NCBI GenBank assembly: GCA_036495905.1
Contig: DASXMB010000054.1
Span: 529-64,528, forward strand
Length of the DNA: 64,000 nt
Direction of reading: 5' to 3'
DNA from: Candidatus Acidiferrum sp.
Lineage (GTDB): Bacteria > Acidobacteriota > Terriglobia > Acidiferrales > UBA7541
The notes under the pieces were generated by a model. That model was not told where the DNA came from and ran no database searches. It was given only the letters and a program-made list of their open reading frames with translations. Positions 1 through 64,000 of the stretch are shown piece by piece (within the stretch, counting starts at the first letter, position 1; every line of letters starts with the position of its first letter). The position numbers and the translations under genes were made by a program.

Positions 1-584
1 TTCAGCGGACGAAAACCGCGCGGGTCGCGCACGGCGTAAAGTTCTTCCGGAGTGATCACCAGGAGCGAATAAGCGCCTTCCACTTGATTGAGCGCGTCGC
101 CCAACGCACCGGAAAGGTTGCGCGCGCCGGAACGCGCGATCAGGTGCACGATCACTTCGGTGTCGCTATTGCTTTGGAAAATCGAGCCGCGATGTTCCAG
201 TTTGCGGCGTAAGGCGGCGGCGTTGGTCAGGTTGCCGTTGTGGCCGATGGCGATTTTTCCCTTGTTACAATCGATCATGATCGGCTGCGCGTTGAGCAAG
301 GCTTTTTCGCCGGCGGTGGAATAACGCGTGTGACCGATGGCCGAATTGCCGGGAAGAGTTTTCAGCACGTCCGGCTGAAAAATTTCTTCCACTTTGCCCA
401 TGGCGCGATGCAAATGTAAATCGGAGCCGTCGCTGGAGACGATGCCGGCGGATTCCTGGCCGCGATGCTGCAAAGCGTACAGGCCGAGGTACGCAAGTTT
501 GGAAGCTTCTTCGTGGCCGAAGACGCCGAACACACCACACTCGTCGTGGAAATGATCGTCCGCGAATGCGAATTTTTCGTTCAT
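1..584 (-). CDS. purF: Amidophosphoribosyltransferase PurF, N-terminal part; the gene runs off the left edge of the window
   Basis: Reverse translation from ATG 584-582 gives [53 protein letters not shown]..., a short propeptide followed by the catalytic CGVFG of class-II amidotransferases. The ATG overlaps the purL stop (ATGA at 581-584). The frame is open to the window edge, so it is absent from the ORF track. Confidence 0.9.
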
Positions 585-2950
585 TGCGCCTTAAGAATAT
601 TTTCCAGCGAATTTGCCCAAGAGTCTCGCAGCGTCTCGACGGGACCGTCGACCACCGCCGCATCCTTATATTCGATGCGGAGTGCGCTTTCGCGGGTAAC
701 CGCGCCGATTTGTCGAGCCGTCACACCACATTGTCTCGCAGTCGCGAGGACGGCGGCAACTTTCGCGGGCGCAACCGACACTAGCGCGCGCGCGCCGCGT
801 TCACCGAAAACGGCTTGCTCGGCGGCAAGCGGCGAATCTTCCAAGGTGACGTTCGCGCCTAGATAGGACGTGCTTTCTTTCTCGCGTGAAATTGAGGCGA
901 AACAGGATTCCGCAAGCGTGACGGCAATTCCGCCGTCGCTCACGTCATGCGCGGAGTGCACCGTGCCGGCGGCGGCCAGCGCAATCAAGCATTCCTGCAA
1001 TCGCTTTTCTGCCGCCAAATCAATCGCTGGCGGATCGCCTGCGACGATGTGCCCGATCGTCTTCGAATATTCGGACGAAGAAAATTCGCGGCCACTAGCG
1101 TCCACTGGAAAACCGACCTGCTCCGAATGCTCCGCAGCTGATTCCAATCCATCCAAAAGAATAATTGCGTCGCCATCGTGCCGGAACGCAATTTTTACTG
1201 TGTTCGCGGCATCTTCAATCACGCCGAGCACTCCGATAACCGGCCTCGGATAAATCGACTTCCCCAAAGTCTCGTTGTAAAAACTCACATTGCCGCCGGT
1301 GATTGGCGTGGCGAGTTCGTTGCACGCCACAGTGAGGCCGTCAATCGCTTCGCTGAACTGCCACATCACTTCCGGTTTTTCTGGGCTGCCAAAATTGAGG
1401 CAATTCGTGGCCGCGATAGGACGCGCTCCGGTGCACGCCACATTTCGGCAAGCTTCCGCGACTGCGTGCATCGCGCCGAGACGTGGATTCAGTTGGCACC
1501 AGCGGCCGTTGCCATCGGTGGCCAGCGCAAGCGCGCGGCTCGTTCCCTTGATGCGCACCACGGCGGCATCCGCGGCTCCCGGAACGGCGAGCGTATTGGT
1601 GCGTACCATGGTGTCGTATTGTTCGGTAATCCAGCGCTTGGACGCGATGGCCGGCGAGGCTAGCAACTTGAGGAAATTTTTCGTCAAGTTCGCGCCGGGC
1701 TTTGCGAACGCAAACCAATCTTCCGCCGTTTCCCGCCGCAGCGCCGGTTGCGCGATAGTGCGTTGATACACCGGACCTTCTTCCGCCAGCGGATGCGCCG
1801 GAATTTCCGCCACCACTTTGCCGTGATCTTTCACGCACAGCAGGCCGCCCTCGGTCACCACGCCGACCACCATCGCGTCGAGCCCCCACTTTTTGAAAAC
1901 GTCCAGCACTTCGCGCTCGCGGCCTTTTTCCGCCACCAACAGCATGCGTTCCTGCGATTCGCTCAGCATGATTTCGTAAGGAGTCATGCCGGTTTCGCGC
2001 TGCGGAACTTTAGCCAGATCGATTTCGATGCCGGTGGCGCCGCGCGAAGCCATCTCCGTCGTCGAGCAGGTCAGCCCCGCCGCGCCCATATCTTGAATGG
2101 CGACCACCGCGCCGGTTTGCATGGCTTCCAAACAAGCTTCCAGCAAAAGTTTTTCGACAAAAGGATCGCCCACCTGCACATTCGGCCGCTTCTGTTTCGA
2201 TTCCTCGGTGAATTCAGCGGAAGCCAGCAGCGATGCGCCGTGAATTCCGTCTCGGCCCGTTTTTGCGCCGACGTAAATGACCGGATTGCCGGTGCCCTTC
2301 GCCTTCGCGAGAAAAATTTCTTCTTTCTTCGCGATGCCCAGCGCCAGCGCGTTCACCAGCGGATTCTGCGAATAGCACGGCTCAAAATTTACTTCGCCGC
2401 CCACGGTGGGCACGCCAAAACAATTTCCGTAGTTCGCCACGCCGCGCACCACGCCATCCAGAATGCGCCGGTTCGCCGCGACGGTTTCTTCGGAGGCGCC
2501 CCCATCCTGCGGCGGAACAAAGCTTTCTTGCGTAATCGGTCCGAACCGCAAAGAATCCAGAACCGCGATCGGCCGTGCGCCCATGGTAAAAATATCGCGC
2601 AGAATTCCGCCGACCCCGGTGGTCGCTCCCTGAAAAGGTTCCACATAACTTGGATGATTGTGCGATTCGATTTTGAACGCGGCAACTAGTCCGTCGCCGA
2701 TGTCCACAACGCCGGCATTCTCGCCAGGCCCCTGCACCACTAATTTCCCGCGCGTCGGCAGCCGTTTCAAATGCACCTTGCTCGATTTATACGAACAGTG
2801 CTCGCTCCACATCACGCTGAAAATTCCCAGCTCGGTGATGTTCGGATCGCGTCCCAGAATCTTTTTGACGCGTGCGAACTCTTAGCCGGTTAAACCGTGC
2901 TCAGCAGCGATCTCAGCAGTCACTTTAATTTCAGTAATCACGGTCGCCAT
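581..2950 (-). CDS. purL: Phosphoribosylformylglycinamidine synthase II (PurL), interrupted by one in-frame TAA at 2882-2884
   Basis: The ORF-track frame 581-2815 (744 aa, ...[22 protein letters not shown]...) is clearly PurL. The same frame continues up to ATG 2950-2948: [50 protein letters not shown]. Sequence on both sides of the stop matches the conserved PurL N-terminus. Confidence 0.85.
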
Positions 2951-3044
2951 TTATCGTCGTCGCCTGATGCTACAAATTTGTTTCGCAGGTTGGTTGTGGT
3001 CGCTACTCCCACAGTCGACTCGCACGCTGAAACCAAGTCGCAAA

Positions 3045-3755
3045 TTACGCGGTCGCTTTCGCAACAGTCGTCAATGCTTCCACCATCGACTGAAAAACCA
3101 CCAGCCCATCGTCCGAATCCAGCGCCGCTTCCACCGCCCGCTCTGGATGCGGCATCAGCCCGACCACGTTCCGTTCGCGATTGCAAATCCCCGCGATGTT
3201 CGCCATCGACCCGTTCGGATTCCCCGCGTCGTCGTCTTTTCCATCCGCCGTCGTGTACCGAAAGATAATTTGCCGGTTATTTTCCAGCTCTGCGAGAGTC
3301 TCCGCATCGCAAGTGTAGTTGCCGTCGTTGTGCGCGATGGGCACTTTCAAAATTTGCCCGGGCTTCGCCGCACCGGTGAACGCGGTATCCGTCTCTTCCA
3401 CGCGAATGTGCACATGCCGGCAAATGTAGCGCAAGCCCACATTGCGCATCATCGCGCCCGGCAGCAGTCCCGCTTCCGTCAAAATTTGGAATCCGTTGCA
3501 GATTCCCAGCACCATGCCGCCGTTTTTCGCAAACTTGCCCACCGACTTCATCACCGGCGAAAATCGCGCGATCGCTCCGGTGCGCAAATAATCGCCAAAC
3601 GCAAATCCGCCCGGAAAAATTACCGCGTCACACTGCGCTAAATCTTCGGATTGATGCCAGATAAATTCGACCGGCTTTTGCAGGACGTGACTAACCGCGT
3701 AAAACGCGTCGTGATCGCAATTGGACCCGGGAAAGACAACGACTCCAAATTTCAT
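3045..3755 (-). CDS. purQ: Phosphoribosylformylglycinamidine synthase I, glutamine amidotransferase subunit PurQ
   Basis: 236-aa [23 protein letters not shown]...[19 protein letters not shown]...GICNGFQIL...MPHPER, the class-I GATase triad pattern typical of PurQ. It lies directly upstream of purL. Confidence 0.9.
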
Positions 3756-3926
3756 GCGCTGGTCGCTCCCTGGAGAATTTGGGGAAGCACCATTTTACCA
3801 CACCACTGCGCTTTGTACTTTTTCTTTGCGGCCCGCGCCGTGGCACATCCATGCGCCAATGTCCCGGTTCCGAAAATTTGATTCGCTCACTCAATTCCGC
3901 GCCGCGAACGAAACCCAGCCCAGCAG

Positions 3927-4868
3927 TTACACAGAACGCCCGGACGGAGCAGCAGGCATCGGGCCATCCGGCGCGGGCGGTTTCGGCGCAACCGCTTGCG
4001 TCGTTCCATCCAGCCCCAGCACATTCACCAGACTCGAATTCGACGGCACAATGTACTTGGTATTTTGCGCCAAAGTATTATTCAAAACTTCCAGCCGCCG
4101 CATGGTTTCCGCGCGTTCCTTAAAATAGGTTTCCGCCGCCGTGGAGACCAGCTTGATCGCCTCCGCTTCCGCATTAGCGCGCGTGACCCGCGCCTGCGCG
4201 TCTCCTTCCGCTTTCAAAATCTCCGACTGCTTTTTGCCCTCGGCCTGCAAAATCTGGCTCTGCTTAATCCCTTCCGCTTCCAGCACCGCGGCGCGCTTTT
4301 CACGTTCCGCTTTCATCTGGCGAGACATCGCATCGGTAATGTCGCGCGGCGGCTCAATCTTCTGCACTTCCACGCGCGTCACCTTCACGCCCCATCCATT
4401 AGTCGCTTCGTCCAGCACTTCACGCAAATTCGTGTTGATCATGTCCCGCGCCACCAAAGTTTCATCCAGCGTCCGGTCGCCAATCAAATTACGCAGATTA
4501 GTCTGCGCCAGCGTAGTGCACGCGTAACCGAAGTCCTGCACTTCGTATTGCGACTTCACCGGATCGATCACCTTGTAATAAACCACCGCGTCTACTTCCA
4601 CCGTCACGTTGTCCTTGGTGATCAATTTTTGTGGCGGCACGGTAATCACCTGCTCGCGCATATCCACGCGCACGATGTCGTCAAAAAACGGCACGATAAA
4701 CGTAAGCCCCGAAGGCGCCATGCCGTGATATTTCCCCATCCGCGTGATCAATCCTTTTTCATACTGCTTCACGGTGCGCGCGCCTTTTGCCAACGCCACC
4801 AAACCCAAAATCAAAAACGCGAATATCGCTACAATCACCAATCCGCTCAAAGTATCCATGGCTTTCAC
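3927..4868 (-). CDS. SPFH/band-7 (stomatin/prohibitin-like) membrane protein
   Basis: 313-aa ORF with an N-terminal TM helix, an SPFH core (VPPQKLITKDNVTVEVDAVVYYKVIDP) and an Ala/Glu/Lys coiled-coil tail. Its start overlaps the stop of the upstream NfeD gene. Confidence 0.85.
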   Translation of the reverse strand: MKAMDTLSGLVIVAIFAFLILGLVALAKGARTVKQYEKGLITRMGKYHGMAPSGLTFIVPFFDDIVRVDMREQVITVPPQKLITKDNVTVEVDAVVYYKVIDPVKSQYEVQDFGYACTTLAQTNLRNLIGDRTLDETLVARDMINTNLREVLDEATNGWGVKVTRVEVQKIEPPRDITDAMSRQMKAEREKRAAVLEAEGIKQSQILQAEGKKQSEILKAEGDAQARVTRANAEAEAIKLVSTAAETYFKERAETMRRLEVLNNTLAQNTKYIVPSNSSLVNVLGLDGTTQAVAPKPPAPDGPMPAAPSGRSV

Positions 4869-5299
4869 CTCACCTTAATCGTTACGCCGTCTACCGCCTG
4901 CACTGTGACTGTTTCGCCCGCGTTTTTCGCCGCATCTCCAGAATCCGCCAACTCCGCCCGCCAAACCTCCGTGCCCACTTTCACCATGCCTGGCTCGCTC
5001 GCCGCGATTCGCTTGGTTACCACTCCGCTTTTGCCCATCAACGCATCCACATTGCTCGGCTGATTCTTCACCGTCAGCTTGATGCGCAACCACCGCCGGA
5101 AAAGCGCCAGGTAAATTAGCGACAGAACCCCTCCAGCGATCAAGCCGATGTGCGCCGACCCGGTGAACAATCCGATCGCCCCGCCCACCGTCAGCGATCC
5201 GCCCACCAGCGCCAGATCAAAACCGGTCAGCGCGCCCAGCGCCAGCTCGATGATGATGCAGACGAACCCCACGATGATCAGCAGCCAATTGACCCACAT
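4865..5299 (-). CDS. NfeD-family membrane protein, partner of the SPFH protein
   Basis: Hydrophobic N-terminal half followed by a C-terminal OB-like domain (GKSGVVTKRIAASEPGMVKVGTEVWRAEL...). The likely start is the ATG at 5299 (MWVNWLLIIVGF), not the longer track ORF that reaches 5371. It overlaps the SPFH gene by 4 bp. Confidence 0.75.
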   Translation of the reverse strand: MWVNWLLIIVGFVCIIIELALGALTGFDLALVGGSLTVGGAIGLFTGSAHIGLIAGGVLSLIYLALFRRWLRIKLTVKNQPSNVDALMGKSGVVTKRIAASEPGMVKVGTEVWRAELADSGDAAKNAGETVTVQAVDGVTIKVR

Positions 5300-5425
5300 G
5301 CCCACGGAGTGCTCCTCGCCGAACCAAGTACGCGCACGATAACACTCGGCGCAGCCGCATACAATCACCAAGCAAGCTGCGAGCGCTTGACCAAAAAGAA
5401 TTGTCGGTTCCTGGAAAGGAGCTTT

Positions 5426-6886
5426 CTATTTTCTGCGGGACTTTTTCGCTTTTCGCGCCTTCACTTTTTTGCGCGTACGTTTCGCCGGCTTTTCAGACGC
5501 CGCCAATTCGCGCCGCTTCTTCGCCGCCCAACCCGGCTTGTTGGCCTGCTTGCCGCGCGCAATCGCCAATCCATCCGCCGGAACATTTTCCGTGATCGTC
5601 GACCCCGCCGCCACATACGCTCCATCGCCGATGCGCACCGGCGCCACCAGCGCCGAATTCGTCCCAATAAAAACTTTATTTCCAATGCTGGTGGGATACT
5701 TGTGAAACCCATCGTAATTGCACGTAATCGTGCCCGCGCCGATGTTCGCCTTAGTCCCAATCTTCGTATCGCCCAAATAACTCAAGTGCATCGCTTTGGT
5801 GCCTTCGCCCAGTGTGGTCTTCTTTAGCTCTACAAAATTTCCGATGCGCGAACCCTTCTTCAAATGATTTCCCGGCCGCAACCGCGCAAACGGTCCGACA
5901 ATCACGCCATCGTCCAGCCGGCTTTGCGCCAAAACGCAATGCGCTTCCACCGTCACGTCGTCGCCCAGCACCGCCTCGCTCAGCACGCTTCCCGCGCGAA
6001 TCACGCACCTCGCGCCAATCCGCGTCCCCGCCAGCAGTTGCACTCCCGGCTCGATCACCGTATCTTCGCCCGCCGTCACGTCCGGATCGATCAGCACCGT
6101 CTCCGGCAACTGGATCGACACGCCCGCTTCCATCAGTTCCCCGCGTTTGCGTTCGCGAAAAATCCGGTCCACTTCCGCCAGGTCCGCCCGCGTATTGCAT
6201 CCCAGAACTTCGCGCGCATCCGCCGCCACGTGCGCCAAAACCAGTTCGCCTTTCGCCGCCAGAATCGCAATCGCATCCGTCAAATAAATCTCGCGATGCT
6301 TATTTTTCGGCCTCACTTGCGCCAAAGCTGGCCACAATTTCTCCAGCGTAAAACAATAAATACTCGAATTGATTTCGTTGACGTCCCGCTGCTCCTCGCT
6401 AAGCTGCGATTCTTCGACAATCGCTCCCACCGCTGTTTCCGACTTCCGCACCACGCGCCCATATCCCGCGGGATCGCTCACCACCGCCGTCAGAATCGTC
6501 GCCGCTGCGCCCGCTGTCCGATGCGTCGCCACCAACCCGCGCAGCGTCTCAGTACGAATCAGCGGAGCATCCCCCGGCATCACCACCACCAATTTCGTCC
6601 CGCCCAGCGCCCGCCTCGCCACTTGCATCGCGTGCCCGGTCCCATGCTGTGGCTGCTGCAATACGGTTTCCGCGCCGCCGTCCGTTTCCACCACCGGTAC
6701 AACCTGCTCCGCTTGATGCCCCACCACCACCACGGTTTTCTTTGCCTTCAGCGGCGCGCAAGCCCGCAACACTTGCTCCACCAGCGCGCGCCCTCCCGCC
6801 CGATGCAACACTTTCGCCAGGCTGGACTTCAGCCGCGTGCCCTTCCCCGCGGCAAGAATCAAAATCGCTAAATCGTTGGCAGACAT
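5426..6886 (-). CDS. glmU: Bifunctional UDP-GlcNAc pyrophosphorylase / GlcN-1-P N-acetyltransferase GlmU, with a Lys/Arg-rich C-terminal tail
   Basis: 486-aa ORF with the N-terminal nucleotidyltransferase motif LILAAGKGTRLKS and left-handed beta-helix hexapeptide repeats in the C-terminal half. It ends with about 37 extra basic residues. Confidence 0.9.
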   Translation of the reverse strand: MSANDLAILILAAGKGTRLKSSLAKVLHRAGGRALVEQVLRACAPLKAKKTVVVVGHQAEQVVPVVETDGGAETVLQQPQHGTGHAMQVARRALGGTKLVVVMPGDAPLIRTETLRGLVATHRTAGAAATILTAVVSDPAGYGRVVRKSETAVGAIVEESQLSEEQRDVNEINSSIYCFTLEKLWPALAQVRPKNKHREIYLTDAIAILAAKGELVLAHVAADAREVLGCNTRADLAEVDRIFRERKRGELMEAGVSIQLPETVLIDPDVTAGEDTVIEPGVQLLAGTRIGARCVIRAGSVLSEAVLGDDVTVEAHCVLAQSRLDDGVIVGPFARLRPGNHLKKGSRIGNFVELKKTTLGEGTKAMHLSYLGDTKIGTKANIGAGTITCNYDGFHKYPTSIGNKVFIGTNSALVAPVRIGDGAYVAAGSTITENVPADGLAIARGKQANKPGWAAKKRRELAASEKPAKRTRKKVKARKAKKSRRK

Positions 6887-6966
6887 AGTTTCAACTCATC
6901 CCCCGGGGATTCCCTGGTTGCAAACTTCCCTTCGCAATGTACTGGTTTTCAGACGGAATCGAAAGT

Positions 6967-7875
6967 TCAATCGGTGGCGGAAACCGGCGTAAGCGTCGCC
7001 AATCGCGGAGCCACCTCGGCATGCGCCGATTCTTCCGTGGTAATCGTCCACAGCGAGGGATCCGCCAGCAACCGGCTCACCAGCTGAGTATGCAGCGCAT
7101 GCCCCGCTTTGTGCGCTTCCACCCGCGCCAGCAGCGGCAGTCCGCACAACGCCAAATCCCCAATCAAATCCAGCGCTTTGTGCCGCCCAAACTCATCCGG
7201 AAATCGCAGCGGCCCGTTCATCACCCCATCCTCGGTCAGCACAATCGCGTTTTCCAGCGATCCACCGCGAATCAGCCCCATCGACCTCAGCGGCGCAATG
7301 TCCCGCTCGAAGCAAAACGTCCGTGCCCGCGCCAAAAGGTGCCGGAACGTTTCCGGGTTCACCGCCATCTCCACTTCCTGCTGCCCCACCAAGGGATGCG
7401 GAAAATCCACATAACAACGCACGCGAAACTCGTCCGCCGGATAAATCCCAATTCTCCGGTCGCCTTCCACCACTTCGAGTGGCTTCAGCACGGAAAGATA
7501 GCGCCTGCGCCGCCGCAGCCGCCGAATCCCCGCATGCTCCAGCATCTGCATGAACGGTTCCGCCGACCCATCCAAAATCGGCAGTTCGATCGCATCAATG
7601 TCGATGTAAATGTTGTCGATTCCGCAGGAATAAATCGCCGCCAGCAAATGTTCCGTGGTGGAAAGCAAGACGCCTTGTTTCATCAAACTCGTCGCATAGC
7701 TGACCCGCGCCACGTTGTGGCCTTGCGCTTCGATCAAAAAATTGTCCAGGTCCACGCGACGAAACACAATGCCGGTATCCGCTGGCGCGGGCTGCAGCCG
7801 AATGTGTCCATAAACGCCAGTGTGCAATCCAACGCCTTCCGCAGACGCTGGCCGGGCGATAGTTGTCTGAAACAT
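6967..7875 (-). CDS. lpxC: UDP-3-O-acyl-N-acetylglucosamine deacetylase LpxC
   Basis: 302-aa ORF MFQTTIARPASAEGVGLHTGVYGHIRLQPAPADTGIVFRRVDL...TTEHLLAA...HKALDLIGDL...EAHKAGHALH, which are LpxC signature blocks. Confidence 0.9.
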   Translation of the reverse strand: MFQTTIARPASAEGVGLHTGVYGHIRLQPAPADTGIVFRRVDLDNFLIEAQGHNVARVSYATSLMKQGVLLSTTEHLLAAIYSCGIDNIYIDIDAIELPILDGSAEPFMQMLEHAGIRRLRRRRRYLSVLKPLEVVEGDRRIGIYPADEFRVRCYVDFPHPLVGQQEVEMAVNPETFRHLLARARTFCFERDIAPLRSMGLIRGGSLENAIVLTEDGVMNGPLRFPDEFGRHKALDLIGDLALCGLPLLARVEAHKAGHALHTQLVSRLLADPSLWTITTEESAHAEVAPRLATLTPVSATD

Positions 7876-8161
7876 GCAGCTCTAATTGTAGCACGCTGTC
7901 ATCACCGGGAAATCAATTTCTCCCTATGTTATCAATAGGTTATGGGTGCTGAGGGCCTTACGCTGCCATTCGGTGTGGCAGAAATGCATCAAATGACTCC
8001 ATTGACTGTGTCTTTCGCGTCGCTTTTCTGCCCTCTACCGCCGACGGTCCAAGCGGGCCTCCAACTTTGCCCTCGTCTCCGAGCTACCTTTCCCTTTCCG
8101 GGCGCGTCCCATATCCTGTCGGTGCTATAATCACAGTTCCATTTCCAAGGGCAGGTGGCGC

Positions 8162-9394
8162 ATGAATCGAGCGGCTCGTTTCGGAGTTTTGGCGGTATCC
8201 ATCGCGATTTTTTGCTACGCCGGAATCGGCCACGTCATGGGCCGCACTCCAGACGACAAAGCCTACAAGTCGCTCACCGTCTACGGCGAAGTCCTGCAAA
8301 AAATTCAGAACGACTATGTCGACGAGCCCAACATGCACCGCGTCACCGCCGGAGCGCTCCACGGCTTGCTCGAATCTCTCGATGCCGAATCCAGCTACCT
8401 CACCCCGCTCGAATACACCGAGTACAAAAAGAAGCTGCAAAACGCTGGAACCGGTGAAACCGGCATGAATCTCAGCAAGCGTTTTGGTTACGTCATCGTC
8501 GCTTCCGTTTTGCCGGATAGCCCAGGAGAAAAAGCGGGCATTCACAGTGGCGATATTCTCGAATCCATTGCCGGATTCACCACTCGCGAAATGTCGGTAG
8601 GGCAAGCGCTAAATCTCCTCGCTGGCCAGGCTGGCACCGGAATTAAAGTCGGCGTAATCCGCCGCGGCAAAGCCGACCCCGACCAGGTCGACGTGGTCCG
8701 CCAAAAGCTCGCTCCTTCCAAGATCATCGTGCAAAAAACCGACCCCGATATCCTGGTCCTGCGCCTGCCTTCGCTCGACGCCGGCCGCGCTGAAGAAGTC
8801 CGCAACAAGCTCGTCGACGCCGACAAGCAAGGCATCCACAAAGTCATCTTCGATCTTCGCGACTGCGGTCGCGGCCCGGTTTCCGAAGCGATCGCTATTG
8901 CCCGTCTAGTTGTGCCCTCCGGCACCATCGCCACCCTGCGTGGACAAACCGTTTCCGCGCAAGTGTCCCAAGCCGATGCCAGCAAAGTGGTGTGGAAGAA
9001 TCCCGTGTCCGTGTTGATCGATAGCACCACATCCGGCGCCGCCGAAGTCCTCGCGTCCGCCATCGCCGCCAATCATCGTGGCGATGTTGTGGGCGAGCGC
9101 ACCTTTGGCCAGGCTTCCGAGCAAAAGCTCATCACTCTCGATGACGGCTCCGCTCTCTTCCTCACCGTGGCTAACTATTACAACGGCAACGGCAAATCCA
9201 TCCTCACCGATGGCGTCGTTCCCACCGAAGTCGTCCGCGCGACGGCAAGTGACGACACCGATGGCGGCGATGATTCGTCGGACAGCGGCACCAAGGTCGA
9301 ACCGTCCGGCCCGCGTCCGCTTTCGCCGGAAGACCCGATTTATCGCCGAGCCGTCGAATTGCTCAAAGCTCTGCCGGTGAAAAAAGCCGCCTAG
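8162..9394 (+). CDS. S41-family C-terminal processing peptidase with a PDZ domain
   Basis: 410-aa ORF with a signal/anchor sequence, a PDZ-like segment (GYVIVASVLPDSPGEKAGIHSGDILESIAG) and an S41 catalytic region (VLIDSTTSGAAEVLASAI). Confidence 0.8.
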   Translation: MNRAARFGVLAVSIAIFCYAGIGHVMGRTPDDKAYKSLTVYGEVLQKIQNDYVDEPNMHRVTAGALHGLLESLDAESSYLTPLEYTEYKKKLQNAGTGETGMNLSKRFGYVIVASVLPDSPGEKAGIHSGDILESIAGFTTREMSVGQALNLLAGQAGTGIKVGVIRRGKADPDQVDVVRQKLAPSKIIVQKTDPDILVLRLPSLDAGRAEEVRNKLVDADKQGIHKVIFDLRDCGRGPVSEAIAIARLVVPSGTIATLRGQTVSAQVSQADASKVVWKNPVSVLIDSTTSGAAEVLASAIAANHRGDVVGERTFGQASEQKLITLDDGSALFLTVANYYNGNGKSILTDGVVPTEVVRATASDDTDGGDDSSDSGTKVEPSGPRPLSPEDPIYRRAVELLKALPVKKAA

Positions 9395-9407
9395 TTTTCA
9401 GCTTGCG

Positions 9408-10427
9408 CTAATTCTCGGTTTGCGCCGCTTGTGCAGCCTCGCTGGCCGCCATCGGATACCACCGGTGGAACACATAAAAAAATAACAGGATCACTGCGAA
9501 ATCAAACACCCCGGCTTCCGGCCCGGCCGTCCCGCCCGTTATCCACGCTGGCCCTGCAACCACCGCACTCGAAAGATGCCCCGGGAAAATCGTTCCGCTA
9601 TCCGGCACGGAGTAAAGAAACGTCTCCCCAAAATCGAAGCTGGCGTGCATGCCCACTGCAAACCACAAACTTTTGGTGCGCTGCAGCGTAAAACACCAGA
9701 ACAATCCGCTAAGCACCACGCTCGCCAGTCCCGGCCAGGTTTCCCCGGGATTCATCGCGTGCCGCAAACCAAAAACCAAAGACAACACAATCGCCGCCGC
9801 CCAAAACCCGATTCCCTGCGCCGCCGTGAACTGCACATAGCCGCGAAACGCAAACTCCTCGTAAAATCCCACCAAAAGCAATACCGCAGCCCAGAACAAC
9901 AGCCATCCCACCAACTCGCGGCCGTGCAGAATCACCGTCCCCAATTTGTACGCCCCGCAAGCGGCCATTGCCGCCACCACCGCGCTGATCTCCACCAAAC
10001 CAAACGCCGCGCCTTGCCAGAATAATTTGCCGAAAGCGCCTTTCCACGGCAGCCCATACTCGCCGAACTGCCGCTTCTCCAGAAACGCCATGATCCGCGC
10101 CGAGCCAAACGCTCCCGCCACCGCCGCAATTTCAGACAATCCCTGTTGCTGTGGCAAACCTAAGGTGGGAAATGGCGGCAGCACCAATCGCGCCAGCAAA
10201 ATAACCGCATAACCAAGCACATCCGCAAATACCAAATAGATGCAAACCCGCACAAAAATAAACGGCAACCCCGGATTACGAAAAAATCCCGGCCCCCCCG
10301 CGGAAGGAACCGACACACCTTCCGGCCCCGCCGCCGAAACACTCTGGCTCTCTGTCGGCGACATATTCTGGGGCTCCGCCGCCGAAATCAATCCCGCCTT
10401 CGTTTCTTCCGCCTGCTTATCTGCCAA
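9408..10427 (-). CDS. CPBP-family intramembrane glutamic endopeptidase (CAAX protease-like)
   Basis: Polytopic membrane ORF carrying the CPBP motifs EEFAFRGY, FGLRHAMN and HASFD. The exact start is uncertain. Confidence 0.8.
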   Translation of the reverse strand: MADKQAEETKAGLISAAEPQNMSPTESQSVSAAGPEGVSVPSAGGPGFFRNPGLPFIFVRVCIYLVFADVLGYAVILLARLVLPPFPTLGLPQQQGLSEIAAVAGAFGSARIMAFLEKRQFGEYGLPWKGAFGKLFWQGAAFGLVEISAVVAAMAACGAYKLGTVILHGRELVGWLLFWAAVLLLVGFYEEFAFRGYVQFTAAQGIGFWAAAIVLSLVFGLRHAMNPGETWPGLASVVLSGLFWCFTLQRTKSLWFAVGMHASFDFGETFLYSVPDSGTIFPGHLSSAVVAGPAWITGGTAGPEAGVFDFAVILLFFYVFHRWYPMAASEAAQAAQTEN

Positions 10428-10581
10428 TCAACTCTCTCCCAATCCCCACAAAGCCAGCACACTTCTGCAAAAACTAGACCCCACAAAAAACGCCATGTCA
10501 CGAAGAACGTCAGGCCATGTAGCCGAAATGCTGTTACGACTGCGGCCCCGCCATGATTACGTTTCCGCCTACAGCCAAAAA

Positions 10582-10647
10582 CTTGTCATTCCGGGGATTG
10601 CCTGCGTCGTTGGCAGGCAATCCCCGGAGTCTGCTGTCTTAAAGCCC
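10582..10647. repeat. Palindromic REP-like element, solo copy of the tail unit also found at 58110-58180 and 59252-59322
   Basis: CTTGTCATTCCGGGGATTGCCTGC-gtcgt-TGGCAGGCAATCCCCGGAGTCTGCTGTCTTAAAGCCC. It contains the same inverted repeat (GGATTGCCTGC / GCAGGCAATCC) and the same flanks as the two other copies. Confidence 0.7.
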
Positions 10648-10683
10648 ATGCAAAAACGTTCATCCCCGCGCGGATCAGTGTAA

Positions 10684-10869
10684 CTACGCTCGCTCTACCT
10701 TCCTATCCGCCTCCGAACGCTGTTCCCGCACAGCCTGTGACAGTTGCCAAGCCCGCACCCGTTTGATTGCAACCGCTTCAACCTCTTCGCGCATTCCTTC
10801 CTCTTCGAGAAAACTGTCGAATGTCGAACCGCTGTGGTCGATCGCTCTGTGATTCTTCTTAACTTTCAT
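10684..10869 (-). pseudogene. Possible truncated remnant of an XRE/Fis-type HTH antitoxin-like gene
   Basis: A 61-aa reading frame starting at ATG 10869: MKVKKNHRAIDHSGSTFDSFLEEEGMREEVEAVAIKRVRAWQLSQAVREQRSEADRKVERA. The FDxFLEEEG..EEVEA.AIKRV block resembles the N-terminal part of a family that normally continues into an HTH domain. Here the frame stops early, about 35 bp from the REP-like element. The family assignment is from memory only. Confidence 0.3.
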
Positions 10870-10930
10870 TTCAATTGGAAAACGATGCCCTTCCTGTAAT
10901 CGTCGGCCGGTTCGCCGCCCAAAAAATGAC

Positions 10931-11734
10931 TCAACCTCCGAACCGCGCCACCGCCCCGCCCAAAATCCGCCGGCTCTTCTTCTCCTGCACAAACGCCACC
11001 ACCCGCAAATTCTCCGCCTTCCAACGCTTATCCACCTTAACCGTCTGCGACGCCCTATACGCGACGTCCCCCGCGCCCGCCACTGCTATCTTCCGCAAAC
11101 TCCGCACAATCGACGCGTGATGCACATCCTCCCCGGCGTTTTCCCCGCCTTTCACATCGGAGTGCAATCCCGCCTCTGTCACCGCCAGCCAAACTTCCGC
11201 AGTATCTCCTTTCGCCGCCGTCACTTTTCCCACTGACACGTCAAACGTATTCGCACCCGCACCGCTTCCCCCGCCCGTCACGCTCACCACCGCCTTTGCT
11301 CCCGCAGTTCCGCGCTGAATGCTGTCCCGCAAAGCCCCCTCTTGGCTTCCCACCAGTTGCGCTCCTCCGTCGATAATCGCTTGCGGAGTATACGCGCTCC
11401 CTCCGCCTAGCTTGCCCTCGTAAACATTCTGCCGTGCGGTATACTCCGCCGAAGAAAACGGATCCATCCACCCGGGAGTATTCCAGTAATCCACATGCTC
11501 TTCGAGCGCAATCACTTCCGTGCCCGCAATCGGTTGCTCGCGTTCCAGTTTCGCCAAAAGCAAATCCGCCGGAGGACAACTCGAGCATCCTTCCGACGTA
11601 AACAACTCCACAATCACCGGAGTCCGTTTCGAATTCTCTTGCGCCCTGGCCGGGCCTTCTGCCACGCGTCCAGCAACGCCCCACGCCAGCAATCCCGCCA
11701 TTCCCGCAACCGCAATTCCGCGTAACCCGTTCAT
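10931..11734 (-). CDS. DUF1223-family (thioredoxin-like) secreted protein
   Basis: Signal peptide MNGLRGIAVAGMAGLLAWGV, then VIVELFTSEGCSSCPPADLLLAKL...HVDYWN, typical of DUF1223. The ATG at 11734 is preferred over the track start at 11803. Confidence 0.75.
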   Translation of the reverse strand: MNGLRGIAVAGMAGLLAWGVAGRVAEGPARAQENSKRTPVIVELFTSEGCSSCPPADLLLAKLEREQPIAGTEVIALEEHVDYWNTPGWMDPFSSAEYTARQNVYEGKLGGGSAYTPQAIIDGGAQLVGSQEGALRDSIQRGTAGAKAVVSVTGGGSGAGANTFDVSVGKVTAAKGDTAEVWLAVTEAGLHSDVKGGENAGEDVHHASIVRSLRKIAVAGAGDVAYRASQTVKVDKRWKAENLRVVAFVQEKKSRRILGGAVARFGG

Positions 11735-11801
11735 AACCAGTCGCCTCCGCCCCCCCATGATACGCAATCGGCCCAGCTTCCCAAGGGCAAAAAATACGCC
11801 C

Positions 11802-12205
11802 AAACCATTCGAATTATAGTACTATAAAATAAATATATTGACTTACTAACAAAAGCATGCTACCCTGCCTCGTGACACTTTCACTCCATTCCGCAAGCTT
11901 GTGGGTGCCCCAGGGGCCGCCTTTGCACCTGGGGATTTTTCCGCTAGTCCTCAACTGCCATCCGGGCTCGAACATCCACACGCAACCACCGACTCCACCC
12001 AACCCCTCACCCACCAGTTTCCGGGTGCTCAGGCACTCCCTGCGGCCAGAAAGAAGGTCCATGGCACTGGCCAAGCCCATGCCCCTTCAAAATAACGTGT
12101 TGTGCAACCCTATTAGTATCAAAGAATTACAAACTGCTAAACCCGCAAACCCTTTGCAATCACATCCTTACAAATTGCCGGGGGTGGGGTGGGGCAGATT
12201 TTCGG
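11802..12205 (+). repeat. Promoter-bearing intergenic module, copy A; the paralogous copy is at 59393-59652
   Basis: The head AAACCATTCGAA-TAGTAC-..TATTGAC..CATGCTAyCCTG and the tail CATCCTTACAAATTGCCGGGGGTGG(G)GTGGGGCA..TTT..CCTTCAG are shared with the region upstream of the OsmC gene. The interior is divergent and rich in TTACAAA-containing sub-repeats. Confidence 0.55.
11838..11866 (+). promoter_or_regulatory. Sigma70-like promoter inside module A, pointing toward rnr
   Basis: TTGACT (11838-11843), 17 nt spacer, TACCCT (11861-11866). The same architecture, TTGACA-17-TATCCT, is found in copy B. Confidence 0.4.
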
Positions 12206-12310
12206 AATTCCTTCAGGAGAGCCCTTGTCGGCTCCGAAAGGGGACTAATGAGACGTGCCCACCAGCGATCGCTGGCCGGTCGCGCCCCAAAAAATTTGGA
12301 AAAGGAGCCC

Positions 12311-12349
12311 AAAAAGAAAAATGGAGGTGGGCCAGGTCGTCCCACCTCC
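12311..12349 (-). terminator. Orphan intrinsic terminator on the minus strand
   Basis: On the minus strand: GGAGGTGGG-acgacctgg-CCCACCTCC followed by ATTTTTCTTTTT. No minus-strand gene lies upstream of it. Confidence 0.5.
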
Positions 12350-12520
12350 ATCGAGTTCCCCTTGCGGGGAACTTTGCCGGAGGCCTGACGGAGGGTGGCC
12401 TGCCGGTCGTGTGTTGGTAAGGGTAATTACCCCGGAACGGGGAAAAAGTTCCGCGCCGCCCCCGGGATTTTTTCGTAGGTGGTTTTATATCGCTCTGGTA
12501 TCGGATAGTATCGCTGCACT

Positions 12521-15454
12521 ATGCCATCGCCGTCACAACTGAGTCCGGATAACATACTGCGCTTTCTGCAAGTTAGGCCGGAACCCGCTTCCGCCGTGGA
12601 CATTGCCGAAGCGCTGCACCTCGGCAAATCGGAGCGCCGCCCGCTTTTTCGCATGCTTGCCAAGTTGAAAAAACGCGGCGCCTTGCAGGAACTGCCCGGC
12701 GGGCGCTACCGCCTCGGCGGCCGCAAAGAAAAAAGCAAAGCCGGAGCCGCGCTCCGCGAGGAAAAACAATATATCGGCCAAACCGACCGCGAAAATCGCA
12801 ATCGTGGCGATCGGCCGAACGAAAATCGCAGCCGGGAAGGAGATCGAAATCGCCAAGACGACGGCGGCCCCGGCCAGCGCAGCAGCAACGATCGCGGCGG
12901 CAACGACCGTAGCGGAGAGCAGCGCGGGCAGAAACGCGGCGAACAAAATCGAGGCGAGCAAAATCGGGGCGAACAAAATCGGGGTGACCGGCGGGAACCT
13001 TCGCGCGAAGCGTCGCAACGGGAATTTTCGCAGCGAGAAAGCGGACGCGGTGGATCGCCGCAAGGAAGCAAAAATTTTCGCGACGCGGGCCAGCGCAATC
13101 AAGGCCGCGAAATGCCGGCCCGAGACCGGCGCACCGGCAATTTGCGCCACGAAAAAGAGAGCGGCGGAAATTCCGGCGCGGTAGCGCGAGGCCGCGACGA
13201 AATTACCGGCCGCCTGGTTTTGCACCACGACGGCTACGGCTTCGTGGTTCCCGATACGCCGATGCCACAAATCGAGCGTGACATCTTTATTCCGCGCGAT
13301 TCCGTGGAAGACGCCATGCACGGCGATCACGTGCTGGTAAAAATTGGCCGCGTCAGCGGACTGGTTGGAGAAAAACGCGCCGAAGGCCGCATCGTTCGCG
13401 TTCTGAATCGCGCGCATCCCACCGTGGTCGGATTATTTCGCTACGGGCCGCGCGCCAACATCGTCCTTCCGTACGACGCGCGCATGCAATACGAAGTGCA
13501 CATTCCGCCTGGCGAAGAGTTGACGCCGGAATTGTGGAAAAAACTTGGGCTCGATGCGCGCAGCATTCAGGGCCAGCGCATTCCGCAAATGGAAGAGCTG
13601 AATGGCGCGGTGGTCGACGTCGAATTAATTCGCTATCCGCGCGGCGGCGCTTCGCCCACCGGACGCGTGATCGAAATTCTCGGGCGCCCCGGCGATCTCG
13701 GCGTGGATATCGAGATCATGATCCGCAAGCATCACTTGCCGCACGTTTTTTCGCCGGAAGTGCTGCAGGAAGCGGAACGCCGCGCCCGTCCAGTGACGGA
13801 AGCGGAGCGCGCCAAGCGCGAAGATTTTCGCAACTTGCCGATTGTTACCATCGACGGCGAAACCGCGCGCGATTTTGACGACGCCGTATACGTCGAACGG
13901 CGAGCGGATGGCGGCTGGAATTTGCAGGTGCACATCGCGGACGTATCGCACTATGTGCGCACCGGAACGGAATTGGACGGCGAGGCGCGCTTGCGCGGCA
14001 CTTCGGTTTATTTTCCAGATCGCGCCGTACCCATGCTTCCGGAGAGTTTGTCGAATGGAATGTGCTCGCTGAAACCCCGCGAAGAGCGATTGGTGATGAG
14101 CGCGCTGATGGAATTCGATTCCGCCGGAAATATGCGCGGCTCGCGAATGACCTCCGGCGTAATTCGTTCCGCGGAGCGCATGACTTACACCGATGTGAAC
14201 AAAGTTCTGGAAGGCGATTCCGAAGCGAGCGCGAAATACGCGGAACTGGCGCCGCGTTTTCGAGACATGAAAGAGCTGGCCCTGCTGCTGAATGCGCGGC
14301 GCGGCGAACACGGTTCGATTGATTTCGATTTGCCGGAACGCGTGATCGAATTTGACGAACAGCAGCGCATGATCAATATCGGCCGCAGCGAAAGAAATAT
14401 CGCGCACCGGCTGATTGAGGAATTCATGCTGGCGGCGAATCGCGCGGTGGCCGGCTATTTGTTGCAGCGCGGATTCGCTTCGCTGCATCGCGTGCATGAA
14501 AAACCGGACGCCAAGAAAGTTTTGGATTTTGAAGAAATGGCGCGCGCGTTTGGCTATTCCCTGGGCGTGGAGAATTTGCATCAACGAGAAATTGCGGTGC
14601 GGCACGGGCGCGTGCCTTCGCCGGCAAAAGCGGGTCGCCCGGATTCGCGCGGCTATGGACGCGAACGCGAAATGAAAGTAGCGCTGCCGGGAACCACCGA
14701 ACTGCGCATTACGCCGCAGCATTATCAAAGATTGGTGCGCAAGCTCGCCGGCAAACCGGAAGAGCGCATCGTTTCTTACTTGATGCTGCGCTCGCTGAAA
14801 CAAGCGCGCTATGCCGCCGATCCGCTGGGACATTTTGCTTTGGGTTTTGAAGAGTACACGCATTTCACTTCGCCGATCCGGCGCTATCCGGATCTGGTGG
14901 TTCACCGCATTTTGAAATGGGCGCTGGAACATCCGCAAGAATCGGCGCCCAAGGGCAGCGTGGCGGAGCCAGGCGGCGAAGCTACCGTGTATTCGTACAA
15001 ACAGCTGGAAGAAATCGCCACGGAAACTTCCGAAGCGGAACGCCGCGCCGCCGGCGCCGAGCGCGAATTGATGGACTGGAAGACGGCGCAATTCATGGAA
15101 GAACATTTGGGCGAAGAGTACGACGGGCTGATTATTTCCGTGCAGAAGTGGGGTTGCTTCGTCGAACTATTCGAGATTTTTGTTGAAGGGCTTTTGCCGA
15201 TTCAGGCGCTGGAAGACGCGGCGAATGCGCGCTGCATCTATCGCGAAAAAGAGCACGTGATTGTGGCGCTACAAAATTCGGATGGCCGCCGCGGAAGTTC
15301 GGGAGGTCGGCGCGGGCGCGGCGCAAAGGTGCAAGAGCTTACCTGGCAGCTCGGCGATCGCGTGAGGGTGCGCGCGGAGCGCATCGATCCGATGCGACGG
15401 CGCGTGGAATTCGCGCTAGTGGATGGAATGGGCGACGTGCGCGAAGTAAGCTGA
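12521..15454 (+). CDS. rnr: Ribonuclease R, with a long low-complexity insertion after the N-terminal winged-helix domain
   Basis: 977-aa ORF with an N-terminal HTH-like segment, cold-shock-like domains, an RNB catalytic core (IDGETARDFDDAVYVE...HIADVSHYV...YFPDRAVPMLPE) and a C-terminal S1 domain (GLIISVQKWGCFVELF). Confidence 0.9.
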   Translation: MPSPSQLSPDNILRFLQVRPEPASAVDIAEALHLGKSERRPLFRMLAKLKKRGALQELPGGRYRLGGRKEKSKAGAALREEKQYIGQTDRENRNRGDRPNENRSREGDRNRQDDGGPGQRSSNDRGGNDRSGEQRGQKRGEQNRGEQNRGEQNRGDRREPSREASQREFSQRESGRGGSPQGSKNFRDAGQRNQGREMPARDRRTGNLRHEKESGGNSGAVARGRDEITGRLVLHHDGYGFVVPDTPMPQIERDIFIPRDSVEDAMHGDHVLVKIGRVSGLVGEKRAEGRIVRVLNRAHPTVVGLFRYGPRANIVLPYDARMQYEVHIPPGEELTPELWKKLGLDARSIQGQRIPQMEELNGAVVDVELIRYPRGGASPTGRVIEILGRPGDLGVDIEIMIRKHHLPHVFSPEVLQEAERRARPVTEAERAKREDFRNLPIVTIDGETARDFDDAVYVERRADGGWNLQVHIADVSHYVRTGTELDGEARLRGTSVYFPDRAVPMLPESLSNGMCSLKPREERLVMSALMEFDSAGNMRGSRMTSGVIRSAERMTYTDVNKVLEGDSEASAKYAELAPRFRDMKELALLLNARRGEHGSIDFDLPERVIEFDEQQRMINIGRSERNIAHRLIEEFMLAANRAVAGYLLQRGFASLHRVHEKPDAKKVLDFEEMARAFGYSLGVENLHQREIAVRHGRVPSPAKAGRPDSRGYGREREMKVALPGTTELRITPQHYQRLVRKLAGKPEERIVSYLMLRSLKQARYAADPLGHFALGFEEYTHFTSPIRRYPDLVVHRILKWALEHPQESAPKGSVAEPGGEATVYSYKQLEEIATETSEAERRAAGAERELMDWKTAQFMEEHLGEEYDGLIISVQKWGCFVELFEIFVEGLLPIQALEDAANARCIYREKEHVIVALQNSDGRRGSSGGRRGRGAKVQELTWQLGDRVRVRAERIDPMRRRVEFALVDGMGDVREVS
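12938..12985 (+). repeat. 15-nt tandem repeat, 3 units, inside rnr
   Basis: GAACAAAATCGAGGC / GAGCAAAATCGGGGC / GAACAAAATCGGGGT, encoding (EQNRG)x3. Confidence 0.7.
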
Positions 15455-15601
15455 CGCCCTGCACAAAATTAAGAGTCAGAGCGAAGTTCACTTGCGACTA
15501 AAGAGGCTCCAAGCCGAGCGGATTTTTCTCGTCGCGGGGTTTGACGTGATGGAAGGACCGAAGCGGAGGCGCTTAGTACGAAAAAATATTCGCAAAGAGA
15601 A

Positions 15602-16156
15602 TTAACGGCTGGCGCTGAGCGAGAGACGCAAAGAACTAAGCATGCGGCGGCCAGGACGGGTTGCGATGGCCGCGAATCGCGCCAGCGGCAACCACGCATT
15701 ACTGTAAAGCGAAAGGAGCGCAATCAGTTTTGCGAAAGCCATTCGCCGCGGCGACTGGAAATCGATGCGCCGGCCTCCGCGATACAGCCGGACCATGCGG
15801 CCAAGCAAATGGCGCGAGGCGATAAATCCATCGGCATCGGCGCAGGCATCGCCTTTAACAAATAATTTCGCGGACTCTTGCGAGCCATGCGTAGCGACAA
15901 TGCGATGCACGATGGTGCGATTTTCAGCGCGAAACAAAACCACGTCGCCGCGTTCCACTGAATTCAGCTCGGCGCGTTTCACCACCACGATGTCGCCAGG
16001 GCGCAGCCACGGCAACATGCTGTTGCCGCGCACGCGCAGCGAAATGCGTCCGCGCTCCGCAAGCGCCGCGGCAATGCGAGTGGCGTCGCCAGAGCGGCGC
16101 TCTCCATCAAAGCGGTGCGGTTTAGGCAAATGCGCGTAAGTAGTGTCAGAAGCCAT
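15602..16156 (-). CDS. S24/S26-family (signal-peptidase-I-like) serine peptidase, candidate leader peptidase of the RiPP-like island
   Basis: 184-aa ORF with LRVRGNSMLPWLRPGDIVVVKR...VHRIV...VKGD, the Ser/Lys dyad context of S24/S26 peptidases, and a hydrophobic C-terminal segment. Confidence 0.7.
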   Translation of the reverse strand: MASDTTYAHLPKPHRFDGERRSGDATRIAAALAERGRISLRVRGNSMLPWLRPGDIVVVKRAELNSVERGDVVLFRAENRTIVHRIVATHGSQESAKLFVKGDACADADGFIASRHLLGRMVRLYRGGRRIDFQSPRRMAFAKLIALLSLYSNAWLPLARFAAIATRPGRRMLSSLRLSLSASR

Positions 16157-16717
16157 TAGCAGTGTTCGGGGACAGTGTTCAGGTCACCGAAAGTTTTGAA
16201 AAATTTGTCCTGTCGCAGACGGTCGCAGAGCTGTCAATTTTGCGCGGCGATCACGTAGCAGCACACGGGAAACGTTCCAACTTGGTGCTTGTCGGCCAAG
16301 AATGCGCCACAACGGAACGTCAAAATGTGCTGGAACTAGGTTGATGTTTCAGAACGGAATGGTCAATGAACCTAATGTTTCATTTTGCTCAAAGGCACAC
16401 GGGGGAAAGACTGTACGTTGTGGCGAGGGGTTAGGAGTAGTTTTGCGGCGGGAAGTGGCCAAGTTGAGATCCTTCGGCCCGCAAAACCAGCGGCCCTCCC
16501 TACGCTTCGCCCAGGGCGAGCAGGATGACATCTTGGGCGTTGGGCGGCTGGACGCTGCGGCGAAAGCCCAGGAGTGCCGAAAGGCTGGAATCGCGGCGGA
16601 CCACTGAAAAAGTTGGGTATTGCGGCGAAAAGTCGCGAAGCTGCGGAGAGCGGAAATTGCGCGGAAGCCCTAGGTTGCGACGCAAGCCTGGAACTTGCGG
16701 GGCCCGCCAGATCGGGG

Positions 16718-16888
16718 CTAGGAACGGCGGACGGCTTGGCTGCAGGCGGCGCCTTGGCCAGGGAGTTTTCCACAGGCCAGGGCTAGAGTCTCGTAAATAG
16801 GCTCAGAAATGACGCTGGGCTTGGCGTAGGGCTTCTTATTGCCCTCCATGCCCTGCTTTTCGGTCGATTTCGGTCGATCTTCAGCCAT
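16718..16888 (-). CDS. Unannotated 56-aa candidate RiPP precursor peptide
   Basis: My own translation of the minus strand: MAEDRPKSTEKQGMEGNKKPYAKPSVISEPIYETLALACGKLPGQGAACSQAVRRS*. An AGGAA Shine-Dalgarno sits 6 nt before the ATG at 16888. The ORF starts 39 nt downstream of the rSAM stop on the same strand. It is below the 60-aa cutoff of the ORF track. Confidence 0.55.
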   Translation of the reverse strand: MAEDRPKSTEKQGMEGNKKPYAKPSVISEPIYETLALACGKLPGQGAACSQAVRRS

Positions 16889-16927
16889 AACCTGTTCCTA
16901 ACTCTCTAGCGCCGGGACTAGCGGCCT

Positions 16928-18142
16928 TTAGTGCAACCTCAATGATGACACAGAATTGGGTGCTGTGTCTGGACGTGTTGCGTTTATGGCACTAGCGGCC
17001 CGCTGGGCGTGCAGGGCGCTAATAGGACTGGCGATGCCAGCCATACGGGCTTTTTGCTCGGCCAGGTCGCAAGCTCGGTCGTAAGCACCGGTAATGTCGC
17101 CGCCTTCCATCAGGGCGAGGCCGGGGCAGCGTTCACAGTAGGCGCGAATGTCGCACGTGGAACATACCGGCAACTGGCTTTCGCGGATGGCGCGAAGTTT
17201 TTCCAGCTGTGGGGAGCCGTACCAAATGTCCTTAAAACGGTTGTTGCGCAGGTTGCCAGCGGCCTGGGGAAGCTGGACGCAGGGGAACACGTCGCCATAA
17301 GGGGAAATATAGCAACTGTTGTGGCCGGCGCTGCACATCATGTCTTCGTAGGCGCCGCTTTCGATGCCGCTGGAAACGGAGCTGCCGAGGGTGGGGAGAG
17401 GCGCTGCGGCGGAACCGAGATTTTCGGATTGCGCAGGCGGCTGGGGATGGCAGGAGCTCAGCGAAGAATCCTGCATGATTGGCAAAAGCTGTTCGGCGGA
17501 AGCGCGGTAGTCCAGAGTGCTGCTGCTGCCGTCCATCATCGGAGTGATGGTTAAGTCCAAAATGTAGGGAATGCCAAGTTTTTCCGCGAGGGCCATTACG
17601 CCGCGATAGGCGAGCAAATTTTGTTTCATCAGTGGGCAGGCGAGTTTCACCTGCAAACCTTGTTCGATGAGGAGAGGAATTGCGTCGAGGGTGCGTTGCA
17701 GCGAGCCGGGAACTTTGGTGATGGCATCGTGGATGGCGGGATCGTCGCTGTAGACGCTGATCTGAACGCGGCGCACGCCGAGTTCGCGAAGGCGAACGGC
17801 GCGTTCGCGAGTGACCATAAGAGCGTTGGTTTTCAGGCTGATGTCAAAATGCAGGCGGCGAGCGCCGGCAAGAATTTCAAAAAGATCGGGCCGTAGAAAA
17901 ATTTCTCCGCCACTGAAAGTAAGGAAAAGCGTGCCGGCGGCGGCGAGTTGATCGAGGACGGCGAGACATTCGGCGGTGGTGAATTCGCCGTGATCGTCGT
18001 GATCGAGATAGCAATGAACACAGCGTTCGTTGCAGCGATAGGTGAGATCGAAATGCACGCTGACCGGACGGCGTTTGTTGGTGGTTCGCGAAATGAAGCG
18101 ATCCATCAGCGGCGTGGGATTAATTTGGGCGGAAGCGCTCAC
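16928..18142 (-). CDS. Radical SAM enzyme with a C-terminal SPASM domain
   Basis: CX3CX2C motif CNERCVHC near the N-terminus. The C-terminal auxiliary-cluster motifs CSAGHNSCYISPYGDVFPC and CSTCDIRAYCERC fit the SPASM pattern. A GTG at 18142 overlaps the PqqD stop (GTGA). The alternative start is the ATG at 18106. The track ORF extends to 18250. Confidence 0.85.
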   Translation of the reverse strand: MSASAQINPTPLMDRFISRTTNKRRPVSVHFDLTYRCNERCVHCYLDHDDHGEFTTAECLAVLDQLAAAGTLFLTFSGGEIFLRPDLFEILAGARRLHFDISLKTNALMVTRERAVRLRELGVRRVQISVYSDDPAIHDAITKVPGSLQRTLDAIPLLIEQGLQVKLACPLMKQNLLAYRGVMALAEKLGIPYILDLTITPMMDGSSSTLDYRASAEQLLPIMQDSSLSSCHPQPPAQSENLGSAAAPLPTLGSSVSSGIESGAYEDMMCSAGHNSCYISPYGDVFPCVQLPQAAGNLRNNRFKDIWYGSPQLEKLRAIRESQLPVCSTCDIRAYCERCPGLALMEGGDITGAYDRACDLAEQKARMAGIASPISALHAQRAASAINATRPDTAPNSVSSLRLH

Positions 18143-18435
18143 CGAGAAATCCCTTCCGCGGATGCGGGAATGACGAGTTTTTTGGAAGACAATTCCTGCA
18201 AGAGATTTTGCGTGTCGGCAAGAGCGATGGGCTCGGCAACTTCGTAACAAGCGGCCAGCAAGGCGGCGAGATCGGAAGCGGAACGACGGCCGTCGATATT
18301 TTCCCAGATGAAAGTGCCGGTGTCGTTGAGTTCGTGCATGACGCTTTCGGCGGGAGAAATGATCACGGTTTCGCCATCGATTTCTCGCCAGGCGAGAGCG
18401 GGGTTTTTCTGCCAGAGCGCGGAAATTTCACTCAT
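18139..18435 (-). CDS. PqqD-family protein (RiPP recognition element / peptide chaperone)
   Basis: 98-aa ORF ...WREIDGETVIISPAESVMHELNDTGTFIWENIDGRRSASDLAALLAACYEV..., the typical PqqD/RRE pattern. Its ATG overlaps the upstream stop (ATGA at 18432-18435). Confidence 0.8.
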   Translation of the reverse strand: MSEISALWQKNPALAWREIDGETVIISPAESVMHELNDTGTFIWENIDGRRSASDLAALLAACYEVAEPIALADTQNLLQELSSKKLVIPASAEGISR

Positions 18436-19259
18436 GCGGGAAGCGCCTCCCAGAAAGTAGCGTCTCTGCGGAAATCCAGGGTATAGCCGGAAATTTGCTG
18501 GACGGCTTGGCCGAGAATCTCCAACAGGCGCTGGTTAGCGGCGAGGTCGCTGGAAAAAAACAAAATGTTGGGCAAGAGAATGCGGAGAAATTCCATGGGA
18601 TGCAGCGAAGCAACTTGATTCGTGGCCGATTGCAGCAGGCGAAAAATTCCAGCGACAGGAGCGCTGACGTTGGATCCAGCAGCGCGGAATTCTCCCCAAA
18701 AGGGAGTGCCGTAGGCGCGCCAGACGCCGTCTTCAAAACGCAGCAGAGAAATTTCGTCGGTGAGGACGGAGCCGGCTGGGGCGAGAGACGCTACGGTGCT
18801 TTTTCCGGCACCGGAACGGCCAGTAAAAACGAAAGCGCGACCATTGCGAACCACGGTGGCGGCATGCAACAAGAAACCGGTGTGCGGCAGCAACCGCCAA
18901 CTAAGGAACATGCGGAGCAGGCCGTCCAATGCGTATTCATTGCCGACGCCGGCGAAAGAGGATTCGGAGGCAAAGATTTTGAGCACGGCGTTTCCGAAGG
19001 TGCAAGAAAATTCGGGGTCGCTATTGGAAGCGGCGACAGAGTCGTTGCAAGAAATGGTGAAGGGATGAGCGTGGCTGGCGGTGAAGGCGCTATAACGCGC
19101 GGACGCGGCGGCGCGGAGCGGCTCTTCCGGGATGCGCAGACGGAGCGGCAGGCAACCGATGGAGACATCAAACTGGTGCTGAGGCGTGCGCCCCAGCGTG
19201 GCTTGCGGTGCGGTCAAAAAACTCCTTGGCCGATTCAACCGGCAAAAAAATGGCAACAC
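18432..19259 (-). CDS. HPr-kinase-like P-loop protein (HprK-related, RiPP-associated kinase type)
   Basis: LLHAATVVRNGRAFVFTGRSGAGKSTVASL, i.e. Walker A G-x-SG-x-GKS in the HprK C-terminal-domain context. The start is uncertain: either the GTG at 19259 or the TTG at 19217, which is preceded by AGGAG. Confidence 0.75.
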   Translation of the reverse strand: MLPFFCRLNRPRSFLTAPQATLGRTPQHQFDVSIGCLPLRLRIPEEPLRAAASARYSAFTASHAHPFTISCNDSVAASNSDPEFSCTFGNAVLKIFASESSFAGVGNEYALDGLLRMFLSWRLLPHTGFLLHAATVVRNGRAFVFTGRSGAGKSTVASLAPAGSVLTDEISLLRFEDGVWRAYGTPFWGEFRAAGSNVSAPVAGIFRLLQSATNQVASLHPMEFLRILLPNILFFSSDLAANQRLLEILGQAVQQISGYTLDFRRDATFWEALPA

Positions 19260-19580
19260 GCGGCGGGGAGGCTGCGACGCGCTGAGCCTAAAGGTATGTA
19301 TCTACTTTCCGGCGACGAGAGGGTGCGCGTCAAGGCCAGATGATACGTGATGGCGCAAAAGAGGAATACCTGTCCTCCAGTACGGTACGTAGCGTGGTGG
19401 ATACGGTCGGCGATTCGCGATGCGGCGGGTGCGGTCCAAATCGGCTGTTTTGCAAAGGGTTGCGATGGGGCATTCTTCAGAGGCCAGGATGGTTCTGTTA
19501 TTCTTGAAGCAGAGTGAAAATGTTTTGTGCTCGATAGGGAAAGGAATGCAATCGTGAAAACTTCAGCGAGTGCCAGTGCC

Positions 19581-20672
19581 ATGGGAAAGCGCGTATTCAA
19601 TTTTAATGCGGGTCCGGGAGCGCTGCCGCTGCCGGTGCTGGAACGCATTCGCGAAGAGTTGCTGGACTGGCAGGGCAGCGGAATGTCGGTGATGGAGATG
19701 AGCCACCGGTCGCCGGAATTCGAGGGAATTTTGGCACGCGCGGAAGCCGGGCTGCGGAAGCATTTGAGCATTCCGGACGAGTACGCGGTGTTGTTCTTGC
19801 AGGGCGGCGGAAGCATGCAATTTACGATGGCGCCGATGAATTTGTGTTTGCCGGGAAAGCCGGTGGATGTGTTGCATACAGGAACATGGACGGCGAAGGC
19901 GCTGGGCGAATTGAAGAAGGGGATTTTGCATAACGTGGCGGCGTCGACCGAGGCAGAAAAGTTTCGCCGCGTGCCACGCAAGGAAGAGATCAAACTTTCG
20001 GCGGATGCGTCGTATGTGCACATGTGCACGAACAATACGATTGAAGGGACGCAGTGGCACACGATGCCGGATAGCGGAGCGGCGCCACTGGTGGCGGACA
20101 TGTCTTCGGATATTGCATCGCGCCCGGTGGACGTGAAGAAATTCGGACTGATTTTTGCAGGCGCGCAGAAAAACCTGGGGCCGAGCGGAGCTACCGTGGT
20201 GATTTTGCGGAAGGAACTGGCGGAGCGGGCGGACAAAAATTTGCCGACGCTGCTCCAATATCGAACCCATGTGAAGGAGCATTCGCTGTATCACACGCCG
20301 CCGACGTTTGCGATTTACATTATTGGGTTGGTGATGGAGTGGATCGATGCGGAAGGCGGGATTGCGGGAATAGAAAAAACGAATGTGGCGAAGGCGAAGT
20401 TGCTTTACGACTCGATTGATGGAAGTGGATTTTATTCGTGTCCGGTGGAGAAGGAATCGCGGTCACGAATGAACGTGGTTTTTCGCGTGGCAGGCGGGGA
20501 TGAGGCGAAAGAAAAGAAATTTGGGGAGCAGGCTGCGGCAGCGGGATTGGTTGGCACGCCGGGACACCGATCGGTGGGCGGGATGAGAGTATCGTTGTAT
20601 AACGCGGTGACGCCGGGGGCGGTGGAGAGTTTGGTGGGATTTATGAAGGAGTTTCAGCGGGTTGAGGGGTAG
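19581..20672 (+). CDS. serC: Phosphoserine aminotransferase SerC
   Basis: MGKRVFNFNAGPGALPLPVLERIREELLDWQGSGMSVMEMSHRSPEF... and ...GAQKNLGPSG.... The ATG at 19581 is preferred. A GTG at 19554 with a better RBS is also possible. Confidence 0.9.
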   Translation: MGKRVFNFNAGPGALPLPVLERIREELLDWQGSGMSVMEMSHRSPEFEGILARAEAGLRKHLSIPDEYAVLFLQGGGSMQFTMAPMNLCLPGKPVDVLHTGTWTAKALGELKKGILHNVAASTEAEKFRRVPRKEEIKLSADASYVHMCTNNTIEGTQWHTMPDSGAAPLVADMSSDIASRPVDVKKFGLIFAGAQKNLGPSGATVVILRKELAERADKNLPTLLQYRTHVKEHSLYHTPPTFAIYIIGLVMEWIDAEGGIAGIEKTNVAKAKLLYDSIDGSGFYSCPVEKESRSRMNVVFRVAGGDEAKEKKFGEQAAAAGLVGTPGHRSVGGMRVSLYNAVTPGAVESLVGFMKEFQRVEG

Positions 20673-20909
20673 GGGCTTTGTGAAGTTGAAAGGCGCGAGC
20701 GAGTGAGCCCAGTGGCCCGTTTGTTGTTTGTGCGGTGATTTTGCGGCGAGGAATGGTTAGTTGGAGGGTTTTGTATTCATCGTTATGTATTTGGGTGGAA
20801 GTTGAAGAAGGCGCAGCAGTGCTGCGCCCCTACAAAGGATTGGTACGATAGAAAGATCGCCACGAGAACGCGTCGCTGGGCAACGCGTAGGCGACTCGTT
20901 TTTAGGCGT

Positions 20910-21608
20910 TTAGGCTAGATCGAAGAGGAGGACTTCCGCTTCGGATTGGCCGGTTAGGTGGAGCGAGGTTTCAGCGGAGATGGCGGCGCCGTCGCCTTCG
21001 GAGAGATCCTGGTCGTTTAATTTGATTTGGCCGCGGGCTACCTGAATGTAGGCGTGGCGGTCTGGCTTGAGTTCGTGGCGAACACTTTCGCCGGGACCGA
21101 GAACGGTGGCGTAGAGTTCGTTGTTCTGGCGAATGGTTACGGAGCCTTCGCGGCCGTCGGGTGAGGCGACCAGGCGGAGCTTGCCGCGCTTTTCCGACTC
21201 AGTGAAATTTTTCTGGTCGTACGTCGGCTTCAGTCCTTGTTTTTCCGGCAACATCCAAATTTGATAAAGATGGACCGGTTCAGTTTTCGAGGCGTTGAAC
21301 TCGCTGTGCGCAACGCCAGTGCCGGCGCTCATATATTGGACGTCGCCCGGACGGATGACCGAGCCGTTGCCCATGCTGTCGCGATGTTCGAGCGCGCCAT
21401 CGAGAACGTAGGTGACGATTTCCATGTCGCGATGCGGATGAGTGGGAAAGCCGCCACCACCGGCGACGCGATCGTCGTTCATGACGCGCAGGGTGCGGAA
21501 CTGGACGTGTTTGCGGTCGAAATATTCGGCGAAAGAAAAGGTGAAATGGCTGTCGAGCCAGCCGTGGTTGGCGTGGCCGCGTTCGTTGCTTTTGCGGATT
21601 TGAATCAT
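20910..21608 (-). CDS. Pirin-family (bicupin) protein
   Basis: MIQIRKSNERGHANHGWLDSHFTFSFAEYFD...GFPTHPHRDMEIVTYVLDGALEHRDSMGN. GGAGG RBS upstream of the ATG at 21608. Confidence 0.85.
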   Translation of the reverse strand: MIQIRKSNERGHANHGWLDSHFTFSFAEYFDRKHVQFRTLRVMNDDRVAGGGGFPTHPHRDMEIVTYVLDGALEHRDSMGNGSVIRPGDVQYMSAGTGVAHSEFNASKTEPVHLYQIWMLPEKQGLKPTYDQKNFTESEKRGKLRLVASPDGREGSVTIRQNNELYATVLGPGESVRHELKPDRHAYIQVARGQIKLNDQDLSEGDGAAISAETSLHLTGQSEAEVLLFDLA

Positions 21609-21871
21609 GGTGGTGACCTCCGGGAATCTGACGACTGGGGATATAATACATGTTATAACGACTATTGTCAAGAGGCATATCGGGGTGGTGGAAGGGCGTA
21701 GCGGGGCGAGCCGCTGCACTCCCAGCGAGCGTTTGGCGGGTTGCGCGGGGCCAGGCAGCGCGAATACTTCTTTAGCTACTAGGCGTTTTGGCGACGTTTC
21801 GCGGGTTTCGCGCTTTGGTGTAAAGTGGTAAAGCGACTCGGCGCACGCCGAAGCCGCCTATAGAGGCCGTT

Positions 21872-23212
21872 ATGGATTCCGTATCCACCACAACCAAGAC
21901 TAAAAAGCCCGAGGCCGTCGCGGGCTCCCGCCAAACGCTTTCCATTACCGATAACCGTACGGGGAAGAGTTACGAAGTGCCGATTACGAACGACACGATC
22001 CGGGCGATGGATCTGCGGCAGATTAAAGTGGAAGCAAGCGATTTTGGGATGATGAGTTACGACCCGGCGTTCAACAATACCGCGTCTTGCATCAGCCGGG
22101 TGACGTACATCGATGGCGATGTGGGAATTTTGCGGTATCGCGGATATCCGATCGAAGATTTGGCGGAAAAGAGCACGTATCTGGAGACCGCGTACCTGCT
22201 GCTGAACGGCGAATTGCCGACGGCGGAACAACTGAAGGAATGGACGTACAACGTGACGCATCACACGTTCATTCACGAAAGCATTAAGAAGTTTTTGGAC
22301 GGATTTCATTACGACGCGCATCCGATGGGGATGATGATTTCGACGATTGCGGCGCTTTCGACTTTTTACCACGATGCGAAAGATATTTTCAGCGCGGAAT
22401 CGCGGAAGAAGCAGACCTACCGGCTAGTGGGGAAAATGCCGACGATTGCAGCGTTTTCTTACCGGCACTCGCTGGGGATGCCGTTCGTGTATCCGGACAA
22501 CGAGCTGAGCTACCCGGGAAATTTTTTGAACATGCTGTTCCGCACGACGGAAACGCGTTACCGGCCGAATCCGACGCTGGAGCGGGCGCTGGAAGTTTTG
22601 TTTATTTTGCACGCGGATCACGAGCAGAACTGTTCGGCGAACACGATCCGTGGCGTGGGTAGTTCGCATGTGGATCCTTACTCGGCGACGGCGGCGGCGA
22701 TTGCGGCGCTGTATGGTCCCTTGCATGGCGGGGCGAACGAAGAAGTGTTGCGGATGCTGGTGGAAATCGGGTCGGTGCAGAAAGTGCCGGATTTTATCAA
22801 GCGAGTGAAGGCCGGCGAAACGAAGCTGATGGGATTCGGGCACCGGGTTTACAAGAATTACGATCCGCGAGCGCGAATTATCAAGAAGGTGGCGTACGAA
22901 GTATTCGACTTGATGGGGAAGAATCCGCTGCTGGAAATCGCGCTGGAATGCGAGCGGATTGCGCTGGAAGACGAATACTTTGTGAAGCGGAAGCTGTATC
23001 CGAACGTGGATTTTTATACCGGATTGATTTACCAGTCGATGGGCTTTCCGATGACGATGTTCCCGGTGCTGTTTGCGATTCCGCGGACTTCGGGATGGAT
23101 TGCGCAGTGGGAAGAGATGCTGCTGGATCCGGAGCAGAAGATTGCGCGGCCGCGACAGATTTATCTTGGGCACGATACGCGGCATTACATGCCGATCGAA
23201 CAACGTAGCTAG
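21872..23212 (+). CDS. gltA: Citrate synthase
   Basis: 446-aa ORF with LHADHEQNCSANT and GFGHRVYKNYDPRA signatures. Confidence 0.9.
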   Translation: MDSVSTTTKTKKPEAVAGSRQTLSITDNRTGKSYEVPITNDTIRAMDLRQIKVEASDFGMMSYDPAFNNTASCISRVTYIDGDVGILRYRGYPIEDLAEKSTYLETAYLLLNGELPTAEQLKEWTYNVTHHTFIHESIKKFLDGFHYDAHPMGMMISTIAALSTFYHDAKDIFSAESRKKQTYRLVGKMPTIAAFSYRHSLGMPFVYPDNELSYPGNFLNMLFRTTETRYRPNPTLERALEVLFILHADHEQNCSANTIRGVGSSHVDPYSATAAAIAALYGPLHGGANEEVLRMLVEIGSVQKVPDFIKRVKAGETKLMGFGHRVYKNYDPRARIIKKVAYEVFDLMGKNPLLEIALECERIALEDEYFVKRKLYPNVDFYTGLIYQSMGFPMTMFPVLFAIPRTSGWIAQWEEMLLDPEQKIARPRQIYLGHDTRHYMPIEQRS

Positions 23213-23326
23213 TTTTTTTGGGCGCGCAACCAGCTTGATGCGCGAGGGTTATCTTCAGTACTTTAGGTTTAACGCGACTCGAACACCTCTCCCGGTCGGC
23301 GTATAGTTAAGAACAAGCGAGGTTGT

Positions 23327-23731
23327 ATGGGTCACATGTCGAACGCAGGAATGCATCCGTTAGCGCGGCGGCGCAGCCAGCGAGTTTTAATGCAGGTGGG
23401 CGTGCGCGTACGGGGCATGGATTCAAACGGGAAGACGTTTGAAGAAGAAGCGGAAACGCTGGCGATCAACGCGCATGGAGCTTTGATTCTGCTGGAAGGG
23501 CGGTTGACCAGCGGCGGCAAAGTGGTGATGCAGCACAAGAAAACGCTGGAGGAACAGGAATGCCACGTGGTGTTTCTGGGTCCGGTGCGGGCGGGCAAGG
23601 CGGAAATTGGATTGGAGTTTTCCGCGCCGCGTCCTACTTTTTGGCGGGTGGCGTTTCCGCCGGAGGATTGGTCTTCGAAGCATCCTGAAGCGCGCAGTGC
23701 GAGCAGCAACCGGCCGGTTCCAGAGAAGTAA
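23327..23731 (+). CDS. Small PilZ-like domain protein (tentative)
   Basis: RRRSQRV (RxxxR-like) followed by a beta-barrel-like segment ...LAINAHGALILL.... The motif match is imperfect. Confidence 0.45.
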   Translation: MGHMSNAGMHPLARRRSQRVLMQVGVRVRGMDSNGKTFEEEAETLAINAHGALILLEGRLTSGGKVVMQHKKTLEEQECHVVFLGPVRAGKAEIGLEFSAPRPTFWRVAFPPEDWSSKHPEARSASSNRPVPEK

Positions 23732-23874
23732 GACCCTGTTTTGAGCAAATGCTTGCAGTAAGTTCACGCCGCGATTTTCCTAAACAATATATTTGGTGAT
23801 TTTGGACGACGATGGCGTGGCTGTACGTGTGTCGCGATTTGCCGAGGTCATGCGCGGAAAGTTTTCTGCGTATT

Positions 23875-24234
23875 TTACGCGCCGGTGGGAACGGGTGTTT
23901 CGGCCGGGGCGAATACCACGAGAACGACCAAATCTTGCGTGATGGTGTGGAACCGGTGATCGGCGCGGGCTGGGACAAAAATAATATCGCCGGGTTCGAG
24001 TGCGCGGTCTTCGAGAGCGCCGTCGTTTTGGCGAATGGTCATGCGGGCCGAGCCGGTGATGACGTAATAGATTTCGTCTTCGGCGTGCGGGGATTGTTTG
24101 TCTTCGGCTCCCGCGGAAAGAGTGTAGAGGCCGCAACTGAGCGAAGGGACGCGGAGGAATTCGAGATAAGAGCGGCCACTGGCAATGCGCTGACGAAAAA
24201 GATCTTCGATGCGGTAGAAGGATGACGTGGACAT
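23875..24234 (-). CDS. Cupin-domain protein
   Basis: ...SPHAEDEIYYVITGSARMTI...LEPGDIIFVPARADHRFH.., the two cupin motifs. The ATG at 24234 with GGAG upstream is preferred over the track start at 24354, which would read through a terminator hairpin. Confidence 0.7.
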   Translation of the reverse strand: MSTSSFYRIEDLFRQRIASGRSYLEFLRVPSLSCGLYTLSAGAEDKQSPHAEDEIYYVITGSARMTIRQNDGALEDRALEPGDIIFVPARADHRFHTITQDLVVLVVFAPAETPVPTGA

Positions 24235-24315
24235 TTTTTGCGCTCCGTACAGTTCGGCGGCGGGAAGCCGAAGGGATTCTTCGAGGGGATCAAGCCTCGT
24301 TTCAGAAACAGTCTG

Positions 24316-24358
24316 CAAACAAAATAAAAGGAGGTGAAAACAAAAAGTTTTCACCTCC
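24316..24358 (-). terminator. Intrinsic terminator about 80 nt upstream of the cupin start codon
   Basis: On the minus strand: GGAGGTGAAAAC-ttttt-GTTTTCACCTCC, a perfect 12-bp stem, followed by TTTTATTTTGTTTG. Confidence 0.6.
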
Positions 24359-24522
24359 CGGGGTGTGGGGTGTTATTGAAACTCTCAGCGAAGAAACAGG
24401 GCTGCCCTGCCAGGCAGAACCCCTGTCAGCTCACTCGCGTGAAACTTGTCGCTATGTGGCAAGAGACTCACCACCAGAGAGCAGGTGGTGGATTTTTAGC
24501 ACCGCGAACTGCGCGGTGTCAA
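24359..24522 (-). promoter_or_regulatory. Candidate promoter plus structured leader or small RNA ending at the 24316-24358 terminator
   Basis: On the minus strand: TTGACA (24522-24517), 18 nt spacer, TAAAAA(T) (24498-24492). This is followed by hairpins such as CCACCAC-ctgctctc-TGGTGGTG and CAGGGG..CCCTG. Confidence 0.3.
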
Positions 24523-24547
24523 CGGCAAAGTTGCCGAGTTAGTTTGC

Positions 24548-24595
24548 GAGAAAAATCCCGCGCGTTGCGTTCTTTTGCGACTCGCAACGCGCGGG
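24548..24595 (-). terminator. Intrinsic terminator of the beta-helix gene
   Basis: 13-bp stem CCCGCGCGTTGCG ... CGCAACGCGCGGG followed on the minus strand by ATTTTTCTC. It lies 18 nt after the stop at 24613. Confidence 0.6.
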
Positions 24596-24612
24596 AGGAA
24601 TTTGCCGATTGT

Positions 24613-25797
24613 CTAGCGCTCAGCGACGACTTTCATTTTCAGGCTGGCGAGCGGCGGATCCTGGACCTCAATGGCCACGTTGAAAAAGTCGTTGCCGTTG
24701 ATGACGTTGCCGGCGGAACCGGCGGCCTTCAGGATCCCGATAGGAGCATCCGTAATTTGATTGCGCTGGACAGCGTTGTTGTTGCCGGCGAGAAAGATGC
24801 CGGCTTCACCGCCGTTGACCACGCGATTGTCGTTGACGGTATTGCCGTCACCTTCGACACGGATGCCTTCGAAAACGGTGGAGGCGAAGGCGGTGTTGCC
24901 GCGGACGACGGAGTTGTTGCCGTCGACGAAGATGCCGATCTGGCTGATGCCGACGATGTTGTCAACGATGCGGACGTCATCGGATTGCGTGACGAGAATG
25001 TTGGTGGCGACAGTGTCGCAGGTGGCGATAGCGTTGCACGGCGCGAAAACGTTGTTGGTGACGGTGTTTTCGCGGATGGTGCCTTGCGCGCCGAACCCAA
25101 TCTGGATGCCGTTTTGCGCGGCTCCGGTGGTGGGACCGAGGCCGGTGACGACGTTATTGCGGATGCGTGCTTGCGTGGCCATTTCGTTGACGGTGATGCC
25201 GTCTTTTTGGAAGTCATGGATGGAGGAGTTGGCGATTTCGACGTCGGAGGTGCCGCCGCTGCCGCTTTCGACGAAGATGCCGGTGCCGCTCTGGCAGCCG
25301 TTGAAGCTGACGCCGAGTTTGAAATTGCGGACGGTGGCGTGGTTCACCGTGCCGGAAGAGTTCTGGAAATAAACTCCGATCAGGCGAGGCGAGCAACTGG
25401 CAATGCCGTTGTTGATGCCGTCGACAGTGAGGCCGGAGATGGTGACGTTGCTGGCGCCGGTGACGAGAAGAGCGGCGGCGATAGCGTCTCCGGTGGCGAG
25501 GCTGGAAGAATTTTGCTGGACGGAAGATGGAACGAGGAAGGCGCCGGGATCGGCGTTGATGTCGAGCGGCTTATTGATGGTTACTTGCTCAGCGTAGACG
25601 CCGTTGCAAACCCGGATGGTGTCTCCCGCGACGGCGGCGTTGACGGCGTCTTGAATTTTGGTGAATTTGGCTTGCGGGCATTGACCGGGAGTATTGCTGA
25701 CGACGAGCCGGGTCTGGTTAGCGGCGCGAGAAGTGTGCGGCAGAAAAAATAACGGGAGCAACAAAAACAGGACACGGTAAGAGTTTTGGATTCTCAC
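24613..25797 (-). CDS. Secreted right-handed parallel beta-helix repeat protein (NosD/pectate-lyase-fold like)
   Basis: Signal peptide MRIQNSYRVLFLLLPLFFLPHTSRA, then many about 22-residue repeats of the type N.I.GN....GI.V (for example NVVTGLGPTTGAAQNGIQIG, NTVTNNVFAP). Confidence 0.75.
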   Translation of the reverse strand: MRIQNSYRVLFLLLPLFFLPHTSRAANQTRLVVSNTPGQCPQAKFTKIQDAVNAAVAGDTIRVCNGVYAEQVTINKPLDINADPGAFLVPSSVQQNSSSLATGDAIAAALLVTGASNVTISGLTVDGINNGIASCSPRLIGVYFQNSSGTVNHATVRNFKLGVSFNGCQSGTGIFVESGSGGTSDVEIANSSIHDFQKDGITVNEMATQARIRNNVVTGLGPTTGAAQNGIQIGFGAQGTIRENTVTNNVFAPCNAIATCDTVATNILVTQSDDVRIVDNIVGISQIGIFVDGNNSVVRGNTAFASTVFEGIRVEGDGNTVNDNRVVNGGEAGIFLAGNNNAVQRNQITDAPIGILKAAGSAGNVINGNDFFNVAIEVQDPPLASLKMKVVAER

Positions 25798-26174
25798 ATT
25801 TCCCCCTTGTGGTTTCGTGGCGTTGTTCGAGGGTTGGGCTGGGAGCCCCGGCGCGGTACTGCTGACGAGCGAGCGGCTAATTTCGTGACGCTATCACTGG
25901 AGTGAAAGAGACAGAGAAACACCCGCTTCCAGGATGGGCGCCCCTACAACGCATGGGGCAAAGGCTAACAGAATGTGGGAAAGGGGTGAATAGTACTTTT
26001 TCGTGACTTTGGGAGGGTGGCACCGTCGGACGGGTTCTCCGCGGGGGCGAAGAGCGGGTGGGATGGCGCGTCAACTACACATAGGGATTGATTGGGGTAC
26101 AGGTTACCGGGGATGGGCAGGAGGGCAGGCCGGCGGGATGATGCAAAGTTTGTGTTGGAAGCAGCGTGAGGTTT

Positions 26175-27056
26175 ATGAACACAGCGAAGAAAACCCAGAA
26201 AAGTAGCGTTGCGGATCCGGTGGACGACAGGCCGGAATCGCACCCGTCGCCGATCAATAAGCCTATCGAGCAGAAGCAAGTGGAAGAACGGGTGGCGATT
26301 GGGGCCAACGTCGTTTACGAGACGATACGGCGCGAGGGCGAGGAGGAGATGAAGCGGACGACGTCGGCGCTGGCGTGGTCCGGGCTGGCGGCGGGACTAT
26401 CGATGGGTTTTTCGTTGTTTGCGGAAGCGGCGCTTTCGGCCTGTTTGCCGGATGCACCGTGGCGTCCGCTGATTTCGAAGTTGGGATACAGCGTGGGATT
26501 TCTGTTCGTGATTCTGGGGAGGCAGCAACTCTTTACGGAAAATACGTTAACGGTGATTTTACCGCTGCTGTTGCGCAGGAATTTTGCCACGCTGCTGAGC
26601 GTAGGGAGATTGTGGTCCGCGGTTCTAATTTCGAATTTGGTGGGCACATTCTTATTTGCGTTGTGTATCGCAAAGATTGCGATTTTTAGTCCGCAGGTAC
26701 AAAAAGCTCTACAGGATGTAAGCCAGGAGGGCATGGGGAGCGGATTCTGGGTGTCGCTGCTACGAGCGATTTTCGCGGGCTGGCTGATCGCGTTGATGGT
26801 GTGGCTGCTGCCGGCGGCGGATTCCGCGAAGGTGAGCATCATTATTATCGTGACGTATCTGGTCGGACTGGGGCACTTCAACCACATTATCGCCGGATCG
26901 AACAAAATGTTTTATCAGGTGGCGATCGGATCGGAGAGTTGGAGCTCGTTTTTTGGGGCGTTCTTTTTGCCGACGCTATTGGGAAATATTATTGGCGGAG
27001 TATCCCTGGTGGCGTTTTTGGGGCATGCGCAGGTGGTGGGAGGCAAGGAAAATTAG
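26175..27056 (+). CDS. Formate/nitrite transporter (FNT) family protein
   Basis: Six-TM pattern with GRQQLFTENT and LGHFNHIIAGS motifs characteristic of FNT channels. Confidence 0.8.
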   Translation: MNTAKKTQKSSVADPVDDRPESHPSPINKPIEQKQVEERVAIGANVVYETIRREGEEEMKRTTSALAWSGLAAGLSMGFSLFAEAALSACLPDAPWRPLISKLGYSVGFLFVILGRQQLFTENTLTVILPLLLRRNFATLLSVGRLWSAVLISNLVGTFLFALCIAKIAIFSPQVQKALQDVSQEGMGSGFWVSLLRAIFAGWLIALMVWLLPAADSAKVSIIIIVTYLVGLGHFNHIIAGSNKMFYQVAIGSESWSSFFGAFFLPTLLGNIIGGVSLVAFLGHAQVVGGKEN

Positions 27057-27089
27057 GCCGGTGCGTTGGGCGGAATCGCGAGCAAGAAT

Positions 27090-27830
27090 CTAGTCGCCGC
27101 TGGCGTAGGCCGGTGCGATGGCGAGCGAAGAAGACGAACGGTTGTCAGACGTTGGTGGAATGTTTCGATGCGGATTCAAGGCAGACGGGGAATGGCGTAA
27201 TTTTGGTCGCATCGATTTCTGTAAATTTTCGCGAAGCTGACGATGCGCACGGAATAGTCTGAGACGAACGGCGACAATCGAAATGCCGATGCGATCAGCG
27301 GTTTCTTGCGTGGAATATTGCAGGACGTCGCGAAGCAGGCAGGTTTGCCGGAGATCGGGCTGGAGCTGGGCGATAGCGCGCGCCAAGAGGATGTTTCGCT
27401 GACGGCGGGCGAAACGTTCTTCGGGATTGTCCTGGCGGCAAGGAATGCGATTGCCCAGAGTTTCTTCAGCAGGACCTTTCGATTCTTCCAGCGAAATCAT
27501 TTTGGAATCGCGGCGCTGGCGCAAGAGATCGATGGAGCTATTGGCGCCGATGCGAGCGACCCAGGCGCGAAAGTCGTTGTTGGTCTCATCTTGATTTCCA
27601 GAAAACTGATCGAGGCGGGACCATGCTTTTAGCAGGGCTTCCTGTTGCACATCTTCCGCGTCGGCCGGATTGCCGGTCAGCCGCCGAGCGCGTTTGTAGA
27701 GCGTGGGAACGTAGGGTGAAACCATTTCGGTGAACGCTTCGTGGCTTCCGCGGCGGGCTTCGGCCAGCAGGGTATGCTGCGAACTAGTGTGAAGCGAGTT
27801 CGAACAGAGTGTGGATGCGGCTGCGCTCAT
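27090..27830 (-). CDS. ECF-type sigma-70 family RNA polymerase sigma factor
   Basis: Region 2 (ADAEDVQQEALLKAWSRLDQF) and region 4 HTH (STQETADRIGISIVAVRLRLFRAHRQLRE), plus an extra tail of about 45 aa. No adjacent anti-sigma gene. Confidence 0.8.
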   Translation of the reverse strand: MSAAASTLCSNSLHTSSQHTLLAEARRGSHEAFTEMVSPYVPTLYKRARRLTGNPADAEDVQQEALLKAWSRLDQFSGNQDETNNDFRAWVARIGANSSIDLLRQRRDSKMISLEESKGPAEETLGNRIPCRQDNPEERFARRQRNILLARAIAQLQPDLRQTCLLRDVLQYSTQETADRIGISIVAVRLRLFRAHRQLRENLQKSMRPKLRHSPSALNPHRNIPPTSDNRSSSSLAIAPAYASGD

Positions 27831-28169
27831 GTCGAGGGAGTAGATGGCAGGCTGAGAGCCACGGCAAGAGGGCGCCTAGTCGCTTGATAATAATGGAGAT
27901 AACTTAAACCCCGGGACGCGCTGAACCGCGGCCTAGCGACCGATTGTGGGACAGAGTGTTGCGTAAGCGGTCAGTCCAGGACCGTGAATTGAGCGCGGAC
28001 CTTATTGCACGGGTGACGCTTTATATTGATTAATCTGAGATAAATTTCGGGTGAGAGCCGCCAAAACTCTGGAAGTTTGCGGGTTGAGACGCCCATCCAA
28101 GAACCCTGAGGGGTGCCGCGCCCTGGTCGGGTGCGGCGTCTACCCGCTCTATCCTCGCGACGGCGAATG

Positions 28170-28421
28170 TTATTTTTTTGCGGCGGATTCGGCTTTTGCG
28201 GCTTCCACTTTGGCTGCAGCGTTGGCGTACTTCTTCTGGAAACGCTCGACGCGGCCGGCGGTATCGATCAGCTTCTGCTTGCCGGTGAAGAAGGGATGGC
28301 AATTCGAGCAGATTTCGACGCGCAGCATATCGCCCTTCATGGTGGAGCGAGTGGAGAAATTATGTCCGCAGGCGCAATGGACAGTTACGGAGTGATAGTC
28401 GGGGTGAATACCGGGTTTCAT
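28170..28421 (-). CDS. rpmE: 50S ribosomal protein L31
   Basis: [65 protein letters not shown].... Start at ATG 28421, within the longer track ORF. Confidence 0.9.
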
Positions 28422-28691
28422 GGTGGCTCCATTTCGTCGCGTCCGGTCTGCACGGCCATCCGGGAGTCCGGAGAATACGGCCGCGTCGCTAGGTCGCGAG
28501 CAATCACATATTATACGCGAGGCGGCGAGAAAACCAAAATCGGGGTAGTGTTTCAGCTTGAATCTCGGATTTGGAGGGAAAGCGTAGTTATTGGTCAGAC
28601 CCGCAGGGCGGCGCACAGATTGTGTCCAAGCCCACTTCCGCGCAACCAGGGCTTAAGCTATTCTGAAAAACTTGGGAAGGAGATTTGCAGC

Positions 28692-29225
28692 ATGGCGAAA
28701 CTTGTCTTCGGAATGAGCCAGTCTCTGGATGGCTATGTCGACCACATGAAGTTGGGGCCCCCTGCGCCCCTGGCCTTTCGCCACTTCGTCGAGCATGTGC
28801 GTGCCCTGACGGGCTGCATCTATGGTCGCGGCCTTTACGAGATCATGCGTTATTGGGACGAAGACCTTCCCGACTGGGACGCGGAGGAACGCGACTTCGC
28901 GGCGGCGTGGCGGAGCCAGCCGAAGTGCGTCGTGTCGCGTTCGCTCAAATCAGTTGGCCCCAACGCCACGCTGGTCGCGGAGGACTTCGAGGCGGCGATA
29001 CGCAAGCTGAAGGCTGAACTGGCGGGCGAGATTGACGTTGGCGGCCCGGTCCTGGCGCGAAGCCTGAGCGACGCTGGTCTTATCGATGAGTATCGACTCT
29101 ACCTCCGCCCCGTTGTGCTTGGCAGCGGCACGCCATTCTTCGCCGGCCCGCGGCCGCCGCTCCATCTGGTGGGCACCGATCTCATCGCCGAGGACCTGAT
29201 TCGGTTGACGTACGTTCCCGCTTAA
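28692..29225 (+). CDS. Dihydrofolate-reductase-like (RibD C-terminal domain) family protein
   Basis: MAKLVFGMSQSLDGYV...GRGLYEIM...IDEYRLYLRPVVLGSGTPFF, 177 aa, GGAG RBS. The upstream part of the track ORF is antisense to rpmE. Confidence 0.8.
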   Translation: MAKLVFGMSQSLDGYVDHMKLGPPAPLAFRHFVEHVRALTGCIYGRGLYEIMRYWDEDLPDWDAEERDFAAAWRSQPKCVVSRSLKSVGPNATLVAEDFEAAIRKLKAELAGEIDVGGPVLARSLSDAGLIDEYRLYLRPVVLGSGTPFFAGPRPPLHLVGTDLIAEDLIRLTYVPA

Positions 29226-29365
29226 TCGCGCAACTCGCCCGGCGGACTGCGCCGGGGCGCGAGGTCCATTTTGGGTCATGGGCGAAAATTCAAACTGAGA
29301 CACTACCAGAATCGGCGTTTTTTGATGCGCGACGCGGTTTGCGATGCGGGGAAATGTCTGGTCCA

Positions 29366-30082
29366 ATGAAAGGCGTGGGCCTGGCCAGGAAAAAATTGTC
29401 GCCGCGCATACTCATTTTTGATGTAGACGGCGTTTTGGTCGATGTTCGCGGGACATTTTGGCGATCGGCGCTGCAAACGGTGCGGCAGTTGAGCGGCAAG
29501 CGGGTCACTTATGCTGAACTGCATAAATGGAAAAACAAGCCTGGGTACAACGACGACTGGCGGCTAACGGCGGACTGGGTGACATCGTTGGGCCGGCCGA
29601 CTTCTTACGCCGAGGCGCGAGCGGCGTTTGAAAAATTTTACTGGGGCAGCAACGGAACGCCGGGAAATGTGCGAAACGAGAAGTTCTTGCTCAGCGCGCG
29701 GCAGGTCGAATTGTGGGCGAAGCGGTATGAGCTAGATTTATTCACGGGGCGTACGCGGAAGGAGTTTTCCGCGACTTTTAACGGATGGGTTGGAGCGGCA
29801 AGCTTCAAAACTGCGGTGACTATGGACGATGTAAAGCGGATTAAGCCAGACCCGGAAGGCTTGCTGAAAATTTTGGCAGGACGCGATCCGCGCACCGCGC
29901 TGTACTTAGGCGATAATATTGATGACGGGTTGGCGGCGCGGGCTGCGGGAGTTCCGTTTGTGGCGATTTTGCCGGCGGATACGCCCGGGTATCGGGTGCG
30001 GGCCGAACATTTTCGGAAGCTGGGAGCGGTTGCGCTGCTGCCACGGGCCGGAGCGCTGAGAACGTGGCTGCCGCCGGGCTAA
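29366..30082 (+). CDS. HAD-superfamily hydrolase
   Basis: Motif I ILIFDVDGVLVDV and motif IV LYLGDNIDDGLAA. The start is ambiguous (TTG 29339, ATG 29354 or ATG 29366). Confidence 0.7.
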   Translation: MKGVGLARKKLSPRILIFDVDGVLVDVRGTFWRSALQTVRQLSGKRVTYAELHKWKNKPGYNDDWRLTADWVTSLGRPTSYAEARAAFEKFYWGSNGTPGNVRNEKFLLSARQVELWAKRYELDLFTGRTRKEFSATFNGWVGAASFKTAVTMDDVKRIKPDPEGLLKILAGRDPRTALYLGDNIDDGLAARAAGVPFVAILPADTPGYRVRAEHFRKLGAVALLPRAGALRTWLPPG

Positions 30083-30196
30083 CTTTGCAGCAAGCAACCC
30101 TTTGGCGCCGAAATTTTCTCTAACTTTGAGGAATGCTTTTGCGCGGGAACTATCAGGCGCTGGTTTGGGAATGATTCCGTTAAAGCAGGATTCGCA

Positions 30197-30952
30197 ATGC
30201 GACTAACCATGAAGGCGGCGAAAAATATTTCGTTTTGGGCGATTGGCGTTTTGAGCGCGGCGTGTCTGCTGTCGGCCGGAACTATTTGCGGCCAAGCCCC
30301 GCCTGGGCCGTTGCCGGCTGCGCCGTCTCGAGATCCACTGCCGCCTCCCGCCAAAGTGAAACCGCAAAAAGGACCGGTGCAGGCGAGGACATCCATCTTT
30401 GGTGAATGGAAGCTCGATCCCGAAGACAGCGATGATGCACAGAAAAAAATAGGGCAGGCGCGCAGCAGCGGGAGTTCTGGCGGGGGAAATCGGCGCATAG
30501 GCGGAGGATATCCGGGCGGAGGCTTAGGTGGCGGCAGGCGCGGAGGATCGGACAGCGAAGACGGTGGAGACCCGCAGAAAATGCGAGAGCTTTACAATCC
30601 GCCGGGATCATTGAGATTGGTGCAGAACGACCCAAAGGGTCCGGAAATAGATGTTATCGACGATCAAAATCACAAATTGGCGCTTTTTACGGATGGGCGG
30701 AAAGTGCAGAAGTCGAAAGACCCGGCGTACGAGGAATACGACGCGCACTGGGACAGCAATCGTTTGGTAACCGACGAAAAAGATCCGCACGGGCATAAGA
30801 TGAATCGTACGTATGAGTTATCGTACGACGGGCTGCAACTGTATGAGACTTTGCACATGACCACGGGGCGATCGCAGACGCCTTTAATCATTCGCTATGT
30901 ATTTGAGCCGAGTGGCGTAACGGTGCCGACGCCGACTGCTCCCGCCAACTAA
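30197..30952 (+). CDS. Hypothetical secreted protein with a Gly/Arg-rich linker
   Basis: Signal peptide (MRLTMKAAKNISFWAIGVLSAACLLSA), a low-complexity GGGNRRIGGGYPGGGLGGGRRGG stretch, then a folded-looking C-terminal half. No family recognised. Confidence 0.5.
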   Translation: MRLTMKAAKNISFWAIGVLSAACLLSAGTICGQAPPGPLPAAPSRDPLPPPAKVKPQKGPVQARTSIFGEWKLDPEDSDDAQKKIGQARSSGSSGGGNRRIGGGYPGGGLGGGRRGGSDSEDGGDPQKMRELYNPPGSLRLVQNDPKGPEIDVIDDQNHKLALFTDGRKVQKSKDPAYEEYDAHWDSNRLVTDEKDPHGHKMNRTYELSYDGLQLYETLHMTTGRSQTPLIIRYVFEPSGVTVPTPTAPAN

Positions 30953-31045
30953 GTAGTCCATTTCCAATCCATTGCAAATTCTTTCGGTGCGGGCGCGTGC
31001 CGTTAGGTTGAGGAGCATTTTTTCCTCATCAATCAACCAGTTACG

Positions 31046-31075
31046 TTGACGGAATGCGGCGACGGATGCTATAAA
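31046..31075 (+). promoter_or_regulatory. Sigma70-like promoter upstream of the atp operon
   Basis: TTGACG (31046-31051), 18 nt spacer, TATAAA (31070-31075), about 95 nt upstream of the first atp gene. Confidence 0.4.
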
Positions 31076-31167
31076 ATATCCTCTCAGGACGGCAGCTCCA
31101 GGCCCACCGTTGCACAGGTGGAGTGCGCGGCGCGGCTGCTAATCTTGGAACTCGGCGACACAACTTA

Positions 31168-31641
31168 ATGCACGGACTTGGTCACCAACTCGGCGAACTG
31201 TTCCTTCAGGCTGTGCCTATTGTCCTGATAATTTTGGTTTTTTGCGGCGTGTTGCGGACGCTGTTTTTTGGCCCGCTGCTGAAAGTGATGGCGGAGCGCG
31301 ACGCGCGGACGGTCGGCGCGCAAAAAGCGGCGGAGGCGGCACAGGCGGCTGCGGCAGAAAAGGTAAAGCAATATCAGGAAGCCTTGCGGCAGGCGCGCGC
31401 ACAGGTTTATGCCGAGCAGGAAGCTGGTCGCAAGAAATTATTGGATGAACGGGCGGCGCAACTGAAAGATGCTCGCGCGAAAGCCGGCGCGGAAGTGGCG
31501 GCGGCGAAAGAACGGGTTGCGCGCGAGATGGATGCGGCGCGCCGCGATGTGGAAGCGAGCGTTGGACAATTGTCGGCGGAAATCGCGCGACGCGTGCTGC
31601 AAAATCCGCCAGCGGGTTCCCTTCCGAAAGAGGCGCGATGA
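31168..31641 (+). CDS. F0F1 ATP synthase subunit b' (second b-type stalk subunit)
   Basis: A single N-terminal TM helix followed by a long Ala/Glu/Arg/Lys helix. The stop overlaps the next start (ATGA at 31638-31641). Confidence 0.75.
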   Translation: MHGLGHQLGELFLQAVPIVLIILVFCGVLRTLFFGPLLKVMAERDARTVGAQKAAEAAQAAAAEKVKQYQEALRQARAQVYAEQEAGRKKLLDERAAQLKDARAKAGAEVAAAKERVAREMDAARRDVEASVGQLSAEIARRVLQNPPAGSLPKEAR

Positions 31642-32222
31642 GACATCTGCGAACATTCGGCGTTATCTGCATCAGTTTATTTTTTGGGCTGCTTATGACC
31701 GTTGCAAGCACTCGCGCCGCCGAAGGCGGCGATTCCGCGAATTCTGGCGTCACGGAACTTTTCAAGTGGATCAATTTCGCAATCCTGGCGGGCTTGGTGC
31801 TGTGGGTTTTCGGGAAAGTGCTGCCGCCGACGTTCCGCGGCCGGGCACAAACGATCAGTTCAGCGATCAGCAAATCGACAGCGGCGAAGGTTGAAGCCGA
31901 CCGTCAACTTCGCGAAGCGGAAGACAGACTGGCGAAACTGGAGCAGGAAGTTGCACAGCTTCGAGAAGAAGCGAAACGGGACGGCGTCGCTGAAGCCGAC
32001 CGTATTCGCAAAGCGTCGCAGAGCGATGCGGAACGAATCGCTATCGCGGCACAAGTGGAAATTGAGGCGGCAGAGCGTTCGGCTCGGCTGGAACTGAAAG
32101 CGATTGCGGCGAAACTGGCTGTGGACGGCGCGGAAAATCTGCTGGCGCAGCAACTAACTCCGAAGGCACAAGAATCGTTGGTGGCGGCTTTTGTGAAGAG
32201 TCTTGATGGGAGACCGAATTGA
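31638..32222 (+). CDS. atpF: F0F1 ATP synthase subunit b
   Basis: TM helix plus a coiled-coil stalk sequence (…REAEDRLAKLEQEVAQLREEAKRDG…), positioned directly before the delta subunit. Confidence 0.8.
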   Translation: MRHLRTFGVICISLFFGLLMTVASTRAAEGGDSANSGVTELFKWINFAILAGLVLWVFGKVLPPTFRGRAQTISSAISKSTAAKVEADRQLREAEDRLAKLEQEVAQLREEAKRDGVAEADRIRKASQSDAERIAIAAQVEIEAAERSARLELKAIAAKLAVDGAENLLAQQLTPKAQESLVAAFVKSLDGRPN

Positions 32223-32755
32223 GCTCGGCTAGTCTGCAATACGCGAATGCCCTCGCGGACGTGGCGCTGGATCAAGGCGCGGCCGAGCCCGTTCTTAAAC
32301 AGCTTGGGGCATTCGGGGCCGCATACGAAGAGTCTGCAGAGCTGCGGAATTTTTTGTCGAGCCCTGCGGTCGGCCGCGAGGCCAAGCACGGGGTAATCGA
32401 AAAACTGATCGCGCGGCTAGGCGCCAGCAAAATTTTACGCAATTTTCTGTTTGTGATTTCCGACCGGCATCGCATGCACATTTTGCCGGAAGTGATCACG
32501 GCCTTCCAAGAAGTGATTCGGCAGCGGCAAGGTGTTACTGAGGCGGAGATTTCGTCGCCCACGGAACTAAGTGCGACACAAAAAACGGAATTCGGCAAAG
32601 TGCTGGCGCGGCTTACCGGAAAGCGCGTGGAAGCAAAATATTCGCTTGATCCCACATTGTTGGGCGGAGCGGTGGTGCGCATCGGCGACACGATTTACGA
32701 CGGGTCCTTGCGCAACCAGTTGGATGGATTGCGTGCGCGGCTGGCGGCAGAATAA
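32219..32755 (+). CDS. atpH: F0F1 ATP synthase subunit delta (OSCP)
   Basis: 178 aa, TTG start overlapping the atpF stop (TTGA). SLQYANALADVALDQG...LLGGAVVRIGDTIYDGSLRNQL is typical of delta. Confidence 0.85.
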   Translation: MSSASLQYANALADVALDQGAAEPVLKQLGAFGAAYEESAELRNFLSSPAVGREAKHGVIEKLIARLGASKILRNFLFVISDRHRMHILPEVITAFQEVIRQRQGVTEAEISSPTELSATQKTEFGKVLARLTGKRVEAKYSLDPTLLGGAVVRIGDTIYDGSLRNQLDGLRARLAAE

Positions 32756-32844
32756 ATTTTTGTGAAGCGGTTGCGGTAAGAGATGTTGTGTTTCAGCGAG
32801 TTCGGGAATTAGGTTAGTTGCGCTTTTTGGCGCACGGAGCAGGA

Positions 32845-34386
32845 ATGGCGAATATCAAGGCAGACGAAATCAGTAAGATTCTGCGCGAGCAGATCGAAAA
32901 CTACGAACAGGCCGTGGCGGTGGACGAGGTTGGCGCAATCGTCAGTGTGGGCGACGGAATCGCGCGTATCCACGGACTCGAAAAAGTGATGTCCGGCGAA
33001 ATGCTGGCGTTCCCGCACAACATTTTCGGCATTGCGCTGAACCTGGAAGAAGACGAAGTCGGCGCGGTGCTGCTGGCGGAATCGGCGGAACTGAAGGAAG
33101 GCGATACCGTCAAGCGCACCAACACGATTATGTCGGTGCCGGTTGGCGAAGGCTTGATCGGGCGCGTGGTCAATCCGATTGGCGAACCGCTGGATGACAA
33201 AGGGCCGATCGTCGCAAAGCAACGCAATCCTCTGGAGCGCATCGCTCCCGGCGTGTTGGATCGTCAACCAGTACGCGAACCGCTACAGACCGGTATCAAG
33301 GCGATCGATTCCATGATTCCGATTGGCCGCGGCCAGCGCGAGTTAATCATTGGCGACCGCCAAACCGGTAAGACCGCCGTCATTCTGGACACCATCATCA
33401 ATCAAAAGGGGAGCGGCGTAATTTGTATTTACTGCGCGATCGGCCAGAAGCGCTCCACGATTGCGCAAGTTGTGAAAGTGCTCACCGACGCGGGCGCGAT
33501 GGATTACACCATCATCGTTGCATCGTCTGCGTCCGAGCCGGCTTCGGTGCAGTACATCGCGCCGTACGCGGCATGCGCGATCGGCGAATACTTCCGCGAC
33601 ACCAAGCGCCACGCGGTGACTTTTTACGACGACCTTTCCAAGCACGCGCAGGCCTATCGCGAAATTTCTTTGCTGTTGCGCCGCCCACCGGGGCGCGAAG
33701 CGTTCCCCGGCGACGTGTTTTATCTGCACTCGCGCCTGCTGGAACGCGCCGCGAAATTGAACGACAAGTTGGGGGCGGGTTCGCTGACTTCTCTGCCGGT
33801 TATCGAAACACAGGCCGGTGACGTTTCTGCGTATATTCCGACGAACGTAATTTCCATTACCGACGGCCAGATTTATCTAGAAGCGGACTTGTTCAACGCA
33901 GGTATTCGCCCTGCCATCAACGTGGGTATTTCGGTAAGTCGTGTCGGCGGCAACGCGCAAATCAAAGCAATGCGGCAAGTCGCCGGTTCTCTGCGGCTGG
34001 ACATGGCGCAATATCGAGATTTGGCGGCATTTGCGCAGTTCGGTTCCGACCAGTTGGACAAGGCGACGCAGGCGCAGTTGGGCCGCGGTCAACGGCTGAC
34101 GGAAATCTTGAAGCAGGATCAGTACGTTCCGTTGTCGGTCGAAAAACAAGTGCTCAGCATTTATGTGGCGACCAGCGGCGCGCTGGACAATATTCCTGTC
34201 GAAGACGTGCGCCGATTTGAACGCGAATTTTTGCAGTACGTCGAAAGCAATGTGTCGAACATTTTGAAGAGCATCGCGGAAAAGAAAGCTCTGGATGACG
34301 GCATCAAAGCGGAGATCAAGAAAGCGCTCGACGCCTTCAAAGAGCGGTTTGCTCCTGCTCCGGCGGCAGCAGCGGCGGCGAAATAA
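32845..34386 (+). CDS. atpA: F0F1 ATP synthase subunit alpha
   Basis: [21 protein letters not shown]..., P-loop GDRQTGKTA, and ...[31 protein letters not shown]. Confidence 0.95.
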
Positions 34387-34406
34387 GGCGAACGCAGCGA
34401 TAGATC

Positions 34407-35297
34407 ATGCCCACACTTCTTGATTTCCGGCGTCGCATCCGCTCGGTGAAAAACACCCAGCAGATCACCCGCGCAATGAAGTTCGTCGCCGCGGCCCGGT
34501 TGCGGCGCGCGCAAGAAGCGGCGTTGGCGGCGCGCCCCTATGCGCAGGAACTCGCCAGACTTTTGCGCTCCATCATGGCGCGTATTCAAGAGCCGGAGCA
34601 TCCCTTGCTGGAAAAGCGCCCGGAAGAAAACATATTGGCCATTGTGCTGACGGGCGAGCGTGGCTTGGCCGGCGCCTTCAACAGCAACATTTTGCGCAAA
34701 GCGAATGAATTCTTTCGCGGCCACAAAGGTAAGAAAATCACCACGATCCCGGTCGGCAAAAAAGGCCGCGATTCGCTGAAAAAGGCCGGTTTTGAGTTCG
34801 CCGGCGAATACATTAACGTGCTGGCGCGAGTAGATTTCAAGACCGCGCGGGAAATTGCGGCGTTGGTTACGGAACTGTACGCCAAGCGCAAAGTCGATTC
34901 GGTCTACATCGTGTTCAGCGAATTCAAAACGGTGATGACGCCAAACCTCGTGGTGGAAAAACTGTTGCCGGTAGAAGCGATTCGCGAAGAAAAAGACGTG
35001 GACGAAAAAAAGAAGGATGCGGCGCACCCGGAAACGCAAGTTGACTACATTTACGAGCAACCACCGGAGAAATTACTGGGCAAGCTGCTGCCGCGCTACA
35101 TCGAAACCCAATTGCTGCGCGCCATGCTGGAATCATCGGCGGCCGAACACGCCGCTCGCATGACGGCAATGGAATCCGCGACCAACAACGCCGGCGACGT
35201 AATCGATGCGCTGACGTTGCATATGAACAAGGTTCGGCAAGCGGCCATTACCAAGGAAATTATTGAGATTGTTAGCGGCGCGACTTACGGAACGTAG
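34407..35297 (+). CDS. atpG: F0F1 ATP synthase subunit gamma
   Basis: MPTLLDFRRRIRSVKNTQQITRAMKFVAAARLRRAQE...NKVRQAAITKEIIEIVSGA. Confidence 0.9.
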   Translation: MPTLLDFRRRIRSVKNTQQITRAMKFVAAARLRRAQEAALAARPYAQELARLLRSIMARIQEPEHPLLEKRPEENILAIVLTGERGLAGAFNSNILRKANEFFRGHKGKKITTIPVGKKGRDSLKKAGFEFAGEYINVLARVDFKTAREIAALVTELYAKRKVDSVYIVFSEFKTVMTPNLVVEKLLPVEAIREEKDVDEKKKDAAHPETQVDYIYEQPPEKLLGKLLPRYIETQLLRAMLESSAAEHAARMTAMESATNNAGDVIDALTLHMNKVRQAAITKEIIEIVSGATYGT

Positions 35298-35300
35298 ATT

Positions 35301-35325
35301 GGTGACTGGTGATCGGTGACTAGTG
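35301..35325 (+). repeat. Left arm of the inverted repeat flanking the four-helix-bundle gene
   Basis: GGTGACTGGTGATCGGTGACTAGTG. It is complementary at 21 of 25 positions to 35709-35733. Confidence 0.6.
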
Positions 35326-35329
35326 ACTG

Positions 35330-37205
<1,876 letters not shown>

Positions 37206-37209
37206 CGGC

Positions 37210-37650
37210 ATGCTTCCTGAATCGATCGAGCTGGTCATCGTGACGCCGGAGCGGCAATTGCTTCGCGAAGGAGCCGTGGAAGTGGTGCTTCCTGGCGCGG
37301 ACGGCTGCCTGGGAGTTTTGCCTGGGCACGCTCCGCTAATCACGGAGCTCGGCATCGGCGAGATGACCTATCGCGCGAAAGGCGGCGGCGAGCCGGTGCA
37401 CCTGGCGATCATTCAAGGCTTCGCGGAAGTTTTGGGCGATCGCGTTACCGTGCTCGCGGAAATGGCGGAGCGTCCTGAAGAGATTGACGTTGCGCGCGCG
37501 GAAGAAGCGTTGAAGCGCGCGGAAAAGCGGTTGGCTTCGAGTGCGCAAGATCCTCAGATCGACTGGGGACGCGCATCCATCGCGTTGCAACGCTCCAATA
37601 TCCGTCTGCAAGTCGCGCGGAGACGCCGTGGCGCTCCGATGAGTTCTTGA
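37210..37650 (+). CDS. atpC: F0F1 ATP synthase subunit epsilon
   Basis: 146 aa, LVIVTPERQLL...VLPGADGCLGVLPGHAPLITEL..., last gene of the operon. Confidence 0.9.
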   Translation: MLPESIELVIVTPERQLLREGAVEVVLPGADGCLGVLPGHAPLITELGIGEMTYRAKGGGEPVHLAIIQGFAEVLGDRVTVLAEMAERPEEIDVARAEEALKRAEKRLASSAQDPQIDWGRASIALQRSNIRLQVARRRRGAPMSS

Positions 37651-37728
37651 CGCGCAACGCTTAAGTTCTCGTTCCACTATAATAAGAAATTGCGGAGCGG
37701 CGACCTCCGCGCCCCAGCAGGAGCCAGC

Positions 37729-37983
37729 ATGGATCCGATTACGATGTACAGCACGAGGTGGTGCCCGGATTGCCGGCGGGCGAAAAACTTCCTGAAAGAG
37801 CACGGCGTTGAGGTTCGTGAAGTGAATATCGAGGACGATCCATCCGCCGAAACGATCGTAATCAAGGCCAACAATGGAAAGCGCAAAGTGCCGACGATTA
37901 AGGTTGGCGATCGCTACTTCGCGTGTAGTCCGTTCAACCCCAATCAGCTTGCTGCCGAACTCAACATTCCGCTAAATCCGTGA
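37729..37983 (+). CDS. Glutaredoxin-like (NrdH/mycoredoxin-type) small redox protein
   Basis: MDPITMYSTRWCPDCRRAKNFLKEHGVEVREVNIEDD...KVPTIKVGD, with a CPDC active site in a thioredoxin-fold context. Confidence 0.75.
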   Translation: MDPITMYSTRWCPDCRRAKNFLKEHGVEVREVNIEDDPSAETIVIKANNGKRKVPTIKVGDRYFACSPFNPNQLAAELNIPLNP

Positions 37984-38002
37984 GTTCTTACGATGCCCCT
38001 AG

Positions 38003-39169
38003 CTAATTCAGCGGAATCCCGCGCGTCCACACATTCGCAATTTGCAAGGCTTCGTCCAGCAGCACAATATCCGCATCCGCGCCAGTGCGCAGCACACCCT
38101 TCTTAAATTCCAAGCCCAGCAGCTTGGCTGGATTCTCGGTAAGCATGCGCAACCCATCGCTAAGCGGTCTTCCCAAAGCCACGATGTTGCGCAGAGCGCG
38201 GTCCAGCGTAAGCGTGCTGCCGGCCAGTTTCCCTTCGAAGTTGCGAGCCACTCCGCCCGCGACATTCACCGCGAAGTTTCCCAACCGGTATACGCCGTCC
38301 GGCATCCCAGTGGCGGAAACTCCATCACTCACCAGAATCACGCAACCCGCGCCTTTGGCTTGCAGAAGCACACGAATGGCAGCTTCTTCCACATGCACAC
38401 CATCCGCGATCAGTTCCGCGGTCACTTCCGGCGAGGTAAGCACGGCGCCAACTACGCCACTATCGCGATGCGAAAATGGCCGCATGGCGTTATACACATG
38501 CACCGCGTGGCGCGCGCCGCGCGCGATTGCCAGCCGTGCCTGCTCATAGGTCGCATCGGTGTGGCCCAGTGCCACGACCAATCCTGCCGTTCGCGCCGCA
38601 TCAATACAGGGCATTGCGCCAAGCACCTCCGGCGCAATCGTCAGAATTCTCGCATTCCCTGCGGCGGCGTCCAGAAACCTCTGCAAAAGTTCCGCGGAGG
38701 GCAGCTGAATCCATTCTTCCAGATGCACCCCGCGCCGCGCCTTGCTGATAAAAGGGCCTTCGAAGTGAATCCCTAAAACATCTGCACGATTATCTCCAGC
38801 GCTATGCTGTTGCGCGATGTAGCCCGCAATGCCTTGCACACTGCGACAGGTATCGTCGGCGCTGGCAGTCACGGTGGTCGCTAAGATAGAAGTGGTGCCG
38901 TGCCTGGCCACCGTCCGTGTTACGGCCGCCATTGCTTCCGCCGTGCCTTCCATCACATCGCGGCCGCCGGCGCCGTGAATGTGCACATCCACAAAGCCTG
39001 GAACTGCGATGCGCCCGGGCGCGGAAATCTCCGCGGCCCCCGCAGGCAATTCCATGCCGTCGCGCGGTCCGATGGCCTCAATCACTCCATCGCGAATCAA
39101 AATGCCCGCGTCCGCGATTTCCATGGCCGGTGTAAATGCGCGGCCGGTGTGCAGCAAGGTGGTCGTCAT
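38003..39169 (-). CDS. nagA: N-acetylglucosamine-6-phosphate deacetylase
   Basis: 388 aa, PGFVDVHIHGAGG...HFEGPFIS...LGHTDATYE...HVYNAM, amidohydrolase/NagA blocks. Confidence 0.85.
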   Translation of the reverse strand: MTTTLLHTGRAFTPAMEIADAGILIRDGVIEAIGPRDGMELPAGAAEISAPGRIAVPGFVDVHIHGAGGRDVMEGTAEAMAAVTRTVARHGTTSILATTVTASADDTCRSVQGIAGYIAQQHSAGDNRADVLGIHFEGPFISKARRGVHLEEWIQLPSAELLQRFLDAAAGNARILTIAPEVLGAMPCIDAARTAGLVVALGHTDATYEQARLAIARGARHAVHVYNAMRPFSHRDSGVVGAVLTSPEVTAELIADGVHVEEAAIRVLLQAKGAGCVILVSDGVSATGMPDGVYRLGNFAVNVAGGVARNFEGKLAGSTLTLDRALRNIVALGRPLSDGLRMLTENPAKLLGLEFKKGVLRTGADADIVLLDEALQIANVWTRGIPLN

Positions 39170-39202
39170 GGCAGATCTTTATCGTAGCGGAATTGTGTCC
39201 CG

Positions 39203-39243
39203 CCACAAAAACAAAACGGGCGAAGCCGAAGCTCCGCCCGTTT
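39203..39243 (-). terminator. Intrinsic terminator after the small secreted-protein gene
   Basis: On the minus strand: AAACGGGCG-gagcttcggctt-CGCCCGTTT followed by TGTTTTTGTGG. Confidence 0.5.
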
Positions 39244-39260
39244 GCAAATCGAGTGAAAAT

Positions 39261-39587
39261 TTATTTCTTGGCGGGAACCATCTCGATGCTGCTCAATTTC
39301 ATCGAATCTCCGTCTACCGTACCCGTAACGGTAACGTGATGCCCGGCATGTTCCGCCACTTTCGCTTGATCGTCGATCGCGTAAACCTTCTTGTCTCCAT
39401 CGCTCACGAAGACATATTTCGCGCCTTCTTTCACACACTTGATCGTGCACTCCCGCGCGCCGTCATGCGCAGCCTGCACATTGCACTTGCTGTCCGCGAT
39501 ATATCCCGTGAAGCTGCTGTTTGCGGCAACGGCGATCAGTCCTGCAAATAGCATTGCTGCCAATCCCATCGTCAAACGTATCTTCAT
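39261..39587 (-). CDS. Hypothetical small secreted protein
   Basis: GGAGAA RBS, MKIRLTMGLAAMLFAGLIAVAANS signal peptide, and a mature part containing Cys residues (CNVQAAHDGARECTIKC). Confidence 0.5.
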   Translation of the reverse strand: MKIRLTMGLAAMLFAGLIAVAANSSFTGYIADSKCNVQAAHDGARECTIKCVKEGAKYVFVSDGDKKVYAIDDQAKVAEHAGHHVTVTGTVDGDSMKLSSIEMVPAKK

Positions 39588-39751
39588 AAATTCTCCTTCG
39601 AAGCAGGAATTTCCATGCGCGTAAGGCTTTAACTCGCTAGATTGGCACACCGCGCAGCGCCATGTCTACACTGGTGCCAAAACAGGCCAGCCAAACAAAA
39701 AGGAGAGAATTCTCGCGAATCCTCCCCTCGAAAACCAACTCCATTATCTTT

Positions 39752-40597
39752 TTACTGGCCGCCGGTGTTTGATGCCGTCGCCGAAGGTGCGCCCGCTCCC
39801 TTGGGAATGCTCAGGTAGCCAGACGCCGTCGTCTTGCTGACTTTGTTGACCACCAGTTCCAGAGCTGCGTGGCTTCCGCCAGTGTAGAAGAAAATCGGTT
39901 CATTCACCGAACGGTTTTTCTTTTCGAAGTTCTTGTCATCCGCCAGTACATTCAGAGTGAACTGGTTCTTCTTGGTGTTGGTGTCCTTCAGTTCCACTTG
40001 TACCGAACCAACTTTTTGCGCGCCGCTCTTGCGGGTAACCGTGAATTCATAATAATCGCGCTGGCCCATCCGGCGGAGAGTATCGATCTCGTCGTGATTC
40101 CGGGCGATTAGCGTGCCCATTTCGCTGCGTGCCATCTGAATACTGTTCTTGGTGGCATCCAGGTCGCCCTTCACTCCGGTCACGTCGCCATTGAGCTTGT
40201 TGACGTCGTCCACATTCGCTTTGGTGGCCAGCTGCGTGTTCACCGACGACTCCAATCCAGTCAGCTTCTTGCCCACCGATGCGTTCACCGCGCTCGTCTG
40301 CCGGCGCGCCGAAACCAAATCTTCGTGCGTCATATTCAACTTGTCGGTCACCGTCTTGAGATCGCTTTGCAGTTGCTGGTTGATTTCATCTTCTTTCGCC
40401 AGGCGCTGCGTGAGAGCTTCGTTGGATTGCTTCAACGTAGCCTGCGTCGTCTGATCGATGCTGTTCGCATGATTCATCGCGCTCCAGCCCACACCCAAGC
40501 CCAACAGGGCAACGACGCCCAGAACGCCGACCGCTAGACCCACCCATCGAGGTGTCCCGGTGGCCGTATGGTGAATTGGCTCTTGAAAGTCGCTCAT
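39752..40597 (-). CDS. Hypothetical membrane-anchored coiled-coil protein
   Basis: One TM helix (WVGLAVGVLGVVALLGLGVGW), a long coiled-coil region and a C-terminal beta-rich domain. No family recognised. Confidence 0.5.
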   Translation of the reverse strand: MSDFQEPIHHTATGTPRWVGLAVGVLGVVALLGLGVGWSAMNHANSIDQTTQATLKQSNEALTQRLAKEDEINQQLQSDLKTVTDKLNMTHEDLVSARRQTSAVNASVGKKLTGLESSVNTQLATKANVDDVNKLNGDVTGVKGDLDATKNSIQMARSEMGTLIARNHDEIDTLRRMGQRDYYEFTVTRKSGAQKVGSVQVELKDTNTKKNQFTLNVLADDKNFEKKNRSVNEPIFFYTGGSHAALELVVNKVSKTTASGYLSIPKGAGAPSATASNTGGQ

Positions 40598-40916
40598 GAA
40601 CTTCGTCTCCTTTGGCTTTTCGCCTTACGCTTGGAGAGGAGCAGCTAGTACACCAAACCCCGTATGCTCACGTTGCTAGCAGCAAATTCAAGCAACAATT
40701 GCACTTAAGGCCGTCAAACAGGGTTAAGTGGGAGCCCAAGAAAGGTACCAGTACCAGTAAAGATTACGCTATTGCCGTATGGAGAGTAATTCTTGCTGAA
40801 TTTTCGAGTTATTCACAAAGCACCAACCCGTGGCATCAGTTGGCCCCAAGAAAAAATGGCCGCGCCAAAAACTCGCGACCTATGTTACACACCTTACAAG
40901 GCTTAAGGGAGATACC

Positions 40917-41117
40917 CTACGCGGCCCTAGACGCTGCGTCCGTTTCCGTTTCCACCGACGGCGTGAAAAAGCGATCCAACGTGCTGTTCGCGGCGTCCAA
41001 AACCAGGTGGCAATCCCGGCAAGAACTCAAATGTCGCTTGATCTCGCTCTCAACGGAAGGCGACAACTTTCCTTCTAAGTACCAGCAAATCAAATGGATA
41101 GTGTCTCGACAGCTCAT
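40917..41117 (-). CDS. Small zf-HC2-type putative anti-sigma factor
   Basis: MSCRDTIHLICWYLEGKLSPSVESEIKRHLSSCRDCHLVLDAA, showing the H-x3-C-x2-C (zf-HC2) pattern. 66 aa from the ATG at 41117. Confidence 0.5.
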   Translation of the reverse strand: MSCRDTIHLICWYLEGKLSPSVESEIKRHLSSCRDCHLVLDAANSTLDRFFTPSVETETDAASRAA

Positions 41118-41337
41118 GTCCCCATCCCCCGCTTCATTTCCCTCGGCCCCGGCCGGACGCCTGTATGGGTGCATTTCTCCGACCAAACCAGGGGAAAACC
41201 CAGTCCTTGCGATATTTGCAATGAAATCAAAGAGTTGAAGACGGACGCAAGCTGAACTGTTCCCGAACGAGGCCGATAGTACCCGAAATCTTTACACTTG
41301 GCCCGCCAGACAGCGACTTATCCCGATCTGGAAACCA

Positions 41338-42204
41338 CTATCGCTGAGGCACGATAGTCATCTGCCGCAATGCCGCGATACGATCCTCCAGCGGAGGGTG
41401 GGTGCTGAACCATGAACTGATAACGCTGCCGCCAAACCACGGCTTCACAATGCACAACGCCGCCGTCGAAGGCGAAACCGAAGTGGTCGGAATCCGCTTG
41501 TTGTAAGCCCCAAGTTTCTCGAGCGCCCGGATCAGCCCATAAGGATTTCCCACCATGCGCGCCCCGGTCGCATCCGCGGCATACTCTCGCTGCCGAGAAA
41601 TACCCAACTGCAGGAGCATGGCCGCAATCGGAGCCAGGAACAGCATCAAGATCGCGCTGAGTCCGCCCTCGCCTCGCCGGTCGTTGTCGCTGCTTCCGCC
41701 ATAGCCAAACAGGCTTGCCCAATATCCCATCCGCGCCAAATACGTCACCGCGCCGGCAATCGTCGCCGCGATCGAGCTGATCAAAATGTCGTAGTTTCGA
41801 ACGTGGGAAAGCTCGTGCGCGATCACACCTTCCAACTCTTCGTCATCCAGCAATTGCAAAATTCCCTGCGTTACCGCCACCGACGCGTGACTCGGATTGC
41901 GCCCGGTCGCAAAGGCATTCGGCGCCGGCTCCGGCACCACATAAAGTTTCGGTACCGGCAAGTTGGCCTTACCCGCGAGCCGCTCCATCACCGCATATAG
42001 CCGTGGCAATTCCTCGCGAGAAACCGGCTTTGCTCCGCTGGACCACAACGCAATTTTGTCCGAGAAAAAATAGGCAATCGCGTTCAATGCAAACGCAACC
42101 CCCAGCGCCATCGTCATGCCCTGGCGGCCGCCAAAATATCCGCCCAGCGTGATCAACAGCAACGTCAACGCACATAGCAAAAACGTCGTTCGCAGAACTT
42201 TCAT
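41338..42204 (-). CDS. htpX: M48-family zinc metalloprotease HtpX
   Basis: 288 aa, four TM segments, HELSHVRNYD (HExxH). Confidence 0.9.
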   Translation of the reverse strand: MKVLRTTFLLCALTLLLITLGGYFGGRQGMTMALGVAFALNAIAYFFSDKIALWSSGAKPVSREELPRLYAVMERLAGKANLPVPKLYVVPEPAPNAFATGRNPSHASVAVTQGILQLLDDEELEGVIAHELSHVRNYDILISSIAATIAGAVTYLARMGYWASLFGYGGSSDNDRRGEGGLSAILMLFLAPIAAMLLQLGISRQREYAADATGARMVGNPYGLIRALEKLGAYNKRIPTTSVSPSTAALCIVKPWFGGSVISSWFSTHPPLEDRIAALRQMTIVPQR

Positions 42205-42284
42205 ACTAGCCTCTATCTACTATACGTCTTCCCCGCCGCGTAATTTCAAGCCGTACAGATGTTCGCGGCAGCGAATCGCAGCCT

Positions 42285-44909
42285 TCAAACACCCGCCGCT
42301 GCCGCCGGTTTTTGCCTCGGCAACTGCTCAAATCGCATCGCGTCCTTATTCCCGTCGCGGTCTACTCGAATTCGCTCGCCCGGTAATACCGCGCCTTCCA
42401 ATATTTGCAGCGCCAGCGGATCCTGCACCATCCGCTGAATCGTCCGCCGTAGTGGCCGAGCACCGTACGCGGGGTCGTAGCCCTCGTGCACCAGCAACTC
42501 TTTCGCCTTTGCGGTCAGCTCCAGCGTGATCTGCCGTTCCTCCAGTAACTTCTCCACATTTTTCAGCAATAGCTCGACGATGCTCTCCAACTGCTCTTTG
42601 CCCAGCGGATTGAAAATCACCACTTCGTCAATCCGGTTGATAAACTCCGGCCGGAACGCCGATCGCATCGCTTCCATCGCTTCTTTGCGCGCTCGCTCCG
42701 GATCCTTCTGTGCCAATTCAAAAATTGCCGTCGACCCCACATTGCTCGTCATCACCAGCACAGTGTTGCGGAAGTCCACCGTCCGCCCTTTGCCGTCGGT
42801 CAACCTTCCATCCTCCAAAATTTGCAAAAGCACATTGAACACATCCGGATGCGCTTTCTCAATTTCGTCAAACAAAATTACCGAGTAAGGATGCCGCCGC
42901 ACTTGTTCGGTCAACTGTCCGCCCTCTTCATACCCAACGTAGCCTGGCGGCGCGCCGATAAGTCGTGACACGCTGTGCTTTTCCATGTACTCAGACATAT
43001 CGATCCGAATCATCAATTTTTCATCATCGAACAAGAACTCCGCGAGAGCCCGCGCCAGCTCGGTTTTTCCCACACCCGTCGGCCCCAGGAAAATAAAGGA
43101 ACCGATTGGCCGCTTGGCGTCAGACAAACCTGCTCTGCTCCGCCGCACCGCATTCGCCACCCTCGCTAGCGCTTCATCTTGCCCCACCACACGCTGTCGC
43201 AAACGGTCTTCCATGCGCACCAGTTTCTGCGCCTCGCCTTCCAGCAGCCGCCCCACCGGTATGCCCGTCCATTTGCTAACCAGCTTGGCGATATCTTCTT
43301 CGTCGACCTCTTCCTTCAGCATCGGCGCATCTTTTTGCACCGCCGAAAATTGTTCTTCCGCCCGCTTCAGCTCATTTTCCGCTGCCGCAATTTTTCCATA
43401 GCGAATTTCCGCGACTTTGGCCAGCTCACCCGACCGTTCGTAGCGCTGCTCCTCCGATTTCAGTTGATCGATCTGTTCTTTCAGCTTGCGAATCTTCCCG
43501 ATAGCCTGCTTTTCCGCTTGCCAGCGCGCTTTGCGTCCGCTCGAATCCTCGCGCAGTTTTGCCAGCTCTTTTTCAATTTGCGTTCGGCGCTCTTTGGAGT
43601 GCACATCTTTTTCTTTTAGCAGCGCCTGCCGCTCAATTTCCAACTGCATGATGCGTCGTTCCACCTCGTCAATTTCCACCGGCAGTGAATCGATCTGCAT
43701 GCGCAGACTTGCCGCAGCCTCATCAATCACATCGATAGCCTTGTCCGGCAGAAAACGGTCCGAGATGTACCGATGCGAAAGCGTGGCCGCCGCCAGAATC
43801 GCCGCATCCTTAATGCGGACCCCGTGATGAACCTCGTAGCGTTCCTTCAACCCGCGCAAAATCGAAATCGTATCGGCAACGCTCGGTTCGCCCACCAGCA
43901 CCGGCTGGAAGCGCCGCTCCAACGCCGGATCTTTTTCAATATATTTTTTGTACTCGTTCAGCGTGGTCGCCCCAATTGCGCGCAACTCGCCCCGCGCCAG
44001 CGCCGGTTTCAAAATGTTTGAAGCATCCATCGACCCTTCAGCGGCTCCCGCGCCCACCAATGTGTGCAGTTCGTCGATGAACAAAATGATCTGCCCTTCA
44101 GCTTCCGTGATTTCCTTGAGCACCGCTTTCAATCGCTCTTCAAATTCGCCACGAAATTTCGCGCCCGCCACCAGTGCCGCCAAATCAAGGGCCACCAACT
44201 TCTTGGTCTTCAGCACGTCGGGGACGTCGCCGGAAACAATACGCTGCGCCAGTCCTTCCACAATCGCCGTCTTGCCCACGCCCGGCTCGCCAATCAACAC
44301 GGGATTGTTTTTCGTTCGTCGCGCCAAGATCTGCATCACTCGCCGAATCTCTTCATCGCGTCCAATTACCGGGTCAAGTTTCGATCGGCGAGCTAAATCG
44401 GTCAGGTCTCGCGCGTACTTCTCAAGCGAAGCGTAAGTCGCTTCGGGATTCTGCGACGTCACTCTCTGGTTTCCACGTACTCCAGTTAGCGCCTGAAGAA
44501 TCGCTTCGTGCGAAGCTCCCTGCCTCTTCAACAATTGCCCGGCAGCATCGCGATCTGCACCCGCAATCGCCAAAAACATATGCTCGGTGGAAACGTATTC
44601 ATCCTTAAAATTTTCCGCCTCGGTAAACGCCTTCTCCAACACATCGTTCAGCGCCCGGCTCATGTTGTGCTGTCCAAAGCCAGACACCTTCGGCAGCCGC
44701 GCGATCTCTCGCTCCATATCCTGAGCCAAAGCTTCTTTGCGAATCCCCAATTTCGCCAGCAGCGGAGACACCACTCCATCCGTCTGCTCCACCAAAGCCA
44801 TCAGAAGATGGATTGGTTCCAGCTGTTGATTTTCATGACGCGCGGCAACCTCTTGCGCGTTCTGCAGCGCTTCTTGCGCTTTCACCGTCATTTTTTCGAA
44901 TCGCAACAT
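42285..44909 (-). CDS. clpB: ATP-dependent chaperone / disaggregase ClpB
   Basis: [19 protein letters not shown]..., two AAA+ modules (GEPGVGKTA; GPTGVGKTE) and a long coiled-coil M-domain. GAGGAAAGG RBS before the ATG at 44909. Confidence 0.95.
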
Positions 44910-45063
44910 GCTACCTTTCCTCTGCTTAACTAGTTTACGCCGCTGCTGAAAAGAAGGGCTGGCCAAATCAGCAGCCCCGCGCGCTTCACCCGGCCTGGAT
45001 CAACCCCGCATTCATCTGCGGTTCAAAGTGCAAGGCTCGATTCCACCATATGACTACAGCGCA

Positions 45064-45092
45064 ATGATAAAATATGCGCGTAATAGTGTCAA
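45064..45092 (-). promoter_or_regulatory. Sigma70-like promoter for clpB
   Basis: On the minus strand: TTGACA (45092-45087), 17 nt spacer, TATCAT (45069-45064), about 155 nt upstream of the clpB ATG. Confidence 0.5.
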
Positions 45093-45093
45093 G

Positions 45094-45123
45094 TATAGAG
45101 TGGGGCCGAAAAATCACTCTATA
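45094..45123. promoter_or_regulatory. Perfect 9-bp inverted repeat abutting the clpB -35 box (candidate operator)
   Basis: TATAGAGTG-N12-CACTCTATA (45094-45102 and 45115-45123). Confidence 0.35.
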
Positions 45124-45247
45124 ACCATTGTTATCTGCTATTTATAGCTAATCTTGCGTATCCAGTCCCACGCCAGTGTTCCCGCCCCCACTAAGCCTCC
45201 TCTGATTCCCCCAACCCTCTTGACCCCTTATTGCTAAACTAAGCCCC

Positions 45248-46345
45248 ATGCTCCTGGACGATATCGACTATCACCTTCCGAAAGCCCAAATCGCCCAGCG
45301 CCCTCTCGAACGCAGAGAAGACTCCCGCCTTCTACTGGTTGAACGCGAAACCGGCCATCATCGCGACGCTGCCTTTTCCCATCTCCCGAGCCTGCTCCAA
45401 GGCGACGAGCTGCTAGTGTTCAACAACACCCGAGTCATTCCCGCCAGGCTTCTGGGACGCCGCGCTAGCACCACTCGATCTTCCGATTCCGCTGCCCCGC
45501 AACCCGGGCATCTCACCGGTACTGTCGAAATCTTCCTTACCAAGCAACTCGATCCTTCCACCTGGCAAGCTCTCGTCCGCCCGGGCCGAAAAATACGTCT
45601 CGGCGAGCGAATTCTTTTTGGCAATGGCGATTTGGAGGCAGAAATCACAGACCGCGGCGAACTAGGATCACGTACAGTGCGATTCACTTCCCGCGACGGC
45701 CAGGACATCACGCACCACATCAATCAACTCGGCCACATCCCACTTCCCCCATACATCGATCGTGCCGACGAATCCTCCGATCGCGAACGCTACCAAACTG
45801 TTTTTGCCAAACAACCAGGCGCCATCGCCGCCCCCACCGCCGCCCTGCATTTCACTCCTGAAATTCTGCAAGCCATCCGCGCACGCGGCGCGGAAATCTG
45901 CGAAATCACTTTACACGTCGGCCTGGGAACATTTCAGCCCATTCACGGCGATACGCTGGAAAGCCATGTGATGCATTCCGAATCCTACGAAATTAGCGAC
46001 GCAACTGCGCAAAGCATTCACGCAGCGCACTCCTCGAAGCGCCCCATTCTCGCCATCGGCACCACAGTTGTTCGCGCTCTGGAAGACGCTGCCGCCCGCG
46101 CAACAAATCTGAGCTCCGCTCCAATCGCCGCCCCCGGAAAAGCCGAAGCCAGCATTTTCATAACTCCTGGATTCCGATTCCGCATCGTCGATGCTCTGCT
46201 GACCAACTTTCACCTTCCGCGTTCCACGTTGCTCGCCCTGGTTTGCGCCTTCGCCGGCCGCCAGCATACTCTAGCCGCCTACAATCACGCGGTCGAAGCC
46301 GGCTACCGCTTCTACAGCTACGGCGATTGCATGCTGATCCGCTGA
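45248..46345 (+). CDS. queA: S-adenosylmethionine:tRNA ribosyltransferase-isomerase
   Basis: 365 aa, LDDIDYHLPKAQIAQRPLERREDSRLL...IPLPPYI...TNFHLPRSTLLALV...YRFYSYGDCMLI. Confidence 0.9.
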   Translation: MLLDDIDYHLPKAQIAQRPLERREDSRLLLVERETGHHRDAAFSHLPSLLQGDELLVFNNTRVIPARLLGRRASTTRSSDSAAPQPGHLTGTVEIFLTKQLDPSTWQALVRPGRKIRLGERILFGNGDLEAEITDRGELGSRTVRFTSRDGQDITHHINQLGHIPLPPYIDRADESSDRERYQTVFAKQPGAIAAPTAALHFTPEILQAIRARGAEICEITLHVGLGTFQPIHGDTLESHVMHSESYEISDATAQSIHAAHSSKRPILAIGTTVVRALEDAAARATNLSSAPIAAPGKAEASIFITPGFRFRIVDALLTNFHLPRSTLLALVCAFAGRQHTLAAYNHAVEAGYRFYSYGDCMLIR

Positions 46346-46364
46346 AACATCAATCAACTCCCAA

Positions 46365-46406
46365 AAATCAAAAAAAGAGGCTCCGCAATTGCAGAGCCTC
46401 TTTTTC
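46365..46406. terminator. Bidirectional intrinsic terminator between queA and the convergent small gene
   Basis: AAAAAAA-GAGGCTC-cgcaattgca-GAGCCTC-TTTTT. Confidence 0.6.
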
Positions 46407-46434
46407 GTCCCGATTCGAAATCACTACGCGTTTC

Positions 46435-46767
46435 TTATTCGCTGAAAACAAAAACCCGATTCTGTCCAGCAAACCGAACTTCCTTCACTTGTCCGTTGGC
46501 GTCCAGAAGCACTGCGTCATATTGCGATTTCGAATCGCGATCTTCCCAGCGCCCTTCGGATTCGGCCACCAGTTGCTTGCCCTTTTGCACCGTGGCTTTG
46601 TTGCCGTCGATGAGCAAGCGATATTCACCCGCCTTCAGATCCGCCTTGCCCACTTTTGCTGCCTGCGTGATATTGATGGTCCGCGAAACTGGCTTGGCAA
46701 AAACCGGTACTGTCAGCGCCAATGCGGCCAGCAATGCTGTAGTGCGTATAATCCCGTTGGTTTTCAT
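46435..46767 (-). CDS. Hypothetical small secreted protein
   Basis: Signal peptide MKTNGIIRTTALLAALALTVPVFA, 110 aa. No family recognised. Confidence 0.5.
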   Translation of the reverse strand: MKTNGIIRTTALLAALALTVPVFAKPVSRTINITQAAKVGKADLKAGEYRLLIDGNKATVQKGKQLVAESEGRWEDRDSKSQYDAVLLDANGQVKEVRFAGQNRVFVFSE

Positions 46768-46839
46768 GGTGTCAATTTCCTTTCACACGCTTAAATGAGG
46801 ATCGATTCAAGCCGCTACAAGCTAGCTGGCCGGAACGAG

Positions 46840-46869
46840 TTGACACGCATGATGGAGACGAAGTAGTCT
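46840..46869 (+). promoter_or_regulatory. Orphan sigma70-like promoter
   Basis: TTGACA (46840-46845), 18 nt spacer, TAGTCT (46864-46869). Confidence 0.35.
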
Positions 46870-46875
46870 CGCGAA

Positions 46876-46956
46876 AAGACACCAACTCTTCCTGGACTAA
46901 CGGCCGGAAAGTGCGTGTCGCAACTCCCCGCGGCTGCCACCGCGGGGTTTTTCTTT
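46876..46956 (+). ncRNA. Candidate small RNA of about 80 nt, defined only by a promoter and an intrinsic terminator
   Basis: A terminator CCCCGCGG-ctgcca-CCGCGGGG followed by TTTTTCTTT lies at 46926-46956. There is no upstream plus-strand ORF that it could serve, and the next plus-strand gene starts about 320 nt later. Confidence 0.3.
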
Positions 46957-47273
46957 AAGTCCTCGAACCATCCAACAACCCGATATTCGGCTGCTCTTGT
47001 ATAGACGAATCACCCCCAGCGAATGTTTCGGTCCCGGGGAAAGATTTCTCGCGATACCACCTTATCCCCCTGCAAACATGCAATATTCGCGGTTCGTTCA
47101 CATATCCATGTTAAACCCTCCTAAAAATTAGATTTCGGCGACACCTTTTCCTCTTTCATGCGTCGCCGGCGCGCCGCTATTTCGCCTCACGGCTCTCGTC
47201 CATCTTTGCGATCCGCTGTGCATCTGCGCGTCGCTTCATCTATACTCAAGTGCTCTTTTTTGGGATGCGCTGA

Positions 47274-48023
47274 ATGCGAATTCTCGTCCTCACCGATCTC
47301 CACGCCAACGCGACCGCGCTTGCCGCTGCCCTCGAAGCCACCAAAGGGCGCTGGGACACCGTGGTCTGTCTCGGTGACATTGTCGGCTACGGCCCCGATC
47401 CCAATGAAGTAGCCGGCAAGATCCGTGAAATTGGCGCGCGCACTATCCGCGGCAATCACGACAAAGCCGTCGCAAATCTGATGCCCACCGACGACTTCAA
47501 TCCCGTGGCCAAAGCTGCCGTCGATTGGACCCGTACCCAGCTCACCGCCGAAAATCTTTCCTGGCTTTCCGCGTTGCCGCAGGGTCCCCTGGAAACCGAC
47601 GGCATCGTCCTGGTCCACGGTGCGTTTCAAGACGAAGACGAATATGTCTTTACGCCCGCGCAAGCTCTCGAAGGATTGCTCGATTCCACCAGTCCTGTCA
47701 CCTTCTTCGGGCACACCCATCATCAAGGCGGATTTGCCTACGAAGCCGCCAACAATAATCTCGAAGTGCTGCACATCCGTCCGCGCGCGTCGGAATCCTT
47801 TGCTCCTCTGCGCACCGAGTCGCGGCGGCGCTATTTGCTGAATCCCGGATCCGTCGGCCAGCCGCGTGATGGCGATCCGCGCGCCGGCTTTGCCATCGCG
47901 GATCTCGAGCATCAGACAGTTGAATTCTGGCGCATTCCGTACGATATTTCGTCTGTACAAACGCGCATGCGTGCTGCGCGTCTCCCAGACGCTCTGGTCA
48001 ATCGGCTGACCGCAGGCCGCTGA
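47274..48023 (+). CDS. Metallophosphoesterase-family protein
   Basis: MRILVLTDLHAN...CLGDIVGYGPDP...RGNHD...HGAF...GHTH..., the calcineurin-like phosphoesterase motifs. Confidence 0.8.
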   Translation: MRILVLTDLHANATALAAALEATKGRWDTVVCLGDIVGYGPDPNEVAGKIREIGARTIRGNHDKAVANLMPTDDFNPVAKAAVDWTRTQLTAENLSWLSALPQGPLETDGIVLVHGAFQDEDEYVFTPAQALEGLLDSTSPVTFFGHTHHQGGFAYEAANNNLEVLHIRPRASESFAPLRTESRRRYLLNPGSVGQPRDGDPRAGFAIADLEHQTVEFWRIPYDISSVQTRMRAARLPDALVNRLTAGR

Positions 48024-48039
48024 CCCGACCGGTGTTTCC

Positions 48040-48537
48040 ATGAAACCCTTCCAGGAAATAGCGCCTGATCAGTCCGCTTCAAATCGCAAACGCGCTCGCG
48101 CATGGATGTTGCTTGTGCTGGTCCCTGTCTTAATAGGCGCGGTCGTTTTTTGGTCCCAGCCTCGCTCTAATCGCCGCCCATCGGCATCGGCAACTTCCTC
48201 TCCCGCAAAACAAGCCCAGGCCTCGCAAATCCGCGTGCAAAATATCACTATGAGCCAGGCCGAAAGTTTTCTCGATCAACAGGTCACCACGATTTCCGGA
48301 GAAGTCGTAAACGTCGGACAGCGGCCCGTAACCGCCGTCATCCTCACCATCGAATTCGCAGACCAATTCGGCCAGGTCATTCTCCGGGAAACCCGTCCGG
48401 CTTTTTCCCCTTCCGCCTTGCAACTCGCTCCCGGCCAGCAGCGTTCCTTTGACGCCGCCTTCGAGCGCCTGCCCAACGATTGGAACGTACAGCCCCCACC
48501 GGTACAGGTAACTGATTTTCAGACTCTCGATAAATAG
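48040..48537 (+). CDS. Hypothetical membrane-anchored protein
   Basis: One TM helix (WMLLVLVPVLIGAVVFW) followed by a beta-rich domain of about 110 aa. No family recognised. Confidence 0.45.
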   Translation: MKPFQEIAPDQSASNRKRARAWMLLVLVPVLIGAVVFWSQPRSNRRPSASATSSPAKQAQASQIRVQNITMSQAESFLDQQVTTISGEVVNVGQRPVTAVILTIEFADQFGQVILRETRPAFSPSALQLAPGQQRSFDAAFERLPNDWNVQPPPVQVTDFQTLDK

Positions 48538-48574
48538 TAGTGCCTGTGTACGTAATTGACTTATAATCACCCTC

Positions 48575-50053
48575 GTGGAACTCGCCACGGAACTCGAAGC
48601 CAGCCTTCGCGAATTTGTCACCGCCTCCTCTGTCGAGGTGCGCGAAAACGGCGGACGCGTCGCTCCCTTCACTGGTTTGTCCTGGGAAGTCCGCGGTACC
48701 GCGGAAAAACCTCTCCTGCATCTGTGGTCTGCGAGTTATAACCTGACCCGCCGCGTCCTTGCCATTACCGATCATTCCGAGGAACGCCTGGCCTTAGCCG
48801 TCGAGCGCTTCGGCCGCAGGAAACCAGACCGCCTGGAATTCGTTCGCGTGGAATTCGAGCCGTCTCCTCGCGAACTTTCCCGCGAAGAATTTTGCGAACG
48901 CCTCGGCCGCATCCTCGCCCAACAATTTCCAGACGAAACCCTCGAATCGCTCACCGTTGCTCCGGACCTCGAGCATTCTCTCTCCAGAAATTACGCACGT
49001 GGTCTGCTGCGTCGCGGCTCCTCGCTTTGGGCAGTCCTTGCCGTTCCGGATGGCGAATCCGCGGAAACCACCGAAAACAGTCTCACCTTCGCGCTTCTCT
49101 GGCTCGAGCGTGCCCGCCACTCCGCTCACCGCGGATCGATTGCGGGAGTTCGCCTGATTCTTCCGAAGGGCGCAAGCCGTGGCGTGTCTTACCGCGCTCG
49201 CGCGCTCCGTTCCCAATTTTCTTTAGAGATTTATGAACGAGACCCCATGCGTGAAACCCTTACCAAAATGGACCCGCAGTTGGCAGGAAATCTCGATACT
49301 TGGCTCGTCCCCAGACGTGAACCCCAATCCTTGTTAGACCAGGCTAGCGGAGACCTCGACCCCATCATCGCTCTCGCTCCTCGCGCCATCACCGCGCATC
49401 CGCAAGCGCAATCGCGAGAAGTTTGGCTGCGCTTTCGTGGGCTCGCCTTCGCCCGTTGGCATGGCGGGCGTGTTTTTTTTGGCGCCACCGACGTCCGCGA
49501 AAAACTCAGCTCCCCATCCGATCTCGCCTTCAAACAATTGCTCCACGATCTCGAACTTTATCGCCATCCTCTCGCCACCGACACCCGCCACAGCCTCTTC
49601 CGCCAGCAACCAGAGCGCTGGCTGGAATCCATCGTTCGAGAAGACGTCTCCCGTATCGACGCTTCATTCGACTCTCGCTTTGCTTACACCAAGGTTTTTG
49701 CTGACGCTGGCGGCGATCACGGCATTCTCGATCTGCTCACCGTCACCCGCTCCGGCCGCCTCGCCATCATCGAGCTCAAAGCTAGCGAGTACATGCATCT
49801 CCCGCTGCAAGCTGCCGACTACTGGCTGCGTATCCGCCGTCATCTCGAACTCGGCGATTTCGCGCGTTGCGGATTTTTTCCCGGCGTCGAGCTGCAATCC
49901 GCCCCTCCGCTCGTTGTCCTCGTGGCTCCCGCTCTGCGTTTTCATCCTGCGAACGATATCCTCCTCCGTCAGCTTTCCTCCGAATTGGAAATTTCCCGCA
50001 TCGGCCTCGCCGAAAGCTGGCGCCGCGGCATCCGCGTCGTTATGCGTCACTAA
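48575..50053 (+). CDS. Hypothetical 492-aa protein with a C-terminal PD-(D/E)xK / NucS-like nuclease motif
   Basis: PERWLESIVREDVSRID...GGDHGILDLLTVTRSGRLAIIELKASE resembles the G-x-IDLL...(I/V)E(L/V)K core of the restriction-endonuclease-like fold. GTG start. Confidence 0.55.
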   Translation: MELATELEASLREFVTASSVEVRENGGRVAPFTGLSWEVRGTAEKPLLHLWSASYNLTRRVLAITDHSEERLALAVERFGRRKPDRLEFVRVEFEPSPRELSREEFCERLGRILAQQFPDETLESLTVAPDLEHSLSRNYARGLLRRGSSLWAVLAVPDGESAETTENSLTFALLWLERARHSAHRGSIAGVRLILPKGASRGVSYRARALRSQFSLEIYERDPMRETLTKMDPQLAGNLDTWLVPRREPQSLLDQASGDLDPIIALAPRAITAHPQAQSREVWLRFRGLAFARWHGGRVFFGATDVREKLSSPSDLAFKQLLHDLELYRHPLATDTRHSLFRQQPERWLESIVREDVSRIDASFDSRFAYTKVFADAGGDHGILDLLTVTRSGRLAIIELKASEYMHLPLQAADYWLRIRRHLELGDFARCGFFPGVELQSAPPLVVLVAPALRFHPANDILLRQLSSELEISRIGLAESWRRGIRVVMRH

Positions 50054-50202
50054 ACTCGTCGAGCTGTCATGGCTAACTGGATTTGGCTGTGACCTTGTTC
50101 AAATCCTTCGCCTACCCAATATATTTTTCCTCACTACTATTTTTCACTGACCCCGCAACCTTGACAGCGATAGGTGCTCGCCCTACACTATGGAGTTTTT
50201 AG

Positions 50203-50595
50203 ATGGCCCTAAAAATCTACACAGAGGGGGCTGAGCTTCCCATGGATAAGAAAAGACTCGAATACTATAAGAAAAAGTTGAGCACCCGCCGCGAAGAGCT
50301 GATGAAGACGATCGCGCGCACCGAAGAAGAAGGTCGTCAAGCCGACGATGATCCGACGGTCGATCTCGCTGACAAAGCCGCGAACTCCTATACCAAGGAA
50401 TTCCTGTTCGGCATGACCAACACCGATCGCACCATCCTCAACATGATCGACGACGCTCTGAAGCGCATCAAGATCAATGAGTACGGCACCTGCGCGAACT
50501 GTCAGGAAGAGATGCAGCAAAAGCGCCTCGAAGCTGTGCCCTGGACCAAGCATTGCATCACTTGCCAGGAAAAACTCGAGCAAGGCCTGCTGTAA
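50203..50595 (+). CDS. DksA/TraR-family C4 zinc-finger protein
   Basis: A coiled-coil N-terminal region and then CANCQEEMQQKRLEAVPWTKHCITCQ. The start could instead be the internal Met (MDKKRLEYY). Confidence 0.8.
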   Translation: MALKIYTEGAELPMDKKRLEYYKKKLSTRREELMKTIARTEEEGRQADDDPTVDLADKAANSYTKEFLFGMTNTDRTILNMIDDALKRIKINEYGTCANCQEEMQQKRLEAVPWTKHCITCQEKLEQGLL

Positions 50596-50685
50596 TCGCC
50601 GGCGCGTCGCAAATCGCCAGCATACTTACTCTCTCATAAAGTACTGCTTTGCTTATTCCCCGGTCAGGAGTAGGCTTGCGGTGCC

Positions 50686-51537
50686 GTGAGCGGTCCATCT
50701 ATTTTCGCGCAATCCTCGCGCAGTTGGCTGCAAAACGTAGCCGACGCTCTGGTCAGCGTCGTCTTCCCAGCCGACTGCCGCCTTTGCGAACGTCTGCTCA
50801 CCCACGGTACCCGTCTGCCTATCTGCGACGACTGCCTTGCCTCGTTCCACCCCATGCCATCCATACTTTGCCAAGTCTGCGGCCAACCGCTGCAAGTAAC
50901 CGCGCCGCCTGCCGAAACCGATGGCCAAACTTCGATCGACTGGCCGCCTCCTCCGATCGATGCCAGCACCCTTCCGTGCCCCGCCTGCAACGCGAGCACC
51001 TTCTCTTTCGCCCGCGCTCGCAGCTACAGCATTTATCAGGGCTTGCTCGCTCGCGCCATCGTCATGCTCAAATTCGAACGCATCGATCCCCTGGCCAACT
51101 GGTTCGCCCAGCGCCTCCAGGAAATCGTCCATCGCGAACCCGCCGCTCTCGCCGCCGACGTAGTCGTCTCCGTCCCGCTCCATCGCGACCGTTACAAAGA
51201 GCGCGGATACAATCAAGCCGACCTGATCGCCAAACCTCTAGCCAAGCTCCTAAAACTCCCCTATCAGCCAGTCCTGCTGGTCAGAACTCGCCCTCGCCCA
51301 GACAAACAACTCCTCAGTTTCGCCGAACGCTGGGAAATCGTACGTGGCGCCTTTGCCACACGTCCGGGCAGCCAAGTTGACAATAAGCGCGTCTTACTGG
51401 TAGATGATGTACTGACCACAGGGGCCACTCTTGATGCCTGCTCGCAGGCGTTACGAGCCGCAGGCGCCAAGTCGGTAATCGGGCTCACCATCGCCCGCGC
51501 CGCCCGGCAGATCATTCCTGGTTCCCCAGAGTCATGA
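50686..51537 (+). CDS. ComF-family phosphoribosyltransferase-like protein
   Basis: An N-terminal double CxxC zinc ribbon (CRLCE...CDDC; CQVCG...CPAC) and the PRTase motif VLLVDDVLTTGATL. Confidence 0.8.
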   Translation: MSGPSIFAQSSRSWLQNVADALVSVVFPADCRLCERLLTHGTRLPICDDCLASFHPMPSILCQVCGQPLQVTAPPAETDGQTSIDWPPPPIDASTLPCPACNASTFSFARARSYSIYQGLLARAIVMLKFERIDPLANWFAQRLQEIVHREPAALAADVVVSVPLHRDRYKERGYNQADLIAKPLAKLLKLPYQPVLLVRTRPRPDKQLLSFAERWEIVRGAFATRPGSQVDNKRVLLVDDVLTTGATLDACSQALRAAGAKSVIGLTIARAARQIIPGSPES

Positions 51538-51672
51538 CCCGAGGGATATGCGATGAGCGCAAGACGCGCCGAGTCCGCCAAATCCCGGGGGAGATTCGCC
51601 CCCGAAGCAATGGGAGTCCCTGCGCCAAGCTCCGAAAGTCCCGCCGGCAGTAGAATCCACAACTCAATTTTG

Positions 51673-52200
51673 ATGCGGCGCGCCTCGCTGATGCAGGAGC
51701 CCGTCCTCGTCCTCAACGCCACCTACGAACCTATCAACGTCACCGCCGTCCGTCGCGCTATGGTGCTCATGCTCAAGGGCGTCGCACAAGCGGAAGAGCT
51801 GCACAACTCGGAAGTTCATTCCGCGGCGCACGCACACCGCGTTCCCTCCGTAATCCGCCTGCTCGCCTATCGCCACATCCCGCAGCAGAGCCGCGCCCTC
51901 TCGCGAAAAAATATTCTCCTGCGCGACCGCAATACCTGCCAGTTCTGCGGAAAACTTTTCCCCAGCTCCGAGCTCACTCTCGATCACGTCGTCCCCCGCT
52001 CGCGCGGCGGCCGTTCCACTTGGGAAAATCTGGTCGCTTGCTGCTATCGCTGCAACAACGGAAAAGGGGATCGCACCCCCGAAGAAGCCGGCCTAAAGCT
52101 AGCCCGCAAACCGCGCCCATTCACGTTGCATACCTCTCGGCAGCTAATGCGTTTAATCGGCCATCGGGACGAACGTTGGCGTAAGTATCTTTTTTATTAA
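51673..52200 (+). CDS. HNH endonuclease-family protein
   Basis: [45 protein letters not shown], an HNH motif. The start is either ATG 51673 or ATG 51691. Confidence 0.8.
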
Positions 52201-52498
52201 CGATTTCCCGGCATCAAAAAATCTTTCTTTCCATGAAACCCTTTTCAATGAGCACCCATCTAAATTAGTAATTAACCACTTCGAGGACACACCCCGGGAA
52301 GCAGCCAAGGCCAACACCTTGGTTGCTTCTCTCCTTTTAAGCCCCATTTAATTTTTATTTCGCAGCGATGGAAATGAGCGGCCGAATCAGTGCGCTCTTG
52401 CATTTCGATGCACGTCGACGATATTTCCGCAACGGTTTTCGCGGGATTTGCATCGCAATTTTTTTAGCGAGAAAATTATCGTTCTTCGGCAAGAAAAC

Positions 52499-52720
52499 TT
52501 AACGAGGACGCGGACGCAACGGCGGACGCCCGGTCAGCGGACGCGGTCTCATCCGAAATCGCGGACCCAGTGGCGGCGGCACGTTCCGCAAAAACTCCCC
52601 GCAACACGGGCATCGCCCGTCGTCGCTGATCGGCCCCGTAGCATCCGCCCGCAGCCAATGTCCTCGCGCTCCACACTGCGCATTAATGCACTGCACCGTG
52701 AATCCGGGCATATATTGCAT
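52499..52720 (-). CDS. Hypothetical 73-aa zinc-ribbon protein with a Pro/Arg-rich tail
   Basis: MQYMPGFTVQCINAQCGARGHW...GRCPCCGEFLRNVPPPLGPRFRMRPRPLTGRPPLRPRPR. GGGAG-type RBS 10 nt upstream of the ATG. Confidence 0.4.
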   Translation of the reverse strand: MQYMPGFTVQCINAQCGARGHWLRADATGPISDDGRCPCCGEFLRNVPPPLGPRFRMRPRPLTGRPPLRPRPR

Positions 52721-52746
52721 TATTTTTTCTCCCGCCTTAAGGTCCC

Positions 52747-52802
52747 CGTCTTGACTTTTTGTTTTTGACTTACTGTTTTTGACTCTCCGTTTTTGGGTGC
52801 CC
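52747..52802 (+). repeat. Phased 14-bp direct repeats containing TTTTTGACT
   Basis: cgtcTTGACTtttt / gTTTTTGACTtact / gTTTTTGACTctcc / gTTTTTGGGTgccc. TTGACT occurs at 52751, 52765 and 52779. Confidence 0.55.
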
Positions 52803-52832
52803 CACGGGCCGAATTTGCACGTGGGGGTTTTT
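52800..52832 (+). terminator. Orphan plus-strand hairpin followed by a T-tract
   Basis: CCCCACG-ggccgaatttgca-CGTGGGG-G-TTTTT. Confidence 0.35.
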
Positions 52833-53021
52833 CCGTGAACAGTTGATCAAATTCTGTCCGCATTCTGTTCAAACATCGCTCTGCTGTCAACAACAAACAC
52901 CACAACCTATAGGGGTATCCTTCCCAACCGAGGAAAACCTGTGGACATCACTTAAACGGATTTCAATTGAGGGAATTCAAAAACAGAGGGTTGTCACTTC
53001 GAAACGAAACGGTCCACCAAA

Positions 53022-53624
53022 CTACTTCGGCGAACTCGTCTTCGGTTCTCTCTCCAGCACCAGCGCATCCAGCCGCGCCTTCAATTTATCCAACTCCGGC
53101 TGCTTCGTATTGATCTCCTGCTGCAACGCATCTAGCTTGGCCTGTCCGGCCTTGTCCCGCGCATGGTCCGGATTGGAAAGAAAACTATCCTGATCCAGCG
53201 CCAGTTCCCGTCGCGTCAAGTCCAGTTGCTTCTGCGCTTCCGCCACTTGCTCTTTTAATTTCTCGATTTCCGGATCGGTCGCCTTCCCCGGCAAATTCTT
53301 CCCCGCTGCCGCTTCCTGATCGTTCACTTTCGCTTCCGCCACCGCGTCGGCACTCGGCGGCTGGGTATCCAATTTCGCGGGCGCTCCCGTATCCACACCC
53401 TGCGCTCCCGGCTTTATCTGTTTCGGATCCAAATCGTCGTCGCTGATCACTTTGGAAGGCTTGGTCGCATTCTTTTTCTGCTCGCGCGCCCGCTTCGCCG
53501 CATCCGCAACAGACTGTGCCTGCTGCGCTTGCGTATCCTGTCCCCGCACAATCCCGCCGCAACAAAGCAAAAGACCCGCCGCTACTACCGGCGCCACAAA
53601 ACGCATTCCATGAACGGTCGGCAT
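53022..53624 (-). CDS. Hypothetical secreted coiled-coil protein
   Basis: GAGGAAGG RBS before the ATG at 53624, a signal/anchor sequence (FVAPVVAAGLLLCCGG), and Gln/Ala/Lys/Glu-rich helices. Confidence 0.5.
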   Translation of the reverse strand: MPTVHGMRFVAPVVAAGLLLCCGGIVRGQDTQAQQAQSVADAAKRAREQKKNATKPSKVISDDDLDPKQIKPGAQGVDTGAPAKLDTQPPSADAVAEAKVNDQEAAAGKNLPGKATDPEIEKLKEQVAEAQKQLDLTRRELALDQDSFLSNPDHARDKAGQAKLDALQQEINTKQPELDKLKARLDALVLEREPKTSSPK

Positions 53625-53757
53625 AATCACCTTCCTCAACCACCCAGCTCGCATCGATAATCCCATCCAGCAAGCCTCAGAATACGCCCACGTTTTTCTC
53701 GAGGCAATCGCCCGCCACCCGTACCGTGCGAATCAGCCAACCAGGCCGCCAAACCGC

Positions 53758-54825
53758 CTACTTTCCCGCCATCGCCGCCGGCCGGCCCGTCGCCGCAACC
53801 TCATGAAACGAAAAATGTTTCTGCAAATCTTTCACCGGCAAACCATTCGCCTCCGCATAAGGATAAATAAAATAATTTAGCGGTTCGCCCTTCTGCTCCG
53901 CGGACAACCGGATATCCCGCCCGTAACTGAACAGCACCCGGTTCACATCCAGCGCCCCAAAAAAATAATCCTTCTTCGCTGGATTCTTCGACGCCTCCGA
54001 AGCGTCCACCGGAATCCACCCGATCCCCTCCACATAAAATTCCGACCAGCAGTGATACCCGGGAATCTCCCCTTCCGTCTTGTCCTCGGGCAGCGGAAAA
54101 CCAATTTCAAATCGCGCCGGAATTCCCGAAGCTCGCATCATCCCAATAAACACCGAATGGAAATCCGTGCAGTTTCCGCGTTTGGAGTCGCACGCCCACA
54201 CCGCGTCCCCGCGTCCCCATCCTTCGCCCGTCTTGTCGTAGTGCATCGTCGACACCACATAGTCATAAATCCGGCGCGCTTTCTCCATCGGAGCGGTTGC
54301 TCCCACCGTCTGCTCTCTCGCCAGCTCCGCGATCACTCCATTCAGCGGCACCATTTTGTCCGGCTGCAGATAACGCTTCAGCATTTCCGCGCTCGGCCGC
54401 GCCTCCGTCTTCCGCACCGCAATTCCATTCCGCAGCACCACATATTCCTTGCGGGTCACGGAAAATCGAATCCCCGCATCGAAGCCAGCCGCCGCTTGCT
54501 CCGCCGTTGGAGTGAACTCAATAAATTGATCCGCGTATTCCGCATCCTTTCCCATCTTGTGCGCTGCAATCCCGGTCACTGCCACGCCAGAAATCGTCGC
54601 CTGATACGGATCGTTCTGCGCCGGATACGGAATCCACAAATGCACCGGCCCCGCCGCACCAGCGTTCTCCGGAAAATGTACCTGATACTCAAATTCAAAT
54701 GTCCGCGACCCTGGCTCCGCGGATTTCGCCGACGTCGTCGCCCCATCTCGACCCGCGGCACCCGCCCAAGCCGCCACTCCCCCCGCCAGCAGCACCGCCA
54801 CGCACGCCACTCCAAATCGCTTCAT
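53758..54825 (-). CDS. Transglutaminase-like cysteine protease-fold protein (secreted)
   Basis: Signal peptide MKRFGVACVAVLLAGGVAAWA. Catalytic context RGNCTDFHSVFIGMMRASGIPAR...GYHCWSEFYVEGIGWIPVDASE, i.e. a Cys-His-Asp triad. AGGAG RBS before the ATG at 54825. Confidence 0.8.
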   Translation of the reverse strand: MKRFGVACVAVLLAGGVAAWAGAAGRDGATTSAKSAEPGSRTFEFEYQVHFPENAGAAGPVHLWIPYPAQNDPYQATISGVAVTGIAAHKMGKDAEYADQFIEFTPTAEQAAAGFDAGIRFSVTRKEYVVLRNGIAVRKTEARPSAEMLKRYLQPDKMVPLNGVIAELAREQTVGATAPMEKARRIYDYVVSTMHYDKTGEGWGRGDAVWACDSKRGNCTDFHSVFIGMMRASGIPARFEIGFPLPEDKTEGEIPGYHCWSEFYVEGIGWIPVDASEASKNPAKKDYFFGALDVNRVLFSYGRDIRLSAEQKGEPLNYFIYPYAEANGLPVKDLQKHFSFHEVAATGRPAAMAGK

Positions 54826-54928
54826 CGCCTCACTCCTAATCATCTCGCCACCAGCGCCATCCTAAAACCAGCGCAGACCGATTATACTCAATCGAGACTA
54901 TCGGCATCGAAATCCTCGGCGCAGCAAA

Positions 54929-55423
54929 ATGAAAATCTCCTCCCACCTTTTCACGATATTCTTTGCCATCGCCGCCACCTTAACGGTCGCTAAATCCGCC
55001 CGCGCTCAAGACCCGCCGCCTGCCGCTACCGCCGCTCCCGCTCCCAGAAAGCTCGACACTCCACTCCCCCAGGATCGTCCCGCCGACATCCTAAAAAATC
55101 CTCCCCACCATTTCTGGGACAAAACCAACGATCTCCTTTTCGTCGGCGTCGGCGCCTCTCGCACTCTCGATTATTTTTCCACGCTCAATCTTCGCCACCG
55201 CGGCCTGCAAGAAATCCTCATCACCAACGACGCCGTGGACACTCACGCCGGTTTCGCCGCCATCGAAGCCTCTGGCACTGGCCTCTCCATCGGCGCATCC
55301 TATCTCTTCCATCGTTACAATCATCACAAACTCGAGCGCTGGACCTCCATCGTCCACATCGGCGTAGCCACCGGCGGCGCGATCCGTAACTACAGCCTCA
55401 AAACGCCGCACCCTGCTCCGTAA
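54929..55423 (+). CDS. Hypothetical secreted/membrane protein
   Basis: Signal peptide MKISSHLFTIFFAIAATLTVAKSARA. No family recognised. Confidence 0.45.
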   Translation: MKISSHLFTIFFAIAATLTVAKSARAQDPPPAATAAPAPRKLDTPLPQDRPADILKNPPHHFWDKTNDLLFVGVGASRTLDYFSTLNLRHRGLQEILITNDAVDTHAGFAAIEASGTGLSIGASYLFHRYNHHKLERWTSIVHIGVATGGAIRNYSLKTPHPAP

Positions 55424-55625
55424 TCCCGCCACGCTCCGCAACCGCAACCTCCGCGCATTCTCATACGTCCAACTAAACACATTGCCAAAATCAAATCAGC
55501 AATCCACATTCATCCACGTCGCCCCGCGCAGTTGCACCAAACTCTGTTGCGCGGCATACTTTCGCCTCGTGCGCCATCACTCGCCCCCGCGTGACCGCCT
55601 TTCATCTCACCTAGCGGAGTGATCG

Positions 55626-57014
55626 ATGGACCTGCACCCTCCCTCTCGGCGATTCGTCGGCAAACTTTCGTTGGCGCTGTTCCTCGCCGTCGCCACAATC
55701 AACCCGTCCGTCGCAGCCGCTCCGCAGACGCCGCCCGCCCGTTCGCAAAAAAATTCGCCGGCTCCCTCCTCTCTTCCCGGCCTCCCCGCCGCGGAACGCC
55801 CCACTCCGCAAACCGGAAAAACCGAACAATACACTCTCTCCAACGAGCGCTACGAAAAAGCCACCGCCTATTCCCACGCCAGCTACACCCTTTATTTCGT
55901 TTCCTATTTCCTCAGCTTCATCGTCCTCTTTCTGATTTTGCGCCTCGGCGTCGCCGCGAAATTTAGGAACTTCGCTGAAGACTTCACCGATAACAAGTGG
56001 CTGCAAGGTCTCATCTTCGTTCCACTCCTCGTTCTCACCGTCGACCTCTTCGACCTCCCGCTTTCCATCTATTGGCATTCGCTCTCGCTGCATTACGAGC
56101 AGTCCGTTCAGCGCTGGGGTTCCTGGTTTCGCGATTGGGGCAAAGAAGAACTCCTCGGCACTTGTTACGCGCTGATTCTCGCGCTGATTCTTTTTGCCGT
56201 CATGCGCCGTTCACCGCGTCGTTGGTGGATTTATTTCTGGTTCGCCGCTCTGCCTATCGTCCTCGGTTTTGTTTTCATCGGACCGCTGGTCATTGACCCG
56301 CTCTTCAATAAATTCGAGCCGCTCAGCGACCAGCATCCGCAGTTGGTCGCTTCCATTGAAACGCTCACCCAGCACGCTGGCGTTCCCATTCCTGCCGACC
56401 GCATCTTCTTGATGAAAGCCAGCGAAAAAACCAATTCCATCAATGCTTACGTCACCGGCGTCGGCGCTTCTAAACGCGTCGTCGTTTGGGATACCACTCT
56501 GCAAAAAACCACCAACGACGAAGCCCTCTTCATCGTCGGCCACGAGCTCGGCCACTACGTTCTTGGCCACGTTTGGAAAGCGTTCGTCGGTGTTGCTCTG
56601 GGTCTCTTTGTCGCCCTCTATCTCATGTTCCGCGGACTGCACTGGCTGCTCGACCGCTGCGGAAAAGATTGGCGTCTCTATGGCCCGGAAGATTGGGCTT
56701 CCCTCGCCGTTTTACTCCTCCTGCTGCAAGTCCTCACTTTCCTTTCTTCTCCCGTCGTCAACGGAATCAGCCGCATGCAAGAACACGCCGCCGACGTCTA
56801 CGGCCTGGAAGTTATCCACGGCATCATTCCTAACTCGGACGAAGTTGCTGCCCACGCCTTCCAGGTCCTCGGCGAAAACGATCTCTCCGATCCCAATCCC
56901 GGTCCTTTCATCACCTTCTGGCTCTATTCTCATCCCCCACTGGCCGAGCGCCTTATCTTCGCCCATACCTACGACCCCTGGTCCCAAAACCAACCCCCCA
57001 AATACGTAAAATAA
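55626..57014 (+). CDS. M48-family (Ste24/CAAX-prenyl-protease-like) zinc metallopeptidase
   Basis: Multi-TM N-terminal half, HELGHYVLGH (HExxH), and a downstream EHAAD. Confidence 0.85.
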   Translation: MDLHPPSRRFVGKLSLALFLAVATINPSVAAAPQTPPARSQKNSPAPSSLPGLPAAERPTPQTGKTEQYTLSNERYEKATAYSHASYTLYFVSYFLSFIVLFLILRLGVAAKFRNFAEDFTDNKWLQGLIFVPLLVLTVDLFDLPLSIYWHSLSLHYEQSVQRWGSWFRDWGKEELLGTCYALILALILFAVMRRSPRRWWIYFWFAALPIVLGFVFIGPLVIDPLFNKFEPLSDQHPQLVASIETLTQHAGVPIPADRIFLMKASEKTNSINAYVTGVGASKRVVVWDTTLQKTTNDEALFIVGHELGHYVLGHVWKAFVGVALGLFVALYLMFRGLHWLLDRCGKDWRLYGPEDWASLAVLLLLLQVLTFLSSPVVNGISRMQEHAADVYGLEVIHGIIPNSDEVAAHAFQVLGENDLSDPNPGPFITFWLYSHPPLAERLIFAHTYDPWSQNQPPKYVK

Positions 57015-57173
57015 TTTCCCCGCCTCGCCTCCTTCCCCAGGTGTCGCCGCCTTTGTAGAGGCCGTCCTTCAGGGCGGCTACCTTTGATTTTGATTTGACT
57101 GTGACTTATCGCGTTTTGTTTTTCGAACCCCGATTTTCGTCTTTCGCCTCGTTCCCTTTGCTAAACTCTCCCC

Positions 57174-57848
57174 ATGAAAATCCCACCCAACTGCCAATCC
57201 ATCCTCGTCATCGACGTCGGCGGCACCAACGTCAAAATCTATTGCCCCACCCAAAAAGAACCCGTCAAAATTCCCTCCGGCCCCGCCATGACCGCCAAAA
57301 AAATGGTTGGCGTCGTGAAAAAAGCCGTCCACGATTGGAAATTCGATCGCGTTTCCATCGGCTATCCCGGCCCCATCATCAATGGCCGCCCGCTCCGCGA
57401 GCCGCACAATCTAGGCGGCGGTTGGATGGGTTTCAATTTCCATAAAGCTTTCGGCCATCCCGTCAAGCTCGTGAATGACGCTGCCATGCAAGCCCTCGGC
57501 AGCTACCAGGGAGGCCGTATGCTTTTCCTCGGTCTCGGCACTGGATTAGGTTCCGCCATGATCACCAATGGCGCTCTGGAGCCTATGGAGCTGGCCCATC
57601 TCACTTACAAAAATGGAAAAACCTACGAAGACTATCTTGGTCTACGCGGCCTCGAAAAACTCGGCAAGAAAAAATGGCGCCGCCACGTAAACAAAATCAC
57701 CGAAAAACTGAAAGCCGCTCTCGGCGCCGACTACGTAGTCCTCGGCGGCGGCAACGCCAAAAAACTCAAAACTCTCCCACCCGGCACCCGCCTCGGCGCC
57801 AACGAAAACGCCTACTTAGGCGGCCTCCGCCTCTGGCTCCCCCAGTAA
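57174..57848 (+). CDS. ROK-family sugar kinase (polyphosphate/ATP glucokinase-like)
   Basis: ILVIDVGGTNVKI...NDAAMQALG...LGLGTGLGSAM...VLGGGNAKK. The last two codons and the stop lie inside the repeat that starts at 57838. Confidence 0.75.
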   Translation: MKIPPNCQSILVIDVGGTNVKIYCPTQKEPVKIPSGPAMTAKKMVGVVKKAVHDWKFDRVSIGYPGPIINGRPLREPHNLGGGWMGFNFHKAFGHPVKLVNDAAMQALGSYQGGRMLFLGLGTGLGSAMITNGALEPMELAHLTYKNGKTYEDYLGLRGLEKLGKKKWRRHVNKITEKLKAALGADYVVLGGGNAKKLKTLPPGTRLGANENAYLGGLRLWLPQ

Positions 57849-58180
57849 CACAGACTTCAGTCTGTGTCCCCACTAATCCCCACCTAGGTTGCAGCCGATG
57901 ACCTAGGTTGCGGCCCGTCATCTCGTTTAAGCCGAGTCGCCACGCAACCAGTAACACAGACTTCAGTCTGTGTCCCCGTAATCCCCACCTGGCCTGAAGC
58001 CCAATCGTCTCGGTTGCAGCCCCGTCACCTCGATTAAGCCCAATCACCACGCAACTAAGTCCAACGCAAAATCCTCCAACTGCGTCCTCCAACCTCGATC
58101 GCCAAAACCCCACCAACCTGTCATCCCGGATTGCCTGCCGCATTTCGGCAGGCAATCCGGGATCTGCTGTTTGAAACCCC
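57838..58180 (+). repeat. Composite intergenic repeat, block 1: a truncated head unit at 57838-57947 plus a full unit at 57948-58180
   Basis: (CCC)AGTAACACAGACTTCAGTCTGTGTCCC...TAATCCCCACCT..GCCTGAAGCCCA...CCACCAACCTGTCATCCCGGATTGCCTGCCGCATTTCGGCAGGCAATCCGGGATCTGCTGTTTGAAACCCC. It aligns along its length with 59101-59322. Confidence 0.75.
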
Positions 58181-58274
58181 ATGCACCCACGTCGAATAAG
58201 GCCTTCGCATTTCCCAACTCGGCCGCTAACCCAAACCCCCGGCACCGAATCCCCACTCCGGTGTCTAATCTCCA

Positions 58275-59111
58275 GTGAAACTGTTTCGCACCTTGGTCAA
58301 AACCCCTCTCGCAATTCTCCTGGCCGCCTGCGCACTGCTCCTTCCGGCCCTAATATCCAGCCGCATCGAACAACATGTTTTCCGCAAACAAGCCGAACTC
58401 TTGCTCTCCCAGCTCCAATCCCTCGAATTACGCAAAACCTCCTGGCAAGAAGCTCAAACTCAGCTAACGCGTTGGGGCGCCAATCGCCACTTCGGCAAAT
58501 GCGATCAGCACGAATGCTCTGTTCAAATTGTGCTTACAGAGTCCGTGTTTGGCTTTCTAATCAGCCAGAATATTTTCGTCAAGCTAGACGATTATTTCCG
58601 CTGGCGGTTGAAGCTTTCGTACGACGAGGGTCCGTTTGTACGCATGGAGCAAGAAATGCTCGATGCATATCTCCGTACGGGAGGCCATCCAGCAAGGATC
58701 ATCGCCAACATCGACATGCGCGATGGAACAGTCTGGAGCAAAGGATTTTCTCTCCGGATCGAGACCTACGGTCATCCCATTTATTGGTCTGGAAACTGCC
58801 AGCTCGAGTTCGGACTCTTTGCTGACGCCCGAACTGTTCCTGAATTTCCCTGCGACCCATGCGATCTTTTTTACCCGCAACTGGCCATCCATCCAACCTA
58901 CCGCATAGGCCGTCCGGGCGGGTGCACCATCTGCGTCAAAGGCTGGACGGAGTTCACTCCTTACGCCGACCCTGCCGACGTCAAGCGCCTGATGCAGCTA
59001 AACCTCTCCTGCCTCACTCAGTGGCGTCCCTGCACCACTCAAGCCGAAATCATGCCCGCCGCCTGGTCCCAATATCTCGCCGAGCTCCCCCCATCTCTCC
59101 ACCCCCAGTAA
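58275..59111 (+). CDS. Hypothetical membrane-anchored protein (orphan), bracketed by the composite repeats
   Basis: 278 aa, GTG start, N-terminal TM helix (LAILLAACALLLPALI), Cys-rich C-terminal half. No family recognised. Confidence 0.45.
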   Translation: MKLFRTLVKTPLAILLAACALLLPALISSRIEQHVFRKQAELLLSQLQSLELRKTSWQEAQTQLTRWGANRHFGKCDQHECSVQIVLTESVFGFLISQNIFVKLDDYFRWRLKLSYDEGPFVRMEQEMLDAYLRTGGHPARIIANIDMRDGTVWSKGFSLRIETYGHPIYWSGNCQLEFGLFADARTVPEFPCDPCDLFYPQLAIHPTYRIGRPGGCTICVKGWTEFTPYADPADVKRLMQLNLSCLTQWRPCTTQAEIMPAAWSQYLAELPPSLHPQ

Positions 59112-59322
59112 CACAGACTTCAGTCTGTGTCCCAAGTAATCCCCATCTCGCCTGAAGCCCAGTCATCGCGATTGAGCCAGTCACCACCCAACTAAACAAT
59201 AGGTCCAACGCACCTTCCCAACCGCATCCGCCATCTCTAGTCGTCAACCCCCCACCAACCTGTTATCCCGGGTTTGCCTGCCGCATTTGGGCAGGCAAAC
59301 CCGGATCTGCTGTCTTAAACCC
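59101..59322 (+). repeat. Composite intergenic repeat, block 2
   Basis: CCCAGTAACACAGACTTCAGTCTGTGTCCC...CCACCAACCTGTTATCCCGGGTTTGCCTGCCGCATTTGGGCAGGCAAACCCGGATCTGCTGTCTTAAACCC. Confidence 0.75.
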
Positions 59323-59392
59323 TCTGCAAAAAACTGACACAACTGTCGCACACCACCTACTGCCATCCTTTCAGGTGGCAGCGTACTACCCC

Positions 59393-59652
59393 AAACCATT
59401 CGAAACTAGTACCACTAAGTTATCTATTGACAGAATAACCATCCCATGCTATCCTGAGCCATGACTATCGGCTGCCGCCTCTCGCCCCCGCAGCCACAAT
59501 TCCGCCTCTCCTCCAGCGCAAACACCGCAACCCCTCCCTTTCCCCCGCCCCTTTCCTTTCAATCACTTACAAACCCCTTTTCCCGCAACCCCTTTCCTTT
59601 GACATCCTTACAAATTGCCGGGGGTGGGTGGGGGCAAAATTTTTCCCTTCAG
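59393..59652 (+). repeat. Promoter-bearing intergenic module, copy B; paralogous to 11802-12205
   Basis: The head (AAACCATTCGAA..TAGTAC..TATTGAC..CATGCTATCCTG) and tail (CATCCTTACAAATTGCCGGGGGTGGGTGGGGGCA..CCTTCAG) are shared with copy A. Confidence 0.55.
59427..59455 (+). promoter_or_regulatory. Sigma70-like promoter inside module B, pointing toward the OsmC gene
   Basis: TTGACA (59427-59432), 17 nt spacer, TATCCT (59450-59455). Confidence 0.4.
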
Positions 59653-59715
59653 CATTTCGGCGCTCCAAAACGTTCACCCGCGCCCTCTGCTATTCTTTTC
59701 CACTCAGGAGGCTAC

Positions 59716-60129
59716 ATGCACACCGCGTCCATCAAATGGGTTGGCGAACAAAAATTTCTCGCCGTCGGCCAATCCGGCCATGCCGTCACCTTTGACGCCG
59801 ACCGTCAATCCAACAAAGCCCCCGGTCCCATGGAGATGCTCTTGCTGGCCCTCGGCGCCTGCACTTCCGTCGACGTCGTCACCGTCCTCCAAAAAAAACG
59901 CCAGAAACTCGAATCGCTGGAAGTCATCTGCTCCGGCGAACGCGCCCCCGATCCTCCGCAGGTGTGGACCAAAATCGAAGTCCTCTACCGCCTCCGCGGC
60001 ACCCTGGACGAGGCCGCCGTGAAACACGCCATCGAACTCAGCGAAGACAAATATTGTTCCGTCGCCGCCACCTTGAAAAAAAGCGCCACGCTTACCTGGC
60101 GCTACGAGATTCTTCCGCCAAACTCATGA
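59716..60129 (+). CDS. OsmC-family peroxiredoxin-like protein
   Basis: GGAGG RBS, MHTASIKWVGEQKFLAVGQSGHAVTFDAD...PMEMLLLALGACTSVDVV...ELSEDKYCSVAATL, the two conserved Cys contexts of OsmC/Ohr. The upstream part of the track ORF is repeat sequence. Confidence 0.85.
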   Translation: MHTASIKWVGEQKFLAVGQSGHAVTFDADRQSNKAPGPMEMLLLALGACTSVDVVTVLQKKRQKLESLEVICSGERAPDPPQVWTKIEVLYRLRGTLDEAAVKHAIELSEDKYCSVAATLKKSATLTWRYEILPPNS

Positions 60130-60376
60130 GCCCATCGCCGGCCGCCCCTCCGCGCAAGGCTCCGCCTTGTAACGTCGCCACAACTCCGCGCCAAAATTCC
60201 TTAACCGTGCTCCGTGCCGTCTCGGAAGTTGCACTTCGTCGCTGTGCCGCAACGTCGCATTCTCTCGATGCCACTGTGCGTTGTTTCCGCAGCGCCGCTT
60301 TGTCTTGTCACTCCACAGCGCCATCGCATAGAATTCATGAACTCTTTTGCAGTCGACGGAGTTTCCAGGGAGCGTC

Positions 60377-61372
60377 ATGTCTCATCGCATAGCGGCCAAA
60401 ATCACCGGTGTCGCGGGTTACGTTCCGCCCAGCGTAATTACCAATGCCGACCTCGAAAAATTGGTGGCCACCAACGACGAATGGATTCGCGAGCGTACCG
60501 GCATTCGCGAACGCCACAAAGTCGAACCGGGAATGGCCACCTCGCATCTCGCCACCGAAGCCGCGAAAATTCTGCTCGCGCAAACCAAAACCGATCCCGC
60601 CGAAATCGATTTGATAATCGTCGCCAGCGTTACTCCCGATATGTTTTTTCCAGCCACTGCGTGTCTGGTGCAAGACCGCATCGGCGCGAAAAAAGCCTGG
60701 GGCTTCGATCTTTCCGCCGCTTGCTCGGGATTTGCTTACGCGCTCACTGTTGGCGCGCAATTTGTCGGCGCCGGCACTCACAAAAAAGCTCTGGTCATCG
60801 GCAGCGATACCATGACCTCGATCCTCGACTACAAAGACCGCGCCACTTGCGTTTTGTTTGGAGATGGCGCTGGCGCCGTTCTGTTGGAGCCCGCGAGTGA
60901 TGGTGAAGGAATCTTGGATTTCACGCACGACGTCGATGGCTCCGGCGGCCAATATTTATATATGCCCGGCGGCGGCTCGCTAAATCCTTCGACTCGCGAA
61001 ACCGTTGAAAAAAATATGCACGTGGTTCACCAGGAAGGCTCGCAAGTTTTCAAATATGCCGTGCGTCGCATGGCCGAACTTGCCGCCGACCTGATCGAAC
61101 GCAATGGATTCACCAGCGACGATCTCGCGCTTGTCGTTCCGCATCAAGCCAATCTGCGAATTATTCGCGCCATGCAACAGCGCCTCGGTGTGGACGATTC
61201 CAAAGTTATGGTGAATATCGATCTTTACGGAAATACTACGGCGGGAACGATTCCACTGGGCCTGCGCGATGCCGTCGCGCAAAAACGTTTGAAAAAAGGG
61301 GATCTCGTGCTGCTGGCCGCCGTTGGCGCGGGCTATACCACCGGCGGCCTTCTGCTTCGCTGGGCATACTGA
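60377..61372 (+). CDS. fabH: 3-oxoacyl-ACP synthase III
   Basis: [47 protein letters not shown]...[10 protein letters not shown]...HQANLRII...[10 protein letters not shown]. Confidence 0.9.
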
Positions 61373-61420
61373 GAGCGTATTGATTCGCGGGCTAGCGAGC
61401 GTTACGAAAGCACGCACTCA

Positions 61421-61825
61421 CTAGCAAGAGCGAATCGCGGCTGCCATTTCCAGGTTGGCTTGCAAGCGGCGGTCAATCTGCACCGCAACGTAGCGCGCGC
61501 AAATCGCCGTCTCTCGCCGGCCCCACGCGGCCACTGCCGGGATGCGCTGTCCAGCAAGCATGCTGATCGCGTCCACGACGTGGAAGTAGCACCGCACGAC
61601 GCCCAGGCCGCTGGACCCGGCATCGAGTTTCGGAGTGAGCTTGTGCAGACCCGCGAAGGTCTGAAAATGTTCACCCGTCACTTCGCCGTTTTCGACTCTC
61701 GCGGCAGACAGCACGCGGTCGGAAACCGGCTGAGCTGCTACGCCGGCAAGAATCGCTCTCCAGTAATAAAGAGCGAACTGGGAAAGGGCCACAATTGAAA
61801 TCGTAAATAGCATGGCGGCAAACAT
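61421..61825 (-). CDS. Hypothetical protein with an N-terminal TM helix
   Basis: 134-aa ORF MFAAMLFTISIVALSQFALYYW.... No family recognised. Confidence 0.4.
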   Translation of the reverse strand: MFAAMLFTISIVALSQFALYYWRAILAGVAAQPVSDRVLSAARVENGEVTGEHFQTFAGLHKLTPKLDAGSSGLGVVRCYFHVVDAISMLAGQRIPAVAAWGRRETAICARYVAVQIDRRLQANLEMAAAIRSC

Positions 61826-62012
61826 ACCTTAGCCTCGATTCGTATTCTGCTCGCGCACTCTGCCCTGGCCAATAGGTCAGTGGTACCATTCGCGATAGAC
61901 CGAACGGGTTAAGTTTCTTGAAATAAGCGGTTTACAGGATAAAAATAGGCCGAAAGAGCGCCAGAAAAAGACACAAACAGCGGCAAAATTTGTTCACGAC
62001 AGGGGGAAGAGA

Positions 62013-62489
62013 ATGCAAAAGTTCAGAAAGTTTTCTTGGTTTGGCCTCGTTCTGTTCTGCGCGCTGGCTGCATCCGTGCCGTTACTGCGCGGAAAAGAAG
62101 ATTCGCGGCAAAGCGATCGCGCGGCAATCACAAAAGTTTTGAACGCGCAGCAAGCGGCTTGGAATCGCGGCGAGGTCGACGAATTTCTCAAGGGATATTG
62201 GCATTCGCCGGAGCTCACTTTTTCCGGAAGCGGTGGAGTTTCGCGCGGATGGGATGGAGTTCACCAACACTACAAAGCGGCGTATCCGGATCGCGCGGCG
62301 ATGGGTCAATTGAATTTTTCGGAACTGGAATTTCGATTTCTTGGACCGAATTCCGCTTTGGTTTTAGGACGCTGGCATTTGGCGCGAGAAAAAGGCGATG
62401 TCGGCGGAGTGTTTTCCCTGGTGTGGGAAAAGTTTCCTGAAGGCTGGCGCATTATCCACGATCACACCAGCGCGGATGAAAGGAAATAG
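62013..62489 (+). CDS. SnoaL-like / DUF4440 (NTF2-fold) secreted protein
   Basis: Signal peptide, then ITKVLNAQQAAWNRGEVDEFLKGYW...LGRWHL...GWRIIHDHTS. Confidence 0.7.
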   Translation: MQKFRKFSWFGLVLFCALAASVPLLRGKEDSRQSDRAAITKVLNAQQAAWNRGEVDEFLKGYWHSPELTFSGSGGVSRGWDGVHQHYKAAYPDRAAMGQLNFSELEFRFLGPNSALVLGRWHLAREKGDVGGVFSLVWEKFPEGWRIIHDHTSADERK

Positions 62490-62503
62490 ATGAAAGGAAA
62501 TAA

Positions 62504-62995
62504 ATGAAAGACGGGCTGCTCTACCGGCGAGTAGTGCGGCCGATTCTGGATTTGCTGCGGCAGGGAGTTACGCCGGAGAAAATTGCCATGAGCGCGGCGC
62601 TCGGCGTGGCGCTGGGAACATTTCCGGTGATGGGTTTGACCACGGCCATGTGCGCGGTGGTGGCGCTGGTTTGGCGCCTGAATTTAGCGGCCATTCAAAT
62701 TGTGAATTATCTGGTGTATCCGCTGCAGATAATTTTGCTGCTGCCATTTTACGGTCTGGGCGAAAAACTTTTCCACGCTCCGCATCTGGAAGCGATCACC
62801 ATTCCGAAGATGATCGAAATGTTGCGCACCGACCAGCAAGGAACGCTGGCGCTGCTCCTGACGGCGACGTGGCACGCGATTGCCGTTTGGTGCGTGGCCG
62901 CGCCGGTGTTTGCAGCGATCACTTATTTCGCGATGCTGCCCGCGCTGCGGCGTGTTTTGCGCAAACAAGTTGCGCAAAATGCCGCGCCGATGTGA
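62504..62995 (+). CDS. DUF2062-family membrane protein
   Basis: GVTPEKIAMSAALGVALGTFPVMGLTT...QIVNYLVYPLQIILLLPFY, typical of DUF2062. Confidence 0.7.
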   Translation: MKDGLLYRRVVRPILDLLRQGVTPEKIAMSAALGVALGTFPVMGLTTAMCAVVALVWRLNLAAIQIVNYLVYPLQIILLLPFYGLGEKLFHAPHLEAITIPKMIEMLRTDQQGTLALLLTATWHAIAVWCVAAPVFAAITYFAMLPALRRVLRKQVAQNAAPM

Positions 62996-63110
62996 AAAGT
63001 AGAGGTGATGAAAGGTAGAAGACGCGACGAAAGGAGAAACCGTTGTTGCTGTCTGGCGATTTTGCATCGCGACAAGACGATTTTTGAATCGCACAAACGA
63101 TGTTGAATCG

Positions 63111-64000
63111 CTACAAAATGTCGAGAACGTCTTCGTAGCGTTTGAAAGGAGGAATTACATACGCGCCGGCGAGTTCGGTGCGCGCCCAGGTCAGCATTTC
63201 TTTGGCTAGCTCGAAACCGCGATCGCGCGCCGCAACTCCGGCGGCATCGAGAGATTTCAGCACGGGTTCTGGAATCACAATGCCGGGAACTTCGTTGTTC
63301 AGGCGCAACGCTTGCTTGTAACTGTTCAGCGGCCAGATGCCGATCAGAATCGGAATCGGCGATTTGCCGCCAAGTTTTTTCAGAAAATCGTGCCAGTGTT
63401 GCGGATCGAAAAGCGGCTGGGTCATTGCAAAGTGCGCGCCGGCTTCGATTTTTGCGTGGAAGCGTTCAATTTCCGCTTCGAGATCGTCGGCAACGGGATT
63501 TAGCGCGACGCCGATGGCAAAATTCGTGGAGCCGCCGAGAGTTTTGCCGGCCCAGTCCGTTCCCTGGTTCAAGCGATTGAGAACTTTCACCAGGCCGACG
63601 GAATCCACTTCGTAAACGCCGCTGGTTTCCGGATAGTCGCCGACGGATGGCGGATCGCCGGTGATAGCGAGAACGTTGCGAACGCCACCCACGGTCCATG
63701 CGCCGAGCAGCATGGCTTGCAAACCGATGATGTTGAAATCGCGCGTGGTGAGATGCGGAACGGTTTCCACGCCGCGTGCTTCCAGCGCACCGGCGGTGAT
63801 CAGAGCGTCCATGCCGACGCGAGCCATTGCGCCGCTGTTGATGTCGATGGCGTCGACTTTTTGCGAAGCCATGATTCTGTCGACTTGCTCGAAAATGCGT
63901 TCGAGCGAAACGCCTTTAGGCGGATCGATTTCGACGCAAACAGTGAATTCTTTGGCTTGGAGTTTTTTCCAGAATTTGCTTTCTGGATCGCGCTGAGCGA
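63111..64000 (-). CDS. Methylenetetrahydrofolate-reductase-domain protein; the 5' end lies beyond the right edge of the window
   Basis: The frame stays open upstream of the ATG at 63872 up to position 64000 (...FWKKLQAKEFTVCVEIDPPKGVSLERIFEQVDRIMASQKVDAIDINSG...HLTTRD...AITGDPP...FAMTQPLFD). This is an MTHFR fold, and it may be the C-terminal half of a bifunctional homocysteine methyltransferase/MTHFR. Confidence 0.8.
   Translation of the reverse strand, partial: AQRDPESKFWKKLQAKEFTVCVEIDPPKGVSLERIFEQVDRIMASQKVDAIDINSGAMARVGMDALITAGALEARGVETVPHLTTRDFNIIGLQAMLLGAWTVGGVRNVLAITGDPPSVGDYPETSGVYEVDSVGLVKVLNRLNQGTDWAGKTLGGSTNFAIGVALNPVADDLEAEIERFHAKIEAGAHFAMTQPLFDPQHWHDFLKKLGGKSPIPILIGIWPLNSYKQALRLNNEVPGIVIPEPVLKSLDAAGVAARDRGFELAKEMLTWARTELAGAYVIPPFKRYEDVLDIL

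Follow-up and report, generated by a model that had tools for sequence, protein, structure and literature searches.

A compact, vertically inherited operon in Acidobacteriota, a probable maturation system for its own 56-residue peptide

Introduction

The kinases that act on lasso peptide precursors provide one point of reference for the locus described here. PadeK, ThcoK, SyanK, and PsmK phosphorylate the C-terminal serine of the precursor ahead of leader removal (PMC9266682, PMC6993621), and BsfK targets an internal serine, not the C-terminal one (PMC10368454). One such kinase is strongly stimulated by the B1/PqqD protein, and lasso leaders conserve a YxxPxL motif (PMC10368454). In pseudomycoidin, an uncharacterised nucleotidyltransferase, PsmN, acts on the phosphoserine (PMC6993621). 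Another point of reference is the SynChlorMet (SCM) cassette, composed of ScmC, the PqqD-related ScmD, and two radical SAM/SPASM proteins, ScmE and ScmF (NCBIfam TIGR04248-04251, Pfam PF27840). The literature searched makes no mention of this cassette. We know of no precursor identified for it.

The operon analyzed here belongs to a soil acidobacterium, a 'Candidatus Acidoferrum' MAG (Acidobacteriota), and lies in a 64-kb stretch of DNA, referred to as the window. No published study of it was found in the literature searched.

The Locus and its Conservation

A first-pass annotation had described five co-directional genes on the minus strand, at 15602-19259, between the genes for RNase R (rnr) and SerC, and all five open reading frames are indeed present there, with these flanks. 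The features of the locus are as follows.

15602..16156, minus strand: soluble Sec11/SipW-type (S26B-like) serine peptidase, 184 aa, candidate leader peptidase (Pfam, NCBIfam)
16157..16717: spacer between the peptide and peptidase genes, 561 bp
16718..16888, minus strand: gene of the putative precursor peptide, 56 aa plus stop, MAEDRPKSTEKQGMEGNKKPYAKPSVISEPIYETLALACGKLPGQGAACSQAVRRS (homologues, codon variation)
16721..16774, minus strand: putative 18-residue core, C39-GKLPGQGAA-C49-SQAVRR-S56 (fixed Cys spacing, C-terminal Ser)
16766..16807, minus strand: near-invariant block S28-EPIYETLALACG-K41 of subfamily 1 (conservation)
16817..16828, minus strand: YxKP leader motif, Y21-A-K-P24, presumed PqqD/RRE contact, 18 residues before Cys39
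16928..18142, minus strand: radical SAM/SPASM enzyme, 404 aa, with its GTG start at 18142 (Pfam)
18139..18435, minus strand: PqqD-family RiPP recognition element (RRE), 98 aa (Pfam)
18432..19217, minus strand: ScmC-family P-loop kinase-like protein of the HprK/PEPCK fold (Pfam PF27840, NCBIfam, AF2, Foldseek)
19218..19526: intergenic stretch from which serC and the operon diverge, presumed to hold the operon promoter (gene layout)

Both of the overlaps on which translational coupling had been proposed are found in the sequence, the PqqD ATG lying on the stop codon of the kinase-like gene (ATGA, 18432-18435) and the GTG start of the radical SAM gene on the PqqD stop codon (GTGA, 18139-18142). 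As a search for the sigma-70 consensus in the intergenic region returned no match, we place a promoter there by inference only. The spacer contains no conserved ORF, has no match in Rfam, and reveals to tblastn no remnant of the two extra genes of the sister loci, in which the peptide-peptidase interval either measures ~290 bp or is occupied by these genes. One of them encodes a secreted DNRLRE/CBM96 plus beta-propeller protein, resembling BamB and DNRLRE-domain proteins and not quinoprotein dehydrogenases, and the other a 169-aa protein. In sister loci, an NTP_transf_5 nucleotidyltransferase gene also adjoins the kinase gene, and it is absent from the window lineage.

The block had been regarded as an inserted island, wedged between housekeeping genes. 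This notion does not hold, since the trio of ScmC, PqqD, and radical SAM genes is found in all of the 84 related loci, with the PqqD homologue always immediately after ScmC, and since in about 29 related loci the block occupies the same position between serC and rnr. The operon is a vertically inherited block, and its conservation extends to many MAGs of Acidobacteriota and to metagenome contigs. A second subfamily, whose kinase is only 35% identical, also contains all five parts, its gene order being peptide, peptidase, kinase, PqqD, and radical SAM, unlike that of subfamily 1. Peptide homologues are present in 74/84 loci of subfamily 1 and in 59/82 of subfamily 2, many of the absences in the latter falling in truncated contigs, and peptidase homologues in 74/84 and 71/82, respectively. 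In both subfamilies, the peptide and the peptidase accompany the trio, even across 2.7 kb of intervening genes. Eight related loci possess the kinase, PqqD, radical SAM, and peptidase genes and no peptide gene within ~6 kb; these count against the explanation preferred below.

The Peptide and the Peptidase

The peptide gene is not annotated in the NCBI record, and the proposal that this small ORF is a candidate precursor has gained from comparison. With its homologues, it makes up a set of 130 distinct peptides. There are 226 protein clusters, all labeled 'hypothetical' and none with a Pfam domain. In subfamily 1, those invariant residues that were examined are encoded by synonymously varying codons, and by this pattern the ORF is a real, translated gene under codon-level purifying selection. 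The conserved stretch spans about 35 residues. In the 128 peptides of both subfamilies that bear the YxKP motif, the distance from its tyrosine to the first core cysteine (Cys1) is always 18, and we presume from analogy that the RRE binds the leader here. In subfamily 1, 9 of the 14 residues of the block S28-K41 never vary. This block includes the A36-L-A38 / C39 junction, which, by the -3/-1 rule, would be a candidate cleavage site for an enzyme of the signal peptidase type: across both subfamilies, position -3 relative to Cys1 is alanine in 130/130 peptides and position -1 is a small residue (A, S, T, G, or V). A Cys-Gly site (UmuD-like) is an alternative, and the invariant stretch upstream of Cys39 could belong to the product instead of the leader. 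The Cys1-x9-Cys2-x6-Ser pattern occurs in about 95% of the peptides, with Cys2 lying 10 residues after Cys1 in 123/130 and 7 before the C-terminal residue in 124/130 and with a core length of 18 in 122/130, and the C-terminal residue is serine in all 130.

As to the peptidase, its assignment to S24/S26 stands (Pfam Peptidase_S24, E 1e-8; Peptidase_S26, E 3e-6), while the Ser-Lys type that had been assigned to it is ruled out, in favor of Ser-His-Asp, by alignment with SEC11A and by the residues invariant in a 73-sequence alignment, the catalytic candidates being Ser46 (GNSMLP), His84 (IVHRIV), Asp103, and Asp109. SEC11A and SEC11C are the best solved relatives, and the NCBIfam model of the archaeal-type signal peptidase I (sigpep_I_arch, TIGR02228) has a cut-off of 51.85 bits, which the protein exceeds with a score of 52.3. 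The sequence is predicted to contain no transmembrane segment, the highest 19-residue hydropathy being 1.29, and such a lack of a membrane anchor would be consistent with cytoplasmic leader removal.

The label given to this protein by NCBI, 'signal peptidase I,' together with the missing annotation of the peptide and the spacer that sets the peptidase gene apart from the rest, could suggest that an ordinary signal peptidase and a chance or unrelated small ORF happen to neighbor the trio. We regard this as extremely improbable, as it is contradicted by the co-occurrence of peptide, peptidase, and trio in two subfamilies and two gene orders, by the missing anchor that true signal peptidases possess, and by the purifying selection on the peptide.

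The Kinase-Like Protein

The open frame of the kinase-like gene reaches a GTG at 19259 (275 aa), and the most likely start is the TTG at 19217, which gives 261 aa and matches both the NCBI call and the homologues. That the protein is of the HprK P-loop type, as had been read from its Walker A motif, agrees with its precomputed assignment to Pfam PF27840 (ScmC), with weak NCBIfam matches to HprK_rel_A (3.7e-9) and ScmC (4.1e-9), both far under cut-off, and with an AlphaFold model (pLDDT 93.9) for which Foldseek retrieves PEPCK (E 2.5e-8) and, at a lower rank, HprK/P (E 2e-5). Comparison of homologues reveals an invariant motif, H118, G133-x2-G136-x-G138-K139-S140, and D154-E155 in the 261-aa numbering, to be set beside H148-G163-G166-G168-K169-S170-D186-D187 of the lasso kinase BsfK (PMC10368454). 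The H-to-G spacing (15) and the P-loop are identical, whereas the second acidic residue is Glu instead of Asp and a loop is two residues shorter.

These differences, the ranking of PEPCK above HprK/P, the scores that stay far under cut-off for every named HprK-related model, and the lack, in the literature found, of a characterised homologue from a radical SAM-associated ScmC-type cluster give some room to a different role for the P-loop protein, as an ATP-dependent scaffold, as an enzyme activating some other group or residue, such as a carboxylate, or serving in leaving-group chemistry, or as one acting on a non-peptide substrate, with the rest of the pathway standing. We consider this unlikely, given that the histidine, the P-loop Lys-Ser, and the two acidic residues are all retained and spaced as in the lasso kinases, that the gene is translationally coupled to PqqD, that the C-terminal serine of the peptide is without exception, and that the NTP_transf_5 neighbor of the kinase in sister loci recalls PsmK and PsmN.

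The PqqD Protein and the Radical SAM Enzyme

The two remaining assignments of the first-pass annotation were upheld by Pfam. The PqqD protein matches its family at E 5.3e-18, and its top NCBIfam match (6.6e-8, under cut-off) is to the Bacillota lasso PqqD chaperone. The radical SAM enzyme matches Radical_SAM (E 1.5e-21) and SPASM (E 1.3e-11) and carries both the CX3CX2C motif (CNERCVHC) and the full set of SPASM cysteines. It reaches the cut-off of no named radical SAM family in NCBIfam, the best being AhbD (140 bits against 500). Its nearest named relatives there belong to the tetrapyrrole, PQQ, and mycofactocin enzymes rather than to the thioether synthases, which counts against the explanation preferred below, and, among solved structures, PqqE (1e-14) and SkfB (7e-11) come closest. 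That neither this enzyme nor the PqqD or kinase-like protein reaches the cut-off of a functionally defined NCBIfam family counts against the preferred explanation.

A pathway of the PQQ or mycofactocin kind, in which a few residues are altered by the PqqD protein and its PqqE-like partner and then excised by the peptidase, most of the peptide being discarded, to yield a cofactor or small molecule, has to be considered at this point. The PqqD plus SPASM radical SAM pair itself, the PqqE structure, the presence of MftC and PqqE among the better NCBIfam matches, an E-x-x-Y/F-E motif (SEPIYE / ERVFE) inside the conserved block of the peptide, an extremely conserved precursor alongside diverging enzymes, as is the pattern of cofactor precursors, and vertical inheritance among housekeeping genes with neither exporter nor immunity gene all speak for it. 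However, the enzyme scores well short of both the PqqE model (98 bits, cut-off 381) and the MftC model (106 bits, cut-off 265), no PqqB, PqqC, or MftD/E/F-like tailoring genes are present, and the beta-propeller of the sister loci is not of the quinoprotein type. The long conserved stretch, with its fixed cysteine spacing and C-terminus, also fits an intact peptide better than an excised dipeptide, making such a pathway distinctly unlikely.

Proposed Pathway and Product

We consider it probable that the operon is a compact, vertically inherited RiPP-type maturation system for the 56-residue precursor that it encodes, and for its chemistry, cleavage site, and biological role we infer the following. 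The PqqD protein would bind the leader via YxKP and present the peptide to the enzymes. The HprK/PEPCK-fold enzyme would use ATP to phosphorylate Ser56, as most of the characterised lasso-precursor kinases do with the C-terminal serine, this site being a best guess because BsfK, at least, selects an internal one. The radical SAM/SPASM enzyme would install a cross-link in the C-terminal part, most likely involving Cys39 and Cys49, for example as thioethers, and the Sec11/SipW-like peptidase would cut off the leader, most likely after Ala-Leu-Ala and before Cys39. The product would then most likely be an 18-residue, leader-cleaved, radical-SAM-modified, C-terminally phosphorylated peptide.

An alternative for the role of such a product is that of a conventional antimicrobial RiPP, a bacteriocin-type sactipeptide or ranthipeptide whose exporter is encoded elsewhere. 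Their standard layout is that of a cysteine-containing precursor with an RRE and a radical SAM/SPASM enzyme, and the locus would register as a RiPP cluster in genome mining. This role is very unlikely, however: antimicrobial RiPP cores are usually variable, and this one hardly changes across the many lineages represented by MAGs and metagenomes; beside the compact form of the operon, none of the conserved genes is an exporter, immunity, or regulator gene; the stable serC/rnr synteny gives no sign of mobile-island behavior; and the phosphorylated lasso peptides made with related kinases showed no antibacterial activity (PMC6993621). Because the core is nearly frozen while the enzymes diverge down to 35% identity, with no conserved exporter or immunity gene, a physiological molecule, a signal or a cofactor-like peptide, is the more likely product of the proposed maturation system. 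The kit is common in Acidobacteriota and looks complete for chemically modifying a small, strongly conserved peptide.

Comparison with Known Systems

The operon has in common with the SCM cassette an ScmC-family HprK-related P-loop protein, a PqqD homologue, and a radical SAM/SPASM enzyme, with no lasso genes. Unlike the cassette, it encodes one radical SAM enzyme instead of two, together with a precursor that can be identified and an S26-like peptidase of its own, and its proteins fall far under the SCM equivalog cut-offs (36 bits against 125 for ScmC, 26 against 100 for ScmD, and 98 against 400 for ScmE). Whether the exact architecture had been catalogued, which the first-pass annotation left undecided, can be answered in part: the trio is catalogued at the family level (Pfam ScmC, NCBIfam SynChlorMet), making the architecture less unprecedented than first implied, while this system is unnamed.

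The link drawn earlier to paeninodin-type clusters proved apt. The paeninodin, pseudomycoidin, and Bsf-type lasso clusters also pair an HprK-like kinase with a PqqD RRE and share the kinase motif H...GxxGxGKS...D(D/E), and the peptide resembles phosphorylated lasso precursors in its YxxP-type leader motif and invariant C-terminal serine. The NTP_transf_5 gene that adjoins the kinase gene of sister loci can be likened, by description, to the PsmK/PsmN pair. Unlike paeninodin-type clusters, and as had been claimed, the operon lacks an Asn-synthetase-like cyclase, a B2 protease, and an ABC exporter, and the SGGxDS PP-loop motif, a rough proxy for the cyclase, is absent from the entire window; a radical SAM/SPASM enzyme and a Sec11/SipW-like peptidase replace the lasso enzymes.

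Radical SAM/SPASM RiPP systems whose RRE is either discrete or fused (sactipeptide, ranthipeptide, PQQ, mycofactocin, and GeoRSP systems) resemble the operon in combining a PqqD/RRE and a SPASM radical SAM maturase with a short precursor, and the putative core of the operon's peptide contains cysteines. The operon differs from them by the added kinase and S26-type peptidase, by a radical SAM enzyme at no family cut-off, and by a core that is nearly invariant instead of variable. Finally, Sec11 and SipW (MEROPS S26B) share with the operon peptidase the same Ser-His-Asp constellation and the SM-P, HR, and KGD-x5-D motifs, and the candidate cleavage site fits their -3/-1 small-residue rule; unlike them, the operon peptidase has no N-terminal membrane anchor and is encoded within a peptide-maturation operon, and its presumed peptide substrate, unlike theirs, has no signal-peptide h-region.

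Locus Organization and Domain Assignments

Five co-directional ORFs occupy positions 15602-19259 on the minus strand, forming a compact operon of 3.7 kb between rnr and serC, exactly as claimed by the first-pass annotation, and both of the translational overlaps it pointed out, the ATGA and GTGA start/stop overlaps, are found in the sequence. The operon and its flanks are as follows:

12521-15454, plus strand, RNase R, flanking gene
15602-19259, minus strand, operon encoding a ScmC-family kinase-like P-loop protein, PqqD, a radical SAM/SPASM protein, a 56-aa peptide and a peptidase
19527-20672, plus strand, SerC, flanking gene

In the NCBI record for this “Candidatus Acidoferrum sp.” MAG, four of the genes are named as encoding a hypothetical protein, a PqqD family protein, a radical SAM protein and a signal peptidase I, and the peptide gene carries no annotation. 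The start of the kinase gene is placed at the TTG at 19217, from the NCBI call and from the homologues, resulting in a protein of 261 aa, and the start of the radical SAM gene at the GTG at 18142, resulting in a protein of 404 aa. Profile searches bore out four of the five assignments originally made by inspection: PqqD (Pfam, E 5.3e-18), Radical_SAM with SPASM (Pfam, E 1.5e-21 and 1.3e-11), Peptidase_S24/S26 (Pfam), and the P-loop protein.

Some features of the surroundings deserve mention. RNase R possesses an N-terminal low-complexity extension of approximately 200 residues (window 12700-13200), rich in Arg, Gly, Glu, Gln, and Asn and carrying tandem RGEQN repeats (GEQNRGEQNRGEQNRG), and it measures 977 aa, vs. 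853 aa and 810 aa for the homologues in L001 and L002, two related loci from other genomes. Between the genes for the peptide and the peptidase, a spacer of 561 bp (16157-16717), vs. approximately 290 bp in close relatives, contains no conserved ORF; it has no match in Rfam, a promoter/terminator scan offered no explanation for it, and tblastn recovered from it no trace of the propeller and lipoprotein genes that are found in sister loci. A 133-aa ORF on the minus strand (16372-16773), overlapping the 3' end of the peptide gene, looks spurious. Farther away, a 132-aa ORF on the plus strand (35330-35728) adjoins genes at 32219-35297 that, from their position and N-terminal sequence, we take to encode ATP synthase; by eye, we presume a resemblance of this ORF to the four-helix-bundle proteins for which some rRNA intervening sequences code.

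Distribution and Conservation of the Gene Block

Relatives of the kinase-like protein number 1,208 at 90% clustering, and the best 120 of the 1,208 are all at least 59% identical to it. A scan of the GTDB species representatives identified 133 species with a kinase relative, and the 80 of these that were examined are nearly all MAGs of Acidobacteriota and include no isolate. In the 84 loci of the window type (subfamily 1), the genes for the kinase, PqqD and the radical SAM enzyme are adjacent without exception (84/84), and the peptidase gene is present in 74. Three main layouts are observed.

Layouts of the locus

Layout 1: compact form of five genes flanked by serC and rnr, the layout of the window
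Layout 2: compact form, with a secreted DNRLRE/CBM96-beta-propeller protein and a 169-aa protein encoded between the peptide and the peptidase
Layout 3: as layout 2, with additional upstream genes for a hybrid histidine kinase (PAS/GAF), a 99-aa protein and a nucleotidyltransferase of the NTP_transf_5 family (E 1e-54)

The extended layout is exemplified by L045 (769-5664 and 8376-11195), and it is seen in approximately 45 other loci, such as those among L031-L083. No homologues of the NTP_transf_5, hybrid histidine kinase, propeller, lipoprotein-like, or 99-aa protein genes are encoded in the window. The first-pass annotation described the five genes as an island wedged between housekeeping genes, and a recent insertion is contradicted by the invariable adjacency of the three core genes and by the same serC-rnr setting in relatives. 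Instead, the conserved adjacency and the layouts show that the block is ancestral and syntenic. In one of the related loci (L001:10414-10879), a ParE-toxin gene with a small partner gene is inserted between the peptidase gene and rnr, showing that this junction tolerates insertions.

A second, deeply separated subfamily is represented by 82 loci. One kinase relative, P0147, only 35% identical to the protein in the window, stands at the head of this family, which numbers 2,606 proteins from soil bacteria of the Terriglobales type. In the 82 loci, the gene order is different: peptide, peptidase, kinase, PqqD, radical SAM. The homologous peptide and S24/S26-like peptidase genes, located upstream of the kinase gene, have been overlooked by gene callers. 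Examples of the missed pairs are L085:7280-7987 and L086:7251-8004; in L085, a 76-aa ORF on the opposite strand was called instead. Automated neighborhood analyses relying on the public calls would thus overlook both genes. When these are considered, the peptidase is present in 71 of the 82 loci, and many of the absences of either gene are in loci on truncated contigs.

The peptide gene adjoins the PqqD, radical SAM and kinase genes in 74 of the 84 loci of subfamily 1 and in 59 of the 82 of subfamily 2, thus in two different gene orders, an arrangement characteristic of RiPP operons in general. A conserved small ORF thus accompanies these genes in most loci. In eight loci (L048, L058, L059, L061, L068, L071, L073, and L081), an HMM search detected no peptide within approximately 6 kb. 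These eight loci retain the genes for NTP_transf_5, the kinase, PqqD, the radical SAM enzyme, and the peptidase, the latter directly following the radical SAM gene, and the genes for the peptide, the propeller protein, and the lipoprotein-like protein are missing from them as a set.

The Precursor Peptide

Among 71 distinct nucleotide versions of the subfamily 1 peptide gene, little or no variation is seen in the residues Y-x-K-P, S-E-P-I-Y-E-T-L-A-L-A-C-G-K, and P-G-Q, in the second Cys, and in the P-R-R-S directly ahead of the stop codon, while synonymous codons vary at the invariant residues examined, indicative of purifying selection at the codon level. The peptide is thus a real, strongly constrained gene. 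Its family comprises 226 clusters, all labeled “hypothetical” and none with a Pfam domain; one example from subfamily 2 ends in ...RKPYVKPAFRFEKVFETMALACGKVTPAVSNCRFNRKNS.

When 130 distinct peptides from both subfamilies are pooled, the spacing of these elements appears nearly fixed. A Ser is C-terminal in all 130 (Ser56 in the window peptide), and an Ala is found in all 130 at position -3 relative to the first Cys (Cys39 in the window), position -1 being occupied by A, S, T, G, or V. In the YxKP motif, the Tyr precedes the first Cys by exactly 18 residues (128/128), the two Cys are 10 residues apart in 123 of the 130, the second Cys (Cys49) is separated from the C-terminus by 7 residues in 124, and the stretch from the first Cys to the end measures 18 residues in 122.

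The Maturation Enzymes

The kinase-like protein and all of its listed relatives have a precomputed assignment to the Pfam family ScmC (PF27840). Its matches in NCBIfam are weak (HprK_rel_A, 3.7e-9; ScmC, 4.1e-9; HprK_rel_B), scoring 36.1 and 22.5 bits against the HprK-related kinase A and B models (TIGR04352 and TIGR04355), the cut-off being 200 bits, and none of 111 diverse relatives scores better than E 4.6e-12 against the HprK-related models. A profile search of PDB sequences produced only generic P-loop matches, to ABC ATPases, and a fold search was needed instead. An AlphaFold model built with 16 close homologues was unusable (pLDDT 46), and the one built with the 111 diverse relatives reached pLDDT 93.9. 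Foldseek matched the model best to ATP-dependent PEP carboxykinases (E 2.5e-8), followed by HPr kinase/phosphorylases (E 2e-5 to 2e-4), with a probability of 1.0 for both groups. PEPCK and HprK/P belong to one fold superfamily, and the model thus points to a P-loop phosphotransferase with the fold and the catalytic motif of this group.

In the alignment of close homologues, H118, G133, S135, G136, G138, K139, S140, D154, and E155 are invariant. In the broader alignment of the 111 sequences, H118, S135, and G138 remain invariant, G133, K139, and D154 are conserved in at least 90%, and G136, S140, and E155 in less than 90%. In BsfK, a lasso-precursor kinase, residues H148-G163-G166-G168-K169-S170-D186-D187 have been shown to be needed (PMC10368454). 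The window protein possesses the same His/P-loop/acidic motif, but its second acidic residue is Glu, and its loop is two residues shorter. Two features, this motif and the invariant C-terminal Ser of the peptide, would fit an ATP-dependent phosphorylation of a precursor Ser with stimulation by the RRE, as by the lasso-type Ser kinases PadeK, PsmK, and BsfK.

The radical SAM enzyme scores below the cut-off of every NCBIfam family, its nearest named relatives being AhbD/NirJ, MftC, and PqqE. The sactipeptide maturase models are likewise far from satisfied (StsB, 101 bits vs. 625; AlbA, 76 vs. 850). Given the SPASM enzyme and the two fixed Cys in the peptide, Cys thioether cross-links like those of sactipeptides and ranthipeptides may be installed.

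As to the peptidase, the S24/S26 domain proposed by the first-pass annotation stands, while the Ser-Lys type does not. The protein just exceeds the cut-off of the NCBIfam model for archaeal-type signal peptidase I (TIGR02228; S26B; 52.3 bits vs. 51.85), and SEC11A, to which it aligns, is, along with SEC11C, its best solved relative. Ser46, His84, Asp103, and Asp109 are invariant in 73 homologues. The SEC11A alignment and the invariant His84 reject the Ser-Lys mechanism of LexA and bacterial SPase I. No membrane anchor that would place the active site outside the cytoplasm is recognized in this protein: the maximal 19-residue Kyte-Doolittle hydropathy is 1.29, an N-terminal hydrophobic segment is lacking, and no transmembrane segment is predicted. 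Together, the invariant residues, the kinship to SEC11, and the lack of a predicted transmembrane segment identify it as a soluble Ser-His-Asp enzyme of the Sec11/SipW type.

Proposed Pathway and Possible Role

In lasso systems, HprK-like kinases act on the precursor while the leader is still attached, mostly phosphorylating a C-terminal Ser (PMC9266682; PMC6993621), even though BsfK phosphorylates an internal Ser and not the C-terminal one (PMC10368454). Binding of the leader by the PqqD-like B1 protein is of nanomolar affinity (PMC5067487), and B1 strongly stimulates the kinase (PMC10368454). A YxxPxL motif is found in lasso leaders, its distance to the cleavage site being constant (PMC10368454). 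From this analogy we infer phosphorylation, radical SAM chemistry, and a cleavage site for the window peptide. PqqD would dock on the YxKP leader motif, the kinase would phosphorylate Ser56, the SPASM enzyme would cross-link the C-terminal region, probably via Cys39 and Cys49, and the Sec11-like peptidase would cut after Ala36-Leu37-Ala38, following the -3/-1 rule, to release an 18-mer. Cleavage at Cys-Gly is an alternative.

A typical antibiotic is disfavored by three observations: the core is nearly frozen, the block is inherited vertically amid housekeeping genes, and no exporter or immunity gene is conserved with it. We favor a conserved physiological molecule, a role at which the frozen core itself hints, over a weapon of antibiotic warfare. 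A cofactor is a less likely reading of the product, and the propeller protein lends it no support, as it resembles BamB and DNRLRE proteins and not quinoproteins. A role for the beta-propeller of the sister loci as a quinoprotein-type cofactor client is accordingly not supported, its only matches being to DNRLRE/CBM96 and BamB-like repeats. The most far-reaching proposal, which we consider rather unlikely, is of a new RiPP class that would combine a kinase of the HprK fold and a SPASM enzyme with a Sec11-like leader peptidase active in the cytoplasm. Its product, a molecule not known before and made across the phylum, would be an 18-mer carrying a phosphate and radical SAM cross-links, or a cofactor derived from this 18-mer, and it would serve the physiology of Acidobacteriota in a conserved way, either as a signal or as a partner of the secreted beta-propeller protein that sister loci encode.

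Few groups of soil bacteria are as abundant as the Acidobacteriota, which are hard to culture, so that little is known of their chemistry. The operon is of interest as it is compact, self-contained, and widespread, with relatives of the kinase-like gene forming thousands of protein clusters in public data (the ScmC superfamily has approximately 9,400 representatives), and as the fixed leader motif, cleavage signature, Cys spacing, and invariant Ser of the precursor allow clear, testable predictions at the residue level. If these hold, a function would be assigned to the uncharacterized ScmC/HprK-related family outside of lasso peptides, an enzyme resembling signal peptidases would prove to act as a cytoplasmic RiPP leader peptidase, and the RiPP repertoire would gain a new pairing of phosphorylation with radical SAM chemistry.

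Comparison with Known Systems

The absence of both lasso hallmarks, noted at first pass, is upheld. Unlike a lasso cluster, the operon has no additional ORF for an Asn-synthetase-like C protein, and the SGGxDS PP-loop motif (a motif test, not an HMM) is absent from the 64-kb window and has two matches in the 166 related loci, neither of them conserved. The transglutaminase-like B2 leader protease is also missing, as Pfam assigns the five genes to other families and serC and rnr enclose no additional gene. In L038, an Asn-synthetase-type PP-loop motif (IGVFLSGGLDSASVASLA) is encoded at approximately 800-900 on the minus strand, some 5 kb upstream of the kinase gene and on the opposite strand, and may belong to asnB or to a lasso cyclase; among the 166 loci, this motif is confined to L038. 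The NTP_transf_5 gene located beside the kinase gene in sister loci recalls PsmN, which decorates the phospho-Ser in pseudomycoidin (PMC6993621).

Of the PQQ and mycofactocin pathways, no other genes are present in the locus, and the respective models are not satisfied (PqqE, 98 bits vs. 381; MftC, 106 vs. 265; PqqD, 29.7 vs. 46). The trio of ScmC, PqqD, and radical SAM/SPASM has already been catalogued, in the SynChlorMet cassette and as Pfam ScmC. Compared to this cassette, however, the window has a single radical SAM gene, not two, its proteins score well below the equivalog cut-offs (ScmC, 36.2 bits vs. 125; ScmD, 25.9 vs. 100; ScmE, 97.7 vs. 400; ScmF, 69.2 vs. 400), and a defined precursor and an S26-type peptidase are added. 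An incomplete literature search found no publication on this architecture. Overall, we rate the operon as a variant of the RRE-dependent radical SAM RiPP pathways, with a tailoring kinase of the lasso type.

Follow-up and report, generated by a model that had tools for sequence, protein, structure and literature searches.

A conserved 56-codon gene in a ScmC/PqqD/radical SAM/S24 peptidase cassette of Candidatus Acidiferrum, a probable precursor of a ribosomally made modified peptide

The window (the whole 64,000-nt stretch of Candidatus Acidiferrum sp. DNA analysed here) carries a five-gene cassette on its minus strand, comprising a ScmC-like P-loop protein, a PqqD protein, a radical SAM (rSAM)/SPASM enzyme, a 56-codon open reading frame (ORF) and an S24/S26B peptidase (Table 1). 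The cluster is bounded by serC and rnr, a chromosomal synteny that is conserved. It is a reduced form of the cassette, without the nucleotidyltransferase and the two secreted-protein genes of its relatives. These two genes encode a 764-aa secreted DNRLRE and PQQ-like beta-propeller protein and a lipoprotein of about 190 aa; tblastn of both proteins found no remnant of either gene in the window. The non-coding gap at their site gave no match to Rfam, contains no terminator-like site and folds with an unremarkable energy (z = +1.5), and a promoter and terminator scan around the peptide gene found nothing significant. The gap arrangement is common to two independent assemblies.

Table 1. Positions of the cassette genes, of the parts of the peptide gene and of adjoining features within the window.
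Feature	Position	Strand	Remarks
S24/S26B (SipW/Sec11-type) serine peptidase, putative leader peptidase	15602..16156	-	184 aa; without N-terminal membrane anchor
Non-coding gap	16157..16717		561 nt; site of two extra genes in about 50 relatives
Peptide codons 39-56	16721..16774	-	Putative 18-residue core; pN/pS 0.21
Peptide codons 19-38	16775..16834	-	Conserved leader/recognition block; pN/pS 0.18
Peptide codons 1-18	16835..16888	-	Variable Lys/Glu-rich leader N-terminus; pN/pS 0.62, weak constraint
Shine-Dalgarno-like AGGAA	16895..16899	-	6-nt spacer, then peptide ATG at 16888; read from sequence
Radical SAM/SPASM enzyme	16928..18142	-	404 aa (JGI gene call); overlaps PqqD stop
PqqD-family peptide chaperone (RRE)	18139..18435	-	98 aa; overlaps ScmC stop by 4 nt
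ScmC-family P-loop protein, distantly HprK/PEPCK-like, putative peptide kinase	18432..19259	-	275 aa from GTG

The PqqD protein matched the Pfam PqqD family (E = 5.3e-18, 65.6 bits against a cut-off of 23.4 bits); its nearest NCBIfam models, those for lasso, PQQ, GeoRSP and ScmD PqqD proteins, all scored below cut-off. The rSAM enzyme matched Pfam Radical_SAM (E = 1.5e-21) and SPASM (E = 1.3e-11), and its translation contains CxxxCxxC and a Cys-rich C-terminal SPASM motif. Its best relatives in the PDB are PqqE (6c8v, 1e-14), SkfB and SuiB. Pfam Peptidase_S24 and Peptidase_S26 matches were obtained for the peptidase, together with a weak match to sod_Ni_protease and a score of 52.3 bits for the NCBIfam model sigpep_I_arch (TIGR02228; cut-off 51.85 bits). 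Alignment with human SEC11A brings its Ser (GNSM), His (VHRIV) and Asp (KGDA) into register. The peptidase thus combines an HMM score above cut-off with the catalytic Ser/His of S26B signal peptidases.

The P-loop protein has a precomputed Pfam match to PF27840 (ScmC). The NCBIfam models HprK_rel_A (E = 3.7e-9; 36 bits, cut-off 200) and ScmC (E = 4.1e-9) both scored below their cut-offs, HprK_rel_B matched with E = 5.5e-5 and matches to PEPCK were weak. A Walker A motif (GRSGAGKST) and a downstream acidic VLTDE are invariant in 37 ScmC homologues. Sequence and profile searches of the PDB gave generic P-loop and weak PEPCK matches only, and an AF2 model made with the 37 homologues was poor (pLDDT 51, P-loop domain disordered). 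In the NCBI version the protein is 261 aa long and starts at 19217.

The ORF at 16718-16888 (minus strand) had been singled out in an earlier note, made from the sequence alone, as a hidden gene with precursor-peptide features. Its translation is exactly MAEDRPKSTEKQGMEGNKKPYAKPSVISEPIYETLALACGKLPGQGAACSQAVRRS, as the note had given it. The other features listed there were likewise present on re-reading: AGGAA stands 6 nt before the ATG, the start follows the rSAM stop by 39 nt (the rSAM ORF, stop included, ends at 16928), the peptide and maturase genes are all on the minus strand, the only two Cys are C39 and C49, no Asp or Glu follows T34 and the terminal residue is Ser. The label 'hidden' is partly true; the exact 56-aa product already exists as a JGI gene call ('hypothetical protein'), the collection searched gives no NCBI source for the exact sequence, and the peptide has no Pfam or NCBIfam family match. 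The size of the ORF alone is not significant, because 126 ORFs of at least 40 aa occur in the 14 kb around it. It is the comparative evidence that sets it above chance.

When related Acidobacteriota loci were searched from the orthologous rSAM gene, a peptide of about 56 aa was found downstream of that gene in 57 out of 67. The distance is within about 250 nt in 56 of these 57 loci; in the exception (L003) the peptide lies about 3 kb downstream of the rSAM gene, beyond two extra genes. The length of 56 codons is conserved among homologous gene copies, and a purine-rich GGGGA/GGAGA/AGGAG stands before the ATG in essentially all 60 of them. Variability is highest at third codon positions (0.43, against 0.14 at first and 0.09 at second positions), and pN/pS is 0.225 in the peptide frame versus 1.68 and 1.96 in the other two, a pattern of purifying selection in its own frame only. 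Homologues of about 56 aa numbered 226 in a single-sequence search and 426 as representatives at 50% identity. A profile search returned 5,951 related peptide clusters at 90% identity, all of them unnamed or 'hypothetical'; tblastn of a distant peptide against plasmids gave no match. The overlapping 133-aa frame (16372-16773) was rejected as a candidate gene, having no tblastn match in 70 loci and no Pfam or NCBIfam family match. Three findings had been named beforehand as counting against the peptide gene, namely no conserved counterparts beside homologous gene sets, a substitution pattern inconsistent with coding, and the 133-aa frame proving to be the real gene; on all three the outcome was the opposite. 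The data show the 56-codon ORF to be a genuine small gene that is strongly conserved and under purifying selection.

The neighbourhood was also explored starting from the peptide. A metagenome scan with a narrowed peptide alignment gave 80 loci that were typed, with distant peptides 32-49% identical to the window peptide. Many of the contigs were short, and among the 80 loci an S24 gene was present in 63, ScmC in 47, PqqD in 36 and rSAM in 35; the full gene set was found in 9 of the 11 loci that have at least 3.5 kb on both sides. Two gene orders occur, ScmC-PqqD-rSAM-PEP-S24 and PEP-S24-ScmC-PqqD-rSAM, where PEP is the peptide. The S24 gene follows the peptide directly, often overlapping it, in 51 of 61 informative metagenome loci. 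PF14907 nucleotidyltransferase genes were detected in 14/80 of the peptide-first loci; among the Acidobacteriota loci reached through the rSAM gene, most have one upstream of ScmC. A minority of loci also encode an ABC-2 exporter. The peptide gene is genomically coupled to four enzyme families across two gene orders. This co-localisation is strong yet not obligatory, because ten Acidiferrales loci with the set NTase-ScmC-PqqD-rSAM-S24 have no detectable peptide within 6 kb and a few loci (L111, L120) contain orphan peptides. When the ten loci without a peptide were compared all-versus-all in six frames for other small ORFs, noise from overlapping frames dominated the result.

Constraint is distributed unevenly along the peptide. 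The part encoded by codons 1-18 varies in both sequence and length across the family. The block that follows, KPYAKPSVISEPIYETLALA, holds a YxKPxΦ motif, E29, Y32-E33-T34 and A36-L37-A38, and the putative core, CGKLPGQGAACSQAVRRS, has the scaffold C-G-K-x7-C-x6-S-COOH. In a set of 317 sequences, in which a C-C spacing of 10 and a C39-to-end length of 18 are given by selection, Y21, P24, C39 and K41 are invariant and E29, E33, T34, A36, L37, G40 and C49 nearly so. K23, E29, E33, T34, A36 and L37 are each at least 95% conserved (T34 in 308/317), C49 is found in 315/317, and the C-terminal residue is Ser in 314 and Thr in 3. Positions 42-48 and 50-55 are variable, flanked by C39, K41, C49 and S56, and Asp or Glu almost never occurs at positions 39-56 in these relatives. 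Among distant members the C-C spacing of 10 and C39-to-end length of 18 hold in 74 of 76, the other two having 17. The residues to which the earlier note had drawn attention (Y21, P24, T34, C39, C49 and the terminal Ser) are the conserved ones, and a hydrophobic residue is found at Y+5. This conservation fits the usual RiPP pattern of conserved leader, semi-variable core and fixed scaffold. A 'core' as strongly conserved as this is out of the ordinary for an antibiotic-type RiPP, a point that counts against the precursor model. A Sec signal or lipobox at LALAC was considered and rejected: residues 1-38 contain no uninterrupted hydrophobic run that could form a hydrophobic core, two acidic residues, E29 and E33, are no more than 10 residues away from C39, and the residue at -1 is V, Q or I in some relatives.

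The ORF is probably translated into a ribosomally made precursor peptide that the five-gene minus-strand cassette processes. A translated precursor of the neighbouring maturase genes had been the central claim of the earlier note, and conserved synteny, in-frame selection and the lack of homologues of the rival frame support it. The peptide is almost certainly the substrate of the adjacent radical SAM, PqqD, ScmC and peptidase genes. As in RiPP precursors generally, a small conserved ORF stands beside PqqD and a maturase, with a conserved leader motif and variable core residues on a scaffold, and the best reading is a RiPP precursor with a PqqD-bound YxKPxΦ leader and an 18-residue C-x9-C-x6-S core.

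In the pathway that we propose, PqqD would bind the leader block centred on Y21-x-K23-P24-x-V26, a step suggested because the motif is invariant and its spacing is identical to that of the lasso-leader YxxPxL. PqqD would then hand the peptide to the rSAM/SPASM enzyme, which would modify C39-G-K-x7-C49-x6-S56, most likely by introducing one or more Cys-derived thioether cross-links. The ScmC protein is predicted to use ATP on a hydroxyl and most plausibly phosphorylates the C-terminal Ser56, a proposal that draws on the exclusively Ser or Thr C-terminus and on PadeK and PsmK, the kinases of lasso peptides. In loci with a PF14907 nucleotidyltransferase, of which the window is not one, the phosphate may be decorated further. 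ScmC may nevertheless not be a C-terminal-Ser kinase, because it also accompanies members of the peptide family ending in -SSA and, in a ScmC+PqqD+S24 set without an rSAM gene (Butyrivibrio pNP243), a peptide ending in Trp. The peptide of this Butyrivibrio set is a different, Cys-rich one that shares its leader motif with the window peptide family. Lastly, the soluble Sec11/SipW-type peptidase would cut the leader at an Ala-x-Ala-type site, either after A38 (A36-L37-A38/C39) or after A36 (T34-L35-A36/L37), as suggested by the pattern of small residues at -3 and -1. In about 13% of one subfamily C39 is preceded by V, Q, I or T, a poor fit to the AxA rule.

Several known systems share parts of this arrangement. 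Lasso precursors receive a phosphate on their C-terminal Ser from HprK-type kinases, with further decoration of it by an 'uncharacterised nucleotidyltransferase' (PMC6993621). As in the phosphorylated lasso peptides (paeninodin with PadeK; pseudomycoidin with PsmK/PsmN), the RRE is a discrete PqqD-type protein, the leader has Y-x-x-P-x-hydrophobic with identical spacing, Ser is the last residue of the precursor and the cluster encodes a P-loop protein with weak HMM similarity to HprK-related kinases; moreover, relatives of the window cassette have a nucleotidyltransferase (here PF14907) and an ABC exporter. Unlike lasso clusters, the window cassette contains an rSAM/SPASM enzyme and an S26B-type peptidase, and no Asn-synthetase-like cyclase or transglutaminase-like B2 protease. 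A lasso peptide was rejected, since neither of these families occurs within 10 kb on either side or in syntenic loci and the core has no Asp/Glu acceptor; that a lasso macrolactam is impossible had been anticipated.

The SynChlorMet cassette (ScmC, ScmD, ScmE, ScmF; TIGR04248-04251, PF27840) likewise combines a ScmC-family protein with a PqqD homologue and a PqqE-like rSAM/SPASM enzyme. It has two rSAM/SPASM genes where the window has one, and the window adds the S24/S26B peptidase and a defined precursor. Scores against the SynChlorMet equivalogs are far below cut-off (ScmC 36.2 versus 125, ScmD 25.9 versus 100 and ScmE 97.7 versus 400 bits), which places the cassette outside that equivalog set, with PF27840 ScmC applying at superfamily level. 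To our knowledge the precursor of SynChlorMet has never been identified, as its TIGRFAMs description states. In the PQQ and mycofactocin systems (PqqA/D/E; MftA/B/C), too, an rSAM/SPASM enzyme and a PqqD-type chaperone go with a small, highly conserved peptide; among solved structures PqqE is closest to the window enzyme, and MftC matches it over its full length. Membership of either was rejected on equivalog scores below cut-off (PqqE 98.4 versus 381 bits, MftC 106.3 versus 265) and on a neighbourhood devoid of PqqB/C/F or MftD/E/F genes. The peptide differs from both precursors in having two Cys and a terminal Ser instead of an E-x3-Y pair or a C-terminal Val-Tyr.

Sactipeptide and ranthipeptide systems (AlbA, SkfB, StsB, CteB, PapB-type) share an rSAM/SPASM maturase, a precursor with conserved Cys and RRE-dependent recognition, and SkfB and StsB are among the matches of the window enzyme. 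At the gene level the cassette has the Radical_SAM plus SPASM maturase and Cys-bearing core of this group, with the thioether a predicted feature here. It differs in that its RRE is a separate protein, its precursor has only two Cys at a fixed 10-residue spacing and its partners include ScmC and S26B proteins. Like SodX (the Ni-SOD maturation protease) and SipW/Sec11, the peptidase has the Ser/His(/Asp) residues, and small residues occupy -3 and -1 before C39 of the peptide; the differences are that the peptide has no hydrophobic signal-peptide core and the peptidase no N-terminal anchor. We know of no S26B leader peptidase described for a RiPP.

The modified peptide could alternatively serve as a cross-linked small subunit or peptide-derived cofactor of a partner protein, and not as a free secreted product, although we regard this as unlikely. 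The models would be PqqA, MftA and QhpC of quinohaemoprotein amine dehydrogenase. In the QhpC/QhpD/QhpE/QhpF system a small Cys peptide is cross-linked by an rSAM/SPASM enzyme, a dedicated serine protease removes its leader, and there is an ABC exporter and an adjoining beta-propeller partner. In most relatives of the window the partner would be the secreted DNRLRE and PQQ-like propeller protein: about 50 Acidiferrales loci have the peptide, then the 764-aa propeller, then the lipoprotein between the rSAM and S24 genes, and five loci have this three-gene module in tandem duplicate with almost identical peptide copies. Moreover, the ten peptide-less loci also lack the propeller and lipoprotein genes, large secreted propeller-like proteins flank distant peptides in L095 and L156, and PqqE is the closest solved structure to the rSAM enzyme. 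The strong purifying selection on the core and the serC-rnr synteny fit a housekeeping role. However, in the window and in L001 the conserved peptide and the cassette are intact although propeller and lipoprotein genes are absent; these genes are also missing from most of the 80 typed distant loci. As happens in lasso clusters, PF14907 nucleotidyltransferases and ABC-2 exporters recur, here in a minority of loci, and no redox-cofactor tailoring genes (PqqB/C, MftD/E/F, QhpG-like) are present. The likeness to the Qhp system is one of description, and the cassette differs from it in having no haem subunit and no flavin monooxygenase and, in the window, no propeller partner.

A small protein that is real yet travels with the cassette without being an enzyme substrate, for instance as a regulator, immunity factor or scaffold, is very improbable. 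Ten enzyme sets without a peptide, a few peptides without enzymes and the fact that no modification has been observed would agree with it. However, PqqD-type domains bind motifs like YxKPxΦ and every set includes PqqD, a variable N-terminus precedes a conserved block and a fixed 18-residue Cys/Cys/Ser scaffold, and a leader-peptidase-like gene adjoins the peptide in most of the informative loci. The related Butyrivibrio set, whose own Cys-rich peptide differs but shares the leader motif, is what would be expected of precursor/enzyme pairs. That the frame is open by chance in GC-rich DNA, or that the 133-aa frame is the real gene, has practically no probability left. Short ORFs are abundant here and the peptide lacks a family match, but thousands of homologues, frame-specific purifying selection and a conserved SD-like motif, start and length have already refuted chance, and the 133-aa frame has neither tblastn nor family matches.

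Returning to the RiPP-precursor reading, the homologues appear to form a large soil-bacterial family of precursors of modified peptides, and we found neither a database model nor a paper for it; a literature search on SynChlorMet, ScmC/D/E, PF14907, HPr kinase with PqqD and radical SAM, Acidobacteria RiPPs and the peptide motifs returned nothing on this system. Tentatively, and with slightly less than even confidence, we suggest that some 6,000 known sequences, most of them from soil and peat metagenomes, make up a new RiPP class whose members would carry an rSAM-cross-linked 18-residue C-x9-C-x6-S core with a ScmC-phosphorylated C-terminal Ser (further decorated in many lineages) and would be released by a cytoplasmic Sec11/SipW-type peptidase. 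As part of this suggestion, peptides with KKxYxKPxΦ leaders would be the missing substrates of ScmC/PqqD cassettes generally, including SynChlorMet-type sets and the rSAM-less sets of Butyrivibrio and Prevotella. If so, the widespread ScmC + PqqD + rSAM/SPASM + S24/S26B set, which has been named ('SynChlorMet-like') but has no known function, would gain a concrete substrate, and the RiPP catalogue a large precursor family from the poorly cultured Acidobacteriota. Two unusual steps are suggested, a Sec11-type peptidase acting as leader peptidase and an HprK-like kinase acting outside lasso peptides, and, given the link to secreted beta-propellers in relatives, the peptide might give rise to a subunit or cofactor.

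A perfect 10-nt tandem repeat had also been reported in the leader-coding part, at 16861-16880. The repeat exists, 2-3 nt away from that position: it spans 16858-16877 in the register of the repeat tool, or 16859-16878 when read as two copies of ATCGACCGAA on the coding strand. It lies inside the poorly conserved N-terminal part, where homologues have no counterpart of it, and is irrelevant to the precursor reading.

An ORF of 56 codons is unremarkable in DNA as GC-rich as this (14 kb of the window contain 126 ORFs of 40 aa or more), and gene status therefore had to be decided by comparison across genomes. The 56-aa translation proposed in the earlier note is an exact match to the minus-strand ORF, and the AGGAA Shine-Dalgarno sequence claimed for it was found at 16899-16895, 6 nt ahead of the ATG. 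The end of the upstream rSAM ORF, at 16928, agrees with the 39-nt distance reported, and the peptide does have two Cys (C39 and C49), no acidic residues past T34 and a C-terminal Ser. A perfect 10-nt tandem repeat also exists, but it lies at 16858-16877, 2-3 nt from where it had been placed; it falls where the gene is least conserved, and we give it no weight. The peptide gene and its surroundings are listed in the table.

Features of the peptide locus and its boundaries (window coordinates)
Feature	Position	Strand	Remarks
rnr (RNase R)	12521-15454	+	Cluster boundary, opposite serC
S24/S26B peptidase	15602-16156	-	Archaeal/SipW-type signal-peptidase model barely passed
Gap between peptide and peptidase	16157-16717		561 nt
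Peptide ORF	16718-16888	-	ATG-to-TAG, 56 codons
rSAM/SPASM enzyme	16928-18142	-	Best solved relatives PqqE, SkfB, SuiB
PqqD	18139-18435	-	Pfam E=5e-18
ScmC-family P-loop protein	18432-19259	-	Weak NCBIfam matches to HprK-related kinase A and ScmC; precomputed Pfam PF27840 'ScmC'
serC	19527-20672	+	Cluster boundary

A single-sequence search matched 226 proteins of ~56 aa (59-77% identity), all unnamed or labelled 'hypothetical protein', one being the exact window peptide as called by the JGI pipeline. An independent search with the rSAM protein, using one genome per species, recovered 67 close loci, all from uncultured Acidobacteriota (Acidiferrales / 'Acidoferrum' type MAGs). The annotation of a Candidatus Acidoferrum MAG includes the ScmC protein of the window. 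Conserved counterparts do stand beside homologous genes: 57 of the 67 loci have the peptide according to a profile search of six-frame translations, almost always about 80-250 nt past the rSAM stop. Substitutions are coding-like in the ORF frame alone, with a pN/pS over the last 38 codons of 0.225, against 1.68 and 1.96 in the other two frames, and third codon positions are far more variable (0.43) than the other two (0.14 and 0.09). Split by region, pN/pS was 0.62 in codons 2-18 and fell to 0.18 in codons 19-38 and 0.21 in codons 39-56. The 56-codon length is preserved among the copies, essentially every one of which has an SD-like purine-rich motif ahead of the ATG. The overlapping 133-aa frame, raised in the earlier note as the possible real gene, was rejected, since none of the loci has a homologue of it and it matched no family model.

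The family is large, with 426 representatives at 50% identity matched among 1.84 billion proteins by a profile of 33 close homologues, and 5,951 clusters at 90% identity matched by a profile of diverse members. No Pfam or NCBIfam model matched its members, and no published account of it was found in the literature, motif strings included. In 317 unique sequences that all run for 36 residues from Y21 to the C-terminus, Y21, P24, C39 and K41 never vary, and conservation reaches at least 95% at K23, E29, E33, T34, A36, L37, G40 and C49. The spacing of 10 between C39 and C49 is constant in this length-matched set, as is the length of 18 from C39 to the C-terminus; variation occurs at positions 42-48 and 50-55. 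The peptides end in Ser in 314 cases and in Thr in 3, and residue 38 is Ala or Ser in 94%. A third Cys, at position 26, is limited to part of the family (48/317, including all 44 Acidiferrales-locus sequences from the pN/pS analysis); elsewhere this position is Phe or Val, the window having Val.

The association also holds when approached from distant peptides. A metagenome scan with a subfamily whose identity to the window peptide is 32-49% gave 80 loci, many on contigs <2 kb, which were typed with the proteins of the window and of locus L072. The S24 peptidase was found in 63, ScmC in 47, PqqD in 36 and rSAM in 35, with ABC-2 exporter genes (7) and PF14907 genes (14) as minority neighbours. 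Where at least 500 nt were available downstream, the S24 gene immediately followed, and often overlapped, the peptide in 51/61 loci, and the complete enzyme set was present in 9 of the 11 loci flanked by 3.5 kb or more on each side. Two gene orders occur, ScmC-PqqD-rSAM-PEP-S24, as in the window, and PEP-S24-ScmC-PqqD-rSAM (PEP, peptide). That the same partners are kept despite rearrangement is strong evidence that the five form a functional unit. Taken together, these data show that the ORF is a real gene under constraint, coupled to four enzyme families. They support its interpretation as a translated precursor peptide of the neighbouring maturase genes; the specific chemistry we infer.

The window cassette is a reduced version of that in its relatives. 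In most Acidiferrales relatives a PF14907 'uncharacterised nucleotidyltransferase' gene lies upstream of ScmC (e.g. L043 3583-4788, E=2e-57, and ~55 other loci), and it is missing from the window's own clade (window, L001, L002, L005, L057, L062). About 50 relatives carry two further genes between peptide and peptidase, one for a secreted protein of 764 aa that combines a DNRLRE/CBM96 domain with a PQQ-like (BamB-type) beta-propeller, the other for a ~190-aa lipoprotein; L005 7348-10340 serves as the comparison locus. No remnant of either was detectable in the window's gap, and L001 likewise lacks both. This compact arrangement occurs in two independent assemblies, which excludes an assembly artefact. 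The whole peptide-propeller-lipoprotein unit is tandemly duplicated in five relatives (L006, L010, L014, L037, L063). Ten Acidiferrales loci (L043, L044, L047-L050, L052, L055, L056, L061) have NTase-ScmC-PqqD-rSAM-S24 with no detectable peptide, and no propeller or lipoprotein, within 6 kb, and two 14-kb metagenome loci (L111, L120) have the peptide and none of the cassette enzymes. Evidently, precursor and enzymes can be encoded apart. Distant family members, too, have large secreted propeller-like proteins beside them (992-aa in L095, an FG-GAP protein in L156).

The peptides make up a precursor family not previously described, whose set of partner enzymes is unusual. Translational coupling is suggested by the 4-nt overlaps between the consecutive ScmC, PqqD and rSAM genes. 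In ScmC the Walker A motif is invariant, and an acidic VLTDE motif lies downstream of it. The peptidase lacks an N-terminal anchor, and its catalytic Ser (GNSM), His (VHRIV) and Asp (KGDA) align in register with human SEC11A. The cassette would work in the same way as RRE-dependent rSAM/SPASM RiPP pathways, with kinase/nucleotidyltransferase logic borrowed from phosphorylated lasso peptides. PqqD-type RREs bind a YxxPxL motif in lasso leaders; Y21-x-K-P24-x-V26 has the same spacing, and we therefore propose PqqD as its binder. The block [F/Y]32-E-T-x-A-L-x-C-G-K is confined to rSAM-containing cassettes, the rSAM-less Butyrivibrio peptide retaining the KKAYVKPEL part alone, and rSAM chemistry thus probably takes place at this block and the two Cys. 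Our best guess for the modification, tentatively held, is a Cys-derived thioether. Small residues at -3/-1 (A36 and A38 before C39; T34/A36 before L37) would make both sites suitable for leader removal by a Sec11/SipW-type enzyme, and a cut after A38 would free the 18-mer CGKLPGQGAACSQAVRRS. The exclusively Ser/Thr C-terminus points to chemistry at that hydroxyl. Lasso precursors receive a phosphate on their C-terminal Ser from HprK-type kinases, and this phosphate is subsequently decorated by a nucleotidyltransferase-family protein (PMC6993621). For phosphorylation of Ser56 by ScmC we see an even chance. The kinase link comes from weak HMM matches, PDB searches and an AF2 model gave no information, and ScmC also adjoins family members ending in -SSA or -NT. 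ScmC-like + PqqD + S24/S26 peptidase sets without rSAM occur on Butyrivibrio fibrisolvens plasmid pNP243 (L159, 5599-7622) and a Prevotella sp. F0039 replicon (L160, 5569-7213); the former includes a 57-aa Cys-rich, Trp-ending peptide (MKKAYVKPELKAS...GRIW) sharing the leader motif. Nucleotidyltransferase, GT2 glycosyltransferase and ABC transporter genes lie nearby.

Alternatively, the product could be a cross-linked small subunit or cofactor precursor, like QhpC, PqqA or MftA. We consider this improbable, although the putative core is unusually strongly conserved, the cluster lies in chromosomal synteny and secreted propeller neighbours recur. A lasso peptide was rejected (no cyclase, B2 protease or acidic acceptor), as were a SynChlorMet cassette (equivalog tests failed, with one rSAM gene and scores far under the cut-offs) and the PQQ and mycofactocin pathways, whose membership tests the cassette failed.

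Downstream of the peptide, the gap contains an inverted repeat (16440-16487; 16-nt arms, 81% complementary, 16-nt loop) and a 27-nt direct repeat (16440-16466 and 16617-16643, 78% identical); this region had no Rfam match or T-tract, and as a whole it did not exceed shuffled sequence in folding. The RNase R homologue is extended at its N-terminus by ~230 low-complexity residues, in which Arg, Glu, Gly and Asn abound and GEQNR units recur; the product called by JGI is shorter, at 744 aa. About 5 kb away from the cassette is a gene for an Rce1-like CPBP intramembrane protease (9408-10427, minus strand), to which JGI's annotation of this contig assigns PF02517.
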